NCBI GenBank assembly: GCA_963733675.1
Contig: CAVTET010000004.1
Span: 608,001-672,000, forward strand
DNA: 64,000 nucleotides
Direction: 5' to 3'
Source: an uncultured Methanosarcinaceae archaeon
GTDB taxonomy: Archaea; Halobacteriota; Methanosarcinia; Methanosarcinales; Methanosarcinaceae
Below, piece by piece: positions 1-64,000 of this stretch. The notes below the pieces were generated by a model that was not told the DNA's origin, did not search any database, and saw nothing but the letters and a program-made list of their open reading frames with translations. The translations under genes were made by a program, and so were the position numbers. The number at the start of each line of letters is the position of its first letter. Positions within the stretch are counted from its first letter, which is position 1.

Positions 1-833
1 CCAGTCTGTGGATCTTCGAGTTCTGGGAAATCATGCAGCACGTCTGCCATTTCGTTTCCACGTTCACCACAACCAACGTAGACCACAATTTCGGTATCAC
101 TCCACTTTGAAAGCTGTTGCTGTGTAACGGTCTTACCGGACCCAAAAGGTCCTGGAATTGCCGCAGTACCTCCCTTTGCTACAGGGAAGAGTCCGTCGAG
201 GATTCTCTGTCCTGTGACCAACGGCTTTGTGGGCAGTAGTTTCTTCGCCACAGGTCTGGGTCTACGCACAGGCCATTTCTGCATCATTTTCAGCTCTGTC
301 CCATCAGTCAAAGTGCAGACAGTATCTATAACAGTGAAGTTTCCGCTCTTAATTTCGGAGATTGTACCCGAGATATCCGGGTGCACCATGATCTTGTGTT
401 CAATGTTTACAGTTTCCTGAACGACTCCAATCACGTCTCCACCTTTGACAACATCTCCCTTTTTGACAACAGGTTTGAATTCCCATAGTCTTTTGTGGTC
501 AAGTCCGTCTGCACTAACACCTCTCTGAATGAAGCTGCCCATCTTCTCAAGCAGAACGTGCAAAGGCCTTTGAACCCCGTCATAAATACTTGAAAGAAGA
601 CCTGGACCAAGTTCCAAGGACAGAGGCATCCCTGTAGTTACACATTTCTCCCCTGGCCTTACGCCCCCGGTCTCTTCATATACCTGGATAATGGTTTTGG
701 GCCCCACTATCTGGATTACTTCACCCATTAAACCTTCATTACCGACTTTGACCAGGTCATACATTTTTGCCTGTAAGCCGATAGCGGTGACGACAGGCCC
801 AGCCACACGATAAATTTCACCTTTTACTTCCAC
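1..833 (-). CDS. atpA: A1Ao ATP synthase subunit A (5' part; runs off window)
   Basis: GTG at 833 overlaps the atpF stop. Reverse translation gives [16 protein letters not shown]... and Walker A GPFGSGKT near 130-153. Confidence 0.96.
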
Positions 834-1129
834 AAATCAACACCTACCGCTTGTTTTATTTTGTCTCTTAAACTCATTACGCCTGCTCCGCTGCCTCCCA
901 TAGTTACTATTGTGGGCTGGACAGACTCATTTAAGTTTTTCCTTAAAATTTCCGGCAGAGTACCAATATCATCATTATGCATTACAATAATCCCTATATT
1001 CTTATCTTGAAGAACAGATCTTACCGCAGACTCGATGGCACTTTTATCAGCAGTTTCGTAAACCTTTCGGATACCAGCTAGTCTGAATCCCGTAACAAAA
1101 TCGCCATTTCCGATCACTGCTAATTCCAT
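824..1129 (-). CDS. atpF: A1Ao ATP synthase subunit F
   Basis: 101 aa, [17 protein letters not shown]...[11 protein letters not shown]; position in operon. Confidence 0.95.
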
Positions 1130-2202
1130 TAAATAACCACCAACTGATCTTTTATTAAGTTCTCATCGAGGCCAACTTCCTTACCCCTATAGATGATCCG
1201 AAGATTTGTGACCTCATTGTTTTTATGGATAATGTAGTCCACAACAGGCATAATTGATATCGGAGAAGCATGCGAAAAAGTGGTTGTATATTCAAGATAT
1301 TTTCTTGTGAGTCTTCTTTCAAGATTAATCAGAGAATCCATATCCTGATCAGCAATGCCTGAAATTGAATTCCAATAGTGCGTTTTTTGGAGTTCATTGA
1401 CAAATTCTCCATATGGAAGAGGCGCCAGTTTCTCGGTATTCAACTCGAGCCCACCCTCAATCATGAGAGGCATGATATCATCAGACTGCTCAACTCCGGA
1501 TTTCTTCAACCTGAAGAGATTACTCAAGTTCTTAACATCAACTTCCAGCTTGATGAACTTGGTAAGAAGCTTACGATCCTTAGATTTTGGTTTTCCGATT
1601 GCTTCAAAAAGACTTGAGTAATACATCTTATCAAGTTTATTTTCTATATCTGCCAGGTTAGTTCCGTCAAATCCCTGCAACAAGAGATAATACTCAGTCT
1701 TTCTCAGGGCCTCAACGATTTCCTGATACGTGGCCTTAGCTGCAAGTTCTGACAAGAAGCTGTAAGTAAACTGCCCAGTAGCAATCAGAAACTCCAGGAT
1801 TTCTTCAACAGATGCGTTGTAGAGTTTACCACGGAGAAGTGTTTTGACGTTCCAGATTTCATACCTTTTTAGATATGCGGTAATCAGGTAATTCAGCTCT
1901 CCTGATGTAATTCTTCCCAACTTATCAAAGGTAAGCGCAAGATTCCTATTTAATGCGTGTTCTGCCAAATCGCCACCGTTATATTTCATTGCCAGTTCGT
2001 CAACATCGTTTTTGTATTCAGACTCTTGGATGAAACGGGTAATTTCATCAATCCCCATATTTAGCAGCCGGGGATATGATTCTTTAGGAAGCAACTTACT
2101 CTTCATCACGCGAACGCGAGTTACGGCATAAGCATAGTTAGAACTACCTTTTTTCTTCTTTTGTGTGGGGGTTTCCCCCCGGAATCTCTCCAAAAGCCGC
2201 AT
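1129..2202 (-). CDS. atpC: A1Ao ATP synthase subunit C
   Basis: 357 aa, [16 protein letters not shown]...[13 protein letters not shown]; position in operon. Confidence 0.95.
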
Positions 2203-2208
2203 CGAACA

Positions 2209-2760
2209 TCACCCGTGTAAAATATCAGAGATCTGCTTTAATGAACGCTCATATACGTTTTTTAGGATTGAATCGTATGTGAAATCTAACCTGACTGTTC
2301 CATCCTCGTTTTCCTGAACAACGCCGCCGATAGAATCGATGTTACCAGCGTAAGATAAAGAAGATAATTTCTTGACAATAGTTTCTGAGTTTTTGTTAGA
2401 ATAGATCCTGACTCCATCAGCTTTATTCTTCTCGATTAGAGCACTTAAAAGCTTCTCGGCTTTAGAAGCAGGCATTGATTTTATAGACTCATACATTTTA
2501 TTGTAGACCTGATCTAAAAGTTCCTTCCGTTTGTTGAGCCTTATTCTTTTTACTTCCAAATTTGCACTGGATATTACTTGCTGGTGCAATTTTTTAAGGT
2601 CCTCTTCAGCTTGTGCAAGGCTGTCTCCGAGCATTTTTTTTTGGGCATCTCTAGCCTCATTTAGAATTTCAGACACTTTTGCATCAGCTTCAGCCTTGAT
2701 CGTGGAAACCTCAGCCTGCGCACCACTCTGGATATCCCTTAAAACGATATCTAGTCCCAT
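2209..2760 (-). CDS. atpE: A1Ao ATP synthase subunit E
   Basis: 183 aa with helical N-terminus and IGGVV..DGTVRLDFT motif; SD GGAGGT upstream. Confidence 0.93.
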   Translation of the reverse strand: MGLDIVLRDIQSGAQAEVSTIKAEADAKVSEILNEARDAQKKMLGDSLAQAEEDLKKLHQQVISSANLEVKRIRLNKRKELLDQVYNKMYESIKSMPASKAEKLLSALIEKNKADGVRIYSNKNSETIVKKLSSLSYAGNIDSIGGVVQENEDGTVRLDFTYDSILKNVYERSLKQISDILHG

Positions 2761-2781
2761 GCTTCTACCTCCAAATAAACA

Positions 2782-2931
2782 AGAGCAAAAAATGCCCTAG
2801 AGAGCAAAAAATGCCCTAAGAGAACAAATGATGCCCTTAAAGAACAAACTGCCCTACAATCTTAGCGCATAGATGCCCTCATGGTTAAGAGCAAAGGATG
2901 CTCTAAAAAATTTAAGAGCAGGAGATGCTCC
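2782..2931 (-). repeat. Array of seven short imperfect palindromes (mRNA strand AGGGCA-N3-5-TGYTCT) between atpK and atpE
   Basis: Units start at 2782, 2801, 2821, 2841, 2864, 2888 and 2915; + strand AGA(G/A)CA-N3-5-TGC(C/T)CT. Confidence 0.9.
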
Positions 2932-2969
2932 TAAATCAATTTATCTGCTGAGTAAACACTGCTTTATAA

Positions 2970-3218
2970 TTACTTTATAAGCAGTGCCACGACAAGACCG
3001 AAGATAACGATTGTCTCTGGAATAACAGTAAGGATCAGACCCTTACCAAACAAGGCTTCATTCTCTGCCATTGCACCAATTGCTGCAGAACCTATTTCCT
3101 TTTCTGCCCATCCGGATGCAAGACCAGTTCCTGTAATTGCGATTCCTGCTCCGATTGCTTTAAGCCCTGCGTCCCCAATCATTTGTGTAGCTACTGCTAC
3201 TGTTCCTGCGTCTACCAT
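2970..3218 (-). CDS. atpK: A1Ao ATP synthase proteolipid (subunit K/c)
   Basis: 82 aa, two hydrophobic helices, ion-binding IPETIVIFG. Confidence 0.96.
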   Translation of the reverse strand: MVDAGTVAVATQMIGDAGLKAIGAGIAITGTGLASGWAEKEIGSAAIGAMAENEALFGKGLILTVIPETIVIFGLVVALLIK

Positions 3219-3223
3219 GGTTT

Positions 3224-5176
3224 TTATTCCTCCGTATATTTTCTAATGTAACCAAATGGATTGAATTTTTTGCCCCCGCCTTGATAGAATTTTCCGAAAA
3301 ATTCTACATACTGCAACCTAAGTGAATGCAGTCCGGGAGCGATGATACTCAAGACAGTGTTAAGAGCATGTCCGAGTATAAATACAATTATTGCAGCTAT
3401 TGCTACGAGACCGATCTTGGAATGATCAGCCCATATCATGCCGAAAGCAATAGTATTGATAGTTGATGCGATGTAAATCGAAGACAGACCGACTGCAATA
3501 ATACGGGCATAAGACAATGCGTTACCCATCAGAGATGGCAATTCTACCGGACCCTTGATACCTTCACCCATAGTGAGCATCACAATTCCGAGAAGAAGAA
3601 TAACAACACCGACATAAGTTAGCCCGGAAATAACACCAAAATAGCCGAGAGCTGCAAAGAGTACACCAAGCTCAATAATCATCCAACTGCCTTTTTCAAG
3701 AACTGCATGCTTTAATCCATGGTGTTTGGAAATGTTTATAAATCCAAGAATATACCCAAGGTTTAAATGCAACAGTCCTACTGCGACAGATACTCCAATC
3801 ATAGTCATTACCATGTGAGCTCTGTGGACAGGAAATGTAAATTCTTCACCGCTAATTCCTGGAAATAGAGTAATTGTATTCCAGAAAGGTAACAACCCTG
3901 CCACAGTTTCGCCTTCTTTGTGCAGACTTGCTAACGGAAATCCAAGAAACTCACCATAAATAATGCCAAATATAAATGTTGAGATCTGACAATACAGCAA
4001 AATGTTCATTAGAGGCTTCACTGCATCTGATTTTACGAGTGATTTAATCGCAAGCGCCATTGCTCCCAAAATAATTGCGTACCCGATATCTCCGAGAATC
4101 ATTCCATATATCAGTGGAAAAGTGATAAAGATAATCGAAGATGGATCGATTTCAGTGTATCGGGGTCTGGAATACAGATTCATGATCTCTTGCATAGGTG
4201 CCACTGGTTTAGAGTTATTATATTCGACTGGTATATGCTCTTCTTCCTCTTCTTCTTCTATTCCGATTGAAGTAACATATGCCCGACCGGATGTAGCATC
4301 ATTAACACTGTTGACAAGGATATCGTATTTATCGCTGGGCACCCAACCTTCTATAATAAAGGCATTATCAGATGTAGCGATTCTTAAGGGTAATTCAGCC
4401 TTCTGATTTTCAATACTTAAAACCTCATCACTGGCAAGGAGAAAATCTGTATACTGTGATCTTATGGATTCGACCTCAGCTTTCAGAGACGCGATCTTTC
4501 TGGAGGCTTCAGCCTCTTTCTGTTCGGTTTCCTTTAACAACTCACTTGGGACACCACCTCTTTCCGGAATTCTGAGCTCTTTGAATTCGAGAGCCTGAAG
4601 CACTTCAGCGACTTTAGATGCATCTTTCTTGGCTACAAATAGTACGACAGTTTTTGTATTTACATCAAAAAACAGTTCGTATGCCTGTGTGACGCGTGAA
4701 ATCAGAACTTCTTCTAAATTTTCTTTGACTAATCCTGAAAAAACCTCAAGGTTTTCATAACCGCGATAATAGTCAAAATCCAGATTAATGGACAAGAATG
4801 GTAGAAGTTCCTTCTTTTGAGCCTCGATATTCTTTAAATCGGTCTCATATTTATTGATGATTTTTATTTTTTCCGAGATGTCACTGTCCAGTTTATCCAG
4901 CTTTGCATCAAGTTCGCGCAGAACTGCATTAGTTTTCTGGACGGCCGGCATTGTTCGCTCAATCCCCAAATAATTGGAGATAGAACGGATCTTCACAAGC
5001 TTTTTAGATACTTCTTCTGCATTTTGAAATGGCTTGCTTATCTTAAAACCAGATTCATCTTCTATAAAATCTTCAATGTGTAAGAGATTAGAATCGTGTA
5101 ACGAATCGATGGTTTCTTTTAAAACACTTTTATGCCCAACAATTACAGCTTTAGTCATTCTTTTAGGTCTACTCAT
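3224..5176 (-). CDS. atpI: A1Ao ATP synthase subunit I
   Basis: Soluble N-terminus plus multi-TM C-terminus with [15 protein letters not shown] and [12 protein letters not shown]; likely start MSRPKRM at 5176. Confidence 0.95.
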
Positions 5177-5495
5177 GAACCGCCCTCTCAAACTCTTTTA
5201 ATAAGTAATCGACGGCTTTGTCAACGTTAGCTTGAGCTTTGTGGGCCATTGCTAAAGCATTTTGTTCACCATCTTTAAGGATCCTCTCTCTTTCAGCCTG
5301 GATCTTTTCTTCACCTGATTTAAAGGCATCTTGTGCAGCTTTATTTGAATCTACTTTAGCTTGTTTCAGGATTTCTCTAGCTTCAGCTCGAGCATCAGAC
5401 ATTCGTTTGTTTTTCACTTCAATGGCTTCATCAATCATTTTTTTCGCATTCTCTTCTGCTTTTTTGATTTCAGATAAGATTTCATTTTTAGCCAT
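5169..5495 (-). CDS. atpH: A1Ao ATP synthase subunit H (peripheral stalk)
   Basis: 108 aa Ala/Glu/Lys coiled coil, first gene of the operon. Confidence 0.9.
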
Positions 5496-5779
5496 GTGAA
5501 TCTCCGTCTCTCAAAATTTAATATATAAATTAATAATTAAAAATCCCTACTCCAACGGGGTAGTTAACAACCCTTTGTGAAAGAACTATATAATAGCTTC
5601 GATTTTATCAAAGAAGAGAAAAGTAAATATAATGAAAAATCACCTCACCGTTAAATTTACAAAAATTAATTTACAAAAATTTTTAGGAAAAATAAAAATA
5701 TAAATAGGAAAAAGATATAGATAATTAAAATAAAAAGCTGTGTATTTGATTTTTGAGAAGTTAAAATATCTTAACAATA

Positions 5780-6540
5780 TACTCCTGAAAACTTTTACTG
5801 ATTTTGCTCTTAAAGGAGAATACGAACTTTTTCAGTTAGTTGGAAACAAACTTGCTGAACTTGATTCCTTAATTGATTGGAAACCTTTTCTTATCATTTT
5901 TGAGTCTATATATTTTAACAAAACCGTTTTCTGAGGCAGACGTGAAGCTGAAGTAGTCATTATGTTTAAATACTTTTTTACAGCGATTACATGGTCCATC
6001 CGATTTTGAACTTGAGAAACAATGTATTGATTGGATTTCTTTCAGGAACTTTCTTGGTTTTTCGGATCACATTTCATAAAGAACCAAATTCTGATAATTC
6101 ATAAAAAGAATTATTGGTAAGTGCAAAGAAGAGAAAATATATGGACAGCTGTAGATGCAACTTAATTGCCTGGTGTGAAAATAAAAAAACAACGATTCAA
6201 AAAGCTACATTTATTTATTAAGTTCCTGGCCATGCAAAAGCAGATTAACCTCGGGAAGATAAAGCAAGAAAGGGTCATCAATGACAGAACCTGGGAAAAA
6301 AGTTAGTAAATAACACATTGGATATAAACTTCATTGCATTTAATATACAGGGATTATAGGCTGATCAGGAGATTCAAAACAACTACTCTTCAATCATGAT
6401 TTCAGGTAGGTTTAATCAAAAAGGTGAAGTGGTTTTACAGATACAGAGTGTACTTTGAAGCAAAATCAAAAGGTTATGATACAACAATGAAAACAGAAGT
6501 AAAAGAACATTTTCTGGAAATGACCAACATATGAAGAAAC
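5780..6540 (+). pseudogene. Degenerate IS5-family transposase
   Basis: Fragments FTDFALK.EY...VGNKLAELDSLIDWKPF and ELEKQCID.ISFR.FLGF, with many stops and frameshifts. Ends approximate. Confidence 0.75.
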
Positions 6541-6559
6541 AAGAGGATAAATTCAAAGT

Positions 6560-8180
6560 TTTATGCAAACCTGTCATTATAGTAGAATTTTGAATAAAGC
6601 TGCTTTTCCTGAATCGATGAAATATCCAATCCATTATGGAACTAATATTTTAGCTTGAGCAATCTATTGTGAAACCTACCAGTTTATCCTCCATGAGAGA
6701 TATTCTAAATTTCTAGATCATCTTATGAAAATAAAAATATGTTCTGCTAATATAATTAGAGCAAAAAAAATTCCAAAATTTAGAGGAATTTGAAAATTTG
6801 ATTAAGAGGCTATCCGAAAAGTCCTGCTGATCTTAATGTTATCAATGCGCACGCTAAATGTAGCATAGCAAGGTAATTTTCAATTTTCTTTTCCCATCTT
6901 ATAAGGAGTCTTCTGAATCTATTCAGCCAAGAATGTGTCCTTTCTACAACCCATCTTCTTGCCCTAAAACCAGGTATGTCTCTTCTTATGTTTTCTTCTC
7001 CACGACTTTTGATATGCGCAGTATAACCATATTCTTCAACAAATTTTATGATATCGTTGAAATCATAACCCTTATCCATGCATATATTCTGAATTATGTC
7101 TCCTGGAGAAGGTCTTTCAAAGAATATGGCGTCTAAAGTCCTTTTCACAAGCTTTTTATCGTGACGATTGGCTCCATCAACGACAACAGAAAGTGGTATG
7201 CCTTTACCATCAGTTAAAACACTCCATTTTATATCTTTTTTGCCACGATCAGTAGGATTGGCTCCTGTTCCAGCTCCACCTAATGGTGTTTTTGTCATAG
7301 CACCATCAATTGATTGTCATTCCCATTCTAATATCGATCATTTACAGTGCTTGGAGCTCCATAAAATCGTGGCAATGCTTTCCATTGGCAACCAGTAAAA
7401 AGGAGATAGAAAATGCCACTCATTATTTTCCTATCACCCTTTCTAGGTCTTCCAGACTTTTTTTTTGGCTTAGGTACAGATAGTAAAGGTTCTATTTTTG
7501 TCCAATAATCTTCAGAAATTTCGTAGTCCGGAACAATTTTCCGTTTTGTCATTACCACACATGATCTTAAATTGAAAGTATATTATTTTTCGGATAGGCT
7601 CTAAGGAAAAGTTAATACTTCTCCTGTTACCCACTGTGATAAAACAGGGATGAAAATCAAGACATCAGGACAGGCTCCATATAGATTACAATAATAAATA
7701 CAATGTTATCGTTCTCATCTAAAAAGAGAATTTATACCACTGGAAGCCATAGGAATTCTTCCGAAATTTAAAAAGGATTCGCAGTTCGCGATGGACGGAA
7801 ATCCTACAACAGTTAGGAATGCACTCACACTTTTACAATGCTCACCTCCAAACAACTTAATAGAACCGAAGAGAATTATTAACAGCAATGATTAAAGAGA
7901 TGAATGAGCTTTTAACAGAAATGAAAAAAATACACTGATGAATTCAAAGATCAAATTAAAGCGTTAGAAGAAATTTCAATTCCAAAGTCATGAAAAAAAA
8001 TGGAGAAAATCGGCCTATCTAAACCCTCAAAACCGGACAGCAAGTGCAAATTCAAAACCAAAATCAAGGAATCTAAGTAGTTTTTTACATACAACACAAA
8101 GAAAAGATCCTGAAGTTCCTTACAGATTTGATAGTTTCATGGGAAAATAACCAGGTAGAAAGGAACATAAGAATGATAAT
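6560..8180 (+). pseudogene. Degenerate IS66-family transposase, interrupted by the IS5 element at 6806-7601
   Basis: Fragments NKAAFPES.KYP..YG, FQNLEEFENLIK|EKL..SPVTHCDKTGMKI and FLTDL.V..ENNQ.ERNIRM. Ends approximate. Confidence 0.75.
6806..7601 (-). mobile_element. IS5-family element (IS1031/IS427-like) with split, internally deleted transposase
   Basis: TIRs GAGGCTATCCGAAAA / TTTTCGGATAGGCTC; TAA duplicated on both sides. ORFs 7328-7558 (GRPR..DR.I..GIFY...TGCQWKALP) and 6810-7298 (DKGYD, RWVVERTHSWLNRFRRL). Confidence 0.92.
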
Positions 8181-8199
8181 AATGGAAAAGATGAAGGTA

Positions 8200-8226
8200 T
8201 TCCCCACAGCTAAAGCAGGGGGCATT
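8200..8226. mobile_element. IS200/IS605-type subterminal hairpin (isolated end)
   Basis: TCCCCACAGCTAAAGCAGGGGGCATT resembles CCCC.CGGCTAAAGCCGGGGG end palindromes. Confidence 0.4.
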
Positions 8227-8495
8227 CTTATACGAAGACCGTGAAAATTTATTCCTGGCAGATCCAATTTCAAAAACGTTCAGATTTTTAAAAAAAATTA
8301 CTTGATGAAATAGACTCTGTTTCAAATCTTCCAAGTATAGAAAACTTGGTATGCAAACCTCAGTATGCAGCTTTCAGTTAAAAAACCAACGCCTGTCTCT
8401 GACTAAAAGGAAGAAAAGTTTCGGAAGAAGGATCTAAATAAGGAGTTTTTCAGACCACTGTTAAGAAAATCTGATTAGAGAACAGTATCCAAATA

Positions 8496-9674
8496 TTATA
8501 TAAGCCTGTGAGGAATTTTTCCACCCCGAGGAATTGTATGAATATACTTCTTCCGGAAAACGGGGTTTCGCATCATACAATAAGAAGTATCCTTTTTGTA
8601 AGCATTATGATTACCCATACGCTTCCAGATAGCCCCCAGAGGTTCTTCACATATGTTTCCAAATGAAAGAGGAGTGTAGGCACAGGGCATTACTTCTCCG
8701 TCCGAAGCAACATGTACCCATCGTCTGCCTGCAAAGCATCCGAAAAGATCCGGGCCCATAAAATAGGGAAAAGCAGTAATTCTGGGACCTTCTGGTTTAA
8801 GGTTCATAGCTTTCTGGAATTTTTCAAGTCTAAATATATCTTTTTCTCCGATTACATCGTCTTCGTGATCAAGCCAGCGCCCTACAGCAATGATTTCATA
8901 GATAGAAACTTCATGCATGCCGATGTCAGTTGCAAGATTGTAGAATTCCTCAAGGTCATCGATGTTATTAGGAGAGACTACCACAAACATATCAGTAAGT
9001 ATCCCGGCAGCAATCGCATTCCTGATGCCAGACAATGCATCGCTGTACGCGCCAGCTCGTCCCCGAACGCGATCATGTTCAGGTTCAAAAGGGCTATCAA
9101 GGCTGACTCTTACAGAATATAAAGATGCTGCCTTAAGCTCTTTTGCTCTTTCTTCCGAAAGTTTGAATCCAGAGGTAAAACAGGTGGTAATTGCCCTAGA
9201 CTTATCCACTCTGGAGACCATCTCGACAAGATCATTTCGAAGCATTGTTTCCCCTCCGTCAAAGGAAACAAGATAAGAACCAAGGTCCAGACTTTGATCT
9301 ACAGCATCGCATATCTCATCCAGAGTCAATTCTCTTTCCGGTTTAATATCAGCTGCTCCACAGTGGATACAGTTATTGGGACAGCGAGCTGTAATTCCAA
9401 TTGAGAACTGATCTGGAATTCTCTTCTTCATGATGGCTGCAATCTCAGCACTCATTACCCTGCTGAAGACAGAGCCGGGAATCGGTGGGATCCATGTGGA
9501 GAAAATAATCTTATCTTCACTCATTGAGATAGGCTTTTCTTTGGCAAAAATATTATTAATGCGCTTCAGGAAAGGTTTTGCGAGCTGGGAAAAAGGACCT
9601 TCCGCATAGAGCACTATTTTCTCATTTTCTGTACTGACATTTACTTTGAGCAGCGGACTATCATATACTCTCAT
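8496..9674 (-). CDS. Radical SAM protein with C-terminal SPASM/twitch-like domain
   Basis: CPNNCIHC (CX3CX2C), DGGE motif, C-terminal GCFAG...DGEVMPC. Confidence 0.93.
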   Translation of the reverse strand: MRVYDSPLLKVNVSTENEKIVLYAEGPFSQLAKPFLKRINNIFAKEKPISMSEDKIIFSTWIPPIPGSVFSRVMSAEIAAIMKKRIPDQFSIGITARCPNNCIHCGAADIKPERELTLDEICDAVDQSLDLGSYLVSFDGGETMLRNDLVEMVSRVDKSRAITTCFTSGFKLSEERAKELKAASLYSVRVSLDSPFEPEHDRVRGRAGAYSDALSGIRNAIAAGILTDMFVVVSPNNIDDLEEFYNLATDIGMHEVSIYEIIAVGRWLDHEDDVIGEKDIFRLEKFQKAMNLKPEGPRITAFPYFMGPDLFGCFAGRRWVHVASDGEVMPCAYTPLSFGNICEEPLGAIWKRMGNHNAYKKDTSYCMMRNPVFRKKYIHTIPRGGKIPHRLI

Positions 9675-9809
9675 GGATACACCTGCTAATGTTAGAGGGG
9701 GAAAAATTGGAAATATGGTAAAATTAAAATAACATACCTATAGTTACAATTTTATATTTCAGGCATAAAGGATTCGATAGGATTCAATTAATTTTAAGCC
9801 AGAGCTGAG

Positions 9810-10670
9810 TTAATCAAACATTTCCAGAATACCGACAGTCATATAATCGGTAATCTGGAAAAGCTTATCTCTTGCCTGACATTCCTTGAATGTCATAAGT
9901 GTCTCTTTTGCGGAATCAACGTGTAACTTTAATGCATCTAAAGATTTCTGCACTGCTTCTTCCTTAGACATGTTTTTCATATAAACATGCGGCAAAGTTT
10001 CAGATGTGAATTTTGACTTCTTGCCTTCAACAACTTCCAGAAATTCAAGAATATCATCAACAATTTGATATGCAGTTCCTAGAGAATTTCCAAATAAGTA
10101 AAAATGCTCCGCTAGAACCTCATCAGCTCCTCCGGTATGGGCTCCTATAGAAGCACTGATCGCAAACAGAGAAGCAGTTTTCATATAAATGCACTTGAAA
10201 TAATCACTTTCCCCGAAATTTTTCTCTTCAAGACCCAGGTCAAGGACTTCCCCTTCAGCCATATCCATTCCAGCTTTCCCAAAATCTCTAATCACCTTCT
10301 CTCCGTAAGGAGAAATGAACTCAATGGACTTTGCAATGAGATAATCACCACAAAGAAGTGCCCTGGAATGACCGAATTTTTCAGGAGCTGAAGGCAGGTT
10401 TCTTCTGATGAGCCCCTGATCCAGCAGGTCATCATGGATAAGTGAAGCTGAATGCATCATTTCAACTGCAAGAGCTGCGCTGAGACTCTGATAATACGAG
10501 CCGGAGCATATTTCGCTCGCTAGAAGAAGGATAATCGGCCTTATTCGTTTTCCTCCGGTATTACAGGCATGTTCTGCTATCTTTTTCAATTTGGAATCCT
10601 TCATTTTATCAATGAATGTTTTTATTCCAGATTCAACATATCTGTACTCTTCCCACTCTTCAATATTCAT
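9810..10670 (-). CDS. Polyprenyl diphosphate synthase, geranylfarnesyl (C25) diphosphate synthase-like
   Basis: GGKRIRP, SLIHDDLLD (FARM), KTA and YQIVDDILE. Likely start MNIEEWEEY at 10670; resembles the Methanosarcina GFPS from recall. Confidence 0.88.
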   Translation of the reverse strand: MNIEEWEEYRYVESGIKTFIDKMKDSKLKKIAEHACNTGGKRIRPIILLLASEICSGSYYQSLSAALAVEMMHSASLIHDDLLDQGLIRRNLPSAPEKFGHSRALLCGDYLIAKSIEFISPYGEKVIRDFGKAGMDMAEGEVLDLGLEEKNFGESDYFKCIYMKTASLFAISASIGAHTGGADEVLAEHFYLFGNSLGTAYQIVDDILEFLEVVEGKKSKFTSETLPHVYMKNMSKEEAVQKSLDALKLHVDSAKETLMTFKECQARDKLFQITDYMTVGILEMFD

Positions 10671-10815
10671 ATTACTCCGAATACTTGGAAGGGTTATCCG
10701 GTACAATCTTATCCGCCTCATATATAAATCCAGAAACCTTAGTTCTGCTTACACTCACCTATTTTCCTTCTGCGAGCTTGAAGGAAAACTGCCTAGCATA
10801 TCTATACACATGATA

Positions 10816-10943
10816 TTCTGTAGATGTACACATATCTATAATTTGTTTGCCTAATATTATACATTGAAAGTTGGATTAACTTTTAAGTCACTGTCATATT
10901 GAAAAAATAGATAGAATTCTTGTGTATATCTGCAGAAAGTGGG
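10816..10943. mobile_element. MITE family A, copy 1
   Basis: TIR TTCTGTAGATGTACACA / TGTGTATATCTGCAGAA. Core CATTGAAA.TT.GATTAA.TTTTAAG..ACTG.CATA.TGA shared with copies at 11913 and 30121. Confidence 0.75.
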
Positions 10944-11912
10944 ATTAACCTTCAAGTTCTCTTTTTAGTCCTTGGTTCAAAAATTACCATCTCTGAAAAC
11001 ATTTCAAAACTTTCTTATTCTACTATTTCCATCCCAATTACATTTTGCACGACATGGTCTTGAAAATCAGATGCAGGCTCAAATACTATAAGGTAAACAC
11101 CTGGAAGGTCAATTTAACTTAACTCTGAAAGAACACACCAACAAGTGAGGTCAATATTTCTTTTTTATCTAAAACTCCGTATAGGCTGATCATTACATTA
11201 ACTTTTTGTTAAGCTCTTAATACAATATAAGTAACGATAAAGATAATGCAAAATTCGGAACCGACTATTGTAAACTCCAGAACAAAGGGATTCATTTTCA
11301 CCAGATCTCCCTGTCAAAAGTTTTCTTCATGCACCACTTAGATTGACTTTGCAACTTTTCCTTTCCACATATAAACATAAAGTATAATTTTACCCCTATA
11401 AATGAAATATAGTAAAAACAGTGTGAGAGTTTATCAAATCGGAGATATTTCTGTAGAAAAATAAATTTTTGAAAAACATCTTGAATTATATTTTCAAAAG
11501 AAACCTCATTACTCTGTTTCAACGTTCATTGATTACCCTAACGGCCTGATCCCACTTATGTGCTGGAAAAGATGAGAAAAATAGTAATTTACTGTTGCAA
11601 GTATTTAGATAATCAACCATTAAGCTGTTTCCTCGCAAAATCTTGTTGGTCTTCTACATATCTTGTCAAATCTTTCGAGTAAAAGCCATTAAAAATATCG
11701 TCAAAAAGGTGTCCTTATACTTGATGAACCCGACATAAAAATTGAAGAATAACTCTTTCAGAGTTTATCCATCAGTATTGCGGCAACCTGAGAAAAAAAG
11801 AAAATTGTCAAATTGGTACATTCACTGTTTATTTTAGTCGCAATACTCACAGCTTGCTACGGGGATGGAAACTTCCAGAGATCCTTTATTAACTAAATTA
11901 TTTATGGTTTAT

Positions 11913-12053
11913 CCTACATTCCGCAGAGCACACAGATGTAGAATTTGCTTGCACATCTACCCACTATTATTCATTGAAAATTAGATTAATTTTTAAGCTA
12001 CTGGCATATTGAGAAAATAGTTGGCATTCTTGTGTACTATGCAAAAAGTGTGG
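11913..12053. mobile_element. MITE family A, copy 2
   Basis: Starts CCTACATTCCGCAG, ends TGTGTACTATGCAAAAAGTGTGG; same core as 10816 and 30121. Confidence 0.75.
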
Positions 12054-12110
12054 TACAAATAAGGCAGAATCTTTTTGACACAGAATATAAAGAAAAGATG
12101 ATGTTAGCAA

Positions 12111-12611
12111 TCAACCCATTTTGAGTTCTGTGATTTCAACATTGAGGTTTGCAGTCCCAAGAGTTGCAACAGTCGCCTTTCCGGAAAGCACGCCCGAGCA
12201 TTCCCCTGGATTTATCAAAAGCGTTCCTTTGACGACTGTGATCCCAGGATCATGAGTATGGCCCCGAATTATCACATCAAAATCTTTTGATTTGGCCAGG
12301 GCTTTGACCAGCGCCTCATTTGTTCCGTGCAAGAGGGCGATATGCAGGCTGTCAACTGTCAATTTTCCAAAATCTCCGCAGATAGTAGCGCCGATATCTT
12401 CAAACGATTTTGTAAGCATTACTTTGTCTCCGTCATTGTTTCCGAATACAACGTAAAGTTTTGACTTCAATTTCTCAAAGACCCTAGCAGTGAAAGGAGA
12501 AACGAGATCTCCTGCGTGTAGCACTGCTTTTACTTCATTATCATTAAAAAATTCCACAGCTTTTCGAATAGCACCTAGGTTGTCATGTGAGTCCGAAATA
12601 ATTCCAATCAA
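12111..12611 (-). CDS. Metallophosphoesterase (YfcE/MJ0936-like)
   Basis: SDSHDN, HAGD, GNNDG, LLHG, GHTH and NPG motifs; TTG start with SD GAGGTG. Confidence 0.92.
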   Translation of the reverse strand: MIGIISDSHDNLGAIRKAVEFFNDNEVKAVLHAGDLVSPFTARVFEKLKSKLYVVFGNNDGDKVMLTKSFEDIGATICGDFGKLTVDSLHIALLHGTNEALVKALAKSKDFDVIIRGHTHDPGITVVKGTLLINPGECSGVLSGKATVATLGTANLNVEITELKMG

Positions 12612-13329
12612 ATGATACCACCTCTCTTAACATTAAATTTTCACATTTATATTTATATTTAGGCTTTCTTAAAAAGGAAGTCTCTATAACAGTTAGTAAT
12701 AGCTTATTCCAAAAATTAGAATTTTATATTATAACCTTATTTTGATAGTACAAATTACGATCAGAATTAAATATAACCGTTTCTTCAAAAAAAATTTGAA
12801 AGCCTTAAAAATTTCATTAAAATTATTTCAGATTTGTCAGTTCCCATTCATAGCCTAAGAAAATGTTTGAGCCTGGTTTTTGTTTCATTTTAGCATTTTT
12901 GCTGTCCAATTTTTAAAACATGATCAATAATTTTGCTATAAACGATATAATCTGTTACAGTAATTATTAAGAACTCGATCAAAATTTGAAAAAGATAGAG
13001 ATCTTAAGACAGAGAATTGTCTTTTAAAGAGAACAATAAAAAAGTGTTCAAAATTTGTTGACCAGATATTACTATTTTCATCCTATCAAATATGAAAATC
13101 TCCTATAAGCATGACAAAAATCATCTGTCAAATTAGGGATTTAAAGTTAAAATCTAAAGACCAGAAAATATTAAAAAGTATCAACAAAATCATTGAATCA
13201 ATTACACTAATCAGAAAATTGATAAGAGTCAAGTATACAGAGTTAGCTAAATCAAAATAATTTGCTGAGAGTTGGACAAAAGTTTATGACACTCAATTTA
13301 GTCTGTTACTAGTTTGAGAATGTCTTGAA

Positions 13330-14140
13330 TGAGTATTTATTTCATTTGATATGCTGTAATCCCAATAACTGACCTTAACAAATCAAAAATGTTATACATT
13401 CCAGTTGATTAGAAAAAGCAACGTCCTTTCAATGGATGATTTGGGATCGGTTCCTATCTTGAAATCGATTCTACCCTATATTCAGGTTCCATAGAGAATT
13501 TCAATTAAACCTCCGATTTCAACAAAATGTGCATGTATGCTTTATAAACAACCAGCTATAAATTGAAATTTATCGAAATCCTCGATATTCTATTTTTTTC
13601 TCTACTCAGAAGGTATTTGCTTTGCAAATTTGTCTATTAGATCCACTTATTTATCTGTTGCAAATAAGATGCATCCTTTGTTCTGATCCAACATTGCCAC
13701 AATATTGAAAGTTTATCCTCTGGCCTTAGACTTATATTCAAGCATTTTAGAAATATTTTCATTCCCTTCCTATGCTTTTCAAAAATTTAATCAACTCTTT
13801 GATTGGATTCAGATACAATTACAAATTCCAGTTTGTTACCATCCATTCTTGAGAGAACTTCAACATTAAAAAATTATTTTCATTAAATCCTTTCCACTTT
13901 TAATCCCATTATCTCAATTCTTTCAAATAGATATCCAATATGAGTCGAATACCCTTTACTTAACTAATTTATGCTATAACATCAAGTGTCAGCTTAGAGT
14001 TTCCAATTATATCTAAATTACAGAACTAATATTCTGGGGAAATTTGTTCTTCTGTTTCAATCTCCAAATATATTACTTGTCTCTGGTTCCGTAACATGGA
14101 ATATATGAAAGTTAGCAGCAATTTTCTGGACCTCAGTTTT
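13330..14140 (-). pseudogene. Highly degenerate ISH3-like transposase
   Basis: Reverse fragments PCYG, LTLDVI, FFNVEVL, ILFATDK, KQIPSE*RKK*NIE..EYRV (cf. EYRKRWNIETGYRV). Ends approximate. Confidence 0.6.
13494..13583. mobile_element. MITE family B, inserted in the ISH3 relic
   Basis: Ends GAGAATTTCAATTAAA / TTTATCGAAATCCTC match the TIRs of copy 30374-30461. Confidence 0.65.
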
Positions 14141-14503
14141 AAATACACATCGCAAAAAATTTATTATTTATTTCCCAAGATAACGGAAAAAATACTTTTA
14201 ACATAATTGAATTTTATATTACAAAAAAAATAATATTTTCTGAATGAATCATTCTTTTAACATTTTTTGACCCGATATCATTGCTTACAGATTACAAAAA
14301 ATTGACTGAAGATGTTGCCGCATCAAATAAAACTTAATGACTTCTTGATAGAAATAATTTGCTCCATCAACTAAAGATATCATATCAAAGATGATTCTGA
14401 TTTACCTTTATGAATCAGATTTATTAAATATAGAACCTTAAGAATCCTCTCAGAGGCACTTTCCTTCGAAGAGATAATAAAATGGCAAAACATATATGAA
14501 ATT

Positions 14504-15007
14504 ATGATCATGCATTTTGCACCTGAGGACTTCCAGGAAATAATCGAGATTGAAAAAGAAGCGTTTTCAGAGCACAATTCTCTACTATATATGAGTTTTT
14601 ACGAAATGGCTAGAGATGGTTTCCTTGTTGCGAAGCAGGATGGAAAAATAGTGGGGTATGTCGTAGGCTATCGTTCCGCAGAAAACGAAGGGCATATTTT
14701 TTCCGTCGGTGTCAAAGAAGAGTATCGTGGAAGAGGGATAGGTACAGAACTGATATACACGATATGTAGCATTTTTCTTGCAAAAGGGCTTAAATACGCA
14801 AGATTGGAAGTAAGAAATAGTAATAAAAAAGCACAACAATTATATAAGTCCATAGGATTCATACCCTGCTGGATCGAACAAAAATATTACTCAGATGGAG
14901 AAGATGGTATGGTAATGAAAATGCACTTACATCCATACCGTCTTTTGATATCAAAACAAAAATATCTCAAACCTTCATTTTCATATAAGAATTCCTTGTC
15001 GATTTAA
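14504..15007 (+). CDS. rimI: RimI/Ard1-like N-acetyltransferase (GNAT)
   Basis: GHIFSVGV.EEYRGRGIG, LEVR.SN..A..LY...GF, YYSDGEDG. Confidence 0.9.
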   Translation: MIMHFAPEDFQEIIEIEKEAFSEHNSLLYMSFYEMARDGFLVAKQDGKIVGYVVGYRSAENEGHIFSVGVKEEYRGRGIGTELIYTICSIFLAKGLKYARLEVRNSNKKAQQLYKSIGFIPCWIEQKYYSDGEDGMVMKMHLHPYRLLISKQKYLKPSFSYKNSLSI

Positions 15008-15016
15008 GTAGCTCTA

Positions 15017-15295
15017 TCAATTACTACCCATAAGTTTGATAATGGAATTCAGAGATTCTCTCATCTGAACTGATTGTCCATCAGAGATAAAATCATCCCT
15101 GGACATGAGGTTCGCAAGCTCGCCTCCTAAAATAAATATTGCGCGCTTGTGATCTGCCTTGCTCCGATGAATGTGGACAGGGCTTATGGATAAAGCCTTA
15201 TAATCGTCAAATTCATGCGTTATCCCGTTCCTTTCAAAATACCTTTTCATTTGGGCCATATATGTGTGTAGTTGTATGAGCTCTTCCTTGTGCAT
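15017..15295 (-). CDS. UPF0058 family protein
   Basis: MHKEELIQLH...Y..L.ISPVHIHRSK.DHK.AIF.L signature. Confidence 0.88.
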   Translation of the reverse strand: MHKEELIQLHTYMAQMKRYFERNGITHEFDDYKALSISPVHIHRSKADHKRAIFILGGELANLMSRDDFISDGQSVQMRESLNSIIKLMGSN

Positions 15296-15514
15296 AGCGA
15301 ACAGACCTACAATTTTACAAGATCAATTTAATACTATCTTGATCCAGATAAAAGAATTGCCCGAGGAAATTGATTTCCTAGTTCAAGATAATAAAGATTG
15401 CTATATAAAGTTTATGATAAATAATGAAGGATTATATATTATAGTGTGATATTTAGCATCAAAGTGTGAAATAATGCCAAATAGTAGTTATTCAGTAATT
15501 CGTGTAAATAACTA

Positions 15515-16068
15515 GTGAACTACCCCTCCAGATCTGGTTTATGCCCTCTTAGCAAGGGGCTTCCTTCGAGTAATTCCTTCATCTGTTATCAAATTTGAGA
15601 TCCATGCGAAATTTTGTATTTCGAAGATTATCAACAAATTGTTGATAGCCCATCCACTAGGCACCTTGTGATCGGAAACGTGACAAAATATTGATAGAAC
15701 TATTTTTCGATCCCTATCAATATTGTTCCCGCCACCACAAATCATAACACACTTCCAAGAAGGCATATCATGAAGTTTTCACATCACAATATTTCTAGTT
15801 GCTGTTCTTCGCCAATTCTTGTTTATACTCTGCCTACAAGTTTTGCTTCATAGGTCCAGAATTGAACAAATCTAAATAAGTTTCCTAGACCCTGAGTAGA
15901 ACTATTTTGACCTTTCTTTAGGTTGATTTTCTTTCCCTTTTTACTATCTTTTACTTTGGTTGAGCCATAGTGTTTTCAACTATAGTTTTGCAAAGTTGAC
16001 GGCTTTCATTCCGCACCTGTCACACTGATGCGTGTCGAGGAAGGAGACTTCCAGCCTTAGAGTTAAAT
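15515..16068 (-). mobile_element. Internally deleted IS200/IS605-type tnpB element
   Basis: Minus strand right end GAAGCCCCTT...GGAGGGGTAGTTCAC; zinc-ribbon remnant WKC..CG...DRD; structured left end around 15995-16068. Confidence 0.65.
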
Positions 16069-16384
16069 AAAAGATAATGAGCAGAAGAAGTTTAATTTTA
16101 GAAAAAAACCAGTAATTTTCATAGTTGTTATAAATCATAAACACAATACTATTACTAAATTTTTCCAGAAATTGGAAATATATTCATTTTTCAGATTTGA
16201 TCAATGACGTAAGGACACAACAAGAAAACAAAGTATCTAATAACATTAGTTTTAAGAAATCAAAGGATATTCGATAGTAACATACAAAATAAAATTATAT
16301 GAATAAAAAAGAGAAACTGTTAAAAGTCAAAAACAAATAAAAGTAACAACTGTAAAAAAGTTAAATGAAGAGAAAAATGACCTC

Positions 16385-17965
16385 TCAGAGCATTTTAGAA
16401 GTCAGTATTTCCATATCAGCCGGTATTTTAGCAAGATTGCCAATTTTTATACCTATGAGGCTTTTAATTGCGTTGCTTGAAGCAATATCTACAAGTCTCT
16501 GCGTAATTACACCATCAAAAACGACACTTAAAACATCATCTTTATAGGCCTTTAATCTGCTGGCAAGATCACGGACTGCAATTTCTTCTACCACCTTGTC
16601 CTCAGGATCCAAAATCCTAGCTGTGAGAGTCCCTTTAAGAGCTTCGACGTGAGGCCTGAACCTGAGAGCTTCAGGAGAAACAGAAGCTATCCTTGTCGGT
16701 GCAGGAGAAACTCTGACAGCCTCGCCCCCAGGAACCTTCATGGCTGAAACCTTATCATCTAGAGGTTTTCCTCTCTGGACTCTGGCTTTTTGAGATGGCC
16801 TAGACAAAACTGTGGAGTTTGCGACAACAGGTCTTGTATCTACTGTTTCTGTTAAGAGAAACTCTTTCCCAGAGACTTTTTCGAAGGTTTTTTTGGGAAG
16901 CTTTTCAGTAATTTTTTCATGAACCTCTTCAAATATTTGTCCATAACCTTCTCCCTCCGTCTCTTCTTCCTTCGGAAATTTTTCTCCATAAGAATCTGAT
17001 ATTGAGGAGACCCTGTGGATCTTAACACGCTTGTGCAGCTTCTTCTCGGCAATTCTTGGAACAAGTTCGGGTGCCCTAATCTTCCTTTTTGGAATTCTTT
17101 CAACCCTGCAGGCGTCTTCTTCTACTTCCCTTTCCTGAATTCCATATTTTTCGATAATCTGTTCCACTGGAACCTTTCGGCGAAGGGCTCTAATAATTTC
17201 CTTCTGGACAAGGTCCTCCACACACTTCCCATCTGGAGCACGAGCAACATAGTCAATATCTGCTACCTGCAAAAGCTCACGAACGATTAGCTCGCCTCCG
17301 CGATCACCATCAGTAAAAGCAGTTACGGTCTTCTTTTTAGTAAGATCTGCAACCTCAGGAGGAATATTTGTTCCACTCACACAAATAGTGTTCTTTATAC
17401 CATAGCGGAGAAGATTCAGGATGTCGGCCCTCCCCTCAACAATAATAATGGCATCTGAATTAAGAACATTCGGCCCACAGGGAATTTTGGACTTCCCATA
17501 ATAAGTAAGCTCGTCAACCCTTACAGACTGCCGGACTTCATCAGCAAGTTCCTGTGATTCAGGCACAGTTTCATCAAACATTTTGGTGAAGATAAGTTTT
17601 GCCCTTTCAATGATCTTTTTGCGCTTTACAGCTCTTACATCTTCTACTTGGAAGACCTCAATTTTAGCGCTGCAAGGACCTACCCTATCAATAGTTTCGA
17701 GAGATGCGGCGAGAATGGATGTCTCAACCTTATCAAGGCTTGAGGGGACAAAGATATTTCCTTTGGTCTTCCCCCCTTTAGCAGTAACCATTACCTCTAT
17801 CCTACCAATTCTGCCAGTCTTTTGCAAATCACGCAAATCAAGATCAGCCCCGAGTAATCCTTCAGTCTGGCCAAAAATCGCACCTACGATATCAGGGCGT
17901 TCTATTACACCATCAGCATTAATTTTAGAATGAATAATGTACTTTGTAGTATCCGTATTTTGCAT
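16385..17965 (-). CDS. dnaG: Archaeal DnaG-like protein (TOPRIM)
   Basis: [42 protein letters not shown]; long charged linker. Confidence 0.96.
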
Positions 17966-19182
17966 GTAAATTCTCCTGGAAATATTGTGAATAAATTATC
18001 ATGAGCAATTTTTCAAATTAACTCCTAAATGAAATTGATTAAGTATCTTGAACAATTACGATATAACTGATATTCTGGGCTTTAATCCATTTCCCTTAAG
18101 ATACAAAACTACCTTCTATACATGAAAACTCGTAAAGGTTCAGACAATGCAAAAATAGTAAAAAATCAGATTTTATACCAAATCAGAGATAGTACACCCT
18201 TGAAGAAGCAGATTTAAGAATTAATACAGCTACAACCGGAAAGATAACTCCAACTCTGCCTTCAATACCATCATTACCTGTGCCAGGAGATATTATTCCG
18301 GAGGACGTCCGAATGACTCTATGTAATGGAAATCTTACCTCATGAAAACCAGGTAAATTGCCAGCCCAGCTACCTTGAATATATACACTCCTAACTTTTC
18401 GAGCCGACAGAAAATAACTTTCGAGCCAAGCACCCAATAATACCTGCGATATCCCTGAGGTTTTCTATACATGCCCGAAAGCCCTCGCCCTAACATAAGT
18501 TTTCATTTGTGAACCTGAAATAATCTTCAGAGTCAGAAGCCAAGACTTGTGTTCGTCTTCGATGCCCGATAACTGAAATTTTTCATAAATAACCCTGACA
18601 GCGGGTAATCCGTGCGTGAGCATCAAAAGAGTGCCAAACGCCTCATCCCGCAAACGAGGAACTCCCTAACGATAAGTGGTAAAGTAGTAAATAAAATGCA
18701 TCATTTTTATTGATAGCACGCTTTTACTTTAACTTCATGGGTGATGAGTATGAATTCTAACTTCACATGGTTAATTTAGCCTGATTAGGTACATATATAA
18801 ATCTAAAATTTGTAGATTTGCATGCGAATTATTTAAATTAAGTTGTCTTTACGAATTTAGCAATGATGAATGATAAAGTTGTTAATTGATATGACCTCAA
18901 TTTGATACGACCTGACAGCACAGATTCTGCCCACCTTTAAAGGAATTTTGGCAAAACAGATACCCTACATATCACACGTTTTAAATCCTTGTATTTAATG
19001 CCTCCAGGATTTAAGAACTTTGTGGTTATAAAAAGTCCAATACAATCTAGTCATTTTCTGTAAACGATGTCTTTTAAAAGAGTCAACTTTCAGAACAACT
19101 ATCGAGTAGATTCAGAAATTGTAAAAAATGATATATTCGATAAACTTAGAAAGGTATATATAAAACAAAATACTTGTAAAAA

Positions 19183-19258
19183 GTTGAACGGGCGAGCCAT
19201 ATAAACTTTTTTATGTACTAACCCCCCACTCCCAAACTCGCTCGTTCAACCACTCATT
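19183..19258 (+). ncRNA. Candidate small RNA: 14-bp stem with a C-rich loop
   Basis: GTTGAACGGGCGAG (19183) pairs with CTCGCTCGTTCAAC (to 19250) with one G-U. BRE/TATA-like AAAGGTATATATAAAA lies at 19150-19165. Confidence 0.6.
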
Positions 19259-19399
19259 TAATAATAGCGTCATTGAAATTCAATTATAGAGTATTTATAG
19301 AGTATTAATACTTGCACAGCTTCTTATCAATAGAAATAGATTCATAGTTTAATAGATTCATAGTTTTATTTGACATGAAAGTATATGAGTCAAATTTCC

Positions 19400-20633
19400 T
19401 ACATACTCTCGCCTTCCTCTTCCTCTATAATTGTGATTTCTACTATCATTTATCATACTTCATCAACCGAAAAAGTTTCAATCCCAACAATTCTTCTTTT
19501 TTGAATTCTCCCTTTTCATGTAAGTTTTCATCTTCGTATATCTCGTCATTTGTAACCAGATGCCATAAAATTGGAGCAATTTTTCTTGCTAGAGCAATAT
19601 TGTCTTTGCATGTCCAATTGATTTCTTCTTTAGGTTAAAAATTCTTTTAATTTGCTATTTTTCTTCCTTGCTGCTGCCTGAGCAATTTGTGTTAGGATCC
19701 CCCCACTCCCTTTGATCATCTTTTTGCGTTGCTACAATTTTAAAATTTATCTGCATATTGGTATACATTTAGAATTATTCCAAGCCAAGAAGCAAGTCTA
19801 TCTATTTATTTAATAAAAATTCTTGAATTACAGATTTAAGCATTAAAGTTGCTGCACCAATTCCTCCAATACAAGAAACTGACATTAAAATACTCATTTT
19901 TAGTTCATGTTTCCTATGAGCATAATTAAAGATTTATTTTTTCAAAGCTTGTATTTCATGGTCAAGATGCCTTATAAAATCTAGGCATATCTGAAGCCTC
20001 AATGAAATACTTTTGAGATATTTATCTGTCCAGAATCTCCTTTTCTGAGCATTTTTAGGAATATTTGGAGGAAGGTTCTCTTTATTACTTAGTCAAATGT
20101 TTTCACACAAGAGATTACTGATAACATTATACTATACGACTTTTACCAAAAATATCTGTCAGCACATTATCTAGATTATAACACATCAGATGCTAGAATA
20201 ACATTGCTTCATTTTCAATAGCTTCTATTTTTGTTACAAGTATGTAGAATCCAAATTTATGAATGAAACTTTTTGACCTTTTGGAAAAACATTTGATGGC
20301 TGATCATCCTATTAAAGTGCAAATTGTACAATGAATTCAGAACCTACTTTCTATCTTTTTATGGGTAAATACCTTCATATTTCGTGTATTCCCAACTATA
20401 TATAATTATATGCTTTATCAATGAATTATACTTAGAACTCCAAAAGTCACTTGTTGATTCACATGCAAAAAAATCACATTTTTCTGATATGTCCAACTTT
20501 TAAGAGCTAAAATTTCATCATAATCTCTAGCGAACCGTTGCAGCGGTTTTTTACCGGATACACTGAGGATATTAGAAATGAAAAAACATTTGTAAATGTC
20601 TAAACCATAAGAATAACTTACCGTTTCTGCCAA
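19400..20633 (-). pseudogene. Degenerate IS110-family transposase
   Basis: N-terminal GLDI.K.FF...ILS.SG.K..QRF.RD.D.ILALK.W. C-terminal ILTQIAQAAARKKNSKLKEF and ARKIA.I.WHLVTNDEIYEDE. Confidence 0.8.
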
Positions 20634-20904
20634 TTCAGACCACTCAATTTGTTTAGGTAGTGGAGTTACCCCAAAGGTAGCTTAGCATCCGTGATCAAAG
20701 TCATATTTAAGCTTCAATTGAAACTCACGCATTAGTTTCGAGAAGTTTTGGAAAATCAAAATTAGAACAAATTTCCTGCCTAAAATAACGATGGAGCTAA
20801 TGTTCAAAAAAGATTCATATGAAGCATATTTTCATTTATTTGAGCTTGTTATTCGAAAAATTTAGTATTTGTTTTTAGTGTAATTTGAGTATTAAGTTCG
20901 TTTC

Positions 20905-21505
20905 AGTCGAATACCCCGCATCTTGCTACAGGTATGGAGACTTCCTCGAGAATCATGATTATCTAATTTTGATATATTTTTAGCCACTTTTGTTCTCTGA
21001 AATGGAAACAGATCTAAACAATTGTGTCTATGAAATAGGATACAACATGGTTTTTTTGTATGAAGTATTGGGAAAATTTTTTTAGATAACGACATCACCA
21101 ACTATTTAAAAATATATATGCTTTGAGATTGGTAAAAGGTACCATTTTGATTTTGATGTAGTAGGTACTGATAGTGATTTTGTGCATCTTGTCGTTGGCG
21201 CTGAACCAAAATATTCATCCTCAATAGTGATGCAGATTATAAAAAGTATCACAGAAAAAAAAATCTTTAAATTAATACTCTGAGATCAAAAAAGCTTTTT
21301 GGTTGTTAAATCTGGAGTGATGGAAGTTATATTGGAACTGTTGATGATGGTGCAACTTCCGACATTATTATAAAAATATTTCGGATTTCAGGAAACTAGG
21401 AAGAAAATGCATTATAGGAGCAAATCAAAGTATTTGATTTTGAGTAATTCCTTTATATCCAAAGCTTGGGATCTCGCATACTCCGTTGCTTGCAATGGGG
21501 TGCTA
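20905..21505 (+). mobile_element. Degenerate IS200 (tnpA) element
   Basis: CVYEI.Y.MVFC.KY, GTD.D.VHL.VGAEPKYS.S.VMQIIKSIT and WSDG.YIGTV fragments; end palindromes ATACCCCGC..CTTGC and ATACTCCGTTGCTTGCAATGGGGT. Confidence 0.8.
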
Positions 21506-22301
21506 AACAGCAAATTTAATTTTCCAAGCCTTAAACAGTTAAATTTTTTTAATCAATAACCACAATTTGTTCATTTGTTTAATTGCCATTTGAGTATTCC
21601 ATATTGCTCCTTACATTTTGAAAGATGAGCATTATATAAATTAACTCTTGATTTAAGGTAAAACTTTGTGATATTATAATAATCATTAAAGTTTAGATCA
21701 AGTTCTCAGATTCGGATTCTACATCTGATTTAATTTTATTACATTCCAATATTTCCCCCTTTAAAATGTAGTTATCCTATTATATTTTTTCCTCTTTATA
21801 TTTAGAAATTCAATTTTAATATTTTACTCTGAGGTTATTATGAAACGTCCTTGATCCAATTTAGAGTCTTTGGTATAATTGGTGTCATCAATATAATTAT
21901 CGTATGAAATTCAAGTATACAAGCAAGATATTTATTCTAATTTCCATAAAAATCATGAGAAACTTTGACAGTAATGGTTCTTTCTGACAGCTTGCTAAAT
22001 GATGTGATATGATTGTAAATAAATAAAGAATAAGTCTTATTTTTTCATCTTACTACCCTTTATAAGTAATGATACTGTTGTATACAAGGATAAAGTAAAT
22101 AGAAGAATTCTTTTCTGAATATAAGCATTCTTTCCTGGATAAAACATTTGTTTCTAAATAATTATAATATATATGTGCACATATACCTCCAAGCTTGATA
22201 AAACCTTTATTTACTTTATAAAGCTTGAATATACCTCTTAGCTTTATAAAATTCTGTAACGAAAAGCAAAAGATTTATGCTAAAAACTCATTTAACACTG
22301 C

Positions 22302-23210
22302 GTGAATTTTAGAAAGCTATACAGGATCATCTGTATTTCCTTTTTAATTATGTCTTTTCAGGGGAATGCATTTGCGGCCACGATTCACGGGACTATATAT
22401 GAGTGGGAGAGTTTCAAACCTCTTAATAATTCAGTCGTTGAAATTAACTCCACTCCTGAACAAAATTTTGTTGCAACGGATGCAAACTATTCCTTCAATC
22501 TTACTCCTGGGAATTACTTGATAACTGCAAATTATTTTGAGGGAAAAACCATAGTTTATACTGCTAAAGAGGATGTTGTAATCTCAGATAAAGGAGAGTA
22601 TGTGCATGACCTTCTTCTATTTCCAACCTATAACGAACAGCTTCTGAACCATAGTGGATTTGAAGTCCCGAATTTGAATTTTAAGGAGACAAAACACGCA
22701 GATCAGGCAAACTCTCAAAATTACTTTTTTGTATCTGTTGCCCTTATCTCCATACTAGTCCTTTTACTGGGAGGCTATTTCATAAAAAAATGGTATCTAA
22801 AATCTCTTGTGATAACAAATAGTTTTCCGGACGGAGATAAGGAGCCAAAAACATTGCAACCTGAGAGTCCCATAGATGAAGAAGAGAATCTTGATGACAC
22901 TTTTGAAATAAGTTCTAAATTGCCCGCAACCAACTCTGTAGATGTCGGTGATCTTCAAGAGGACCGTGAAATCAATCTCCCTGAGGATCTCAAAGAACTT
23001 CTGAATCTAATTCGAAATAACGGAAACCGAATTACCCAGAGAGAACTCCGGAAAAAATCTCCTTACTCAGAATCCAAAGTCAGCCTTATGCTTTCAGACC
23101 TTGAAGAACGCGGCTTAATTGAAAAATTCAAAAGAGGTAGAGGAAATATAATACGTATTCCTGACGAACATCTCTCTAAACAAACAGAAGATGACAGTAC
23201 GCAGGAATAG
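22302..23210 (+). CDS. Membrane-anchored winged-helix transcriptional regulator
   Basis: Signal peptide, beta-rich extracellular domain, TM helix, acidic linker, C-terminal ITQRELRKK.PYSESKVSLMLSDLEERGLIEKFKRGRGN. Confidence 0.85.
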   Translation: MNFRKLYRIICISFLIMSFQGNAFAATIHGTIYEWESFKPLNNSVVEINSTPEQNFVATDANYSFNLTPGNYLITANYFEGKTIVYTAKEDVVISDKGEYVHDLLLFPTYNEQLLNHSGFEVPNLNFKETKHADQANSQNYFFVSVALISILVLLLGGYFIKKWYLKSLVITNSFPDGDKEPKTLQPESPIDEEENLDDTFEISSKLPATNSVDVGDLQEDREINLPEDLKELLNLIRNNGNRITQRELRKKSPYSESKVSLMLSDLEERGLIEKFKRGRGNIIRIPDEHLSKQTEDDSTQE

Positions 23211-23706
23211 GGTTGAAGAGGTAGTTTATATAACATTTTTTGTGAAAAGTAAATCGCAAACTATATATCAAAATTCACCCACTAAGCAGCAATAAAGGTT
23301 AAACAATATTTGAAAGACAGGGAATAAAAATCTAATAATTTCCTTCTTGCGTCCCAAAATTTCAAAAACAGCTTTCTGGTGCAACAAAGATCGTTCACAG
23401 ATTGGACTTGATTTAACTAGATTAATAGCAAATACAAGGTAATTGAATCCTACTTTACGAAAGACTAAGTTTAAGAAACGATGACACTATTCAGCCTACC
23501 AAAAACCAATTGGTTGACATCTATTTTGACGCAATAAATTATTCTGATCACTAAATGAGGGGGAAATAAAAAACATGATCAATCGCTGAAATTTAAAGAA
23601 AATAAGCCAATTGAAATTCACTCATTGGATATAGTAAAGATGGCTATTGATACTTTTTTTCCAGAATGAATAGTACTAAATCATATGAAATGATATGAGG
23701 GATAAC

Positions 23707-24210
23707 ATGAGAATTTCCATGGACATTGAACTAAAAGATGTGCCTGGGCAAATGCTTTTAGCCCTCCAGCCTCTTTCAGAATGCAAAGCTAATCTGATAA
23801 CTGTATTACATCACCATCAGAAAAGAACCCCTCGAAAAACAGTGCCAGTACAGCTTGTCCTTGAAACTAAACCTGAAAACACTGAAATTATAAAAGCAAA
23901 ACTTGAAGAAAATGGGATCAGGGTTGTAAGAGTTGGAGAACACCGTTTTAGGGAGAGTATACATGCGGTCCTTATAGGGCATGTGATACACACGGGAATC
24001 CAGGATACTATCGATGAAATTGACAAAACTGGTTTTGCTGAGGTTGTGGATCTTTCCCTCTCAATGCCTGGCATTAATCTGCTTTCTTCAACCCTCATAA
24101 AAATCGATGCTGTGAGTAAAGAAGATCTGCAAAAAGCACTCAAAATTCTAAAAGAAATTTCAGCAAAAAAAGACCTTCTGATGATACTCCCGATAAACAT
24201 TCAGGCCTGA
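23707..24210 (+). CDS. ACT-domain protein (putative allosteric partner of homoserine dehydrogenase)
   Basis: [12 protein letters not shown]....ANLI...H and LIGHVIHT; directly upstream of hom. Confidence 0.85.
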
Positions 24211-24232
24211 AAAAATTGAGGAGATTGAAAAC

Positions 24233-25231
24233 ATGAAGAAGATAACCTGTTCCATTCTCGGATTCGGTGCCATCGGACAGGGGGTTGCCGAGGTACTCCT
24301 TATGAAGAAAGAGTATCTTGAAAGTATCGGGTTGGAAGTGAAAGTAGTTGCTGTTGTGGACTCAAAGGGTGCAACTGTCAATCCTGAAGGCTTGAACCTT
24401 GCAGATTGTCTTTCCCGTAAGAGAATTCGCGGCACTGTAGCCCTAGGGAATATTAGCGGAATCGAAGTTATTAGGTCTGTAGACCATGAACTGGTAATAG
24501 AGACTACTCCTACAAACATCAAAACCGGCGGAGTAGGTCTCCAGAATATGTTCGCAGCCTTTCAAACCGGGAAGTCCCTTATTACTTCGAATAAAGGTCC
24601 ACTTACCCTTAAGTATAGAGAACTCATGACGACTGCGAAAGCAGCCGGTTTGGAGTTCAGATTTGAAGCCACAGTTGGGGGATCAATGCCAATTATTAAC
24701 CTGGCAAACGAAGTTCTCGCAGGCAATAAGATTATAAGTATCAAAGGTATCCTGAACGGAACCTGTAATTACATCCTAACAAGAATGCTGGAAGAAAGAG
24801 CAAGTTACACTGACATTCTTGTCGAGTCAATTGAGCTCGGAATTGCAGAAACCGATCCCACATACGATGTTGAAGGGATTGATACTGCCTGCAAGCTAGT
24901 AATTCTGGCAAATGCTATCTTCGGACTCGACACTACTTACAAGGATGTTGAAGTTACAGGAATTACCAAGATTACTACTGAAGCCCTGGAGATGGCTAAT
25001 GAAAATGGGCATGCAATAAAACTTATAGGCGAAGTTAGCAGGGAAAGGATCGAGGTGGCCCCAAGGCTTGTACCTATCAACCATCCTCTTGCAGTCGGAG
25101 GTACTTTAAATATCGCATCTTTATGCACTGAACTTGCAGGAGAAATTACAGTTACTGGTAAAGGTGCAGGCCCTGTTGAGACAGCAAGTGCGATTCTTAG
25201 CGATCTGATAGCAATTTACAAGCACCCATAG
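24233..25231 (+). CDS. hom: Homoserine dehydrogenase
   Basis: [50 protein letters not shown]. Confidence 0.96.
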
Positions 25232-25299
25232 AGTATAACAATTTTTGTTTTAAAAACCCGAAATTCGGGAAACAATCTAATTAAAAAGCTGCGTGAACC

Positions 25300-27006
25300 A
25301 TGACAAGCTTTAGGGAATTTGCAGAAACCTGCCAGGCAATTGAAAAAATTTCAAGTACTATAGACACTACAAATAGGGTTGCTGACCTTCTTATGAAGGT
25401 CAGCGTAGAAGAGCTTCCCCTCGCAACTCATTTTATTATGAGTGAGGTTTTTCCAACCTGGAGTGGAGAGCAGCTTGGAATTGGCACAAGCCTTCTATAT
25501 GCTTCTCTTTCCAAGGCTTCCGGAATGTCTATAAGAAGTATAGAGTCTCTTGTCCGGACAACAGGAGATATAGGAGACACAGCACTTCTTATCCTAAAAG
25601 AAAAACAAAAAAACCAGATCACTTTTTCTTCTTTCCTCGAAGACCAGCCAGAACTCTCTATAACGGAAGTCTACCAGCGCTTCAAAACGGCTTCCGAAGC
25701 ATTTGGAAAAGGGTCACAGGAAGTTAAGATCAAAAATCTTCAATTCCTCTTTAATTCCTCAACCCCAAGGGAAGCAAAGTATATATCCAGGCTTGCACTT
25801 GAAGAACTCCGCATAGGGGTCGGAGAAGGAGTTTTAAGGGATGCCATCGCAAAAGCCTTTTCCGTCCCTGCAGATTTGGTAGAGCACGCTTTTATGGTAA
25901 CAAACGATCTCGGGATAGTCGCTGCAACTGCAAAAAAAGAAGGTATTGAAGGTCTCAACGGCCTCGGGATCAAAATTAACCGTCCCATAAAGATGATGCT
26001 CTCGCAGATCAGTCCTGATATAGATACAGATATAAGAGAAATGAAAGAAGCTGCAATTGAATGGAAATTCGACGGTGCAAGGGTCCAGATTCACAAGGCT
26101 GGAAACTCGGTTACAATTTATTCACGAAAACTTGAAAATGTCACAAATTCCCTTCCAGACCTTGTTGAAATTATTCGAAAGCATGTTAAAGCCGAATATG
26201 CAATTCTTGATGGGGAAGCTGTTGCAGTGGATGAAAAAGGAAAACCAAGAGCTTTCCAGGAAATCCTTAAACGTTTCCGGCGCAAGTACGATGTAGGGGA
26301 AAAAATACTTGGAATCCCTATCCAGCTAAATCTCTTTGATATCATGTACTTTAACGGCAGAACATTGATTGACCTTAATCTTCGTGAGCGACGAAAGGTA
26401 CTTGAGTCCTGCATAGAGAGCTCAACTGAAGATTCAAAGTCCATTTCTGTTGATAAGCAGGTGATAACTGGAGACCTTGAGGTTGTGGAAAAGATCTATA
26501 GGAAAGCCTTGAAAGCCGGTCATGAGGGTGTAATGGTCAAAAATCCGAATTCGGTTTATTCCCCTGGTAAACGCGGTAAGAACTGGCTTAAGAAAAAACC
26601 CCTTATGGAAACCCTTGATCTTGTAGTAGTTGGAGCTGAGTGGGGCTTTGGCAGGCGTGTAAGCCTCATAGGTTCTTACACTGTTGCCTGTTATGATCCC
26701 GAAAATTCTAATTTTTTGCAGGTCGGCAAGGTTGGAACAGGCCTGAATGACGAAAACCTAAAGGAGCTCACAGAAATGCTTTCTGGACTGATAGACGGCG
26801 GAGAAGCAGGTGGGGTATTTGCAGTAAGACCTAAAATTGTTCTGGAAATTGCCTTTGAGGAAATCCAGAAAAGCCCCAATTATAACTCTGGTTTTGCACT
26901 TCGTTTTCCCCGATTTATCCGTATCCGGGATGATAAAGATCCCGAAGAAGCGGATACAATCCAGAGAATTGAAAAGGCATACAACCAGCAGCTTAAAAGG
27001 CTTTAA
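25300..27006 (+). CDS. lig: ATP-dependent DNA ligase
   Basis: [10 protein letters not shown] (motif I), LDGE, FDI, EGVMVK, WLKKK, LRFPRF.RIRDDK. Confidence 0.97.
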
Positions 27007-28088
27007 TGGATCAAGCTGCTGCTTTTTTTCCGTGGCTAAAGCACACCCTTTAAAGTTCATTTGATTTTGTTGCCTTTGTCTAGATGTGAAAATCTCTTTT
27101 CCTGAGAAGATGCAGATGCTAAAGCACTTACTTTTCTAACTTTACATTCGTTACACTTAATCTCATTCTAAGACTAAGTTCCATAAGGCTTCAATGTTTA
27201 TGCTTTTTATTCAGAGAGACGCATTCAGATTTTAGTGCGGATCAGATATCCATACTACAATTAGTTCATGTACTTTTTTGTTTGGTATGGTTAAGCTTGC
27301 CAAATAGATCCACTCTAATATTATTAAGATTACCAAAAAAAAATGCATATTCTATAAAATAATTCCTAAATTATTTAATGAGAGTTAATATATACAGAAT
27401 TTAGCGTTTGCGCTCAATTAATTGTATATTAACTCAAAAATGTACTCAAAAAAAGCAACCTATCCAAAGTATTCAGTTCCACCTTGTTCAAGACTTCATT
27501 AAATCCTAATTCCTGAAGTTGCCTGATCATCTTGTTGTATAGTAAAGGTACCATAAGATTGTTGTTTTTGATGCTCTTCCCATCGAAAAGCAATTGAAAT
27601 ATTTTCAATTGACTCTTTATATTCGTCCCGAATGTTTTGCATTCCAATTTATGTTTTGCGTTTAAATAGCTAGCATCAATACAACGAGCATCACCAACAG
27701 ATTTTAATCGTGTATATAATAATAAATTTTTAGGACTATAAACTTTAAGATAATAGACCAATTAAATGTAACATCTGACACAATATTAACACTATATTCA
27801 TAAATCTCAAAGGAAACTGAAAGCAAATTTTAAAATCATCTAAATTAAGAAATCTGGTCAAATAAAAATCAACAATTTCTGGTTTCGATGAAATGAGCTG
27901 TTGGCCAAAGCATTCCCAATAATTTTGGGTAGGGTAGCAGCAAACAATTTGATTTCTATAGATGTACTTTTAAATCTTACCGAGAATTAAAGATTACAAA
28001 AAAGCATCGAAGATTAAGATTAGAAAAAAGTGTTAATAACATTGGCCAGTATTATACATCTGTTAGGCATAAAAAGAGGTGTCATTCT

Positions 28089-28757
28089 ATAGAGAAACTA
28101 TTGCCTTCCGTCTGCAAATCCTTTGATGAACTTCTGGGAGGAGGTTTCGAGAAGGGAATTGTAACTCAAATCTTTGGAGCTGCAGGAACGGGAAAAACAA
28201 ATATTTGTATCCAGCTTGCAGTGGAATGTGTAAAGCAGGGGCAGAAAGTCATTTTCATAGATACCGAAGGACTTTCTCCTGTTCGTTTCAAGCAAATTGC
28301 AGGGGAAAAGGCAAAGGAAATAGCGAGGGATATACTTATCTTCGAACCCCTCAGTTTTGAAGAACAGTATGTTGCTGTTAGAGAGGTGGAGAGGATAGCC
28401 GGTGAGAACATCGGTCTCGTGATCCTTGACTCCGCAACTTCATACTACAGGTTTGAGCTCGAAGAAGAAGAAACAGGTATGAAGAGCCGAAGAGAGCTTG
28501 CCAGCCAGATTGGATTTTTGCATGCACTAGCCCGCAAACACAGCTTTGTTGCAATCATAACCAACCAAGTATACTCAGACATCGTCTTAGGAGGAGTACG
28601 TCCATTGGGTGGAAGTTCCTTAGAACATATATCAAAGGCAATTATCCAGCTGGAAAAAATAGGTGAAGGAACCAGGCGTGCTATTCTGTATAAACACCGT
28701 TCTCTTCCGGAAGGCTTAAGCGCTGATTTTAGAATTACAGCTGAAGGAATCCGTTAA
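28089..28757 (+). CDS. radB: DNA repair and recombination protein RadB
   Basis: DELLGGGFE.G..TQIFG..GTGKT, IDTEG, KHR motif. Start may be ATA at 28089 (SD GAGGTG 7 nt upstream) or TTG at 28101. Confidence 0.93.
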   Translation: MEKLLPSVCKSFDELLGGGFEKGIVTQIFGAAGTGKTNICIQLAVECVKQGQKVIFIDTEGLSPVRFKQIAGEKAKEIARDILIFEPLSFEEQYVAVREVERIAGENIGLVILDSATSYYRFELEEEETGMKSRRELASQIGFLHALARKHSFVAIITNQVYSDIVLGGVRPLGGSSLEHISKAIIQLEKIGEGTRRAILYKHRSLPEGLSADFRITAEGIR

Positions 28758-28883
28758 ACGGCAAAGAAACATTGAGACAAATTCCGTGAAAAATATTTTG
28801 GGGCAGAAAAAACTTAAATTCCTCAGATTCTTCCGGAATTTTTCAGCTAAAACGACTTTTATAATTTATTCTCCCTTCGAGTT

Positions 28884-29984
28884 TTAACGTTTCCGTGTAC
28901 CTGCTATGAACTCTTCGGTCCTTCTGTAGGCTTCGTCATCAGGATATTGGATAGCCGGATGTTTCATAAAGTAGGATGCCGGAGAATACAGTACACCTCC
29001 AATCCCGCGATCAAGAGCCAGCTTACAGCAGCGAATTGCATCAATCACCACACCTGCAGAGTTTGGGGAATCTTCTACAGAGAGCCGAAGTTCAAGGTTC
29101 ATGGGCACGTCCCCAAAGAGCCTCCCTTCCATTCTCAAGAAACATACTTTGTTATCTCTTTGCCAGGCTACATAGTCACTAGGTCCGATGTGGATGTTTT
29201 CTTTCTCAAGTTTATGAGAGAGAACTGACTGGACAGCTTCTGTTTTTGATTCGCGTTTGGAAGCAAGTCTGCTCCTGTTGAGCATATTTAGGAAATCAGT
29301 GTTTCCTCCTGTATTCAGCTGATATGTCCTGTCAAGTCTTAAGCCGCGTTTTTCGAAAAGGTCTGCAAGAATCCTGTGGGTAATTGTAGCCCCTAGCTGG
29401 GCTTTAATATCATCTCCCACTATCGGGATGTTTTTTTCTTCAAACTTTTTTGCCCATTCGGGATCGCTTGCGATAAAAACAGGCATATTATTAATAAAAG
29501 CTACTCTGGCCTCAAGAGCGCACTCTGCATAGAAACGGACTGCTTCTTCAGAACCTACAGGTAAGTAATTGAGAAGCATATCTGCGCCGGAATTTTTCAG
29601 TTCGTTTACTATATCTGCTTTTGTGGCTTCTGGTCCCTTGCTGACAACAAAGGTATATTTTTCCTCATAATTTTTCATGTGGTCAGAGATGCCGTCAAGA
29701 ACTTTACCCATTTTAACCTTCACGCCTGTGGCAGGAATGTCAGGGCAAAAAATCGTTGTGCAGTTAGGGGGAGCAAAGATGGCCTCCGCCACATCTTTTC
29801 CTTCTTTCCTGGAGTCAATGTCAAAGGCAGCAACAACTTTGATATCAGTGGGTTTATACCCGCCAAGATCCCAGTGCATCAGCCCGATAGATTCTTTATG
29901 TTCAGCTTTATAATACTCAATGCCCTGTATCAAAGAGCTTGCACAGTTCCCGATTCCTGCAATTGCTATTTTTATTTTTGTCAT
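28884..29984 (-). CDS. ino1: myo-Inositol-1-phosphate synthase
   Basis: [46 protein letters not shown]. Confidence 0.95.
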
Positions 29985-30120
29985 AAGCGCTTACTCTCCG
30001 ACGAATACCCTGATTTCATAAACCGCATTAATAGAATAACAGATCTTTCATAATTTTTGAAATTTACATACTAAATTTATGGATTCAAGGTCTCTCAAAT
30101 TTATGATTTTATTCATTCGA

Positions 30121-30269
30121 CATTCCATGGATATACACAGATATGCACAGATGTATAATTTGTTTGCCTATTTACCCAATATTTTTCATTGAAAGTTAGA
30201 TTAATTTTTAAGCTACTGTCATAATGAGAACATTAGATGGCATTCTTGTGTAAATCTGCGGAAAATTGG
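30121..30269. mobile_element. MITE family A, copy 3
   Basis: Same core as 10816 and 11913; ends TGTGTAAATCTGCGGAAAATTGG. Confidence 0.75.
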
Positions 30270-30373
30270 TTCATGAAATTTATGATTTGATATTCCTTAA
30301 ACTACGACTTTTTCTGTATCTAAGCTATGGTTTTTAAATCTTCTCTTATTTGTGCTATTACCCTATAAATCTA

Positions 30374-30461
30374 GAGGATTTCGATAAACTTTCATATTTC
30401 GCATTGTGCATATAAATGGAGTATAAATGACTCTTGAAAATCAGTGTTTATCGAAATTCTC
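30374..30461. mobile_element. MITE family B
   Basis: TIR GAGGATTTCGATAAAC / GTTTATCGAAATTCTC (15/16); interior similar to 55478-55556. Confidence 0.75.
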
Positions 30462-30800
30462 TCTATTATATCTAAGTTTGCCTTCTGGGAAAAAAGATTG
30501 TAATAATCTGTATATTCAAAGCTAAATGTTTATTCTTGATTTAATTCTTGCTATCAGATAAGGTCTCCAAATACTTCCTTTCTCACTTTTTCTTCAATTA
30601 TTTTTCTATTTAAAGATAAATGAGGGCTCCAACTGAATTTCATAGTAAGCACTCAGGTTATCCAGATAATTTAAGAAAAGGATCAAAGAAATCTCTCAGG
30701 GCGTTGAGTTAAATAGTTTTTTATTAGATGTGAGGCTTGAAAAGAGAGTCGGATGATTTTTCCGATAGAATATGTTGCTTACATCGGAAAGTGATTTTTA

Positions 30801-31820
30801 ATGAGAACCATTGACTGGAAGGAAGAGTCAAAATCAGTTGTGCTGGTAGATCAAACATTGCTCCCGAAAGAGTATAGAATCATTGAATGCAAAACTTTGA
30901 ATTCTCTATGCGAGGCTATAAAGTCTCTCAGGATAAGGGGCGCGCCTGCTCTTGGGGCCGCAGGAGGTTTTGGGATTGCCCTTGCAGCTTTACATAGTGA
31001 AGCTAGAGACTTAGAAACAATGGTAAAAGACCTCAAAGTTGCAGGAAAAGTTCTTAAGTCTATCCGTCCTACAGCAGTAAATCTTGGTTGGGGTGTGGAC
31101 AGAGTCTTAAGAGCAATTTTTGATGCCATTGATGTTCAGGGAATCCGAGATATTGCCTTTCAGGAAGCCATAAATATTGCTGAAGAAGACGTGGCGACTA
31201 ACAAGATGATAGGGGAACATGGAGCCAAACTCATAAAAGAAGGAGATACAGTACTCACACACTGTAACGCGGGTAGACTCTCTTGTGTGGACTGGGGCAC
31301 CGCCCTTGGAGTTGTACGTTCGGCTATTGCTGAAGGCAAAAAAATAAAAGTTATTGCCTGTGAGACCAGGCCTCTTAATCAAGGAAGCAGAATCACTACT
31401 TGGGAACTTATGCAGGATAAAATTCCAGTGACCCTGATTGCGGACTCAATGGCTGGATGGGCAATGCACCAGGGACTTGTGGATAGCGTGCTCGTAGGAG
31501 CTGACAGGATAACTCAGGATGTTATTTTTAACAAAATAGGAACCTATACACATTCCATCCTTGCAAAAGAGCATGAAATTCCCTTCTATGTAGCAGCTCC
31601 GATCTCTACTTTCGATTTTAATGGCTGGGAAGGCAGTGTAGAAATAGAAATGCGGAGCCCTGAAGAGTTACGATTTTTTGGATCAGAACAATTTGCCCCA
31701 ATAGATGTAGAAGTCTATAATCCTGCTTTTGATGCGACACCAATGGAAAATGTAACTGCTGTAATTACAGAAAAGGGAGTGTTTTACCCACCTTTCCTGC
31801 TGGATGAGGTACTTATTTAA
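30801..31820 (+). CDS. mtnA: S-methyl-5-thioribose-1-phosphate isomerase
   Basis: IRGAPA, RPTAVNL, LTHCNAG, ETRP.NQG.R.T.WEL, GADRI, NKIGTY, NPAFD.TP. Confidence 0.93.
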   Translation: MRTIDWKEESKSVVLVDQTLLPKEYRIIECKTLNSLCEAIKSLRIRGAPALGAAGGFGIALAALHSEARDLETMVKDLKVAGKVLKSIRPTAVNLGWGVDRVLRAIFDAIDVQGIRDIAFQEAINIAEEDVATNKMIGEHGAKLIKEGDTVLTHCNAGRLSCVDWGTALGVVRSAIAEGKKIKVIACETRPLNQGSRITTWELMQDKIPVTLIADSMAGWAMHQGLVDSVLVGADRITQDVIFNKIGTYTHSILAKEHEIPFYVAAPISTFDFNGWEGSVEIEMRSPEELRFFGSEQFAPIDVEVYNPAFDATPMENVTAVITEKGVFYPPFLLDEVLI

Positions 31821-32069
31821 AGAACGATCCATTTTCTTGAGTATAAAATAGATTCTACATTAAACCTGCTGAATCTTTGTTATTAAAAAATTTCTCTGCT
31901 GGATTTATATATAAGAACTGCACAATCGGATTACCAAACTTATCAGAAAATTTAACAGTAGGTTACATTTCCTAATTCTCAGATAATTAGTTTAGTTTTT
32001 GCCACAGCAAGTTATTATGGTTATGAAACATATATTCCAATTACAGTTCATTCGTACAGATGTTAACTA

Positions 32070-32235
32070 ATGGCTAAAAGGTCAGATACAGGACTGAAAT
32101 CTTCTGCAGGACTCATGCGGTACTATGAAATAGATAAAAATGCAGTTCACATTCAGCAAAAAAGTGCTGATTGTCTGCATCATTACAGACAAAGTAATAT
32201 TATTCTTAAATGTTGCGAATGGTTTCTGGCCACGA
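32070..32235 (+). pseudogene. secG: Sec61beta/SecG translocon subunit, frameshifted
   Basis: MAK...GL.SSAGLMRYY; frameshift in the A-run near 32158-32163; other frame gives VLIVCIITDKVILFLNVANGFWP followed by CGA where a stop is expected. Confidence 0.75.
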
Positions 32236-32260
32236 TTACAATTTCCTGGGCAGGGTTCAC

Positions 32261-33241
32261 TTGAGCAAGCATAATTCTGGAAAAAAAGAAAGTAAAAAAG
32301 GTGCTTTTTCAAGAATCAAAGCTATTAAACCCAGATTTTTTTACCTGGGTTTTCTTCTAATATTTGTGGGCATTTTCGGAGTTCTGTACAATCCTGCCAA
32401 TTATTTCCAACGCGCATCTACCTGGAGTATTTCGGAAGCCGGTACTCTATCTTTTACTAAAAGGGAAGAGCCTTTATTTACAGCTCATGAAATAAAGGAT
32501 ATATACTTTCCTGAAAACTCAGATACTTTGAAACTTCTGTCTTTTGGAAGTCAAGGGGATAAAATTCAGGCTCTTTTAAGGATTCCTGCAAAATCTAACT
32601 CTTCTTTGGGTTTTCCTGGAATAATTCTTCTCCCTGGAGCAACAGTTAGAAAAGAATCTGAACAGGGATTGGCTGTGGAACTCGCAAAAATGGGATATGC
32701 AACTCTTGCTATTGACCAACGCAATCTCGGTAGCGTAAGTGTGGAAAAGGATCTAGAACTTTTTAGAAGTGGCCTCGAACCTTTCGAATATACCATGGTT
32801 TATGACGCACTTAAAGCCGCAGATGTGCTTGCAGTCCAGCCGGAAATTGATCCAAAAAGACTTGCAATTTTAGGAGAGAGTAATGGCGGAAGATTTGCAA
32901 TGATTGCCTGTGCCCTTGATCCTTCCCTTAAAGGGGTCATCGGAATCAGTACTGCAGGATATGGCACTGAAGATATTGATCCCTCCTTCGTTGCCGACAA
33001 TGAGACTTACCGTTTTTATCGTTCGATTGATCCAGATACCTATCTTCCTACCCTGTCGCCTGTGAAATTCGTGCTGATTCACTCGTTTAATGATACTGTA
33101 ATTCCCTATGAGGCAGCACTAAAGACTTTTGCCCTTGCTAAAGAGCCAAAAGTAATGTATATTGTTAGCGATGCGACACATGGATATACATCTTCAATGC
33201 ACCCTTATCTTGAAAAAGAACTTGCTCTGATCCTAAAGTAA
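32261..33241 (+). CDS. Membrane-anchored alpha/beta hydrolase
   Basis: N-terminal TM helix, nucleophile elbow GESNGG, D in NDTVIP, H in THGY; probable TTG start at 32261. Confidence 0.85.
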   Translation: MSKHNSGKKESKKGAFSRIKAIKPRFFYLGFLLIFVGIFGVLYNPANYFQRASTWSISEAGTLSFTKREEPLFTAHEIKDIYFPENSDTLKLLSFGSQGDKIQALLRIPAKSNSSLGFPGIILLPGATVRKESEQGLAVELAKMGYATLAIDQRNLGSVSVEKDLELFRSGLEPFEYTMVYDALKAADVLAVQPEIDPKRLAILGESNGGRFAMIACALDPSLKGVIGISTAGYGTEDIDPSFVADNETYRFYRSIDPDTYLPTLSPVKFVLIHSFNDTVIPYEAALKTFALAKEPKVMYIVSDATHGYTSSMHPYLEKELALILK

Positions 33242-33618
33242 ATATTAGACAGGCATTTGAGTTGACCGGATTTATTGAAACGAAAATTGTTAGTATATGA
33301 AATATATTCAACCGCTCTCAAATTTTTGGGAATTTCGTGTAATAGATGAACGAGTAGCTTACGAGCTGATTGAGCACTTTTGAGGTGAAGATAGCTCTAC
33401 AAGTTATTTGCGATGGATATATGGTTTCAATTTCTGAAATCAGTTGAATCAACCATAAATTTTCCATTACTCTTGGAGCCACACGAAATTTGGCTTATTC
33501 TTAATTCTCTAGTTAAGTTTAAATTGCTTCTAGGTTTCCTCTCAAACATGAAAGTAAGTTGCAGTACTCTCAATGAGTTAGATGATATGAGTAAAACTTG
33601 GCATAACCACAAAGTATA

Positions 33619-33640
33619 TAATTAGGGCAATACTAACTAA
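33619..33640. promoter_or_regulatory. Putative MarR operator abutting the marR TATA box
   Basis: TAATTAGG-GCAATAC-TAACTAA after AAAGTATATA; repeated at 34095. Confidence 0.6.
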
Positions 33641-33655
33641 AGAGACGAGGGGAAT

Positions 33656-34075
33656 ATGATTTCAAAGAAAGAGCATTTGTTTACAGTTTTTTATAACCTG
33701 ATAAAAATTAAAGGTGAGTGCTCTTGTGAGATCTTATCTGAATGTGGGTTATCGGAAATTACTGTGAAGCAGATCGGATATCTAAGAGCCATTGATGGAA
33801 ATGGGCAAGTGACATTTAGCAAACTTGCTAAAATCACCAAGAACTCAAAACCCACCATCACGGAGATGATAAATAAATTTGTTAAGTTTGAGTGTGTGTA
33901 TAGAGAAAAATGTCCAGATGATGGCAGAGTAATTTATATTCGCCTAACCGAAAAAGGACAGATGATAGCCCGTTCTGAAGAGAATTCTTTGATGAAGGTT
34001 ATTGAAAAGATGGTAGATTTATTGAATGAAAACGAAATAGGCACTCTCATCGAAATTCTGGAGAAATTAAGGTGA
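33656..34075 (+). CDS. MarR family transcriptional regulator
   Basis: TFSKLA......KPTIT.MINK......VYR...PDDGR..YI.LTEKG. Confidence 0.92.
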   Translation: MISKKEHLFTVFYNLIKIKGECSCEILSECGLSEITVKQIGYLRAIDGNGQVTFSKLAKITKNSKPTITEMINKFVKFECVYREKCPDDGRVIYIRLTEKGQMIARSEENSLMKVIEKMVDLLNENEIGTLIEILEKLR

Positions 34076-34094
34076 CTTTTTTTGGTTAATCCTG

Positions 34095-34116
34095 TAATTA
34101 GGTTAACCTTAACTAA
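34095..34116. promoter_or_regulatory. Putative MarR operator upstream of lon
   Basis: TAATTAGG-TTAACCT-TAACTAA; same arms and spacing as 33619. Confidence 0.6.
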
Positions 34117-34147
34117 GTAAATAAAATTATAATTGGAATGACTGATA

Positions 34148-36541
34148 ATGAATTCAAGACAAACCGACAATATCAGAGAAAGCATTGTAATACCACTTTT
34201 TGAAATAGTTGTTTATCCGAAAAGCCGAACAAAATTCCTGGCTGACAAAATTATCGGGGAAATGTTATTAAATGAGATGAAAAATATCGAATCTTTATAT
34301 GCCATCGGGCTGACAGTAAAGAGTGAAATGAAACCTTCAGACTTATCTGGAGATTGTTTCTATAAAATAGGAAATTTGTTAAAAATTACGTCTGTGCAAC
34401 CTTCTGATAGCGGGCATCTAATTTCTGTAGAATCTGTACAAAGAGTAGAAGCCATATCCCTACACCAGGAAAATGGACAGTTCTATGCTGAATGCAAGCC
34501 AATTTCTGATATTCTGGATCTTGATGACGAAATGCAAGCAGAAATGATAGCAGACGTAAAAAAGATAATTCTTGAGATAAGCAGCCGTTTTCAAGGTTCA
34601 GAACAATTTACTAGGCCAATCGATAAGATGAATTCCATTGGCCAAATTATGGGATATATTATGCCATATATGCCGATAAAACTCTCCGAAAAGCAGGATC
34701 TTCTGGAGATCGTTTCTGTTCGTGAAAGAGATCTTGCATTTCTTTATATTCTGGCGAAACAGAAAGAAAATATCAATCTGCAGATTGAAGTGGCAAAAAA
34801 AGTTTCCGAAAAAATAAACAAGTCACATAGAGAAGCAATGTTGCGAGAACAACTGAAAGTAATTCAAGAAGAGCTTAACGAAGGTGACTGTTCTACTTCA
34901 TGCAACGGAGGATATCGGGAGAGAATTGAGAACTCGAAGATGCCTGAAGATTTGAGGAAAAAGGCATTATCAGAGGCGAAGAAACTTGAAATCGGAGGAA
35001 GCCATAATCCTGAAAGCCTTGTTATCAGAAATTATCTTGATCTCTTGCTTGATCTTCCCTGGGTAACGGAAGAGAAAAAGAGCATAGATATTGCTGAAGC
35101 CCGCCGTGTGCTTGAGAACAATCATAAAGGACTTGAAAAGGTAAAAGAGAGAATAATCCAACATCTGGCAGTAATGAAATTAAAGAAAGAAAAACAAGGC
35201 TCAATTCTGCTTTTAACAGGACCTCCAGGCACTGGCAAAACGAGCCTTGGAAGAAGTATCTCAGATGCTCTTGGCAGAAAATATGTTCGAGTTAGCCTTG
35301 GAGGTATCAAAGATGAAGCAGAGATCAGAGGGCACAGGCGAACATATATAGGAGCTCTGCCAGGAAGAATTATTCAAGGCATGAAAAAAGCAGGTACAAA
35401 AAATCCTGTATTTGTCCTCGATGAAATCGATAAGCTCTCATTCTCCTATGGAGGAGACCCTGCAAGTGCCCTTCTTGAAGTTCTTGATCCCGAACAGAAC
35501 AACACATTCGCAGACCATTATCTTGAAGTCCCATATGATCTGTCTGATGTGTTGTTCATCGCCACTGCTAATTCCCTGTCAAATGTCCCCTTGCCACTCC
35601 TTGACAGAATGGAGATGATCGAGATATCAGGCTACACTAAAAAAGAGAAGCTTGCAATTGCAATAGATCATCTTCTGCCCGATATACTGGAAGAACATGG
35701 CCTTGATGCAGATAAACTTCGGATTGAAGATGATGCCTTAATGGTAATCATCGAAAAATATACCCGTGAAGCAGGAGTAAGGGGGCTTAAAAAACAGCTT
35801 GCAAGAACCGCAAGGTTTGTATCCGAGAAAATTGTGTCAGGGAGTGCATATATCCCCTACGTAGTGAAAAAAGATATGCTCACAGGGATCCTTGGAAAAG
35901 AGTTGATCCGCCAAGAAGAGGTCAGAAAAGAGAATTTACCGGGAGTAGTCACAGGACTTGCATGGACGCCTGTTGGGGGGGATATACTCTTCATAGAAGG
36001 TACACTTATGCCTGGAAGCGGGAAGCTTACACTCACAGGCCAACTTGGTGACGTGATGAAGGAATCTGCAAAAATAGCATTGAGCCTTGTCAGATCACGG
36101 CTTGCAGATACTGCAAATAGCTTTAACTTCACTTCAAGCGATATCCACATTCATGTACCTTCAGGTGCAACACCAAAGGATGGTCCATCAGCAGGTGTGA
36201 CACTCTTTGCTACCCTGACATCTTTAATTACTGGAAAAGCAGTTGATCCAAAAATTGCCATGACAGGCGAGATAACTCTTAGCGGTACAATATTGCCTGT
36301 GGGTGGGATAAAAGAGAAGATTTTGGCAGCACACCGAGCAGGTATAAAAAAAGTAATTCTACCAAAAGAAAACGAAAGTGACCTGGATGATGTACCAGAG
36401 GATGTAAGAAGTGAACTTAACTTTGTAACTGTAGAGACTATTGAGGAGGTCTTAAAAGAAGCATTAGATATTAATCTTTTCAGGTCTGTTTTATCATATA
36501 CAGGGAATAATTTTGCACATATGAACAATATTAAAATATAA
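34148..36541 (+). CDS. lon: Endopeptidase La (bacterial-type LonA)
   Basis: Lon N domain, GPPGTGKT, RGHRRTYIG, LDEID, PKDGPSAG, GGIKEK; no TM insertion. Confidence 0.97.
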   Translation: MNSRQTDNIRESIVIPLFEIVVYPKSRTKFLADKIIGEMLLNEMKNIESLYAIGLTVKSEMKPSDLSGDCFYKIGNLLKITSVQPSDSGHLISVESVQRVEAISLHQENGQFYAECKPISDILDLDDEMQAEMIADVKKIILEISSRFQGSEQFTRPIDKMNSIGQIMGYIMPYMPIKLSEKQDLLEIVSVRERDLAFLYILAKQKENINLQIEVAKKVSEKINKSHREAMLREQLKVIQEELNEGDCSTSCNGGYRERIENSKMPEDLRKKALSEAKKLEIGGSHNPESLVIRNYLDLLLDLPWVTEEKKSIDIAEARRVLENNHKGLEKVKERIIQHLAVMKLKKEKQGSILLLTGPPGTGKTSLGRSISDALGRKYVRVSLGGIKDEAEIRGHRRTYIGALPGRIIQGMKKAGTKNPVFVLDEIDKLSFSYGGDPASALLEVLDPEQNNTFADHYLEVPYDLSDVLFIATANSLSNVPLPLLDRMEMIEISGYTKKEKLAIAIDHLLPDILEEHGLDADKLRIEDDALMVIIEKYTREAGVRGLKKQLARTARFVSEKIVSGSAYIPYVVKKDMLTGILGKELIRQEEVRKENLPGVVTGLAWTPVGGDILFIEGTLMPGSGKLTLTGQLGDVMKESAKIALSLVRSRLADTANSFNFTSSDIHIHVPSGATPKDGPSAGVTLFATLTSLITGKAVDPKIAMTGEITLSGTILPVGGIKEKILAAHRAGIKKVILPKENESDLDDVPEDVRSELNFVTVETIEEVLKEALDINLFRSVLSYTGNNFAHMNNIKI

Positions 36542-36844
36542 ATATTTAATTTCTTTCGTTTATAATCACATACCCATGAATCATTGCCGCATGTATGAAG
36601 CATACAAAACTTTCATTTGATGCCGAAGTCTTTTCATATGAAATCAAATAATTAATCTGTAATCTAGTTTAACACTTTCATCACATAGAGTATAATATTG
36701 AACTTGAATTTGATTTTCTACATAACTTCTTTCAAAGATTGTGTATATCACAACTATATTTAGGAAACGACTTCAATTACCCATTAAACTAATCGCGATA
36801 GAACTTTATACTCCCCTTTCTCACTATGCTATATCAGATTTTAC

Positions 36845-37698
36845 GGTTCCGTTGCAAAAAATTCAAAAAAATATGTAAATCTATAAGTAATGAATAAAAA
36901 TCAAAATATCCAAGGAAAATGCACTAACATTATAAAACTATACCAAACAATTGATTAATGTATTTGACTTCATTAAGAACAGAGTAATTTAGATCATTTA
37001 CTTGTCCTTTTTTGATCATATTCATAGCTCCAATTCCTTTTAAAGTCTTATTAGCAGATTGAAAAGACTGAAATCCTAACATTGGATTAACGATTCTCTT
37101 TATAGATCTGTGATCTTGTTCTATAATGTTATTCAAATACTTGATTTGTCGAATGCCTACGTTTTTAGGTAGTATTTTATCATTTTTCAGTTTACCTATA
37201 GCAGGTGGATAAGCTGGATTCTTATCAACTGTTATTACTCTTGGAATTTGATTATGATTAGAACTCAAAGCTTTCTTAAAAAATATCTTCGCTGCATTTC
37301 GATTTCGTTTTGCACTTAACATGAAATCAATTGTATCTCCATTTGAGTCAACTGCTCGGTAAAGATATTTCCATTTACCTTTTATTTTGATACAGGTTTC
37401 ATCAACTTTCCACGAATCATTGTTGATCTTAAATGTCTTCTGATCTTCTTTTCTATTTCAGGGGAATATTGATATACCCATCTCACGATTGTTGTATGGT
37501 CGACTTTTGCTCCCCTTTCTATCATCATTTCCTTTAAATTTCTATAACTTAATGGATATTTTAAGTACCATCTTACATTTAATAGGATAATTTCTCCTTC
37601 ATAATGCTTCCATTTAAAGGAATTAGATAGCATATTACTATCTTTGATTTTCTTTTTATTTTATTGTATCATTAGAAAGGATTTTTTGCAACGGAACC
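36845..37698 (-). mobile_element. IS6-family element, copy 1 (frameshifted transposase)
   Basis: TIR GGTTCCGTTGCAAAAAA / TTTTTTGCAACGGAACC; FKWKHY...LSYRNL.EMM.ERG, DKNPAYP, YLNNIIEQDHR; frameshift near 37420. Confidence 0.93.
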
Positions 37699-38123
37699 CT
37701 TATTATTTTGTTCTCCCGATCAATATTTGAATATTGATCCCTTGATTATGCATAGTTTATGCTAAAAAACCTATGCTTAAGTACAAATAATAAATCTGTT
37801 TTTTGCATGAAAAAATGTCTAGTTAATTATATTTTACAGAATTTTGATACAAAAACTCGCAAAATTCTAGATTCAGTAGATAGTTGTTAAATTTAAGAGC
37901 GAAAATGATTTAAAATTTTAATAACTAAGACCAACAATAGATGTTTTTTTCAAATTTCAAACAAATTAATATTTTGGAAAACTGTTTGAATAGGGCAATT
38001 TATCGTGATTTCTCACTTAGCCAAAAACAAATTAAATTTCTTAATAGAACAAAATCAAAATTTGTATTGATATTTGTTTATTGGCGTAATTTTATGTTGA
38101 TGTAATTATATGGAGCATAACTT

Positions 38124-38843
38124 ATGGGGTATCTTATACTTGTTAGGCATGGAGCACCATGTTGTAAGCCTGAAGATATGTTTGTTGGCTGGATTGATAT
38201 TCCTCTTAGTAGGGAAGGGATTGAAGAAGCTCTTGATTGCGCAGTTAAACTTGAAAATATTGAATTGGATCTTGCTTTTGCCTCAAACCTTGTCCGGACA
38301 CAGGAAACTCTTTTTATCATACTGTCTGGGCAGAAAAAAACAGGGATTCATATCCATGAAAAGGCAGTTGATAAAAGCAAGATAGATAAAATTAAATGGT
38401 ATTCATACTCGAAAAAACTTAATAATAATCTACTCCCAGTATTCTGTACAGCTGCTTTAAACGAACGTTATTATGGTAAGCTTCAGGGCGAGAAAAAACG
38501 AAAGATGGAAGAAAAATATGGAGCAGAAATGATTGCTTTCTGGAGCTGGAATTTTGAAGCAGGTCCGCCTGATGGAGAAAGCCTCAAAGTTGTCTATGAG
38601 CGTGCTGTGTCATATTTCGTGCAAAAAGTTATGCCTGCAGTAAAAGATGGGAAAAATGTGATAGTCTGCGCCCATCAGGGTAGTTTGCGAGCTCTAGTCA
38701 AATATATAGAGAATATTCCTGACAAAGATATAATGGACGTCAACTTCTCCACAGGTGAACTAGTAAGATATCATTTATCAGAAGGCAGGCTGGTAAAGGA
38801 AAACCCTGCTCAACTAGAACCTTCAACACTTGATGCGACCTGA
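38124..38843 (+). CDS. gpmA: Histidine phosphatase / 2,3-BPG-dependent phosphoglycerate mutase-like
   Basis: LVRHG, GW.D..LS..G, LNERYYG.LQG, PP.GESL, AHQGSLR. Confidence 0.85.
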   Translation: MGYLILVRHGAPCCKPEDMFVGWIDIPLSREGIEEALDCAVKLENIELDLAFASNLVRTQETLFIILSGQKKTGIHIHEKAVDKSKIDKIKWYSYSKKLNNNLLPVFCTAALNERYYGKLQGEKKRKMEEKYGAEMIAFWSWNFEAGPPDGESLKVVYERAVSYFVQKVMPAVKDGKNVIVCAHQGSLRALVKYIENIPDKDIMDVNFSTGELVRYHLSEGRLVKENPAQLEPSTLDAT

Positions 38844-39132
38844 GTAAACTACCTTTTAAACCTTCCAAAATTTCCGAAGTCTTCTTTGATCACTTCAGAC
38901 AATTCGCCGACTGTATATATAAGTCCTCAGCTCATTACAAATCAATGAAGACTCTTAACTTTATTAACTTGACATCTTTGAATTAATTCATTCTTGCAGA
39001 TGTTGCAATTTATTTCAGAAATATTTATTTTAAGTCTTTTAAAAACGGTTAATAATATTTGGATAACATAATAGTTGAAATTCTCTGTCTTCGGCATTGT
39101 TTCTTTTAATCCTATTGATTATTACAAACATG

Positions 39133-39989
39133 GGTCCCGTTGCAAAAAAATTCAAAAAAATATGTAAATCTATAAGTAATGAATAAAAATTAAAATATTC
39201 AAGGAAAATGTACCAATATTATAAAACTATATCAAACAATTGATTAATGTATTTGACTTCATTAAAAACAGAGTAATTTAGATCATTTACTTGTCCTTTT
39301 TTAATCATATTCATAGCTTCAATTCCTTTTAAAGTCTTATTAGCAGATCGAAAAGACTGAAATCCTAACATTGGAGCAATTATCCGCTTTATAGATCTAT
39401 GATCTTGTTCAATAATGTTATTCAAATACCTCACTTGTCTAATTTCAACATTTTTAAACAAGTTCTTCTCATTTTTGAGTTCATCTATAGCAGGTGGATA
39501 AGTTGGATTCTTATCAACGGTTATTACTCTTGGAATTTGGTTATGATTAGAACTCAAAGCTTTCTTAAAGAATCACTTTGCTGCTTTTCTGTCTCGTTTT
39601 GAACTTAACATGAATTCAATTGTGTCGCCATCTGAGTCAACTGCTCGGTAAAAATAGTTCCATTTACCTTTTACTTTAATATAGGTTTCATCAACTCTCC
39701 ACGAATCATTTGTTGGTCTTAAATGTCTTTTGATATTCTTTTCTATTTCAGGGGAATATTGATGTACCCATCTCATTAGAGTAGTATGATCAACTTGTAC
39801 TCCTCTTTCTATCATCATTTCCTTTAAATTTCTATAGCTCAATGGATATTTTAGATACCACCTTACGTTTAATAGGACAATTTCGCCTTCGTAATGTTTC
39901 CACTTAAAGGAATTAGATAGCATATTATCGTTCTATTGATTTTCTCTTTATTCAATTGAATCCTTATTATGAATTTTTGCAACAGAACC
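39133..39989 (-). mobile_element. IS6-family element, copy 2 (in-frame TGA in transposase)
   Basis: TIR GGTCCCGTTGCAAAAA / TTTTTGCAACAGAACC; WRVDETY, YRAVD; TGA at 39573-39575. Confidence 0.93.
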
Positions 39990-40024
39990 GTAAATATGAC
40001 TCTTCCAAGTTTTCATCCTGTCTT

Positions 40025-40467
40025 TTAATTCGAGTGCTTTGGTGGTAATGTTACAGCTTTAAACCAAAAGTCTTCTATGGATTTAATTACTGTCATAAAT
40101 TCATCAAAGTCGACAGGTTTAACAATATAAGCATTAGCATGAAGATCATAAACTCTAAGTATGTCTTTTTCAGCACTAGAAGTAGTTAGAATGATTACGG
40201 GTATATTTTTAAGATTATTATTCTCTTTTATTTCTTTAAAAACTTCACTTCCATCCATTTTTGGCAAATTCCAATCCAAAAGAATTATATCTGGGAGTGG
40301 AGAACCTAAAACTGATCCTTATCGCATAAAAAATGGATTGCTTCTTCTCCGTCTTCTGCAATATGAATATTAGTTATAACTTTTGCATCACTGAAGAATT
40401 CTGTTATTAATCCAATGTCTCCTTCATTGTCTTCAACTAAAAGAATTTCAAAATGTTTAGTTGACAT
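40025..40467 (-). pseudogene. Single-domain response regulator (Rcp1/CheY-like), frameshifted
   Basis: ILLVEDN..D then a shift in the T-run near 40308 to PDIILLDWNLPKMDG...LTTS...AN.YI.KP. Confidence 0.88.
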
Positions 40468-40818
40468 TTTCATTTTTAAAATCTTCACAAACAGAACTTG
40501 AAGAGTTTATTGAGCAGTCAGTTTGAATTTTTGGATCATTACTTGTTATAGACTTTTTATTTGATATACTTAAATATTCCCATTTTTATTTTCTCAAATT
40601 TATCAAGTAGTTTTTTAATAGCTAGTTGAATATATATAAGAATCCGTTGGACACAATATCTCAAAAAAGTCAAATCAAAATGAAAAGGTTACTAATCAAA
40701 GAATGCGATTAACATTCAGTTTTAAGTTTAGTAATGATACTAAATAATTAAATCATGAATTCACACCTAGAATTCACATACATCTGCAGAATGCGATTTA
40801 AAGCAGAATTGGAGAGTT

Positions 40819-43800
40819 ATGACTATAGAAGAGCTGGGAAATAAGTGCCTGTCTGTGATGGATGAAAACCTTAGACATTCTGGCATCGATATTATTGACG
40901 ATGTCCCATGGGGAACACATTTCTGTCAGTTCTACGAAAACAAGGAAGATTTAATAGAAGTACTTGTTCCTTATTTCAAAACAGGACTGGAAAATAATGA
41001 ATTTTGCATGTGGGTCACATCACAACCTTTGGAAGTAGAAGATGCAAAAGAAGCCCTTAGAAAGACGGTTCCTAATATTGATGTTTATCTAGAGAAGGGA
41101 CAACTTGAAATTATTTTTTACTTTCATTGGTATGTAAAAGACGGTATTTTCGATTCAGATAGAGTATTAAATGGGTGGGTTGAAAAACTCAATAAGGCTC
41201 TGGCTAATGGCTATGATGGCTTAAGGTTAACCGGAAATACTTTTTGGCTGGAAAAAGAAGATTGGAACGATTTTGTTGATTATGAGAAAAATGTGGATAG
41301 TGTCATAGGTAACTACCAAATGATAGCTCTCTGCACTTATAATCTCGATAGGTGCAACGCAACTGAAATCATTGATATAGTCATCAACCACCAATTTGCT
41401 TTGATCAAAAAGAAAGGAAAATGGGAACAGATAGAAAGTTCTAGACTTAAAGAAGTCGAAAAAACAGCCATTTTACAATCTCTGCAGAGGAAAAAGGCGG
41501 AAGATACACTACTTCAGGCTTATGAGAATCTCCAGATGAAATCCAAGGAGTTACAGGCTCAATCCATGGAACTCCTTAAAACTAATGAACAGTTGCTGGA
41601 AAATGAACAACGATATTCTGCACTCTTCAATGCAAAAACCAATGCCATAGCTCATTGCCGAGTGCTTATCGATGAGCATGGGGAACCCGTTGACTATATT
41701 ATTTTGCAAGTGAACGGTGCTTATGAAGAGATTACCGGAATCGAAAAAGCAAATATCGAAGGTAAGACGGCCACAGACGCCTGTTTAGGTATCGAACATC
41801 TTACTTATGACCATATCGGAAATTTTGGTAAAGTAGCGTTGGAAGGCTGTGAACTTAATATTGAAGTATTTCTCGAGACGTGTCAGCGGTGGCTGTCTAT
41901 CTATGTTTACAGCCCTAAGCTTTGTGAGTTAACTGTCATCTTTACCGATGCAACCGATCGAAAGCAGATGGTTGAGGTGTTGCAGGAAAGCGAAGAGCGA
42001 TTCCGTACTATGGCTAATACAATCCCAGAATTGGCTTGGATCGCTTATCCAGATGGCTATATCTACTGGTATAACGAGCATTGGTACTCTTATACTGGCA
42101 CAACTCTGAAGCAAATGGAAGGTTGGGGTTGGCGGAGTGTTCATGATCCCAAAGTGCTGCCAAAAGTACTGGAGCAATGGAAGGCTTCGCTTGCTACGGG
42201 GCAGATGTTTGATATGGAGTTTCCTTTGCGTGGTGCCGATGTTATTTTCCGCCCGTTCCTGACGCGCGTTTTGCCTTTGAAAGATGCTGCAGGAAACATC
42301 CTTCAATGGTTTGGGACAAATACCGATATTACAGAGCAAAAAAGAGCAGATCAAGAACGTGAGATGGCGGTAGAATTCTTACAAATCGTGAACAATAGCA
42401 AGGGGCCAGTAGACCTGGTTCATTCTGCCATTAATTTCTTCCACGAGCGTTCCGGCTTCGAAGCCATAGGTATCCGGCTCAAGGATGGTGATGACTATCC
42501 ATACTTTGAGACAAGCGGGTTCCCCGCAGAATTCGTGAAGTTGGAGAACCGTCTTTGTGTGCGCGATGCTTCAGATCAGCTTATCCGCGATAGCGATGGC
42601 TACCCTATCCATGAGTGCATGTGTGGCAACGTTATCTGTGGAAGGTTTGATCCATCTAAGCCGTTTTTCACGACACGGGGAAGTTTCTGTACCAATAGTA
42701 CCACAGAGCTGCTGGCTACTACTACCGATGCTGATCGTCAAGCTCGCACACGTAATCGATGTAATGGAGAAGGATATGAATCCGTGGCTTTGATAGCTCT
42801 GCGCGTGGGTGAGGTGCGACTGGGTCTTCTCCAGCTAAATGACAGACGTAAAGGGCAATTTACCCCAGAAAAACGATCTTGATGTGGGAACGACTGGCGG
42901 ACTATCTGGCCGTGGCCCTGGCTAAAGTGCAGGCTGAAGAATCTTTGCAGATAGCATATGAAAATCTCCAGATTCAATCCGAAGAATTACAGGCTCAGTC
43001 AGAAGAGATCCAGTCACAAAACAAAGAGTTACAAACTCAGTCAAAGGAACTTCGTGAAACATATGAAACTCTGCAGGAAAGCGATGAACGGTTGCGGCTG
43101 ATTTAGAAATCGTCAGGGATAGGAAGTTGGGAACAGGATCTAGATGGCGGTCCTTCCTTATGGTCGTCCGAACAATACGTTATACTCGGCCTGGATCCAG
43201 CAACTTGCTTTCCGTCCCATGAAGCATGGAAATCCGCGGTTTTTCCTGATGATCTGAAACGAGCTACTGATGCTGTTAGAAAAGCGATCGCCACTAAAGT
43301 ACCTTAGACTTTGATTACCGTGTAGTTCTTCCCGATGGAAGTATACGCTGGATCGCCGCTCGCAGCGGGGTAAGCATCAACTCTATAGGTCGGTCAGTGC
43401 TGCATGGCATTCATTTTGATATTACAAAGCTTAAGCAATATGAACAGCAGTTATGTGACACTAAGGAGCGCCTGGAAGCAATTATGATGGCATCTCCGTG
43501 GGAATCAGTTTTTCAACTGATCAAACCTGTCAATTTATTGTTGGGAATTCTACATTATTAGCTCAGTTCGAGTGTAGTACAGAAGATAATGTCTCAGCAT
43601 CCGCGCCGAATGACGATGCGTTCGGTCGACACGTACGTTTCTTCTTGGATGGTAGGCAGATCAGTGATATAGAGCTTCCTTTGCAGCGAGCCGTCGCTGA
43701 GAATCGTGTAATTCCACCAATGGAGCTAGAAGTACAGCTGCCGAACGGAAGGCGCTGGTTTACAGAAGCTTCTGGGGCACCCATACATGATCCCGGAGGC

Positions 43801-45761
43801 AACGTTGTCGTCGGAGTTGCTGTAACCTTGGATATTACAGAGCAAAAACAAGCAGAACAAGAACGTGAGCGACTTTTAAGCGATATTCAACAGGAGAAAG
43901 ACAAACTGTCAGCATTGATTGGTAGCATTACTGATGAAGTCTGGTTTGTAGATTCTCAAGAAAACTTCACCTTGATCAATCCTTCTGGCCGAAATAAGTT
44001 CATGCTCAACAAAGATGAAGGAGCCAAAGCGAAAAAATTCTACTCGAAACTAGAAATCTATCATCCTAATGGTACTAGGCGCCAAATAGAAGAAGCTCCT
44101 GCTTTGCGGGCCCTACGGGGTGAAATCGTCAAGGGGTATGAACAAATTGTTCGCACACCTATTGATGGGAAATTGAGCTATCGCCAGGTGAATGCAGCTC
44201 CTGTGAAAGATCCAAAAGGCAATATCATTGGAGGTATCCGTCGTTAGGGATATTACCGAAATTAAGGAAGCAGAGAAGGCTCTACTGGAAAATGAATCAC
44301 AGCGTAGGATTGCAGAAGTAGTCGCGTCTGAACGACAGCGATTATTTGACGTGTTAGATACGTTGCCTGCAATGGTATGCCTATTGACATTTGATCACTA
44401 TTATGCCTTCATCAACCGTAGCTTCCGTGAAAAGTTCGGAGAACATGGCAATCAGCACTGTTATGAACTTTGTTTTGGGTTCAACAAGCCCTGTGAGTTC
44501 TGCGAAGCGTATAAAATACTTGAAACTGGTCAGCCTCACTATTGGGAAGTTACCGTTCCTGATGGAAGCGTGATTGATGTTTACAATTTTCCATTTATCG
44601 ATGTTGATGGTTCTCCAATGATCCTTGAGATGGATTTCGATATCACCGAGAGAAAAAAGGCAGAAGAGGCTCTCAGATTATCAAATATTTATAACCGTAG
44701 TCTTATTGAAGCCAGCTTGGATCCCTTAGTAACTATTGGGCATGATGGTAAAATTACTGATGTAAATAAAGCTACAGAACAGGTCACTGGTTATTCAAGG
44801 GATGAACTCATTGGTACCGACTTTACAAGCTATTTCACTGCTCCTAATAAAGCTGAAAAAGGTTATCAAGAAGTGTTTAGGGATAGATTTATGTCGGACT
44901 ATGCGCTTGAAATCAAACATCGGGATGGAAGCACAACACCCGTTTTATACAACGCTTCAATTTATAAGGACGAGTCTGGCGAGATTATTGGTGTTTTTGC
45001 TGCAGCGCGTGATATCACAGAGCTTAAAAAAGCAGAAGAAACTTTAGAGTTGAAATTAGAAGAACTTTCCCGCTCAAATGAAGAATTAGAACAATTTGCG
45101 TATGTTTCGTCACATGATTTGCAAGAACCCTTGCGGATGATAACAAGTTATTTGCAGCTTCTACAAAGACGATATCAGGGTCAGCTCGATGATAAGGCGG
45201 ATAAATACATACATTTCGCTGTTGACGGTGCTTCCCGTATGCAAAATTTGATAAATGATCTATTAGAATACTCCCGTGTGACCAGAACAAGCAGAGAACC
45301 TAAATTTACAAATTGTACATTTGTTTTAAATCAGGCGCTAGCTGGTTTAAAAGTGGCTATAAAAGAAAATAAAGCTACTATATCTCATGATACTTTGCCT
45401 GATATAATGGTAGATCCTACCCAGTTGATTCAGGTATTACAGAATCTAATACTCAACGGAATAAAATTCCATGGTGAAGAGACACCAAAAATCCATATCG
45501 CTGCAGAGAAAAAAGCAAATGAATGGGTGTTTTCAGTACATGATAACGGAATTGGAATCGATCCGCAGTATTCAGAAAAAAATATTTGAAGTTTTTAAAA
45601 GATTGCATACCAGGGAAAAATATCCTGGAACAGGAATAGGGCTTGCAGTCTGTAAGAAAATTATAGAAAGACAGGGTGGACATATATGGGTTGAATCGGA
45701 ATTAGGCAAAGGCTCAACTTTTTACTTCACTTTATCAATCGACCCCCACAGAATTTTATAA
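40819..45761 (+). pseudogene. MEDS-PAS-GAF-multi-PAS sensor histidine kinase, broken
   Basis: MEDS (PWGTHFCQFY), PAS/PAC, SHDLQEPLR, DNGIGI, GTGIGL. Frameshifts near 42870, 43299, 43497, 44230 and 45580; in-frame TAG at 43104. Confidence 0.9.
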
Positions 45762-46168
45762 ACTAAATTTGAACATATAGAAAATATTTTTAATTATTTA
45801 TTTAAATATAGCTGTTAAAGAAATCTTGTAATCAAAACGTAATTTTTCTAGCTTGAAGTTATGAAGTTACTATCCAAATTTTTTCCAATATCAAGTTGGG
45901 ACCAATCTAATCAGATGATACCATTTTGACTGTCTCGATACATATGTAATTATAAAATCGATGTGTTTTATATTAATTTGAGTAAAGAATGTTCTCAATT
46001 TTAGGTTAAAATGGCAAAAATGCACTGATTTTGAGACAAAAAAAACTGTGCCTCACTAAAAACAAGAAATTATATTATTTGTGGCAAATTTAAAGGGATT
46101 CTACAGGGCTGAAATATATTATTTTAATGAAAAAAGCCAAGGTGAAAAAATTATACCGGACATCTCGG

Positions 46169-46724
46169 TTATTCGATTAGTACAAGGCAAAAGATGTTCA
46201 TCGTATCGGATACATCCGTCAATACTTCGATAGGATAGCCGTTATTCTTCACCGTGCTGTAAACGTCTATACCGCAACTTTCCATCGACGGTCTGGCAAT
46301 CTTTGGATTCCTGCATTCCTTCAGTGTGCATTCAGGGCAAAGCTGACAGTGACCACCGCTTAGTGCAAAAGCCTTATAGTACCAGCAAGGAAGATATCTC
46401 TCTCAAGCGTGTTGATGACCTTTGTGCTGTCCCTCGTGATGATCTTTATCCCACTAGCAGGTCTTCCGTCGCTTTGTCGATATTTGTCGAAAAATGTACT
46501 AAAGGCGCGTATTCATAGCAATCTACCAGTTCCCTAATCTCTTGATGTGTAGGTGAATTAGGCGGACAGCAAAGGCTTTTGTTATACTCCGGACATCCAT
46601 ACCTGCACTTCCATCTGGTCCACGGCACTGTGACTATACTATATGTCTTAATAATCTTAGCATCGTGGGAGCCCAGCTTGACAGCCATCTCAACGAATTT
46701 TTGGTATTTTTCCAGATTACTCAC
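46169..46724 (-). pseudogene. DUF2284-like Cys-rich metal-binding protein, frameshifted
   Basis: RWKCRYGC..Y....CCPP..P in one frame; GHCQLCPECTLKECRNPKIARPSMESCGIDV in another. Confidence 0.8.
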
Positions 46725-47345
46725 TCCTGAAAATTAGTCCTTTTTGTAAGAGTTATAATTCTTAATTTTTTAAAAAACTTATTATCAAATATTGAAATGG
46801 CAGTAATATCACTGAGCTAAAGACTCAAAAAAGAAATAGGGCAATATAGATTACATTACAGAATATCTTTATTGCCCTGGAAATTAAGTGCTAACCCCTT
46901 TCTATTATCCATGGAGATAATATCTACCCAAATGAAATTAACAACGATAAAATATTATTTGTGCAGTTAATGAGATGATCAACTCGATTTTAAAGCTTAT
47001 TCCTTTCTTATTTTTCTATTTATGCTTGTGATTTAGTTTAATTAGTTCCAGATGTTCCATGAGCTCCAAATGTTCTAGAAGTTCCATAAGTTCCACGAGT
47101 AGTAAATCAGCAATTTTTTTATTATGATGAAACCTAGGTAATTTATAGATTTTAGGACAAAAACGATGTATAAATAAAACTCTAAAAAAGAAACTTTGTC
47201 AATAAAAATAGCAGCTCTGAATTCTGTTTTTTGTGGTAGAGTAAAGTTATACAGAACCAATCAAACGTTACGGATTTTAAGATACATTGTAGTAAGCACA
47301 GAGTTGACTTTAAAACTTGAATCTATTACAGATATCTAGATCTAG

Positions 47346-47637
47346 TTAATAGACCCATACCCAGCTGTTAAAGCTGGGTCTCCACACCCAATCACAATTC
47401 GGGTAGTAACTACCATAGTAGTAATGGTGACGCCATTCGCGATTGCCGTGGCCATAGTATCTGCTTCGGTAGCCGTGGTGACCTTTATGACCGTCACCGT
47501 AGCCTTTCGCCGTGGCCTTTATGACTACCATCGCCGCGACGAGCTTCAACTGCCGCCACTGTCACTGATACTACAAAAATAATTATCAGCAAAATAGCCA
47601 GCATCTTTTTGATTTTATTAGATGATTGTTTCAACAT
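47346..47637 (-). pseudogene. Small secreted Gly/His/Tyr-rich protein with one frameshift
   Basis: SD AGGTG and ATG at 47637, signal KKMLAILLIIIFVVSVTVAAVEA, shift near 47505, C-terminus CDWVWRPSFNSWVWVY. Confidence 0.65.
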
Positions 47638-48267
47638 TTGTTTCACCTTTTTGTGACTAAAATTAATCATTATAATGGAGTTCATTTTATAGTAACTATC
47701 GAAGCTGTCAAAAATTTCGACTAACTACAATATTATATGATTTTAATTAATTATTTTAAATTAATTATAAAAAAAATAGTTTCTGAATAAAATTTATTTT
47801 CACATAAAATGTTTTAACATTGAACAACATTTTAATATTAATCGTGTTTTCTAATAGTTACTGAATAAAGCTTTGATTCTTGCGATTTTCAGTGATGCAT
47901 AGGTTTTATAGCAAAATATCTGTATCCGTGAAAACAATAAAAAAACTATGTCGGTATAACCAACAACTCTAATTTTACAAAATTTTTGGTATACTTAGTA
48001 ATAGTACTGATTGAGTTCCAGATTTTTCATTAGCTTTAAGCTATCCCTAACAACCTATGATAAATAGTAATTTATCAATCTCTTACAGATATCTAATAGA
48101 TATCATTAGCCAATCCTTGGCAACAATTGAAACCATTTTTAAAAATAGGCCACCTACATTCTGATCCACAAAAATTTAAAACTTGATTAGCCTACAAATT
48201 AGTAAAATTTCAAATTTAAGTTTACATAATTAAGCAAAGTTTCAAAAGTAGACTATTATACTTAATT

Positions 48268-48530
48268 ATGAATTTCTGTTCGATCTGTATCAACATATAC
48301 CAATCTAGATGATGATTTTTCGGTTTTATTTGTGTCAATTTGTACGATAATTTTCAGTTTAATCTGTATCCATCTGTATTAATCTGTATGATGACATTCA
48401 GTTCAATCTGAATCTCTCTATTAACCATGGTATATGAAGATTTTCAGTTTGATCTGTATCCGTCTGTATAATCTGTATAACATACAGGCAAATTAAAAAA
48501 GTATACATGCCATTATCTGTACACATACAG
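48268..48530. repeat. Iteron/centromere-like array of ATCTGTAT boxes in about five larger tandem units
   Basis: ATCTGTAT at 48283, 48362, 48372, 48382, 48452, (48462) and 48471. Larger units start TGATGATTTTCAGTTTGATCTGTATC-like. Inverted CTGTA..TACAG at 48473-48487 and 48517-48530. Confidence 0.85.
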
Positions 48531-48533
48531 AGT

Positions 48534-48974
48534 ATGACTAACCGTAAGCGAATTAATATTAATATCCCAATGGATTTATATCAGCAAGTCACTAAATCAA
48601 AATATACTTTAACAGAAGCAATCACAGAAGGTCTCATATTGCTTTTGTCCGGTTCATCAAAAAATAATGACAATGAAATTAACCACGATATCTTAAACTT
48701 ACAGGAATCTAGGATTAATGATTTACAAACTCATAATGAGACTTTGATGAGAGAACTTGAAGACCTTAAAAGAAAAGAACCTGAGAATAAGAATATCCTG
48801 CAATTACATGAAGCTAGGATCAAGGATTTACAAGATCAATTAAGAACAAATCAGGATCAATTAAAAGAAAAAGATGAACAATTAAAAGCACAGGCCATCC
48901 ACATTCAAACGCTGCTTAATCAAAAGTCTATAGAAGCACCTGGAGCAAAGAAGCAATGGTGGAGATTTTGGTAG
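48534..48974 (+). CDS. Ribbon-helix-helix-like / coiled-coil protein with C-terminal WWRFW
   Basis: KRININIP.DLY..V (alternating beta strand plus helix), heptad-rich middle with duplicated ILNLQESRINDLQ / ILQLHEARIKDLQ, ends KKQWWRFW. Start at 48534 or 48507. Confidence 0.75.
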   Translation: MTNRKRININIPMDLYQQVTKSKYTLTEAITEGLILLLSGSSKNNDNEINHDILNLQESRINDLQTHNETLMRELEDLKRKEPENKNILQLHEARIKDLQDQLRTNQDQLKEKDEQLKAQAIHIQTLLNQKSIEAPGAKKQWWRFW

Positions 48975-48991
48975 GCTCGACAGTAATTGTA

Positions 48992-49474
48992 CTACTGAAT
49001 AAAATAACCAGGTTCAAATAAAAAATTAAATAATTGAAGAATTTTAATTTTCTCTACCAAAAACAAACTTCTAGAGAATTTTCTCCCTGATTTTGTCTGC
49101 GTCCGTACGCCTATCTCGACGTCCTTATTCAGGTTTTCTGATACAACATTTGTTTTTTTGTATACCCGCCTGCCAAAGTCTGGCACAACACGTCGTTCGA
49201 GTATCCAAAGACATATTTGAGTGTCTCCAGCTTTTGCTGATGAATTTAAGCGTTCCAAAAGTATTTTTGCGGCATCAGCATTCCGCTTTTTAATATATTG
49301 ATAAAACTGATAATATTTTCCAGATTTCTCTGTTTGTCCCCTTTTAAGCCAATCATTTAACGTTTGATACGTAATTCAGGCTGCGGAAGCAGCGAGAGCA
49401 TAAGTAAGTCCAAGTGGAATATTTTCGCTGATTTTTTGTTGTATTTCTGGAGTTAATTTCGTAGATCTTGTCAT
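48992..49474 (-). pseudogene. Phage terminase small subunit-like HTH protein, interrupted
   Basis: MTRSTKLTPEIQQKI...LGLTY.LAA.AA*ITYQTLNDWLKRG...WILERR..DFGRR; TGA at 49376-49378. Family assignment from recall. Confidence 0.55.
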
Positions 49475-49679
49475 TGATAGCACCGTTTTTACTCTTTGAA
49501 ATAAATATCAATGAATGTTGTATTTATATTTACTTAGTTCTCTTAGACACAACGACAGGATTTATATATGTAAAATCTAAAATGAGTCATTCTAAAGCGA
49601 TTTTGAGACTTTTTCTTGAGTTGAATATTGCTATAACCATGAAATAATCAAAAACAATTACTTTAAGGGCTGAGATTTA

Positions 49680-49804
49680 GAGCCTATCCTAAAAGTTTTG
49701 TAACCTAGTATAACTTTTCAATACACAATTGGAATGGATACTCTGATGCTGTCGATCAATTATACCTTTTACAGCGTGCCATTATTGACATTTCGGATAG
49801 GCCC
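49680..49804. mobile_element. 125-bp MITE with the TIRs of the IS5 element at 6806
   Basis: GAGCCTATCCTAAA ... TTTCGGATAGGCCC; no ORF inside. Confidence 0.75.
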
Positions 49805-50992
49805 GAAGTCAAAAATGAACGATTATGGGACGATTTAAGGCATCTTCTTGAGTGAGATATGATTATTCCCCTAATGTCAACTCATTCAAAGTTAGCTCTT
49901 TCAATGTTACCTTCTTTAAAGTTAGTTTTTTATCTAATTCATGCCATAACCTCTTTCCTTCATCCCAAAATTTTTGTTTATCTTGTATCAACTGTGAATT
50001 AAAAGCAACCATATTAGCATGGTCCTGAATACAGCCTTTTACTACCTGAACCTTGAAGACATGTTTGGTTATTATACTGTTTCTTTGTGAAATCCTCGAG
50101 ACTTGTGGGTATCAACGAAAGTAATTGTCTCAAAGTTAATCTTATGAGCTGCAAGTGAAGATATATCAACAGACATAGAAGGTTTGTTTAAAGGTATTTT
50201 AGAACTTCGAATTTTTTGTGAGATACATTGTTTATATATATTTTTAAATGTGATTTAACTAGTTCTAACCTATCCTGATTTGTCTATCATCCTTAGAAAA
50301 AGGAAACAGGAATTAGAAAAGATTTTTACCAGAGATTAATGAAAAAAAATGTAAAGGTGTTTTGATAAAATTTAAAATTTCCATCGGATGCACAGAATTC
50401 CAAAGATTTGGTTTATTAAAAATCAATAAAATTGGGGTGGTATCCCTTCTGCTAGCAATTGTATATGTTAGTGCCACCGCTTTGGATGCAAAGAAATTAT
50501 TCCAAATCAAATATTTTAATTTGCTATATGATTCTTTTTTTGGTTTTACCTGATTGTCAACGTAATTTTTAAAGAATTATGATAGACCTCTGGTTTTCAT
50601 GAGTAATTTATGATACCATTTATGAGCGTATGACATAATTTAGGAGTTTATTTACAATCCTTTTTATGAAATCTGAAGTTTTACTATCCCCAAAATTTCA
50701 ATGTAAACTCCATCACTCCACATTCACTACCAAATAACTGGTTTTTAATCTCAGAACATTAGTTAAAAATTTAGAATTATTCGGGTATCTGTGTAAGGAC
50801 TGCATTATTTTTTATATGAACTGAGAAAATTTTGTAGCACTCACAAGATACTTGAATAGTTGCGAAAAAAATGTAAGTAAGGAAAAGTATAATGACTGTA
50901 AGGACGATGACTGATAATAGTATCGATTTTTTTGCTTTTTCTCACAATTACTGTCAAATATATCTTCCCTATAATATACCTTTCTAAAACCG

Positions 50993-51916
50993 TTATTTTT
51001 TCCTTGGGATAAATCCAACTTCACTAACAATGTTTTGCCCTTTTTCGCTCAACACAAAGTCACAGAAATCTTTTGTGAGTCCTTCTTTGGGTTCGCCATT
51101 GGTATAGAAGTAAAGCGATCTGGAAAGTGGGTATGTGCCGCTTAAAATGCTTTGAGTAGTTGGCAATACAGAGCCATTTCCTTTGTCCAGGCTTAAGACC
51201 TTTATGCTGTTATCGACGTATGCAAAGCCTATGTACCCGATTGCATTTTGATTATGAGCTACTTCAGTGACTATTCCTCCTGTAGTAGCCTGAGTAAGCG
51301 CATCAGGCCGGACTTCATCACCGAGCAAAACATCTTTCTTGAAGTCTGCATAAGTTCCAGAGCTGGTATCCCTAGAAATTACGGAAATTTGTTTATCCTC
51401 ACCATCAACTTGTTTCCAGTTACTGATACTCCCATTATAGATACCTTGCAACTGGTTAAAGGTAAGTTTTGAAATAGGATTCTTGGGATGTACAACCACT
51501 GTAATACCGTCATAAGCAATTACATGCTCTAATGGGTTGATTCCATTTGTGTTAGCTTTTTTGATTTCGTCAGTTGTCATTTCTCTAGATGCAGTAGCAA
51601 TGTCCACTCCTTTGTCAATTAGAGCTGCAATTCCAACACCTGTTCCACCTCCAGTAACTGACACACTTTTCCTGGGATTTTCATTCAAAAATTTTTCAGC
51701 CTCAGCCTGTGCAAGAGGCAGAAGTGTATCGGACCCTTTCACAGAAATGCTCTGTGATTTTACAGCAGTAGTTTCCTGTACTGGTGTTCCGCCTGATGAG
51801 TTATTCTGAGCAATGGAAGAACCTTCACTATTCTTTCCAGCGCAACCAATGCCCAGAAACACAAGCCCAATTAGAACTAATATAAGAATTTTGTATTTTT
51901 TTGATTTATTTACCAT
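50993..51916 (-). CDS. pstS: Phosphate ABC transporter substrate-binding lipoprotein
   Basis: Lipobox LGIGC, GSDTL, GGGTGVG, SR..SSGT, YPLSR.LY. Confidence 0.93.
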   Translation of the reverse strand: MVNKSKKYKILILVLIGLVFLGIGCAGKNSEGSSIAQNNSSGGTPVQETTAVKSQSISVKGSDTLLPLAQAEAEKFLNENPRKSVSVTGGGTGVGIAALIDKGVDIATASREMTTDEIKKANTNGINPLEHVIAYDGITVVVHPKNPISKLTFNQLQGIYNGSISNWKQVDGEDKQISVISRDTSSGTYADFKKDVLLGDEVRPDALTQATTGGIVTEVAHNQNAIGYIGFAYVDNSIKVLSLDKGNGSVLPTTQSILSGTYPLSRSLYFYTNGEPKEGLTKDFCDFVLSEKGQNIVSEVGFIPRKK

Positions 51917-52256
51917 ATTAAAGACACTCCGTTAAATGAATAGGGCTAAATCAGCAACATTCATCTATTAACTTCTAACTCGTATAATAATCAACAGACG
52001 AAGTAATTATATACAAATTCGGTATCGAAGTATATAATTAGTATTAAAGAATATAATTAAATGGGTTATTTAGGTATCTATATGTAAAATTAGTTGACAG
52101 CAGAAATATCAGATAATTACATTGGAAAAATATAAAATATAACTATCTGAGAAAAATAGTTATTATTGATATAAAAATTATATTCCATTGTGCATAAGTC
52201 TTATCAGGAAAGACCATTTGCTTCTAAACATTTTGGATTTTGCAATGTTACTATTA

Positions 52257-52556
52257 TTAATTGCCGCCTTGATAACCGTTTTTACGATCTACTTGGCCAT
52301 CAGGGTAACCCTCATCGTAGCCATGTGTGTAGCCTTCATCATAGCCATTTGTGTAGCCTTCATTAGTGTTGTTATGACTTAAACCGGATTTGATGTCATA
52401 AAAACTGCCATTAAAACCGGTTTGGTAGCTGGTTCTATAGCCGGCTGCATAACCTCGTTCGTAGTTGGGGCTTTTTAGACCCCATAAGATTGCTACTGCA
52501 GCTGTCAATCCTACTACAACGATGACTATTAACAAAATAGACAGTATCTTCTTTAC
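52257..52556 (-). CDS. Small secreted/membrane protein with GYxx repeats (start uncertain)
   Basis: KKILSILLIVIVVVGLTAAVA followed by ERGYAAGY and EGYTNGYDEGYTHGYDEGY; no canonical start codon at the leader. Confidence 0.55.
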   Translation of the reverse strand, partial: VKKILSILLIVIVVVGLTAAVAILWGLKSPNYERGYAAGYRTSYQTGFNGSFYDIKSGLSHNNTNEGYTNGYDEGYTHGYDEGYPDGQVDRKNGYQGGN

Positions 52557-52829
52557 GCTGTAACCAAATATAATTTTATTTTCATACCGTTGGTTGTCCA
52601 CTAAATGTCCCCTTGGCAAGTTTACTAATTCAATATCATATTTTTGAATTGATCTCAAAACCCATTTCATTTTTAGCAATTATGATTTGACAATATTACT
52701 TTTATTATCAGAATCCAATTAACACTACAATAAATGTAAATATTCAAGTAACTTTTGGACATTATAATTTTACTTATAAAAAAGAAAAAAAATCGTAAAC
52801 TTATTGAAGTTAATGTTTTTTTGTTATTT

Positions 52830-53110
52830 ATGCTTACGTGTGAAGAAATCCTTGAAATCCATGAAGTTGGTCCTGAGAGTATTATTTATGTAATTCATAG
52901 ACTTAAGACTACTTTAGAAGATCAAGCTATTCAAAGCACTGCTCTTGAAGAGCGTGTAAAGATTTTCAAATCTTGCTTCAATTAAAACTATTGCAAAAGT
53001 AGCAAACCTCTTTCTATTGACTTTTTTGTCAAAAAACACAAAGCCTTTGTAAAAAGAGTTGTAAAAAACATGGGGATGAAGAAGGTCATGCAGAAATAAC
53101 TCTTAAAATG
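52830..53110 (+). pseudogene. 5' remnant of IS66-family transposase
   Basis: MLT.EEILEI.E.GPE..I..I.RL....E.QA.....LEERVKI....N*N...SSKP.S.D. Confidence 0.75.
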
Positions 53111-53984
53111 ATTAATAATCGCGGTTTTGTCATTATATTCTTTTCCGTGCTAATTTACAGGAAGAACTTCAGAGTCTCAAATCTCATTTAAGAAATTTAC
53201 AGGCATATGTTGGTTACTAGTAGGTCTGTGAACATGAAAATACTTCCAGAAAATTGCAGATGTGCCAAAAAAAAAGAACGTTACAGGGTCTCTTGAGTGA
53301 GGTTTAACTCTAAGACGGGAAGTCTTCGGTTCTGAAGTTACTGGTTTGTGTTCATTTCTAGCTAGCTAATTTCTGGACTATTAACTAGTAGGAGCCGGTA
53401 AGACAAGAAATACTAAACATCATATGTCACAAAATAAAATTGTTTGGACGTAGTTCATATGAAAATGAGGCTTTATTAAAACTTAAATAATTCTACAATT
53501 GAATAATAAACAACGTTAATTTTAAATTGTATTTTATATGATCAAAATGGTATCATCTGAGATAATTCCTATTTTTTGTATTTTTGACCTTAGATCATTG
53601 GTTGCAGATTCAAGAGAATTGGTAGGGGATGTTGCAGAATGAGTTAAAACATTAATAACTTCTTGATAGTTCTATTTTGCTTCATAAGGTAAAGTGATTA
53701 TATCAAAGATATACATAATTCAGAAGATGCCCAAAGTAAACAGTTTTTATTTATGCCAGAGATGGAGTCATTTCTCTTTCCTATGCCCAACAACTTAATT
53801 ACCTTAATTAATTTTTTATATGGTTTTTCAATTTGTCGAAATAATTCCTGAACTAATGTGGTTAGAACTACTGACAATAGCATCAATATTTTTTTCGTTT
53901 CCTGAAAAATTCTTTCTTTATAAAGCTGAAATCTTAAAGCTCTTTAAAAACCTATAATAGATGTGAAACACCATTGTTAAGGGT

Positions 53985-55460
53985 ATGAAAAGCGATTTCA
54001 CCACATCAGAATCTTTAGATAAAAAAAACCAGACAGCAGCTGGAGTTGAGAAAGAATTTCCAAGAAAAGTTTTCGCACAAAATCAAGGAAAAAAGGGGCC
54101 TTTAAAAGTAATCATTATTGGAGGGGGAGCCTGTGGTATGGCAGCTGCTACCAAAATTAGAAGACAGAGTGATTTTGAGATAACAGTAATTTCACGAGAC
54201 TCCTATACTGCTTACAGTCACTGTGGAATCCCTTTTGTTTTGAGTCGGGAAATTAATAGTTTTGAAAAACTTATTGTGAAATCCCTGGATTTTTTTAAGA
54301 AAAATAGGATGGATGTTAAGCTAAATGAGGCCGTTAGGTCAATTAATATTGGTTCAGGAACTGTTCAGACAAGGGAAGGAATTTATCCTTTTGACAAACT
54401 GGTGATTGCCACAGGAAGCCTGCCATTTATACCTAAAAAAGATTGCACTACAAACATTCTAACTTATGGCATCTTCACCTTGAGGAATCTTGATGATGGC
54501 ATGCTCTTTGAAAAAGCCCTGAAAACTGCCGAAAAAGTTTGCATCATAGGTGGAGGGACAATAGGAATAGAATGTGCCGTAGCACTTGTGAGAAGGGGAA
54601 TTAAAACTGTACTCATAAGCAGAAGCAAAAATCTGATTTCTAGGCAGTTTGATCCCGAATGTGCTGAAATTATAAGAACACACCTGGAAAGTATGGGCAT
54701 TGAAGTAATTTCAGGTGAACATATTGTTATTCCTGAAAATTTCTGGAACGAAAAAACTCTGCAAGTTGGAGAAAGGCTATTTCTTGCAGACATTGTACTC
54801 CTGGCAAGCGGGGTAAAACCCGAAATTTTTCTTGCCATGGAGGCCGGAATCGAAATTGGAAAAGCTGGAGGAATAGTTGTAAATGAAATGCTCCAGGTAA
54901 AAGCAGGAGAGGAGTTCCTTCCCAATGTGTATGCAGGTGGAGAATGTGTGGAAGTAAAGGACTTTATAACCGGGGAAGCCAGAATAAGTCAGCTGGGTAC
55001 AGCAGCACGGAGTATGGCCTATGTAATCGGCAATAATATTACCGGAAAGCATACTGCTTTTGGGCCGCTTGCAGACCCTTGGGTGGCTGTAGCAGGTGAT
55101 TTACAGTTCGGTGGAGTGGGGATTACGTCGAAGAGAGCTGAAAGTAAGGGGATGAGTTTGGTTACAGGCTTTTCCAGCGGGTATACAAGAGCTTCTTATT
55201 ACCCAGATAAAAAAAAAATATACATCAAACTCCTGTTTAAAGATGATTGCCTAGTAGGTGCACAACTTGTCGGAGGGGAGGGAATAAAAGAAAGAATAGA
55301 TGCTCTCTCCCTTGCAATCAGGAAGAAATCCACAATCAAGGATCTCCTAGACTTGGAAACCTGTTACTCTCCCCCAGTTTCAATGCTTATAGATCCTCTA
55401 CGACCGGCAGTAAAAGCCGCACTTCAAAATAGGAGGGAAAAAGAAAATAGTGAACAATAA
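53985..55460 (+). CDS. FAD-dependent NADH oxidase / CoA-disulfide reductase family
   Basis: IIGGGACG, YSHCGIP (redox Cys), ATGS, IGGGTIG.E, C-terminal CYSPP. Confidence 0.9.
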   Translation: MKSDFTTSESLDKKNQTAAGVEKEFPRKVFAQNQGKKGPLKVIIIGGGACGMAAATKIRRQSDFEITVISRDSYTAYSHCGIPFVLSREINSFEKLIVKSLDFFKKNRMDVKLNEAVRSINIGSGTVQTREGIYPFDKLVIATGSLPFIPKKDCTTNILTYGIFTLRNLDDGMLFEKALKTAEKVCIIGGGTIGIECAVALVRRGIKTVLISRSKNLISRQFDPECAEIIRTHLESMGIEVISGEHIVIPENFWNEKTLQVGERLFLADIVLLASGVKPEIFLAMEAGIEIGKAGGIVVNEMLQVKAGEEFLPNVYAGGECVEVKDFITGEARISQLGTAARSMAYVIGNNITGKHTAFGPLADPWVAVAGDLQFGGVGITSKRAESKGMSLVTGFSSGYTRASYYPDKKKIYIKLLFKDDCLVGAQLVGGEGIKERIDALSLAIRKKSTIKDLLDLETCYSPPVSMLIDPLRPAVKAALQNRREKENSEQ

Positions 55461-55477
55461 GTAAGGGTGAAATTAAA

Positions 55478-55556
55478 GAGGATTCAATAAATTTCGTCAT
55501 ATGCATATAAATGTTATATAAATGACTTGTGAAAATCAAAGATTTATCAAATTCTC
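55478..55556. mobile_element. MITE family B (degenerate)
   Basis: GAGGATTCAATAAA...TGCATATAAATG..ATATAAATGACT..TGAAAATCA...TTTATCAAATTCTC, matching 30374-30461. Confidence 0.65.
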
Positions 55557-55869
55557 AAAACTTGCCTGTACTCCAGTGGAAATAAGGGGGTAATTTGACA
55601 TTGATAAAGGGATCGTAGGAAGTATAACCTTGCTTCTGTGGTGTTTTTATGCCTATTTGATAAAGAAAAGGCTGACATCACTCTAGTAAGAAGAGGAACT
55701 GATGTGGCTTGAGATGCGATGATAGACTACCTGAAGCAAGTGAATTTCAGTGCACTTTAACGGCTGGTTGTGCAGACAAAGAAACCTGAAAGAACGTGGT
55801 TACTACTGAGAAAGGAGAAATAGATTCAGCTTTTTTTGAACCGGGTAGACTTTGGAAGCTCTTAATCAC

Positions 55870-56330
55870 ATGCATGAGTTGAGCAGCAGGCTTCTAGGAG
55901 CTGAAGGCATCTAACCGTTGTTGCAGGAAATCATGGACGCGGCTGTTGAGATTGTAAATGCCAAAATGGGTACCTTGCAACTTTTAGAAAATAATTCACT
56001 GAAAATGGTTTCCCATTATGGTCATCAGGAGACTTTATTGAATTTTTTGCATCGGCTGAGAATATTGCTTCGGTTTGCGGGGAAGCGGTGCAGCGATAGG
56101 AGCGTGTGATCGTTGAAGACGTTGAGACAAGTCCCTTGTTTGTTGGCACACCTTCTCTGAATGTGATGCGAAAGGCTGGAGTACGAGCTGTTCAGTCCAC
56201 TCCCATGCTAAGCCGCGCTGGCACTTTGATGGGCATTCTCACAACTTAATGGGATGTTCCTTATTCTCCAAATGAGGACGGTCTCTAGAGGACCGACATA
56301 TTGGTTCGGCAGGCAGCTGACTTGATAAAA
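55870..56330 (+). pseudogene. GAF-domain fragment of a sensor kinase
   Basis: HELSSRLL...LLQEIMDAA....A.MGTLQL, RVIVEDVETSPLF, AGVRAVQSTPM.SR.G...G.L; several stops. Confidence 0.8.
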
Positions 56331-56893
56331 TAGGCCAAGACGAAGAAAGCCAGTTTAATTTAGTTTTATGTTTACAGCCGGATACGAAATGTTGTCTCAT
56401 TTTCACGATTACAATGTGGACTGGCCACTGCTTAGAATATAGGTATCTGATCTTATGTCGTAAATATAGTAAGGAAGAGGCAAGTGATAGGCTCTTGATA
56501 AGGTTCTCATTCGATGACAATGATTAAAAGTATGTTCTCTACTATAAAATTGAATACATCGTCGTTAAGTGAATTATGTTTTTCAAAAAAGAAAAGTTGT
56601 CGGGGAAAATTGGGTTAAATCTGGCTCCTTTAATGGACATGAAGTCCCGATACTGTGAGAATATTGGGATACTTGTGGAAAATATTAAAGTAAAATGCAT
56701 GAAGACATTGGTTAAAAGAAGTTGAAGGTAGTTTTGAAATAAGTTCAATATTTAATTTGCTAAGTTATTTATATTTGCCTATTCTTTAAGTAAAAAGTTA
56801 TATTTTTTCTAATTTCTGCGTTTCAATCAAAAAATGCAAAGATATCTAGATTGTGGTACATTACACAATCTGTAATATTAGGAGGGAATGTTG

Positions 56894-57811
56894 ATGGCCT
56901 TTCTATCTAATTTGTTTGGCAAAGATAATACTCATGAATTTTTAAACGCTTGCAGATTAGGGCAGATAGAAAATGTAGAGAGATTTCTAAAAAGTAATCA
57001 GATTGATATTAATTCGCAAGACGAATATGGTAAAACTGCTTTGATTTGTGCGACAGATATGGGGTACAAGGATATTTTAGAGTTGCTTATTAAAGGTGGT
57101 GCCAATCTCAATATTCAAGAAGAAAATGGTGACACTGCTCTGATTTCTGCGGTAGAGATCGGACGTGTTGATATTGTAGAGTTGCTTATCAAAAGCGGTG
57201 CTGATCTCAATATTCAAGATAAAAATGGCGAGACTGCTTTGAGGATAACGGTAAAAATAGGGAACAAGCATATTGTAGAGTTGCTTATTGAAGGTGATGC
57301 TGATCTTAATATTCAAAACAAAAATGGTGACACTGCTTTGATTTGTGCGGCCGATAGGGGACGTAAGGACATTGTAGAGTTGCTCATTAAAAGTGGTGCC
57401 GACCTTAATATTCAAGCCAAAAATCATAACACTGCTTTGAATGCTGCAACAAAACTAAAACGTAAAGATATTGTAGAGTTGCTTATTACCAGCGGTGCCG
57501 ATCTTAATGTTCAAGACAAAAAAGGTAAAACTGCTTTGATTTGTGCTGCAGACATAGAGGCTAAGGATATTGTAGAGTTGCTTATTAAAGGTGGTGCCAA
57601 TCTCAATATTCAAGACGAATATGGTAAAACTGCTTTGATATATTCGGCACAAACTGGGTATAAGGATGTTGTTGAGTTGCTCATTAAAGGTGGTGCCGAC
57701 CTTAATATTCAAGAAGAAAATAGCAACACTGCTTTGGAGATTGCGGCAAAAATGGAGTTTAAGGACATTGTAGAGTTGCTTATTAAGGACGGGGGCAGTT
57801 TTAGATCATAA
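56894..57811 (+). CDS. Ankyrin repeat protein (N-cap plus eight 33-aa repeats)
   Basis: Repeated G.TAL..A...[16 protein letters not shown]; 99-bp DNA periodicity; SD GGAGGG. Start at 56888 or 56894. Confidence 0.95.
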
Positions 57812-58522
57812 TTTTATTTGAAAAACACACAGATAGTTGATTTTTTTATTTAGGATTGTGATTTAGGCTAATTAATTTCAGTGTCCTATGAGCTCCATGC
57901 GGCCCATAAACTCATTAGTAATAAATCAACAATGTTTTCTTATTCTAGATTGAACTTAGGAAATTCAGAGATCTTACAAAAAAAATATGCATCAATAAAA
58001 ATGATAAATCCTGTTTTTTGTAGTAAGTCAAAGGTTATAGGGCCATTTAGAATTTACAGAACTTGGTTTCGTTGCAAAAAATTCAAAACTGATACGAAGA
58101 AGATTCCAATCAGATCAGTTAACAAAATCAATTTTAACAAGTTTGTCTCCAACTAACTGAGGAAGTTTGTATTCGTCTTTAAAAGCAAAATCAGTAAAAG
58201 TTATCATAAGTATAAATTATTGTCAAGAGATTTGAACTCTCCAACGCTCAAATACATAGGAGTTTATCGAAATTCTCTATAGTGCTTATATTGTTGGATT
58301 TGGTACTTCAAGTGCATAAGCATTAACAAAGAAGAAAATAATTTTTCCCCGATGGCTTGCCTTTATATCTCACAGGCCTGCCAGAAAGATTTTCTTGGAT
58401 CTTTTGAAGCCATGGAAACTGAAATAATAGATCTTGGAAATCATTAAGATTTCCATAGGTATTTGCACAATTTGACAAAGAATTCAAAATCGGAGTTTTA
58501 GTAATCAGATTTAGAATGAGGA

Positions 58523-58891
58523 TTAACCATGAATTACCTTTGGAAGGCAACGAGTACAGATCCAAAGATTTTTGCTTTTGTGTCTGATAAGTAGGAGATA
58601 ATTAGTGTTTTCTCCTGCTCCGCAGGAAGAGCAACAGACGAAGAGATCTTTGTTCTGGGGTTGAGCTACTGTTTTTTCTCTCTTAAATTCAATAGTATGT
58701 CTTTCTTCAACTGAGATTGCACTTTCAGGACAAAGTCCAATGCAGAAACCCATGCCATCACAAAGTTCTTCGAACAAAACCTTCGCTTTTCCGTTAATGA
58801 TTTGAATTGCACCCTCTGCACAGGGTGCGACACATTTCCCATAGCCAGTGCATTTTTCTTCGTCAATTTTTACTATCATTCGTTTTACCAC
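58523..58891 (-). CDS. 2[4Fe-4S] ferredoxin with C-terminal Zn-ribbon; first cluster motif mutated
   Basis: CTGYGKCVAPC (Cys replaced by Tyr), CDGMGFCIGLCP, CSSC...CTRC; GTG start at 58891. Confidence 0.8.
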   Translation of the reverse strand: MVKRMIVKIDEEKCTGYGKCVAPCAEGAIQIINGKAKVLFEELCDGMGFCIGLCPESAISVEERHTIEFKREKTVAQPQNKDLFVCCSSCGAGENTNYLLLIRHKSKNLWICTRCLPKVIHG

Positions 58892-58933
58892 AAAACCAAT
58901 CCCATTCAGAATTATTGTACACAAATTTTATCT

Positions 58934-59053
58934 TAGAACTTACGCAGTTGAACTAAAAAATCAATAGCATAAGCATACAGCTATCTAAAGTAAATATTTT
59001 AACTATAAATATCGGTTTCACTTGTTTTTTGTGCTTCAAGTGCGTAAGTTCTA
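58934..59053. mobile_element. MITE family C, copy 1
   Basis: Perfect 13-bp TIR TAGAACTTACGCA / TGCGTAAGTTCTA; related to 62487. Confidence 0.8.
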
Positions 59054-59254
59054 TTTTAGTAAAATCTCAACTTATTACTCGGGAGATCTCTATACCAGCC
59101 ATAGTTATTGGCTTTCCCGTGGGTGGTAACCCCAAAAATCGTCTTTATGCATACTACGAACTAGAAGACGAGTAGCAACGTTATCAGTTGTTTTAAGCTA
59201 TCCGGAATCAACGATACTATGTTCGCTGAATAAATGGCTTCCATGTACCTAGAC

Positions 59255-59602
59255 TTAACGACCAAGAGCGATAGCCCGAAGTTTGATTGTTGCTGCATCG
59301 AATACTGCACTTTTCTTGGTAACATATCGTTTTCTCAGAAGTTCTATATCCGTGTCAATTTTATCACTTCTTTCCTGGCCACTATCAGCTTGTGTTACAG
59401 ATTGAGATGCATACGCTTCAGCTACTTTAATTGCACCTTGCAATTCTATGTAAAGTTCTGATCCCTTTAGATACGACTCGGTGCGTATTTTTTCAACTCT
59501 TGCAATTGTGCCCTTATTGCTACCTGCTGATTTTAATGCAAGTGAATAAGCACGATAAAATTCATTCTCAGCAAATTGGAGATCTTGGTACTCTTTTTCC
59601 AT
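59255..59602 (-). CDS. Hypothetical alpha-helical protein
   Basis: Open 115-aa ORF with protein-like composition; no family recognised. Confidence 0.5.
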   Translation of the reverse strand: MEKEYQDLQFAENEFYRAYSLALKSAGSNKGTIARVEKIRTESYLKGSELYIELQGAIKVAEAYASQSVTQADSGQERSDKIDTDIELLRKRYVTKKSAVFDAATIKLRAIALGR

Positions 59603-59717
59603 CTTTCATTCTCTGCTAAATTGTTAATATAGAAGCTTATGACCAAAAATATCAAGAGCCAAAGCTTGAAACAAGTTATTTACGTTCCTCCCTCCGATTC
59701 CTCCATTTTTTCCAGGC

Positions 59718-61345
59718 TTATACTTGATTTAGAAGTACTTTCATGTCCTCCTCGACTGTCGTATGAGGCTTAATGTTGAATTTCTCAACCAGCACTTTAA
59801 GGACGTTCGAAGAGAGACAGGCCGGAAGTGTCGGGCCGAGAGTGATATTCTTTACGCTAAGGCTCAGGAGAGCGAGTAGCACAAGTACGGCTTTTTGCTC
59901 GTACCAGGCAATATTGTAGGAAACTGGAAGGTCATTTATGTCCTTAAGCCCAAAGGCTTCTGCAAGCTTCTGGGCTATTACCACAAGTGAGTAAGAATCG
60001 TTACACTGCCCTGCATCGATAACTCTTGGGATTCCACCGATGTCACCGAGACCCCGTTTGTTGTATCGATATTTGGCGCAGCCTGCAGTCAGGATGACAG
60101 TGTCTTTAGGCAGGGCTTTTGCAAATTCTGTGTAGTAGGCCCTTTCCTTATGTCTGCCATCGCAGCCAGCCATAACCATGAACCTGCTTATTTTTCCACT
60201 TTTTACCGCATCTATGATTTTATCCGCAACTGATAGAGCCGCTTCGTGTGCAAAGCCACAAACAATTGTTCCGCTTTCCAACTGTTCCGGAGGCTTGCTT
60301 GTTTTTGCTTGTTCGATTAGAGGTGTGAAGTCCTTTGTTCCGTCATCTTTTTCATATATATGAATAAGTCCTTCAAAGCCTACTACCCCTGTCGTGTAAA
60401 TTCGGTTTCTGTAAGAATCCCTTGGCGGGATTATACAGTTTGTCGTCAGCAGGATCGGGCCATTGAATTTCTCGAAATCTTTATTCTGTCTCCACCAAGC
60501 ACTACCATAATTGCCTATGAAGTTGTCACATTTCTTGAAGGCGGGATATGAGTTCGCAGGTAGCATTTCTCCATGGGTATAAACATCTATTCCAGTATCC
60601 TTTGTCTGCTCAAGGAGCTGTTTCAGATCCCGTAAATCATGCCCACTGATAAGAATTCCGGGCCTATTTCTCACACCGATATTGACAACAGTAGGTTCAA
60701 GGTTTCCGTATGTTTCAGTGTTTGCTTTATCAAGCAGAGCCAAGGCTAAAACACCTTTTTCTCCGCATTCTAGGACGAGGCCTATGAGGTCTTGTAATCC
60801 CAAGCTGTCATACGTGATCGAAACCAGCCCTTTTTCTATGAATTCAAAGATTGCTTCATCTTTATATCCTAGCACATAAGCATGATGAGAATAAGCAGCC
60901 ATTCCCTTCAAGCCATAGGTCAAAAGTTCCCTGAGTGACCTAATGTCCTCATCCTGCGTGGAGTGAACAGCAACATCCAAGCTTCCTATGTTTTCAGGGG
61001 TTACTGTAGCTACTGTAGGAAGATCTTTTTCAGCAGCCAACTTCCCTACAGGAATTTGTGCTCTAATCGTATCTCTGAGGTTAAACCCTTTTATAATAAG
61101 GGACTCAATTGCTTGTTTGTCAAAATTAGTGTTCGTAAGGGTAGCAAAGAAGCTATCCAGTACAAATATATTTGTTGCTTCCTCATTAAGACCCTCAGAT
61201 CTAGCTTTCAGGTTATAGAACGCGATACTTTTAAGGACATAGAGAAGTCTATCCTGGAGATCGGCAACTTCTCCTTTTTGCCACATACCCCATTTTTTGT
61301 ACAACCTATTGAGTTAAACGTTTCCTGACATTGATTACAAAACAT
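59718..61345 (-). pseudogene. hcp: Hybrid cluster protein (hydroxylamine reductase), frameshifted after codon 24
   Basis: MFCNQCQET....GCT..GVCGKK | GEVADLQD; shift in the A5 run at 61275-61279; SGHDL.D, THGEMLP, GCDG, GQCND, WYEQKAV. Confidence 0.9.
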
Positions 61346-61610
61346 ATTTATTCACCTTTAAAATTGGTTATTCAACGTATTCATTAGTCTTTTAATTAAG
61401 TCTCATAAACTATTTTATTTTTCTAAATATGTGAGGTTTAGTGACATTGTTAATCGAAACATATTTTTTAGCAACGGTGAATCTATAATACCATTTTCAA
61501 TACAATATCAGTTCATGTATAGAAGAGAGTTTTAACAATGAAATCTTAATAATGAAAACTTAATCTTCAAAAATTAAAGCTTGAGAGTTTATCCAGCGGG
61601 CTGCAAACTG

Positions 61611-62282
61611 TCAGAACGTCTCCTTTTTTTCAGACTCCATTCCATCTTCAACTGCTTCCCTTATGATATATCCAGCCTTGTGCAGGATAGTATCCCCAAT
61701 TTGAGGATCTTTGTCCATACTTCCAGTACAGGGATAGGAATGATGTGCGCCTGAAATTGTTTCTTGATACGCAGGGATATCTGACCAACCGAGCTTTTTT
61801 GCCACAAACCATGTGGAACCACAGGGAGCATCTCTGATTACCCCTGCTCCTATGAACATCTTTCTATCGGAACTTGTTGTGATCCTGAGCACCGGCTTTC
61901 CGAAACCAAGATCTACAAACGAATCTATAACAGGTTTTCCGATTTTTTCGAGGGAACAGAAGGGTCTTGGTCCCGCAAACTCAATTCCCATGGCTTCAAG
62001 CTCTTTTCTGAGCTGCTCAAGAATCCCTGCAGGGTTTTTTTAGAGTCCTCAGCAGGTGCGATTACGGCTTTTGCCTTTGTTTTCTTTACCACATCCGGAA
62101 GAGCTGCAAAGCAGGTTATCAGGGAATTCATGAATTCCTACGATCATATTTGCATATGACTTTCTGGCTTGCCTGCAATGATTGCAAAGATCTCCACAAG
62201 ATACGCAGAAACTGCTCGAGTTGATCAAGTTCTGGATAACTTTTTTCCCAAGTTCACCTGTGTAGAACACAAGAATTCGCAT
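61611..62282 (-). pseudogene. DUF166 family protein, deleted and frameshifted
   Basis: G..G.KVIQNL.N, LP......KAVI.P, P.PFCSL, FG.P, V.RDAPCGSTW.VA across three frames. Confidence 0.75.
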
Positions 62283-62486
62283 AAATTTACTCCTTTCAGA
62301 GGTACTTTAAAGATTATTTTATAACTGTTCTTTCGTTGTAGATGAAAACTCTGAGTTTCTTCGAATTTTCAACAAAAAGCTCAGAGAACGGAAACCGGCT
62401 TTCTCTAAACTGTTCGCGAAGCTACTTGATAAGCTATTAATACTACGTTCTGGCAGTATTCATTTTTACTGCCAATTCTTTTTATT

Positions 62487-62603
62487 TAGGACTTACGCAG
62501 TTGAATCGAAAAACAGAAGCAGTAAATATTCAACTATTTAAATTTCAATGATTTTGACAAGGCTGTATGTGCTTGATTTAATCCCTCAACCACGTAAATC
62601 CTA
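62487..62603. mobile_element. MITE family C, copy 2
   Basis: TAGGACTTACGCAGTTGA / TCAACCACGTAAATCCTA. Confidence 0.75.
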
Positions 62604-62871
62604 TTTCTTATGCGATACAACTATTTGTTTCAATGTATTAAATAATGAGAATTTCGAAATAGAAATCAGTATCTATAGACTAAACCAATATTCGAATTTA
62701 AGAGAATCAGATCTTCACATCCCAAGCAATAACAAACCTTTCACGAAAAATTACGAATATATAATCACAATCAAAAGCCATATTGAAGAAAATGTAGTGA
62801 AAATATTAACCATATTATTAACCATATATTAATGGATGATCAATGGCACCAGACGCGGCGAACGGCAAAAT

Positions 62872-63013
62872 AAACAAAAAAGTTCTGTAAATTCTAATTT
62901 ATGATGCATATGTTTTGCTTTAAAATCTCTGCATCAATGAAACAATAAACTCTGCTCTTTGTGGTGAAGAAAAGGATAAAGAACCAGTCATATTTTACAG
63001 AACTTTTGGTATA
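62872..63013. mobile_element. MITE family D
   Basis: AAAAGTTCTGTAAA / TTTACAGAACTTTTGGTATA. Degenerate relatives end near 37850 and 47993 (shared TGATGCATA core and TTTTACA.AA.TTT.G.TA end). Confidence 0.6.
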
Positions 63014-63309
63014 CTAACTTATCTAATTCAGAAATCGCTTGTAGATTATAGACTGTATTCTAGCAACCTCAAATAAGCAAAGCTAACTATCTGAATATTT
63101 ACAGCCAATGAATTTTTTAAATATATCTATTATAATAAATTCGGTACTGGAACTAGACCGATTAGCCTATCTTTTGCCAGACCCTATATATTTATTGGAA
63201 AATCTCAGACCATATTAGCGCTGCAGCAAGTATTGCCCTGAAAGGGTTATGACTTCTTCATAGCCACTGTAGTTGATACCATTACAGACAAAAAATTGCC
63301 CTATGGATC

Positions 63310-63926
63310 CTACCAGATCACAGGCCTCTCGCTCTCTGGCCTGTAGAGTTTATCCACTGACTTTACGCTCGGGAACGCCTTGTAAAACTCAGGAACATTG
63401 AAGACAACACCGTTGACCCTAAACCTGCATAAAGAGTGAGGATCAGTCAGTGCTCACGTCCTCAGGAATTCTTTCATGTCAGATTCCCTCCACATCTGGG
63501 CGAAGCTTAAGAAAAACCTCTGATCATAAGTGAATACATCAATTATCTTCGGCTCCCCTTTCAATGAAAGCTTATAGGCGTGGTAGGCCATGGTCAATCC
63601 ACAGAGGTCTGTTCTCCTGCAAGGTCAGATTGCCGTTGACGTGTAGGCCGGGCAGAACCTCGAAACTGTTGTACTCGTCCACCAAAATCCCCGTGCTCTT
63701 GTTAAAGCTATCAGCATCCTTTGGTGTCCACCAATCAGTCAAATTTCCACTTACATCGAACTTCCTGCCCTGGCTGTCGAAGTGATGAGTCATCTCGTGT
63801 CCTATAATAGCACCTATGGCTCCGTAGTTGAAAGCATCATCAACGTCATTGTTGTTGAAGAAGAAAGGAGACTGAAGAATGCCCGCTGGGAAGACTATAA
63901 TTACCTTATTAAAGTCAGCATAAGCG
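63310..63926 (-). pseudogene. M13 family metallopeptidase (PepO/neprilysin-like), 3' part, cut by IS6 and frameshifted
   Basis: IVFPAGILQSPFF, NYGAIGAIIGHEMTHHFD.QGR, VNG.LTL.EN; IS6 end abuts at 63927. Confidence 0.88.
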
Positions 63927-64000
63927 GGTTCCGTTGCAAAAACTTCAACAAAATATGTAAATCTATAAGTAATGAATAAAAATCAAAGTATTCAAGGAAA
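63927..64000 (-). mobile_element. IS6-family element, copy 3 (end only; runs off window)
   Basis: GGTTCCGTTGCAAAAA...AAATATGTAAATCTATAAGTAATGAATAAAAAT, matching copies 1 and 2. Confidence 0.9.

Follow-up and report, generated by a model that had tools for sequence, protein, structure and literature searches.

Introduction

The closest described relatives, in architecture, of the locus analysed here are RocS from Streptococcus pneumoniae, Par from a Staphylococcus plasmid (pSK1) and RacA from Bacillus, in all of which an N-terminal DNA-binding domain is followed by an oligomerising coiled coil and a short anchor at the C-terminus (PMC11500499). The present protein has its parts in the same order and, like these systems, no dedicated NTPase gene (PMC11500499, PMC13042908). 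According to the former source, a single anchor helix is insufficient for membrane binding without oligomerisation (PMC11500499). The DNA-binding domain of RocS and pSK1 Par is a MerR-type winged helix, whereas an RHH topology is predicted here, and their anchor is a MinD-like amphipathic helix, whereas an 8-residue Lys/Trp/Phe peptide is found here; the setting also differs, the present host being an archaeon and the carriers being integrative virus-related elements. In front of the anchor, RocS and Par have a DUF536 region with three glutamines, and a conserved glutamine-bearing stretch (Q120, Q125 and Q130) occupies the same place in the present protein. It should be added that repeats are also located upstream of the pSK1 par gene.

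ParG, omega and ParR offer another comparison, as RHH dimers on short helically phased repeats at their own promoter with autoregulation expected, which is the arrangement proposed here as well; a centromere-like array of this type, made of phased direct repeats beside the gene, is found for the present copy. They act, however, with an adjacent ParA- or ParM-type NTPase and possess neither a long rod nor an aromatic tail, whereas an adjacent partition NTPase gene was not found here. Mnt of phage P22, a protein of 82 aa, combines an RHH with a short coiled coil, a single dyad operator and no conserved terminal peptide. The likeness thus concerns the RHH followed by a putative coiled-coil oligomerisation region and the dyad operator, while the array, the long rod and the conserved terminal peptide set the present gene apart. 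Finally, gpNu1 of phage lambda consists of a DNA-binding domain, a self-association region and a C-terminal terminase-binding end, and reads three cosB repeats. With gpNu1, gp1 of Sf6 and the TerS and Rpp of PICIs, the locus is connected through its neighbour gene, a small-terminase homologue, and with satellites through elements that carry an integrase, replication genes and a small terminase and lack capsid genes; in contrast to these small-terminase systems, the source genome has no match to either of two large-terminase families, and a packaging role is speculation.

The upkeep, segregation and packaging of archaeal plasmids, proviruses and satellites are largely unknown, and, to our knowledge, archaea have yet to provide a described example of a motor-less system made of one protein. 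Haloarchaeal virus satellites are reportedly the subject of a 2025 preprint. The locus presented here comes from the genome (3.9 Mb, 15 contigs, 92% complete) of an uncultured peat/soil Methanosarcina lineage; the whole stretch of 64,000 nucleotides that was analysed is referred to as the window. The original prediction, made from the letters of the window, had seen in it a candidate one-protein centromere or tethering system from an integrated element.

Boxes and dyads upstream of the gene

The region preceding the gene contains the following features, with positions counted within the window:

47918 to 47925, plus strand: outlying exact ATCTGTAT box, in ATCTGTATCCGT, the same 12-mer as at 48452
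48264 to 48480, plus strand: box array in four 37-nt units, with within-cluster spacings of 10, 10 and 10, 9 bp
48473 to 48487, no strand: dyad 1, CTGTAT-aac-ATACAG, upstream of an A/T-rich promoter-like stretch and kept in the related loci L071 and L072
48490 to 48506, plus strand: the A/T-rich stretch AAATTAAAAAAGTATAC, identical in the window, L071 and L072 (three of three aligned)
48516 to 48531, no strand: dyad 2, TCTGTA-caca-TACAGA, ending 3 nt before the ATG at 48534

The window contains 12 exact ATCTGTAT matches, as compared with a mean of 2.54 and a maximum of 8 in 100 dinucleotide-preserving shuffles, none of which reaches 12, and seven of the 12 fall in 47918-48478. Exact boxes of the array start at 48283, 48362, 48372, 48382, 48452 and 48471; further boxes, as read from the sequence, are degenerate, i.e. 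ATTTGTGT at 48328, ATTTGTAC at 48338 and ATCTGAAT at 48406, the first two of these being exact boxes in L071. Tandem Repeats Finder reports a period of 10 at 48361-48389 and a period of 9 at 48463-48480. The boxes and the 10-bp phasing that had been claimed for them are confirmed, with the site at 48462 being the variant GTCTGTAT. The number of tandem units, given as about five, has to be corrected to four copies of a 37-nt unit, starting at 48264, 48343, 48387 and 48433 (spacing 79, 44 and 46) and exhibiting 65-100% identity to the reference copy. Both CTGTA..TACAG dyads noted at the gene start are present, directly before the ATG, and the repeats do lie at the gene's own promoter.

The stretch AAATTAAAAAAGTATAC may be taken as the TATA-box region, a promoter element, and dyad 2 as a candidate operator over the transcription start; start dyads comparable to it are seen in the relatives L063, L061 and L020. 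It is highly probable that an RHH dimer binds this DNA site-specifically and that the gene is autoregulated at its own TATA region, both the binding and the repression being what we infer from the arrangement. The protein would thus repress its own gene, as would be expected since the two dyads bracket the TATA-like region and the start site.

The protein and its family

The coding part of the locus is organised as follows:

48534 to 48974, plus strand: intact gene for a 146-aa protein with RHH, coiled coil and KKxWWxFW tail (alternative start at 48507, giving 155 aa)
48534 to 48650, plus strand: RHH domain, residues 1-39 (strand K5-I11, helices 13-21 and 26-39)
48663 to 48935, plus strand: one long helix, residues 44-134, a putative coiled coil whose length varies in the family
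48936 to 48971, plus strand: conserved tail APGAKKQWWRFW, with a conserved QTLLNQKSIE before it

The frame is open over its 146 codons from 48534, in agreement with the intact gene described originally. In the AlphaFold2 monomer, based on an alignment of 21 sequences (mean pLDDT 84.2), residues 1-12 are extended and followed by helices 13-21 and 26-39, i.e. the strand-helix-helix order of an RHH, with pLDDT of 77-91 in this part; the tail forms a short helical turn. The predicted homodimer of residues 1-50 achieved a score of 0.45, the best of three controls having 0.00; among solved proteins, 20 of 30 homodimers and one of 23 single chains attained this value. At least 90% of the contacts agreed between the runs, the pLDDT of the partner being at least 70. 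The best contacts (8:8, 7:9, 10:6, 11:5 and 33:33) correspond to a predicted antiparallel two-stranded ribbon with helix 2 packed on helix 2, as in an RHH dimer; it should be noted that the pass may reflect this likeness rather than being an independent proof, because RHH dimers are abundant among solved structures. From the alternation along the strand, residues R6, N8 and N10 probably face away from the core.

The RHH character of the N-terminus is thus supported by topology and by antiparallel strand pairing in the predicted homodimer, with no sequence-model match: no curated RHH model of Pfam matched the protein at E ≤ 10 or any of the 21 family members at E ≤ 1. Searches of Pfam, PHROGs, NCBIfam, PADLOC and PDB sequences returned coiled-coil noise only, the PDB sequence search giving no match outside the coiled coil. 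The monomer model had no Foldseek match, and the wide VIA-align search found only coiled coils (residues 39-137, Z 7.0-7.6); since these matches cover just the coiled coil, the small N-terminal domain was barely probed by the fold search. The feature neighbours of the protein in the atlas are RHH_1, NikA-like and DUF536 clusters (0.89-0.93). Concerning expression, contigs from four RNA libraries span the gene and its upstream region (e.g. 48500-48936 in X18); they do not demonstrate transcription, because such libraries may hold DNA and the contigs are strandless.

The profile search, performed over 1.84 billion representatives, assigned to the family 391 representative clusters (50% identity) at E ≤ 0.001, 194 at E ≤ 1e-10 and 18 at E ≤ 1e-30. 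The word-index search gave 21 relatives, all without Pfam domains; one of them is labelled 'chromosome segregation ATPase' by one source, which is typical of coiled-coil mislabelling. The family proteins span 113-241 aa, and their alignment reveals a variable RHH part, a rod varying in length via internal repeats and a nearly invariant end, N-Q-K-x-I-E-x-x-G-x-K-K-x-W-W-x-F-W, the last motif of which is retained even in the variant end LLPE...KKWWxFW. In the protein from the window, the tail reads KKQWWRFW and stands after Pro-Gly. The long coiled coil and the basic-aromatic tail of the original prediction are borne out, as a long helix and a conserved end, by the alignment and the monomer model. 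The tail is conserved at the peptide level, because synonymous sites of its coding DNA differ between copies; the idea that this DNA is an attachment or RNA element was dismissed on the same grounds. Longer fused forms were not found: of 666 candidates among proteins of 257-2000 aa, none scored, which is weak evidence. None of Pfam, NCBIfam, PHROGs and PADLOC recognises the family, and the literature search retrieved no paper with WWRFW, WWKFW or WWQFW. The titles retrieved with KKPWW all deal with antimicrobial peptides. The titles and abstracts found for the Methanosarcina provirus small terminase and for archaeal satellites do not describe the family.

With regard to DUF536 (PF04394), there is no Pfam match for the protein from the window, and the genome contains two sub-threshold matches of 14.5 and 10.1 bits (cut-off 20.7), both of them inside family genes (C7:47543-48046 and C13:21287-21694), just before the tail.

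The source genome contains 26 matches to the family profile and holds about ten intact and 14 decayed copies; ten frames of 113-173 aa finish in the tail, three of them being identical copies on contigs C2 and C13. Among 40 other genomes of the taxonomic family examined, the protein family occurs in seven and its partner, described below, in one, with at most two matches each, the expansion being thus lineage-specific; it is also present in several peat and soil MAGs.

Sites in the relatives

The array scan was based on exact 7-mers, with both strands pooled, from -320 to +30 and compared with shuffles; exact words were used because 7-mers with one mismatch permitted gave too much noise in the A/T-rich DNA. 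Strong arrays were found in six of 21 genome members (top word matched by at most one of 300 shuffles) and in six of 42 non-redundant metagenome members (top word matched by 0 of 200 shuffles), the two sets overlapping in at least two lineages. L003, L014, L015, L025, L063 and L023 have their own, different boxes, spaced by 10-11 or 20-22 bp. The box words are TCTGTA (window), CTGTAC, TGAGCA, TGTGTA, ACTTCC and GGGAGT, and CAGATCT is present four times at 20, 20 and 11 bp. A perfect dyad between -70 and +30, matched by at most ten of 200 shuffles, was detected in nine of 63 members (5% level), and many more members exhibit arms of 6-8 bp whose A/T-rich spacer, about 10 nt long and located at -37 to -13, is read as a putative TATA box. 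The expectation that each homologue would have its own upstream array thus holds in part: own arrays with differing words do exist, but they are not universal. As few relatives have strong arrays or significant dyads, the centromere-like array is not a trait of the family.

The expected covariation of the sites with the residues of the β-strand was, on the other hand, found, the dyad arms tracking the sequence of the strand. The strand KRKISAWIP goes with the arm GGAGACA in three members below 85% identity, KKKIGAWIP with GGGAACA, KRKICVWVS with TTGGAAACA in two members and KRKISVWVP with CCTGCATA in two members. The strand RININI, shared by the window, L011, L012 and L071, keeps TCTGTA, and RINIRI has CTGTAC.

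These dyads bear on a simpler reading, i.e. a plain Mnt-like repressor (RHH plus coiled-coil oligomerisation) acting at its own promoter, which in an excised circle would also control the neighbouring integrase and replication operon, the diversity of the boxes then representing immunity specificities. In many members, the A/T-rich spacer at around -37 to -13 has dyads bracketing it, the TATA-like stretch in the window has one on either side, recognition diversifies as in immunity repressors, and the gene, standing at the end of the element, would, judging from gene order, adjoin the integrase side after circularisation. What such a repressor leaves unexplained is the near-invariant KKxWWxFW tail with the long rod of variable length, as well as the arrays of up to ten phased boxes over 200 bp; it is considered fairly unlikely.

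The small-terminase-like neighbour and the carrier elements

Downstream of the gene, two more features complete the locus:

48992 to 49474, minus strand: small-terminase-like HTH gene, a pseudogene, convergent with the family gene, the 3' ends being 17 nt apart
49475 to 49619, minus strand: conserved region upstream of the terminase-like gene, the module end common to L071 and about 30 genomic copies

The only conserved neighbour of the family gene is a convergent gene for about 140 aa located directly downstream. This partner runs convergent to the family gene and adjacent to it, no further than 700 nt away, in 12 of 24 genome loci (non-redundant, four near-duplicates having been dropped) and in 14 of 28 metagenome loci with at least 600 nt downstream, 14 of the 42 being too short to judge; taken together, the partner stands beside the family gene in 26 of 52 loci. 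The 'one-protein' part of the original prediction is too simple in view of this frequent neighbour, which in the window is a pseudogene whose frame is interrupted by a TGA at codon 33 and which, as compared with relatives, has 1-nt deletions. An intact paralogue of the partner matches phrog_4102, 'terminase small subunit' (E 1.4e-22), and the same profile matches the copy in the window with one TGA inside. A homologue in Methanobacterium virus PhiF3 (27% identity, E 1e-8) is positioned directly before a putative large terminase. The partner model (pLDDT 67) has the Sf6 gp1 small terminase as its top fold match, a weak one (prob 0.77, E 0.7, TM 0.41-0.48). For the RHH-tail protein itself, neither the sequence nor the fold searches gave a small terminase. 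The source genome contains 31 matches to phrog_4102 and, at its completeness of 92%, none to the large-terminase families PF03237 and PF03354; the partner family has no match in M. acetivorans.

No NTPase gene had been noticed nearby, and this stands: between 45762 and 50992, the family gene aside, no ORF (≥40 aa) exceeds 92 aa, which leaves no visible room for an NTPase gene there, and no conserved NTPase neighbour exists in the relatives (24 loci). Only the terminase-like gene, a frame that overlaps with it and a transposase of the IS240 type recur as neighbour families in at least three of these loci, the transposase being typed from the Pfam matches of like proteins.

Concerning the carriers, L065-L068 are elements with an operon of integrase, DnaG-type primase or D5-type helicase and family A polymerase, the terminase-like gene being the last; they thus contain the gene set of a virus satellite of the PICI kind—integrase, replication genes and small terminase, with no capsid or large-terminase genes. 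The contig C13 is plasmid-like, with the terminase-like gene accompanied by Orc1/Cdc6 and a primase-helicase. No capsid genes were seen in the carrier elements and no tRNA genes in L065-L069. The family gene, where present, lies beyond the terminase-like gene at the end of the element. Pairwise blastn of the elements exhibited module shuffling and revealed no attachment sites, and no remnants of other element genes flank the module in the window. The mobile-element setting proposed originally is supported by these relatives in integrase-primase-polymerase elements. One IMG/VR contig combines the family gene with a large terminase and an integrase fragment, the gene being about 5 kb from the large terminase, past the integrase fragment.

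The replication genes of the carriers raise the question of an iteron-binding replication or copy-control factor, the array being an origin or a handcuffing site. The phased direct boxes do resemble iterons, and genes for primase, helicase, polymerase or Orc1/Cdc6 are found in the elements; this reading is, however, highly improbable, the array and the replication genes occupying opposite ends of the element, the protein having no initiator domain and most relatives having no arrays.

The same module is found in L071 within a different flank, the similarity extending exactly over 48280-49619 with 77% identity and covering the array, the gene, the partner and the region upstream of the latter. 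Within 48275-48480, 48 of 56 box positions are identical between the two loci, as compared with 102 of 150 other positions (Fisher p 0.013), and the eight box differences correspond to one deleted box. The coding dS between the window and L071 is 0.36, and the dN/dS of the gene against its orthologues is 0.09-0.36; the gene is under purifying selection. In the closest relative (L011 and L072, 94% identity), there is an in-frame stop at codon 26 and one 10-bp box is missing. The family gene is open and the partner has a stop in L073 and L074, while both are open in L071.

The partner and the carriers together suggest a packaging-specificity adaptor, in which the boxes would mark the DNA of the element and the tail would recruit the small-terminase-like partner or the terminase of a helper virus, a capsid-less, satellite-like element thus getting its own DNA packaged. 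The inheritance of array, gene and terminase-like gene as one block, the frequent convergent placement of the partner, its phrog_4102, PhiF3 and Sf6 matches, the capsid-less elements with the terminase-like gene last, and the numerous partner-family copies in a genome with no match to the two large-terminase families all speak for it, as does the fact that DNA recognition varies while tail and partner stay constant, which fits an adaptor; the order of domains, moreover, resembles that of gpNu1. In this connection, the terminase-like protein was also considered as the reader of the boxes and dismissed: its alignment has a mean column identity of 71%, as compared with 37% for the RHH-tail family, and being far more conserved than the boxes it cannot specify them. 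Against the adaptor, half of the members have no partner nearby, the gene is intact where the partner is broken (window, L073 and L074), and genome G037 has a family match with no partner match. Furthermore, the sole viral contig with a large terminase has the family gene away from it, as described above, no helper virus was identified, and the dyads over the gene's own TATA region suggest a regulator. Packaging specificity is therefore rated as a quite unlikely role.

Proposed function

The reading preferred here, though held only tentatively, is a motor-less tether or partition of element DNA. The locus would represent a module of about 1.35 kb (48280-49619) left by a Methanosarcina mobile element. 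The protein would dimerise via its N-terminal RHH, the ribbon of which, with R6, N8 and N10 outward, would read the TCTGTA boxes, and the boxes upstream, being in 10-bp phase, would place a large number of dimers along the same face of the DNA. The helices of about 90 residues may pair into a rod, and the conserved end—Pro-Gly, two lysines and WWxFW—may serve as an anchoring peptide, the preferred partner being the anionic archaeal membrane. In this way, a single array bearing numerous weak anchors could tether the DNA of the element and keep or distribute its episomal form with no motor.

Several lines of evidence argue for the tether. Two basic and four aromatic residues are a membrane-seeking composition, known from interfacial peptides, and the tail has this composition right after Pro-Gly. 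The length of the rod is free to vary, as would suit a spacer. In RocS, membrane binding depends on multivalency (PMC11500499), which the arrays would provide here, and RocS, pSK1 Par and RacA show that no dedicated motor is required for this order of domains to work. Of the whole genome, family members alone gave DUF536 matches, two weak ones located just before the tail. Finally, the gene is kept by selection where its partner is broken, as in the window, L073 and L074. On the other hand, the tether leaves the pairing with the terminase-like gene unexplained, most relatives have no strong arrays, and the 8-residue tail could equally bind a protein. It should be pointed out that, as many host elements encode integrases, partition would become relevant only once the element has been excised or where it has a plasmid-like form, as with C13.

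Conclusions

The architecture of DNA-binding domain, coiled coil and putative anchor thus appears in a new domain of life and in a new genetic setting. A broader view, somewhat doubtful at present, is that peat and soil Methanosarcina harbour undescribed capsid-less integrative elements, the end module of which is a two-part DNA-addressing device—an RHH/coiled-coil protein with a box array private to each element as its address, and an invariant KKxWWxFW tail plugging that address into a shared machine, either the membrane or an orphan small terminase. If the membrane is that machine, this would be the first archaeal partition or tether system to work without a motor; if the orphan small terminase serves to hijack a helper virus, the elements would represent the first archaeal tailed-virus satellites with a dedicated specificity factor. 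A protein of 146 aa, an array of 200 bp and a tail of eight residues, with specificity variants supplied by nature, make up a compact model and a possible entry point to the satellite-like elements of methanogens.

Periodic arrays upstream of some family copies

The array of boxes, i.e. the short repeats at 10-bp spacing that precede the family gene of the window, exists in a natural variant, from which the segment 48453-48462, corresponding to exactly one 10-bp box unit, is missing. This variant was found in L011 and L072, the closest relative, as well as in an RNA-library contig of run X9; the array is thus changing unit by unit. At L025 (5000-5690), a tandem duplication covers the leader and the 5' end of the family gene; between the truncated copy and the full one there are seven boxes of the GGAAGT type.

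Some family copies are preceded, 125-210 nt upstream, by a 9-nt periodic array of about eight units with GYTCCA-type words, unrelated to the boxes near the starts of the same genes:

L008, about 1095-1170: 9-nt GYTCCA-type array (C13/C2 copies)
L012, about 4100-4160: 9-nt GYTCCA-type array
L004, upstream, reverse orientation: 9-nt GYTCCA-type array

Fragments, small ORFs and dispersed repeats

Decayed fragments of the 3' end of the family gene occur in series at several loci:

L030, 7935-11263: serial decayed 3'-end fragments
L037, 7533-8386: serial decayed 3'-end fragments
L053 and L039: serial decayed 3'-end fragments

Since each of them begins near QVQTLINQK, and some have homologous sequence immediately upstream in common, the tail-coding end of the family gene is suggested to be a site of repeated insertion or recombination.

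Upstream of the window's family gene, two small overlapping ORFs of 63 and 67 aa are present at 47342-47685 (-). The N-terminus of the 63-aa ORF is hydrophobic and resembles a signal, whereas the 67-aa ORF has a high content of His, Gly and Tyr; together they look like a single frameshifted small secreted protein. Similar ORFs precede three other family copies (C13:21287, C13:45057 and C7:88112). The window also contains short dispersed repeats, MITE-like in appearance, present in dozens of copies with 70-90% identity on every large contig of the genome:

46820-47180: short dispersed repeat
47550-47870: short dispersed repeat
50420-50773: short dispersed repeat

Repeated block and integrative elements

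Contigs C13 (50 kb) and C2 (14 kb) of the same genome share one block of more than 10 kb in three identical copies, two of them inverted on C13, each holding the family gene, the small-terminase-like partner gene, a PAP2 protein and a beta-propeller protein. C13 also encodes Orc1/Cdc6 and a primase-helicase. The arrangement may represent a plasmid, or else an element that was duplicated recently.

Four integrative elements of about 7-10 kb, each ending in a small-terminase-like gene, were located in the genome:

C4:167500-174800: integrative element L065
C1:1066200-1073500: integrative element L066
C1:1025300-1035300: integrative element L067
C1:607600-615200: integrative element L068

They encode an integrase, a primase or helicase, and a family A DNA polymerase, the gene for the last often being broken, and contain neither capsid nor large-terminase genes. 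These elements appear to be candidates for satellites of archaeal tailed viruses.
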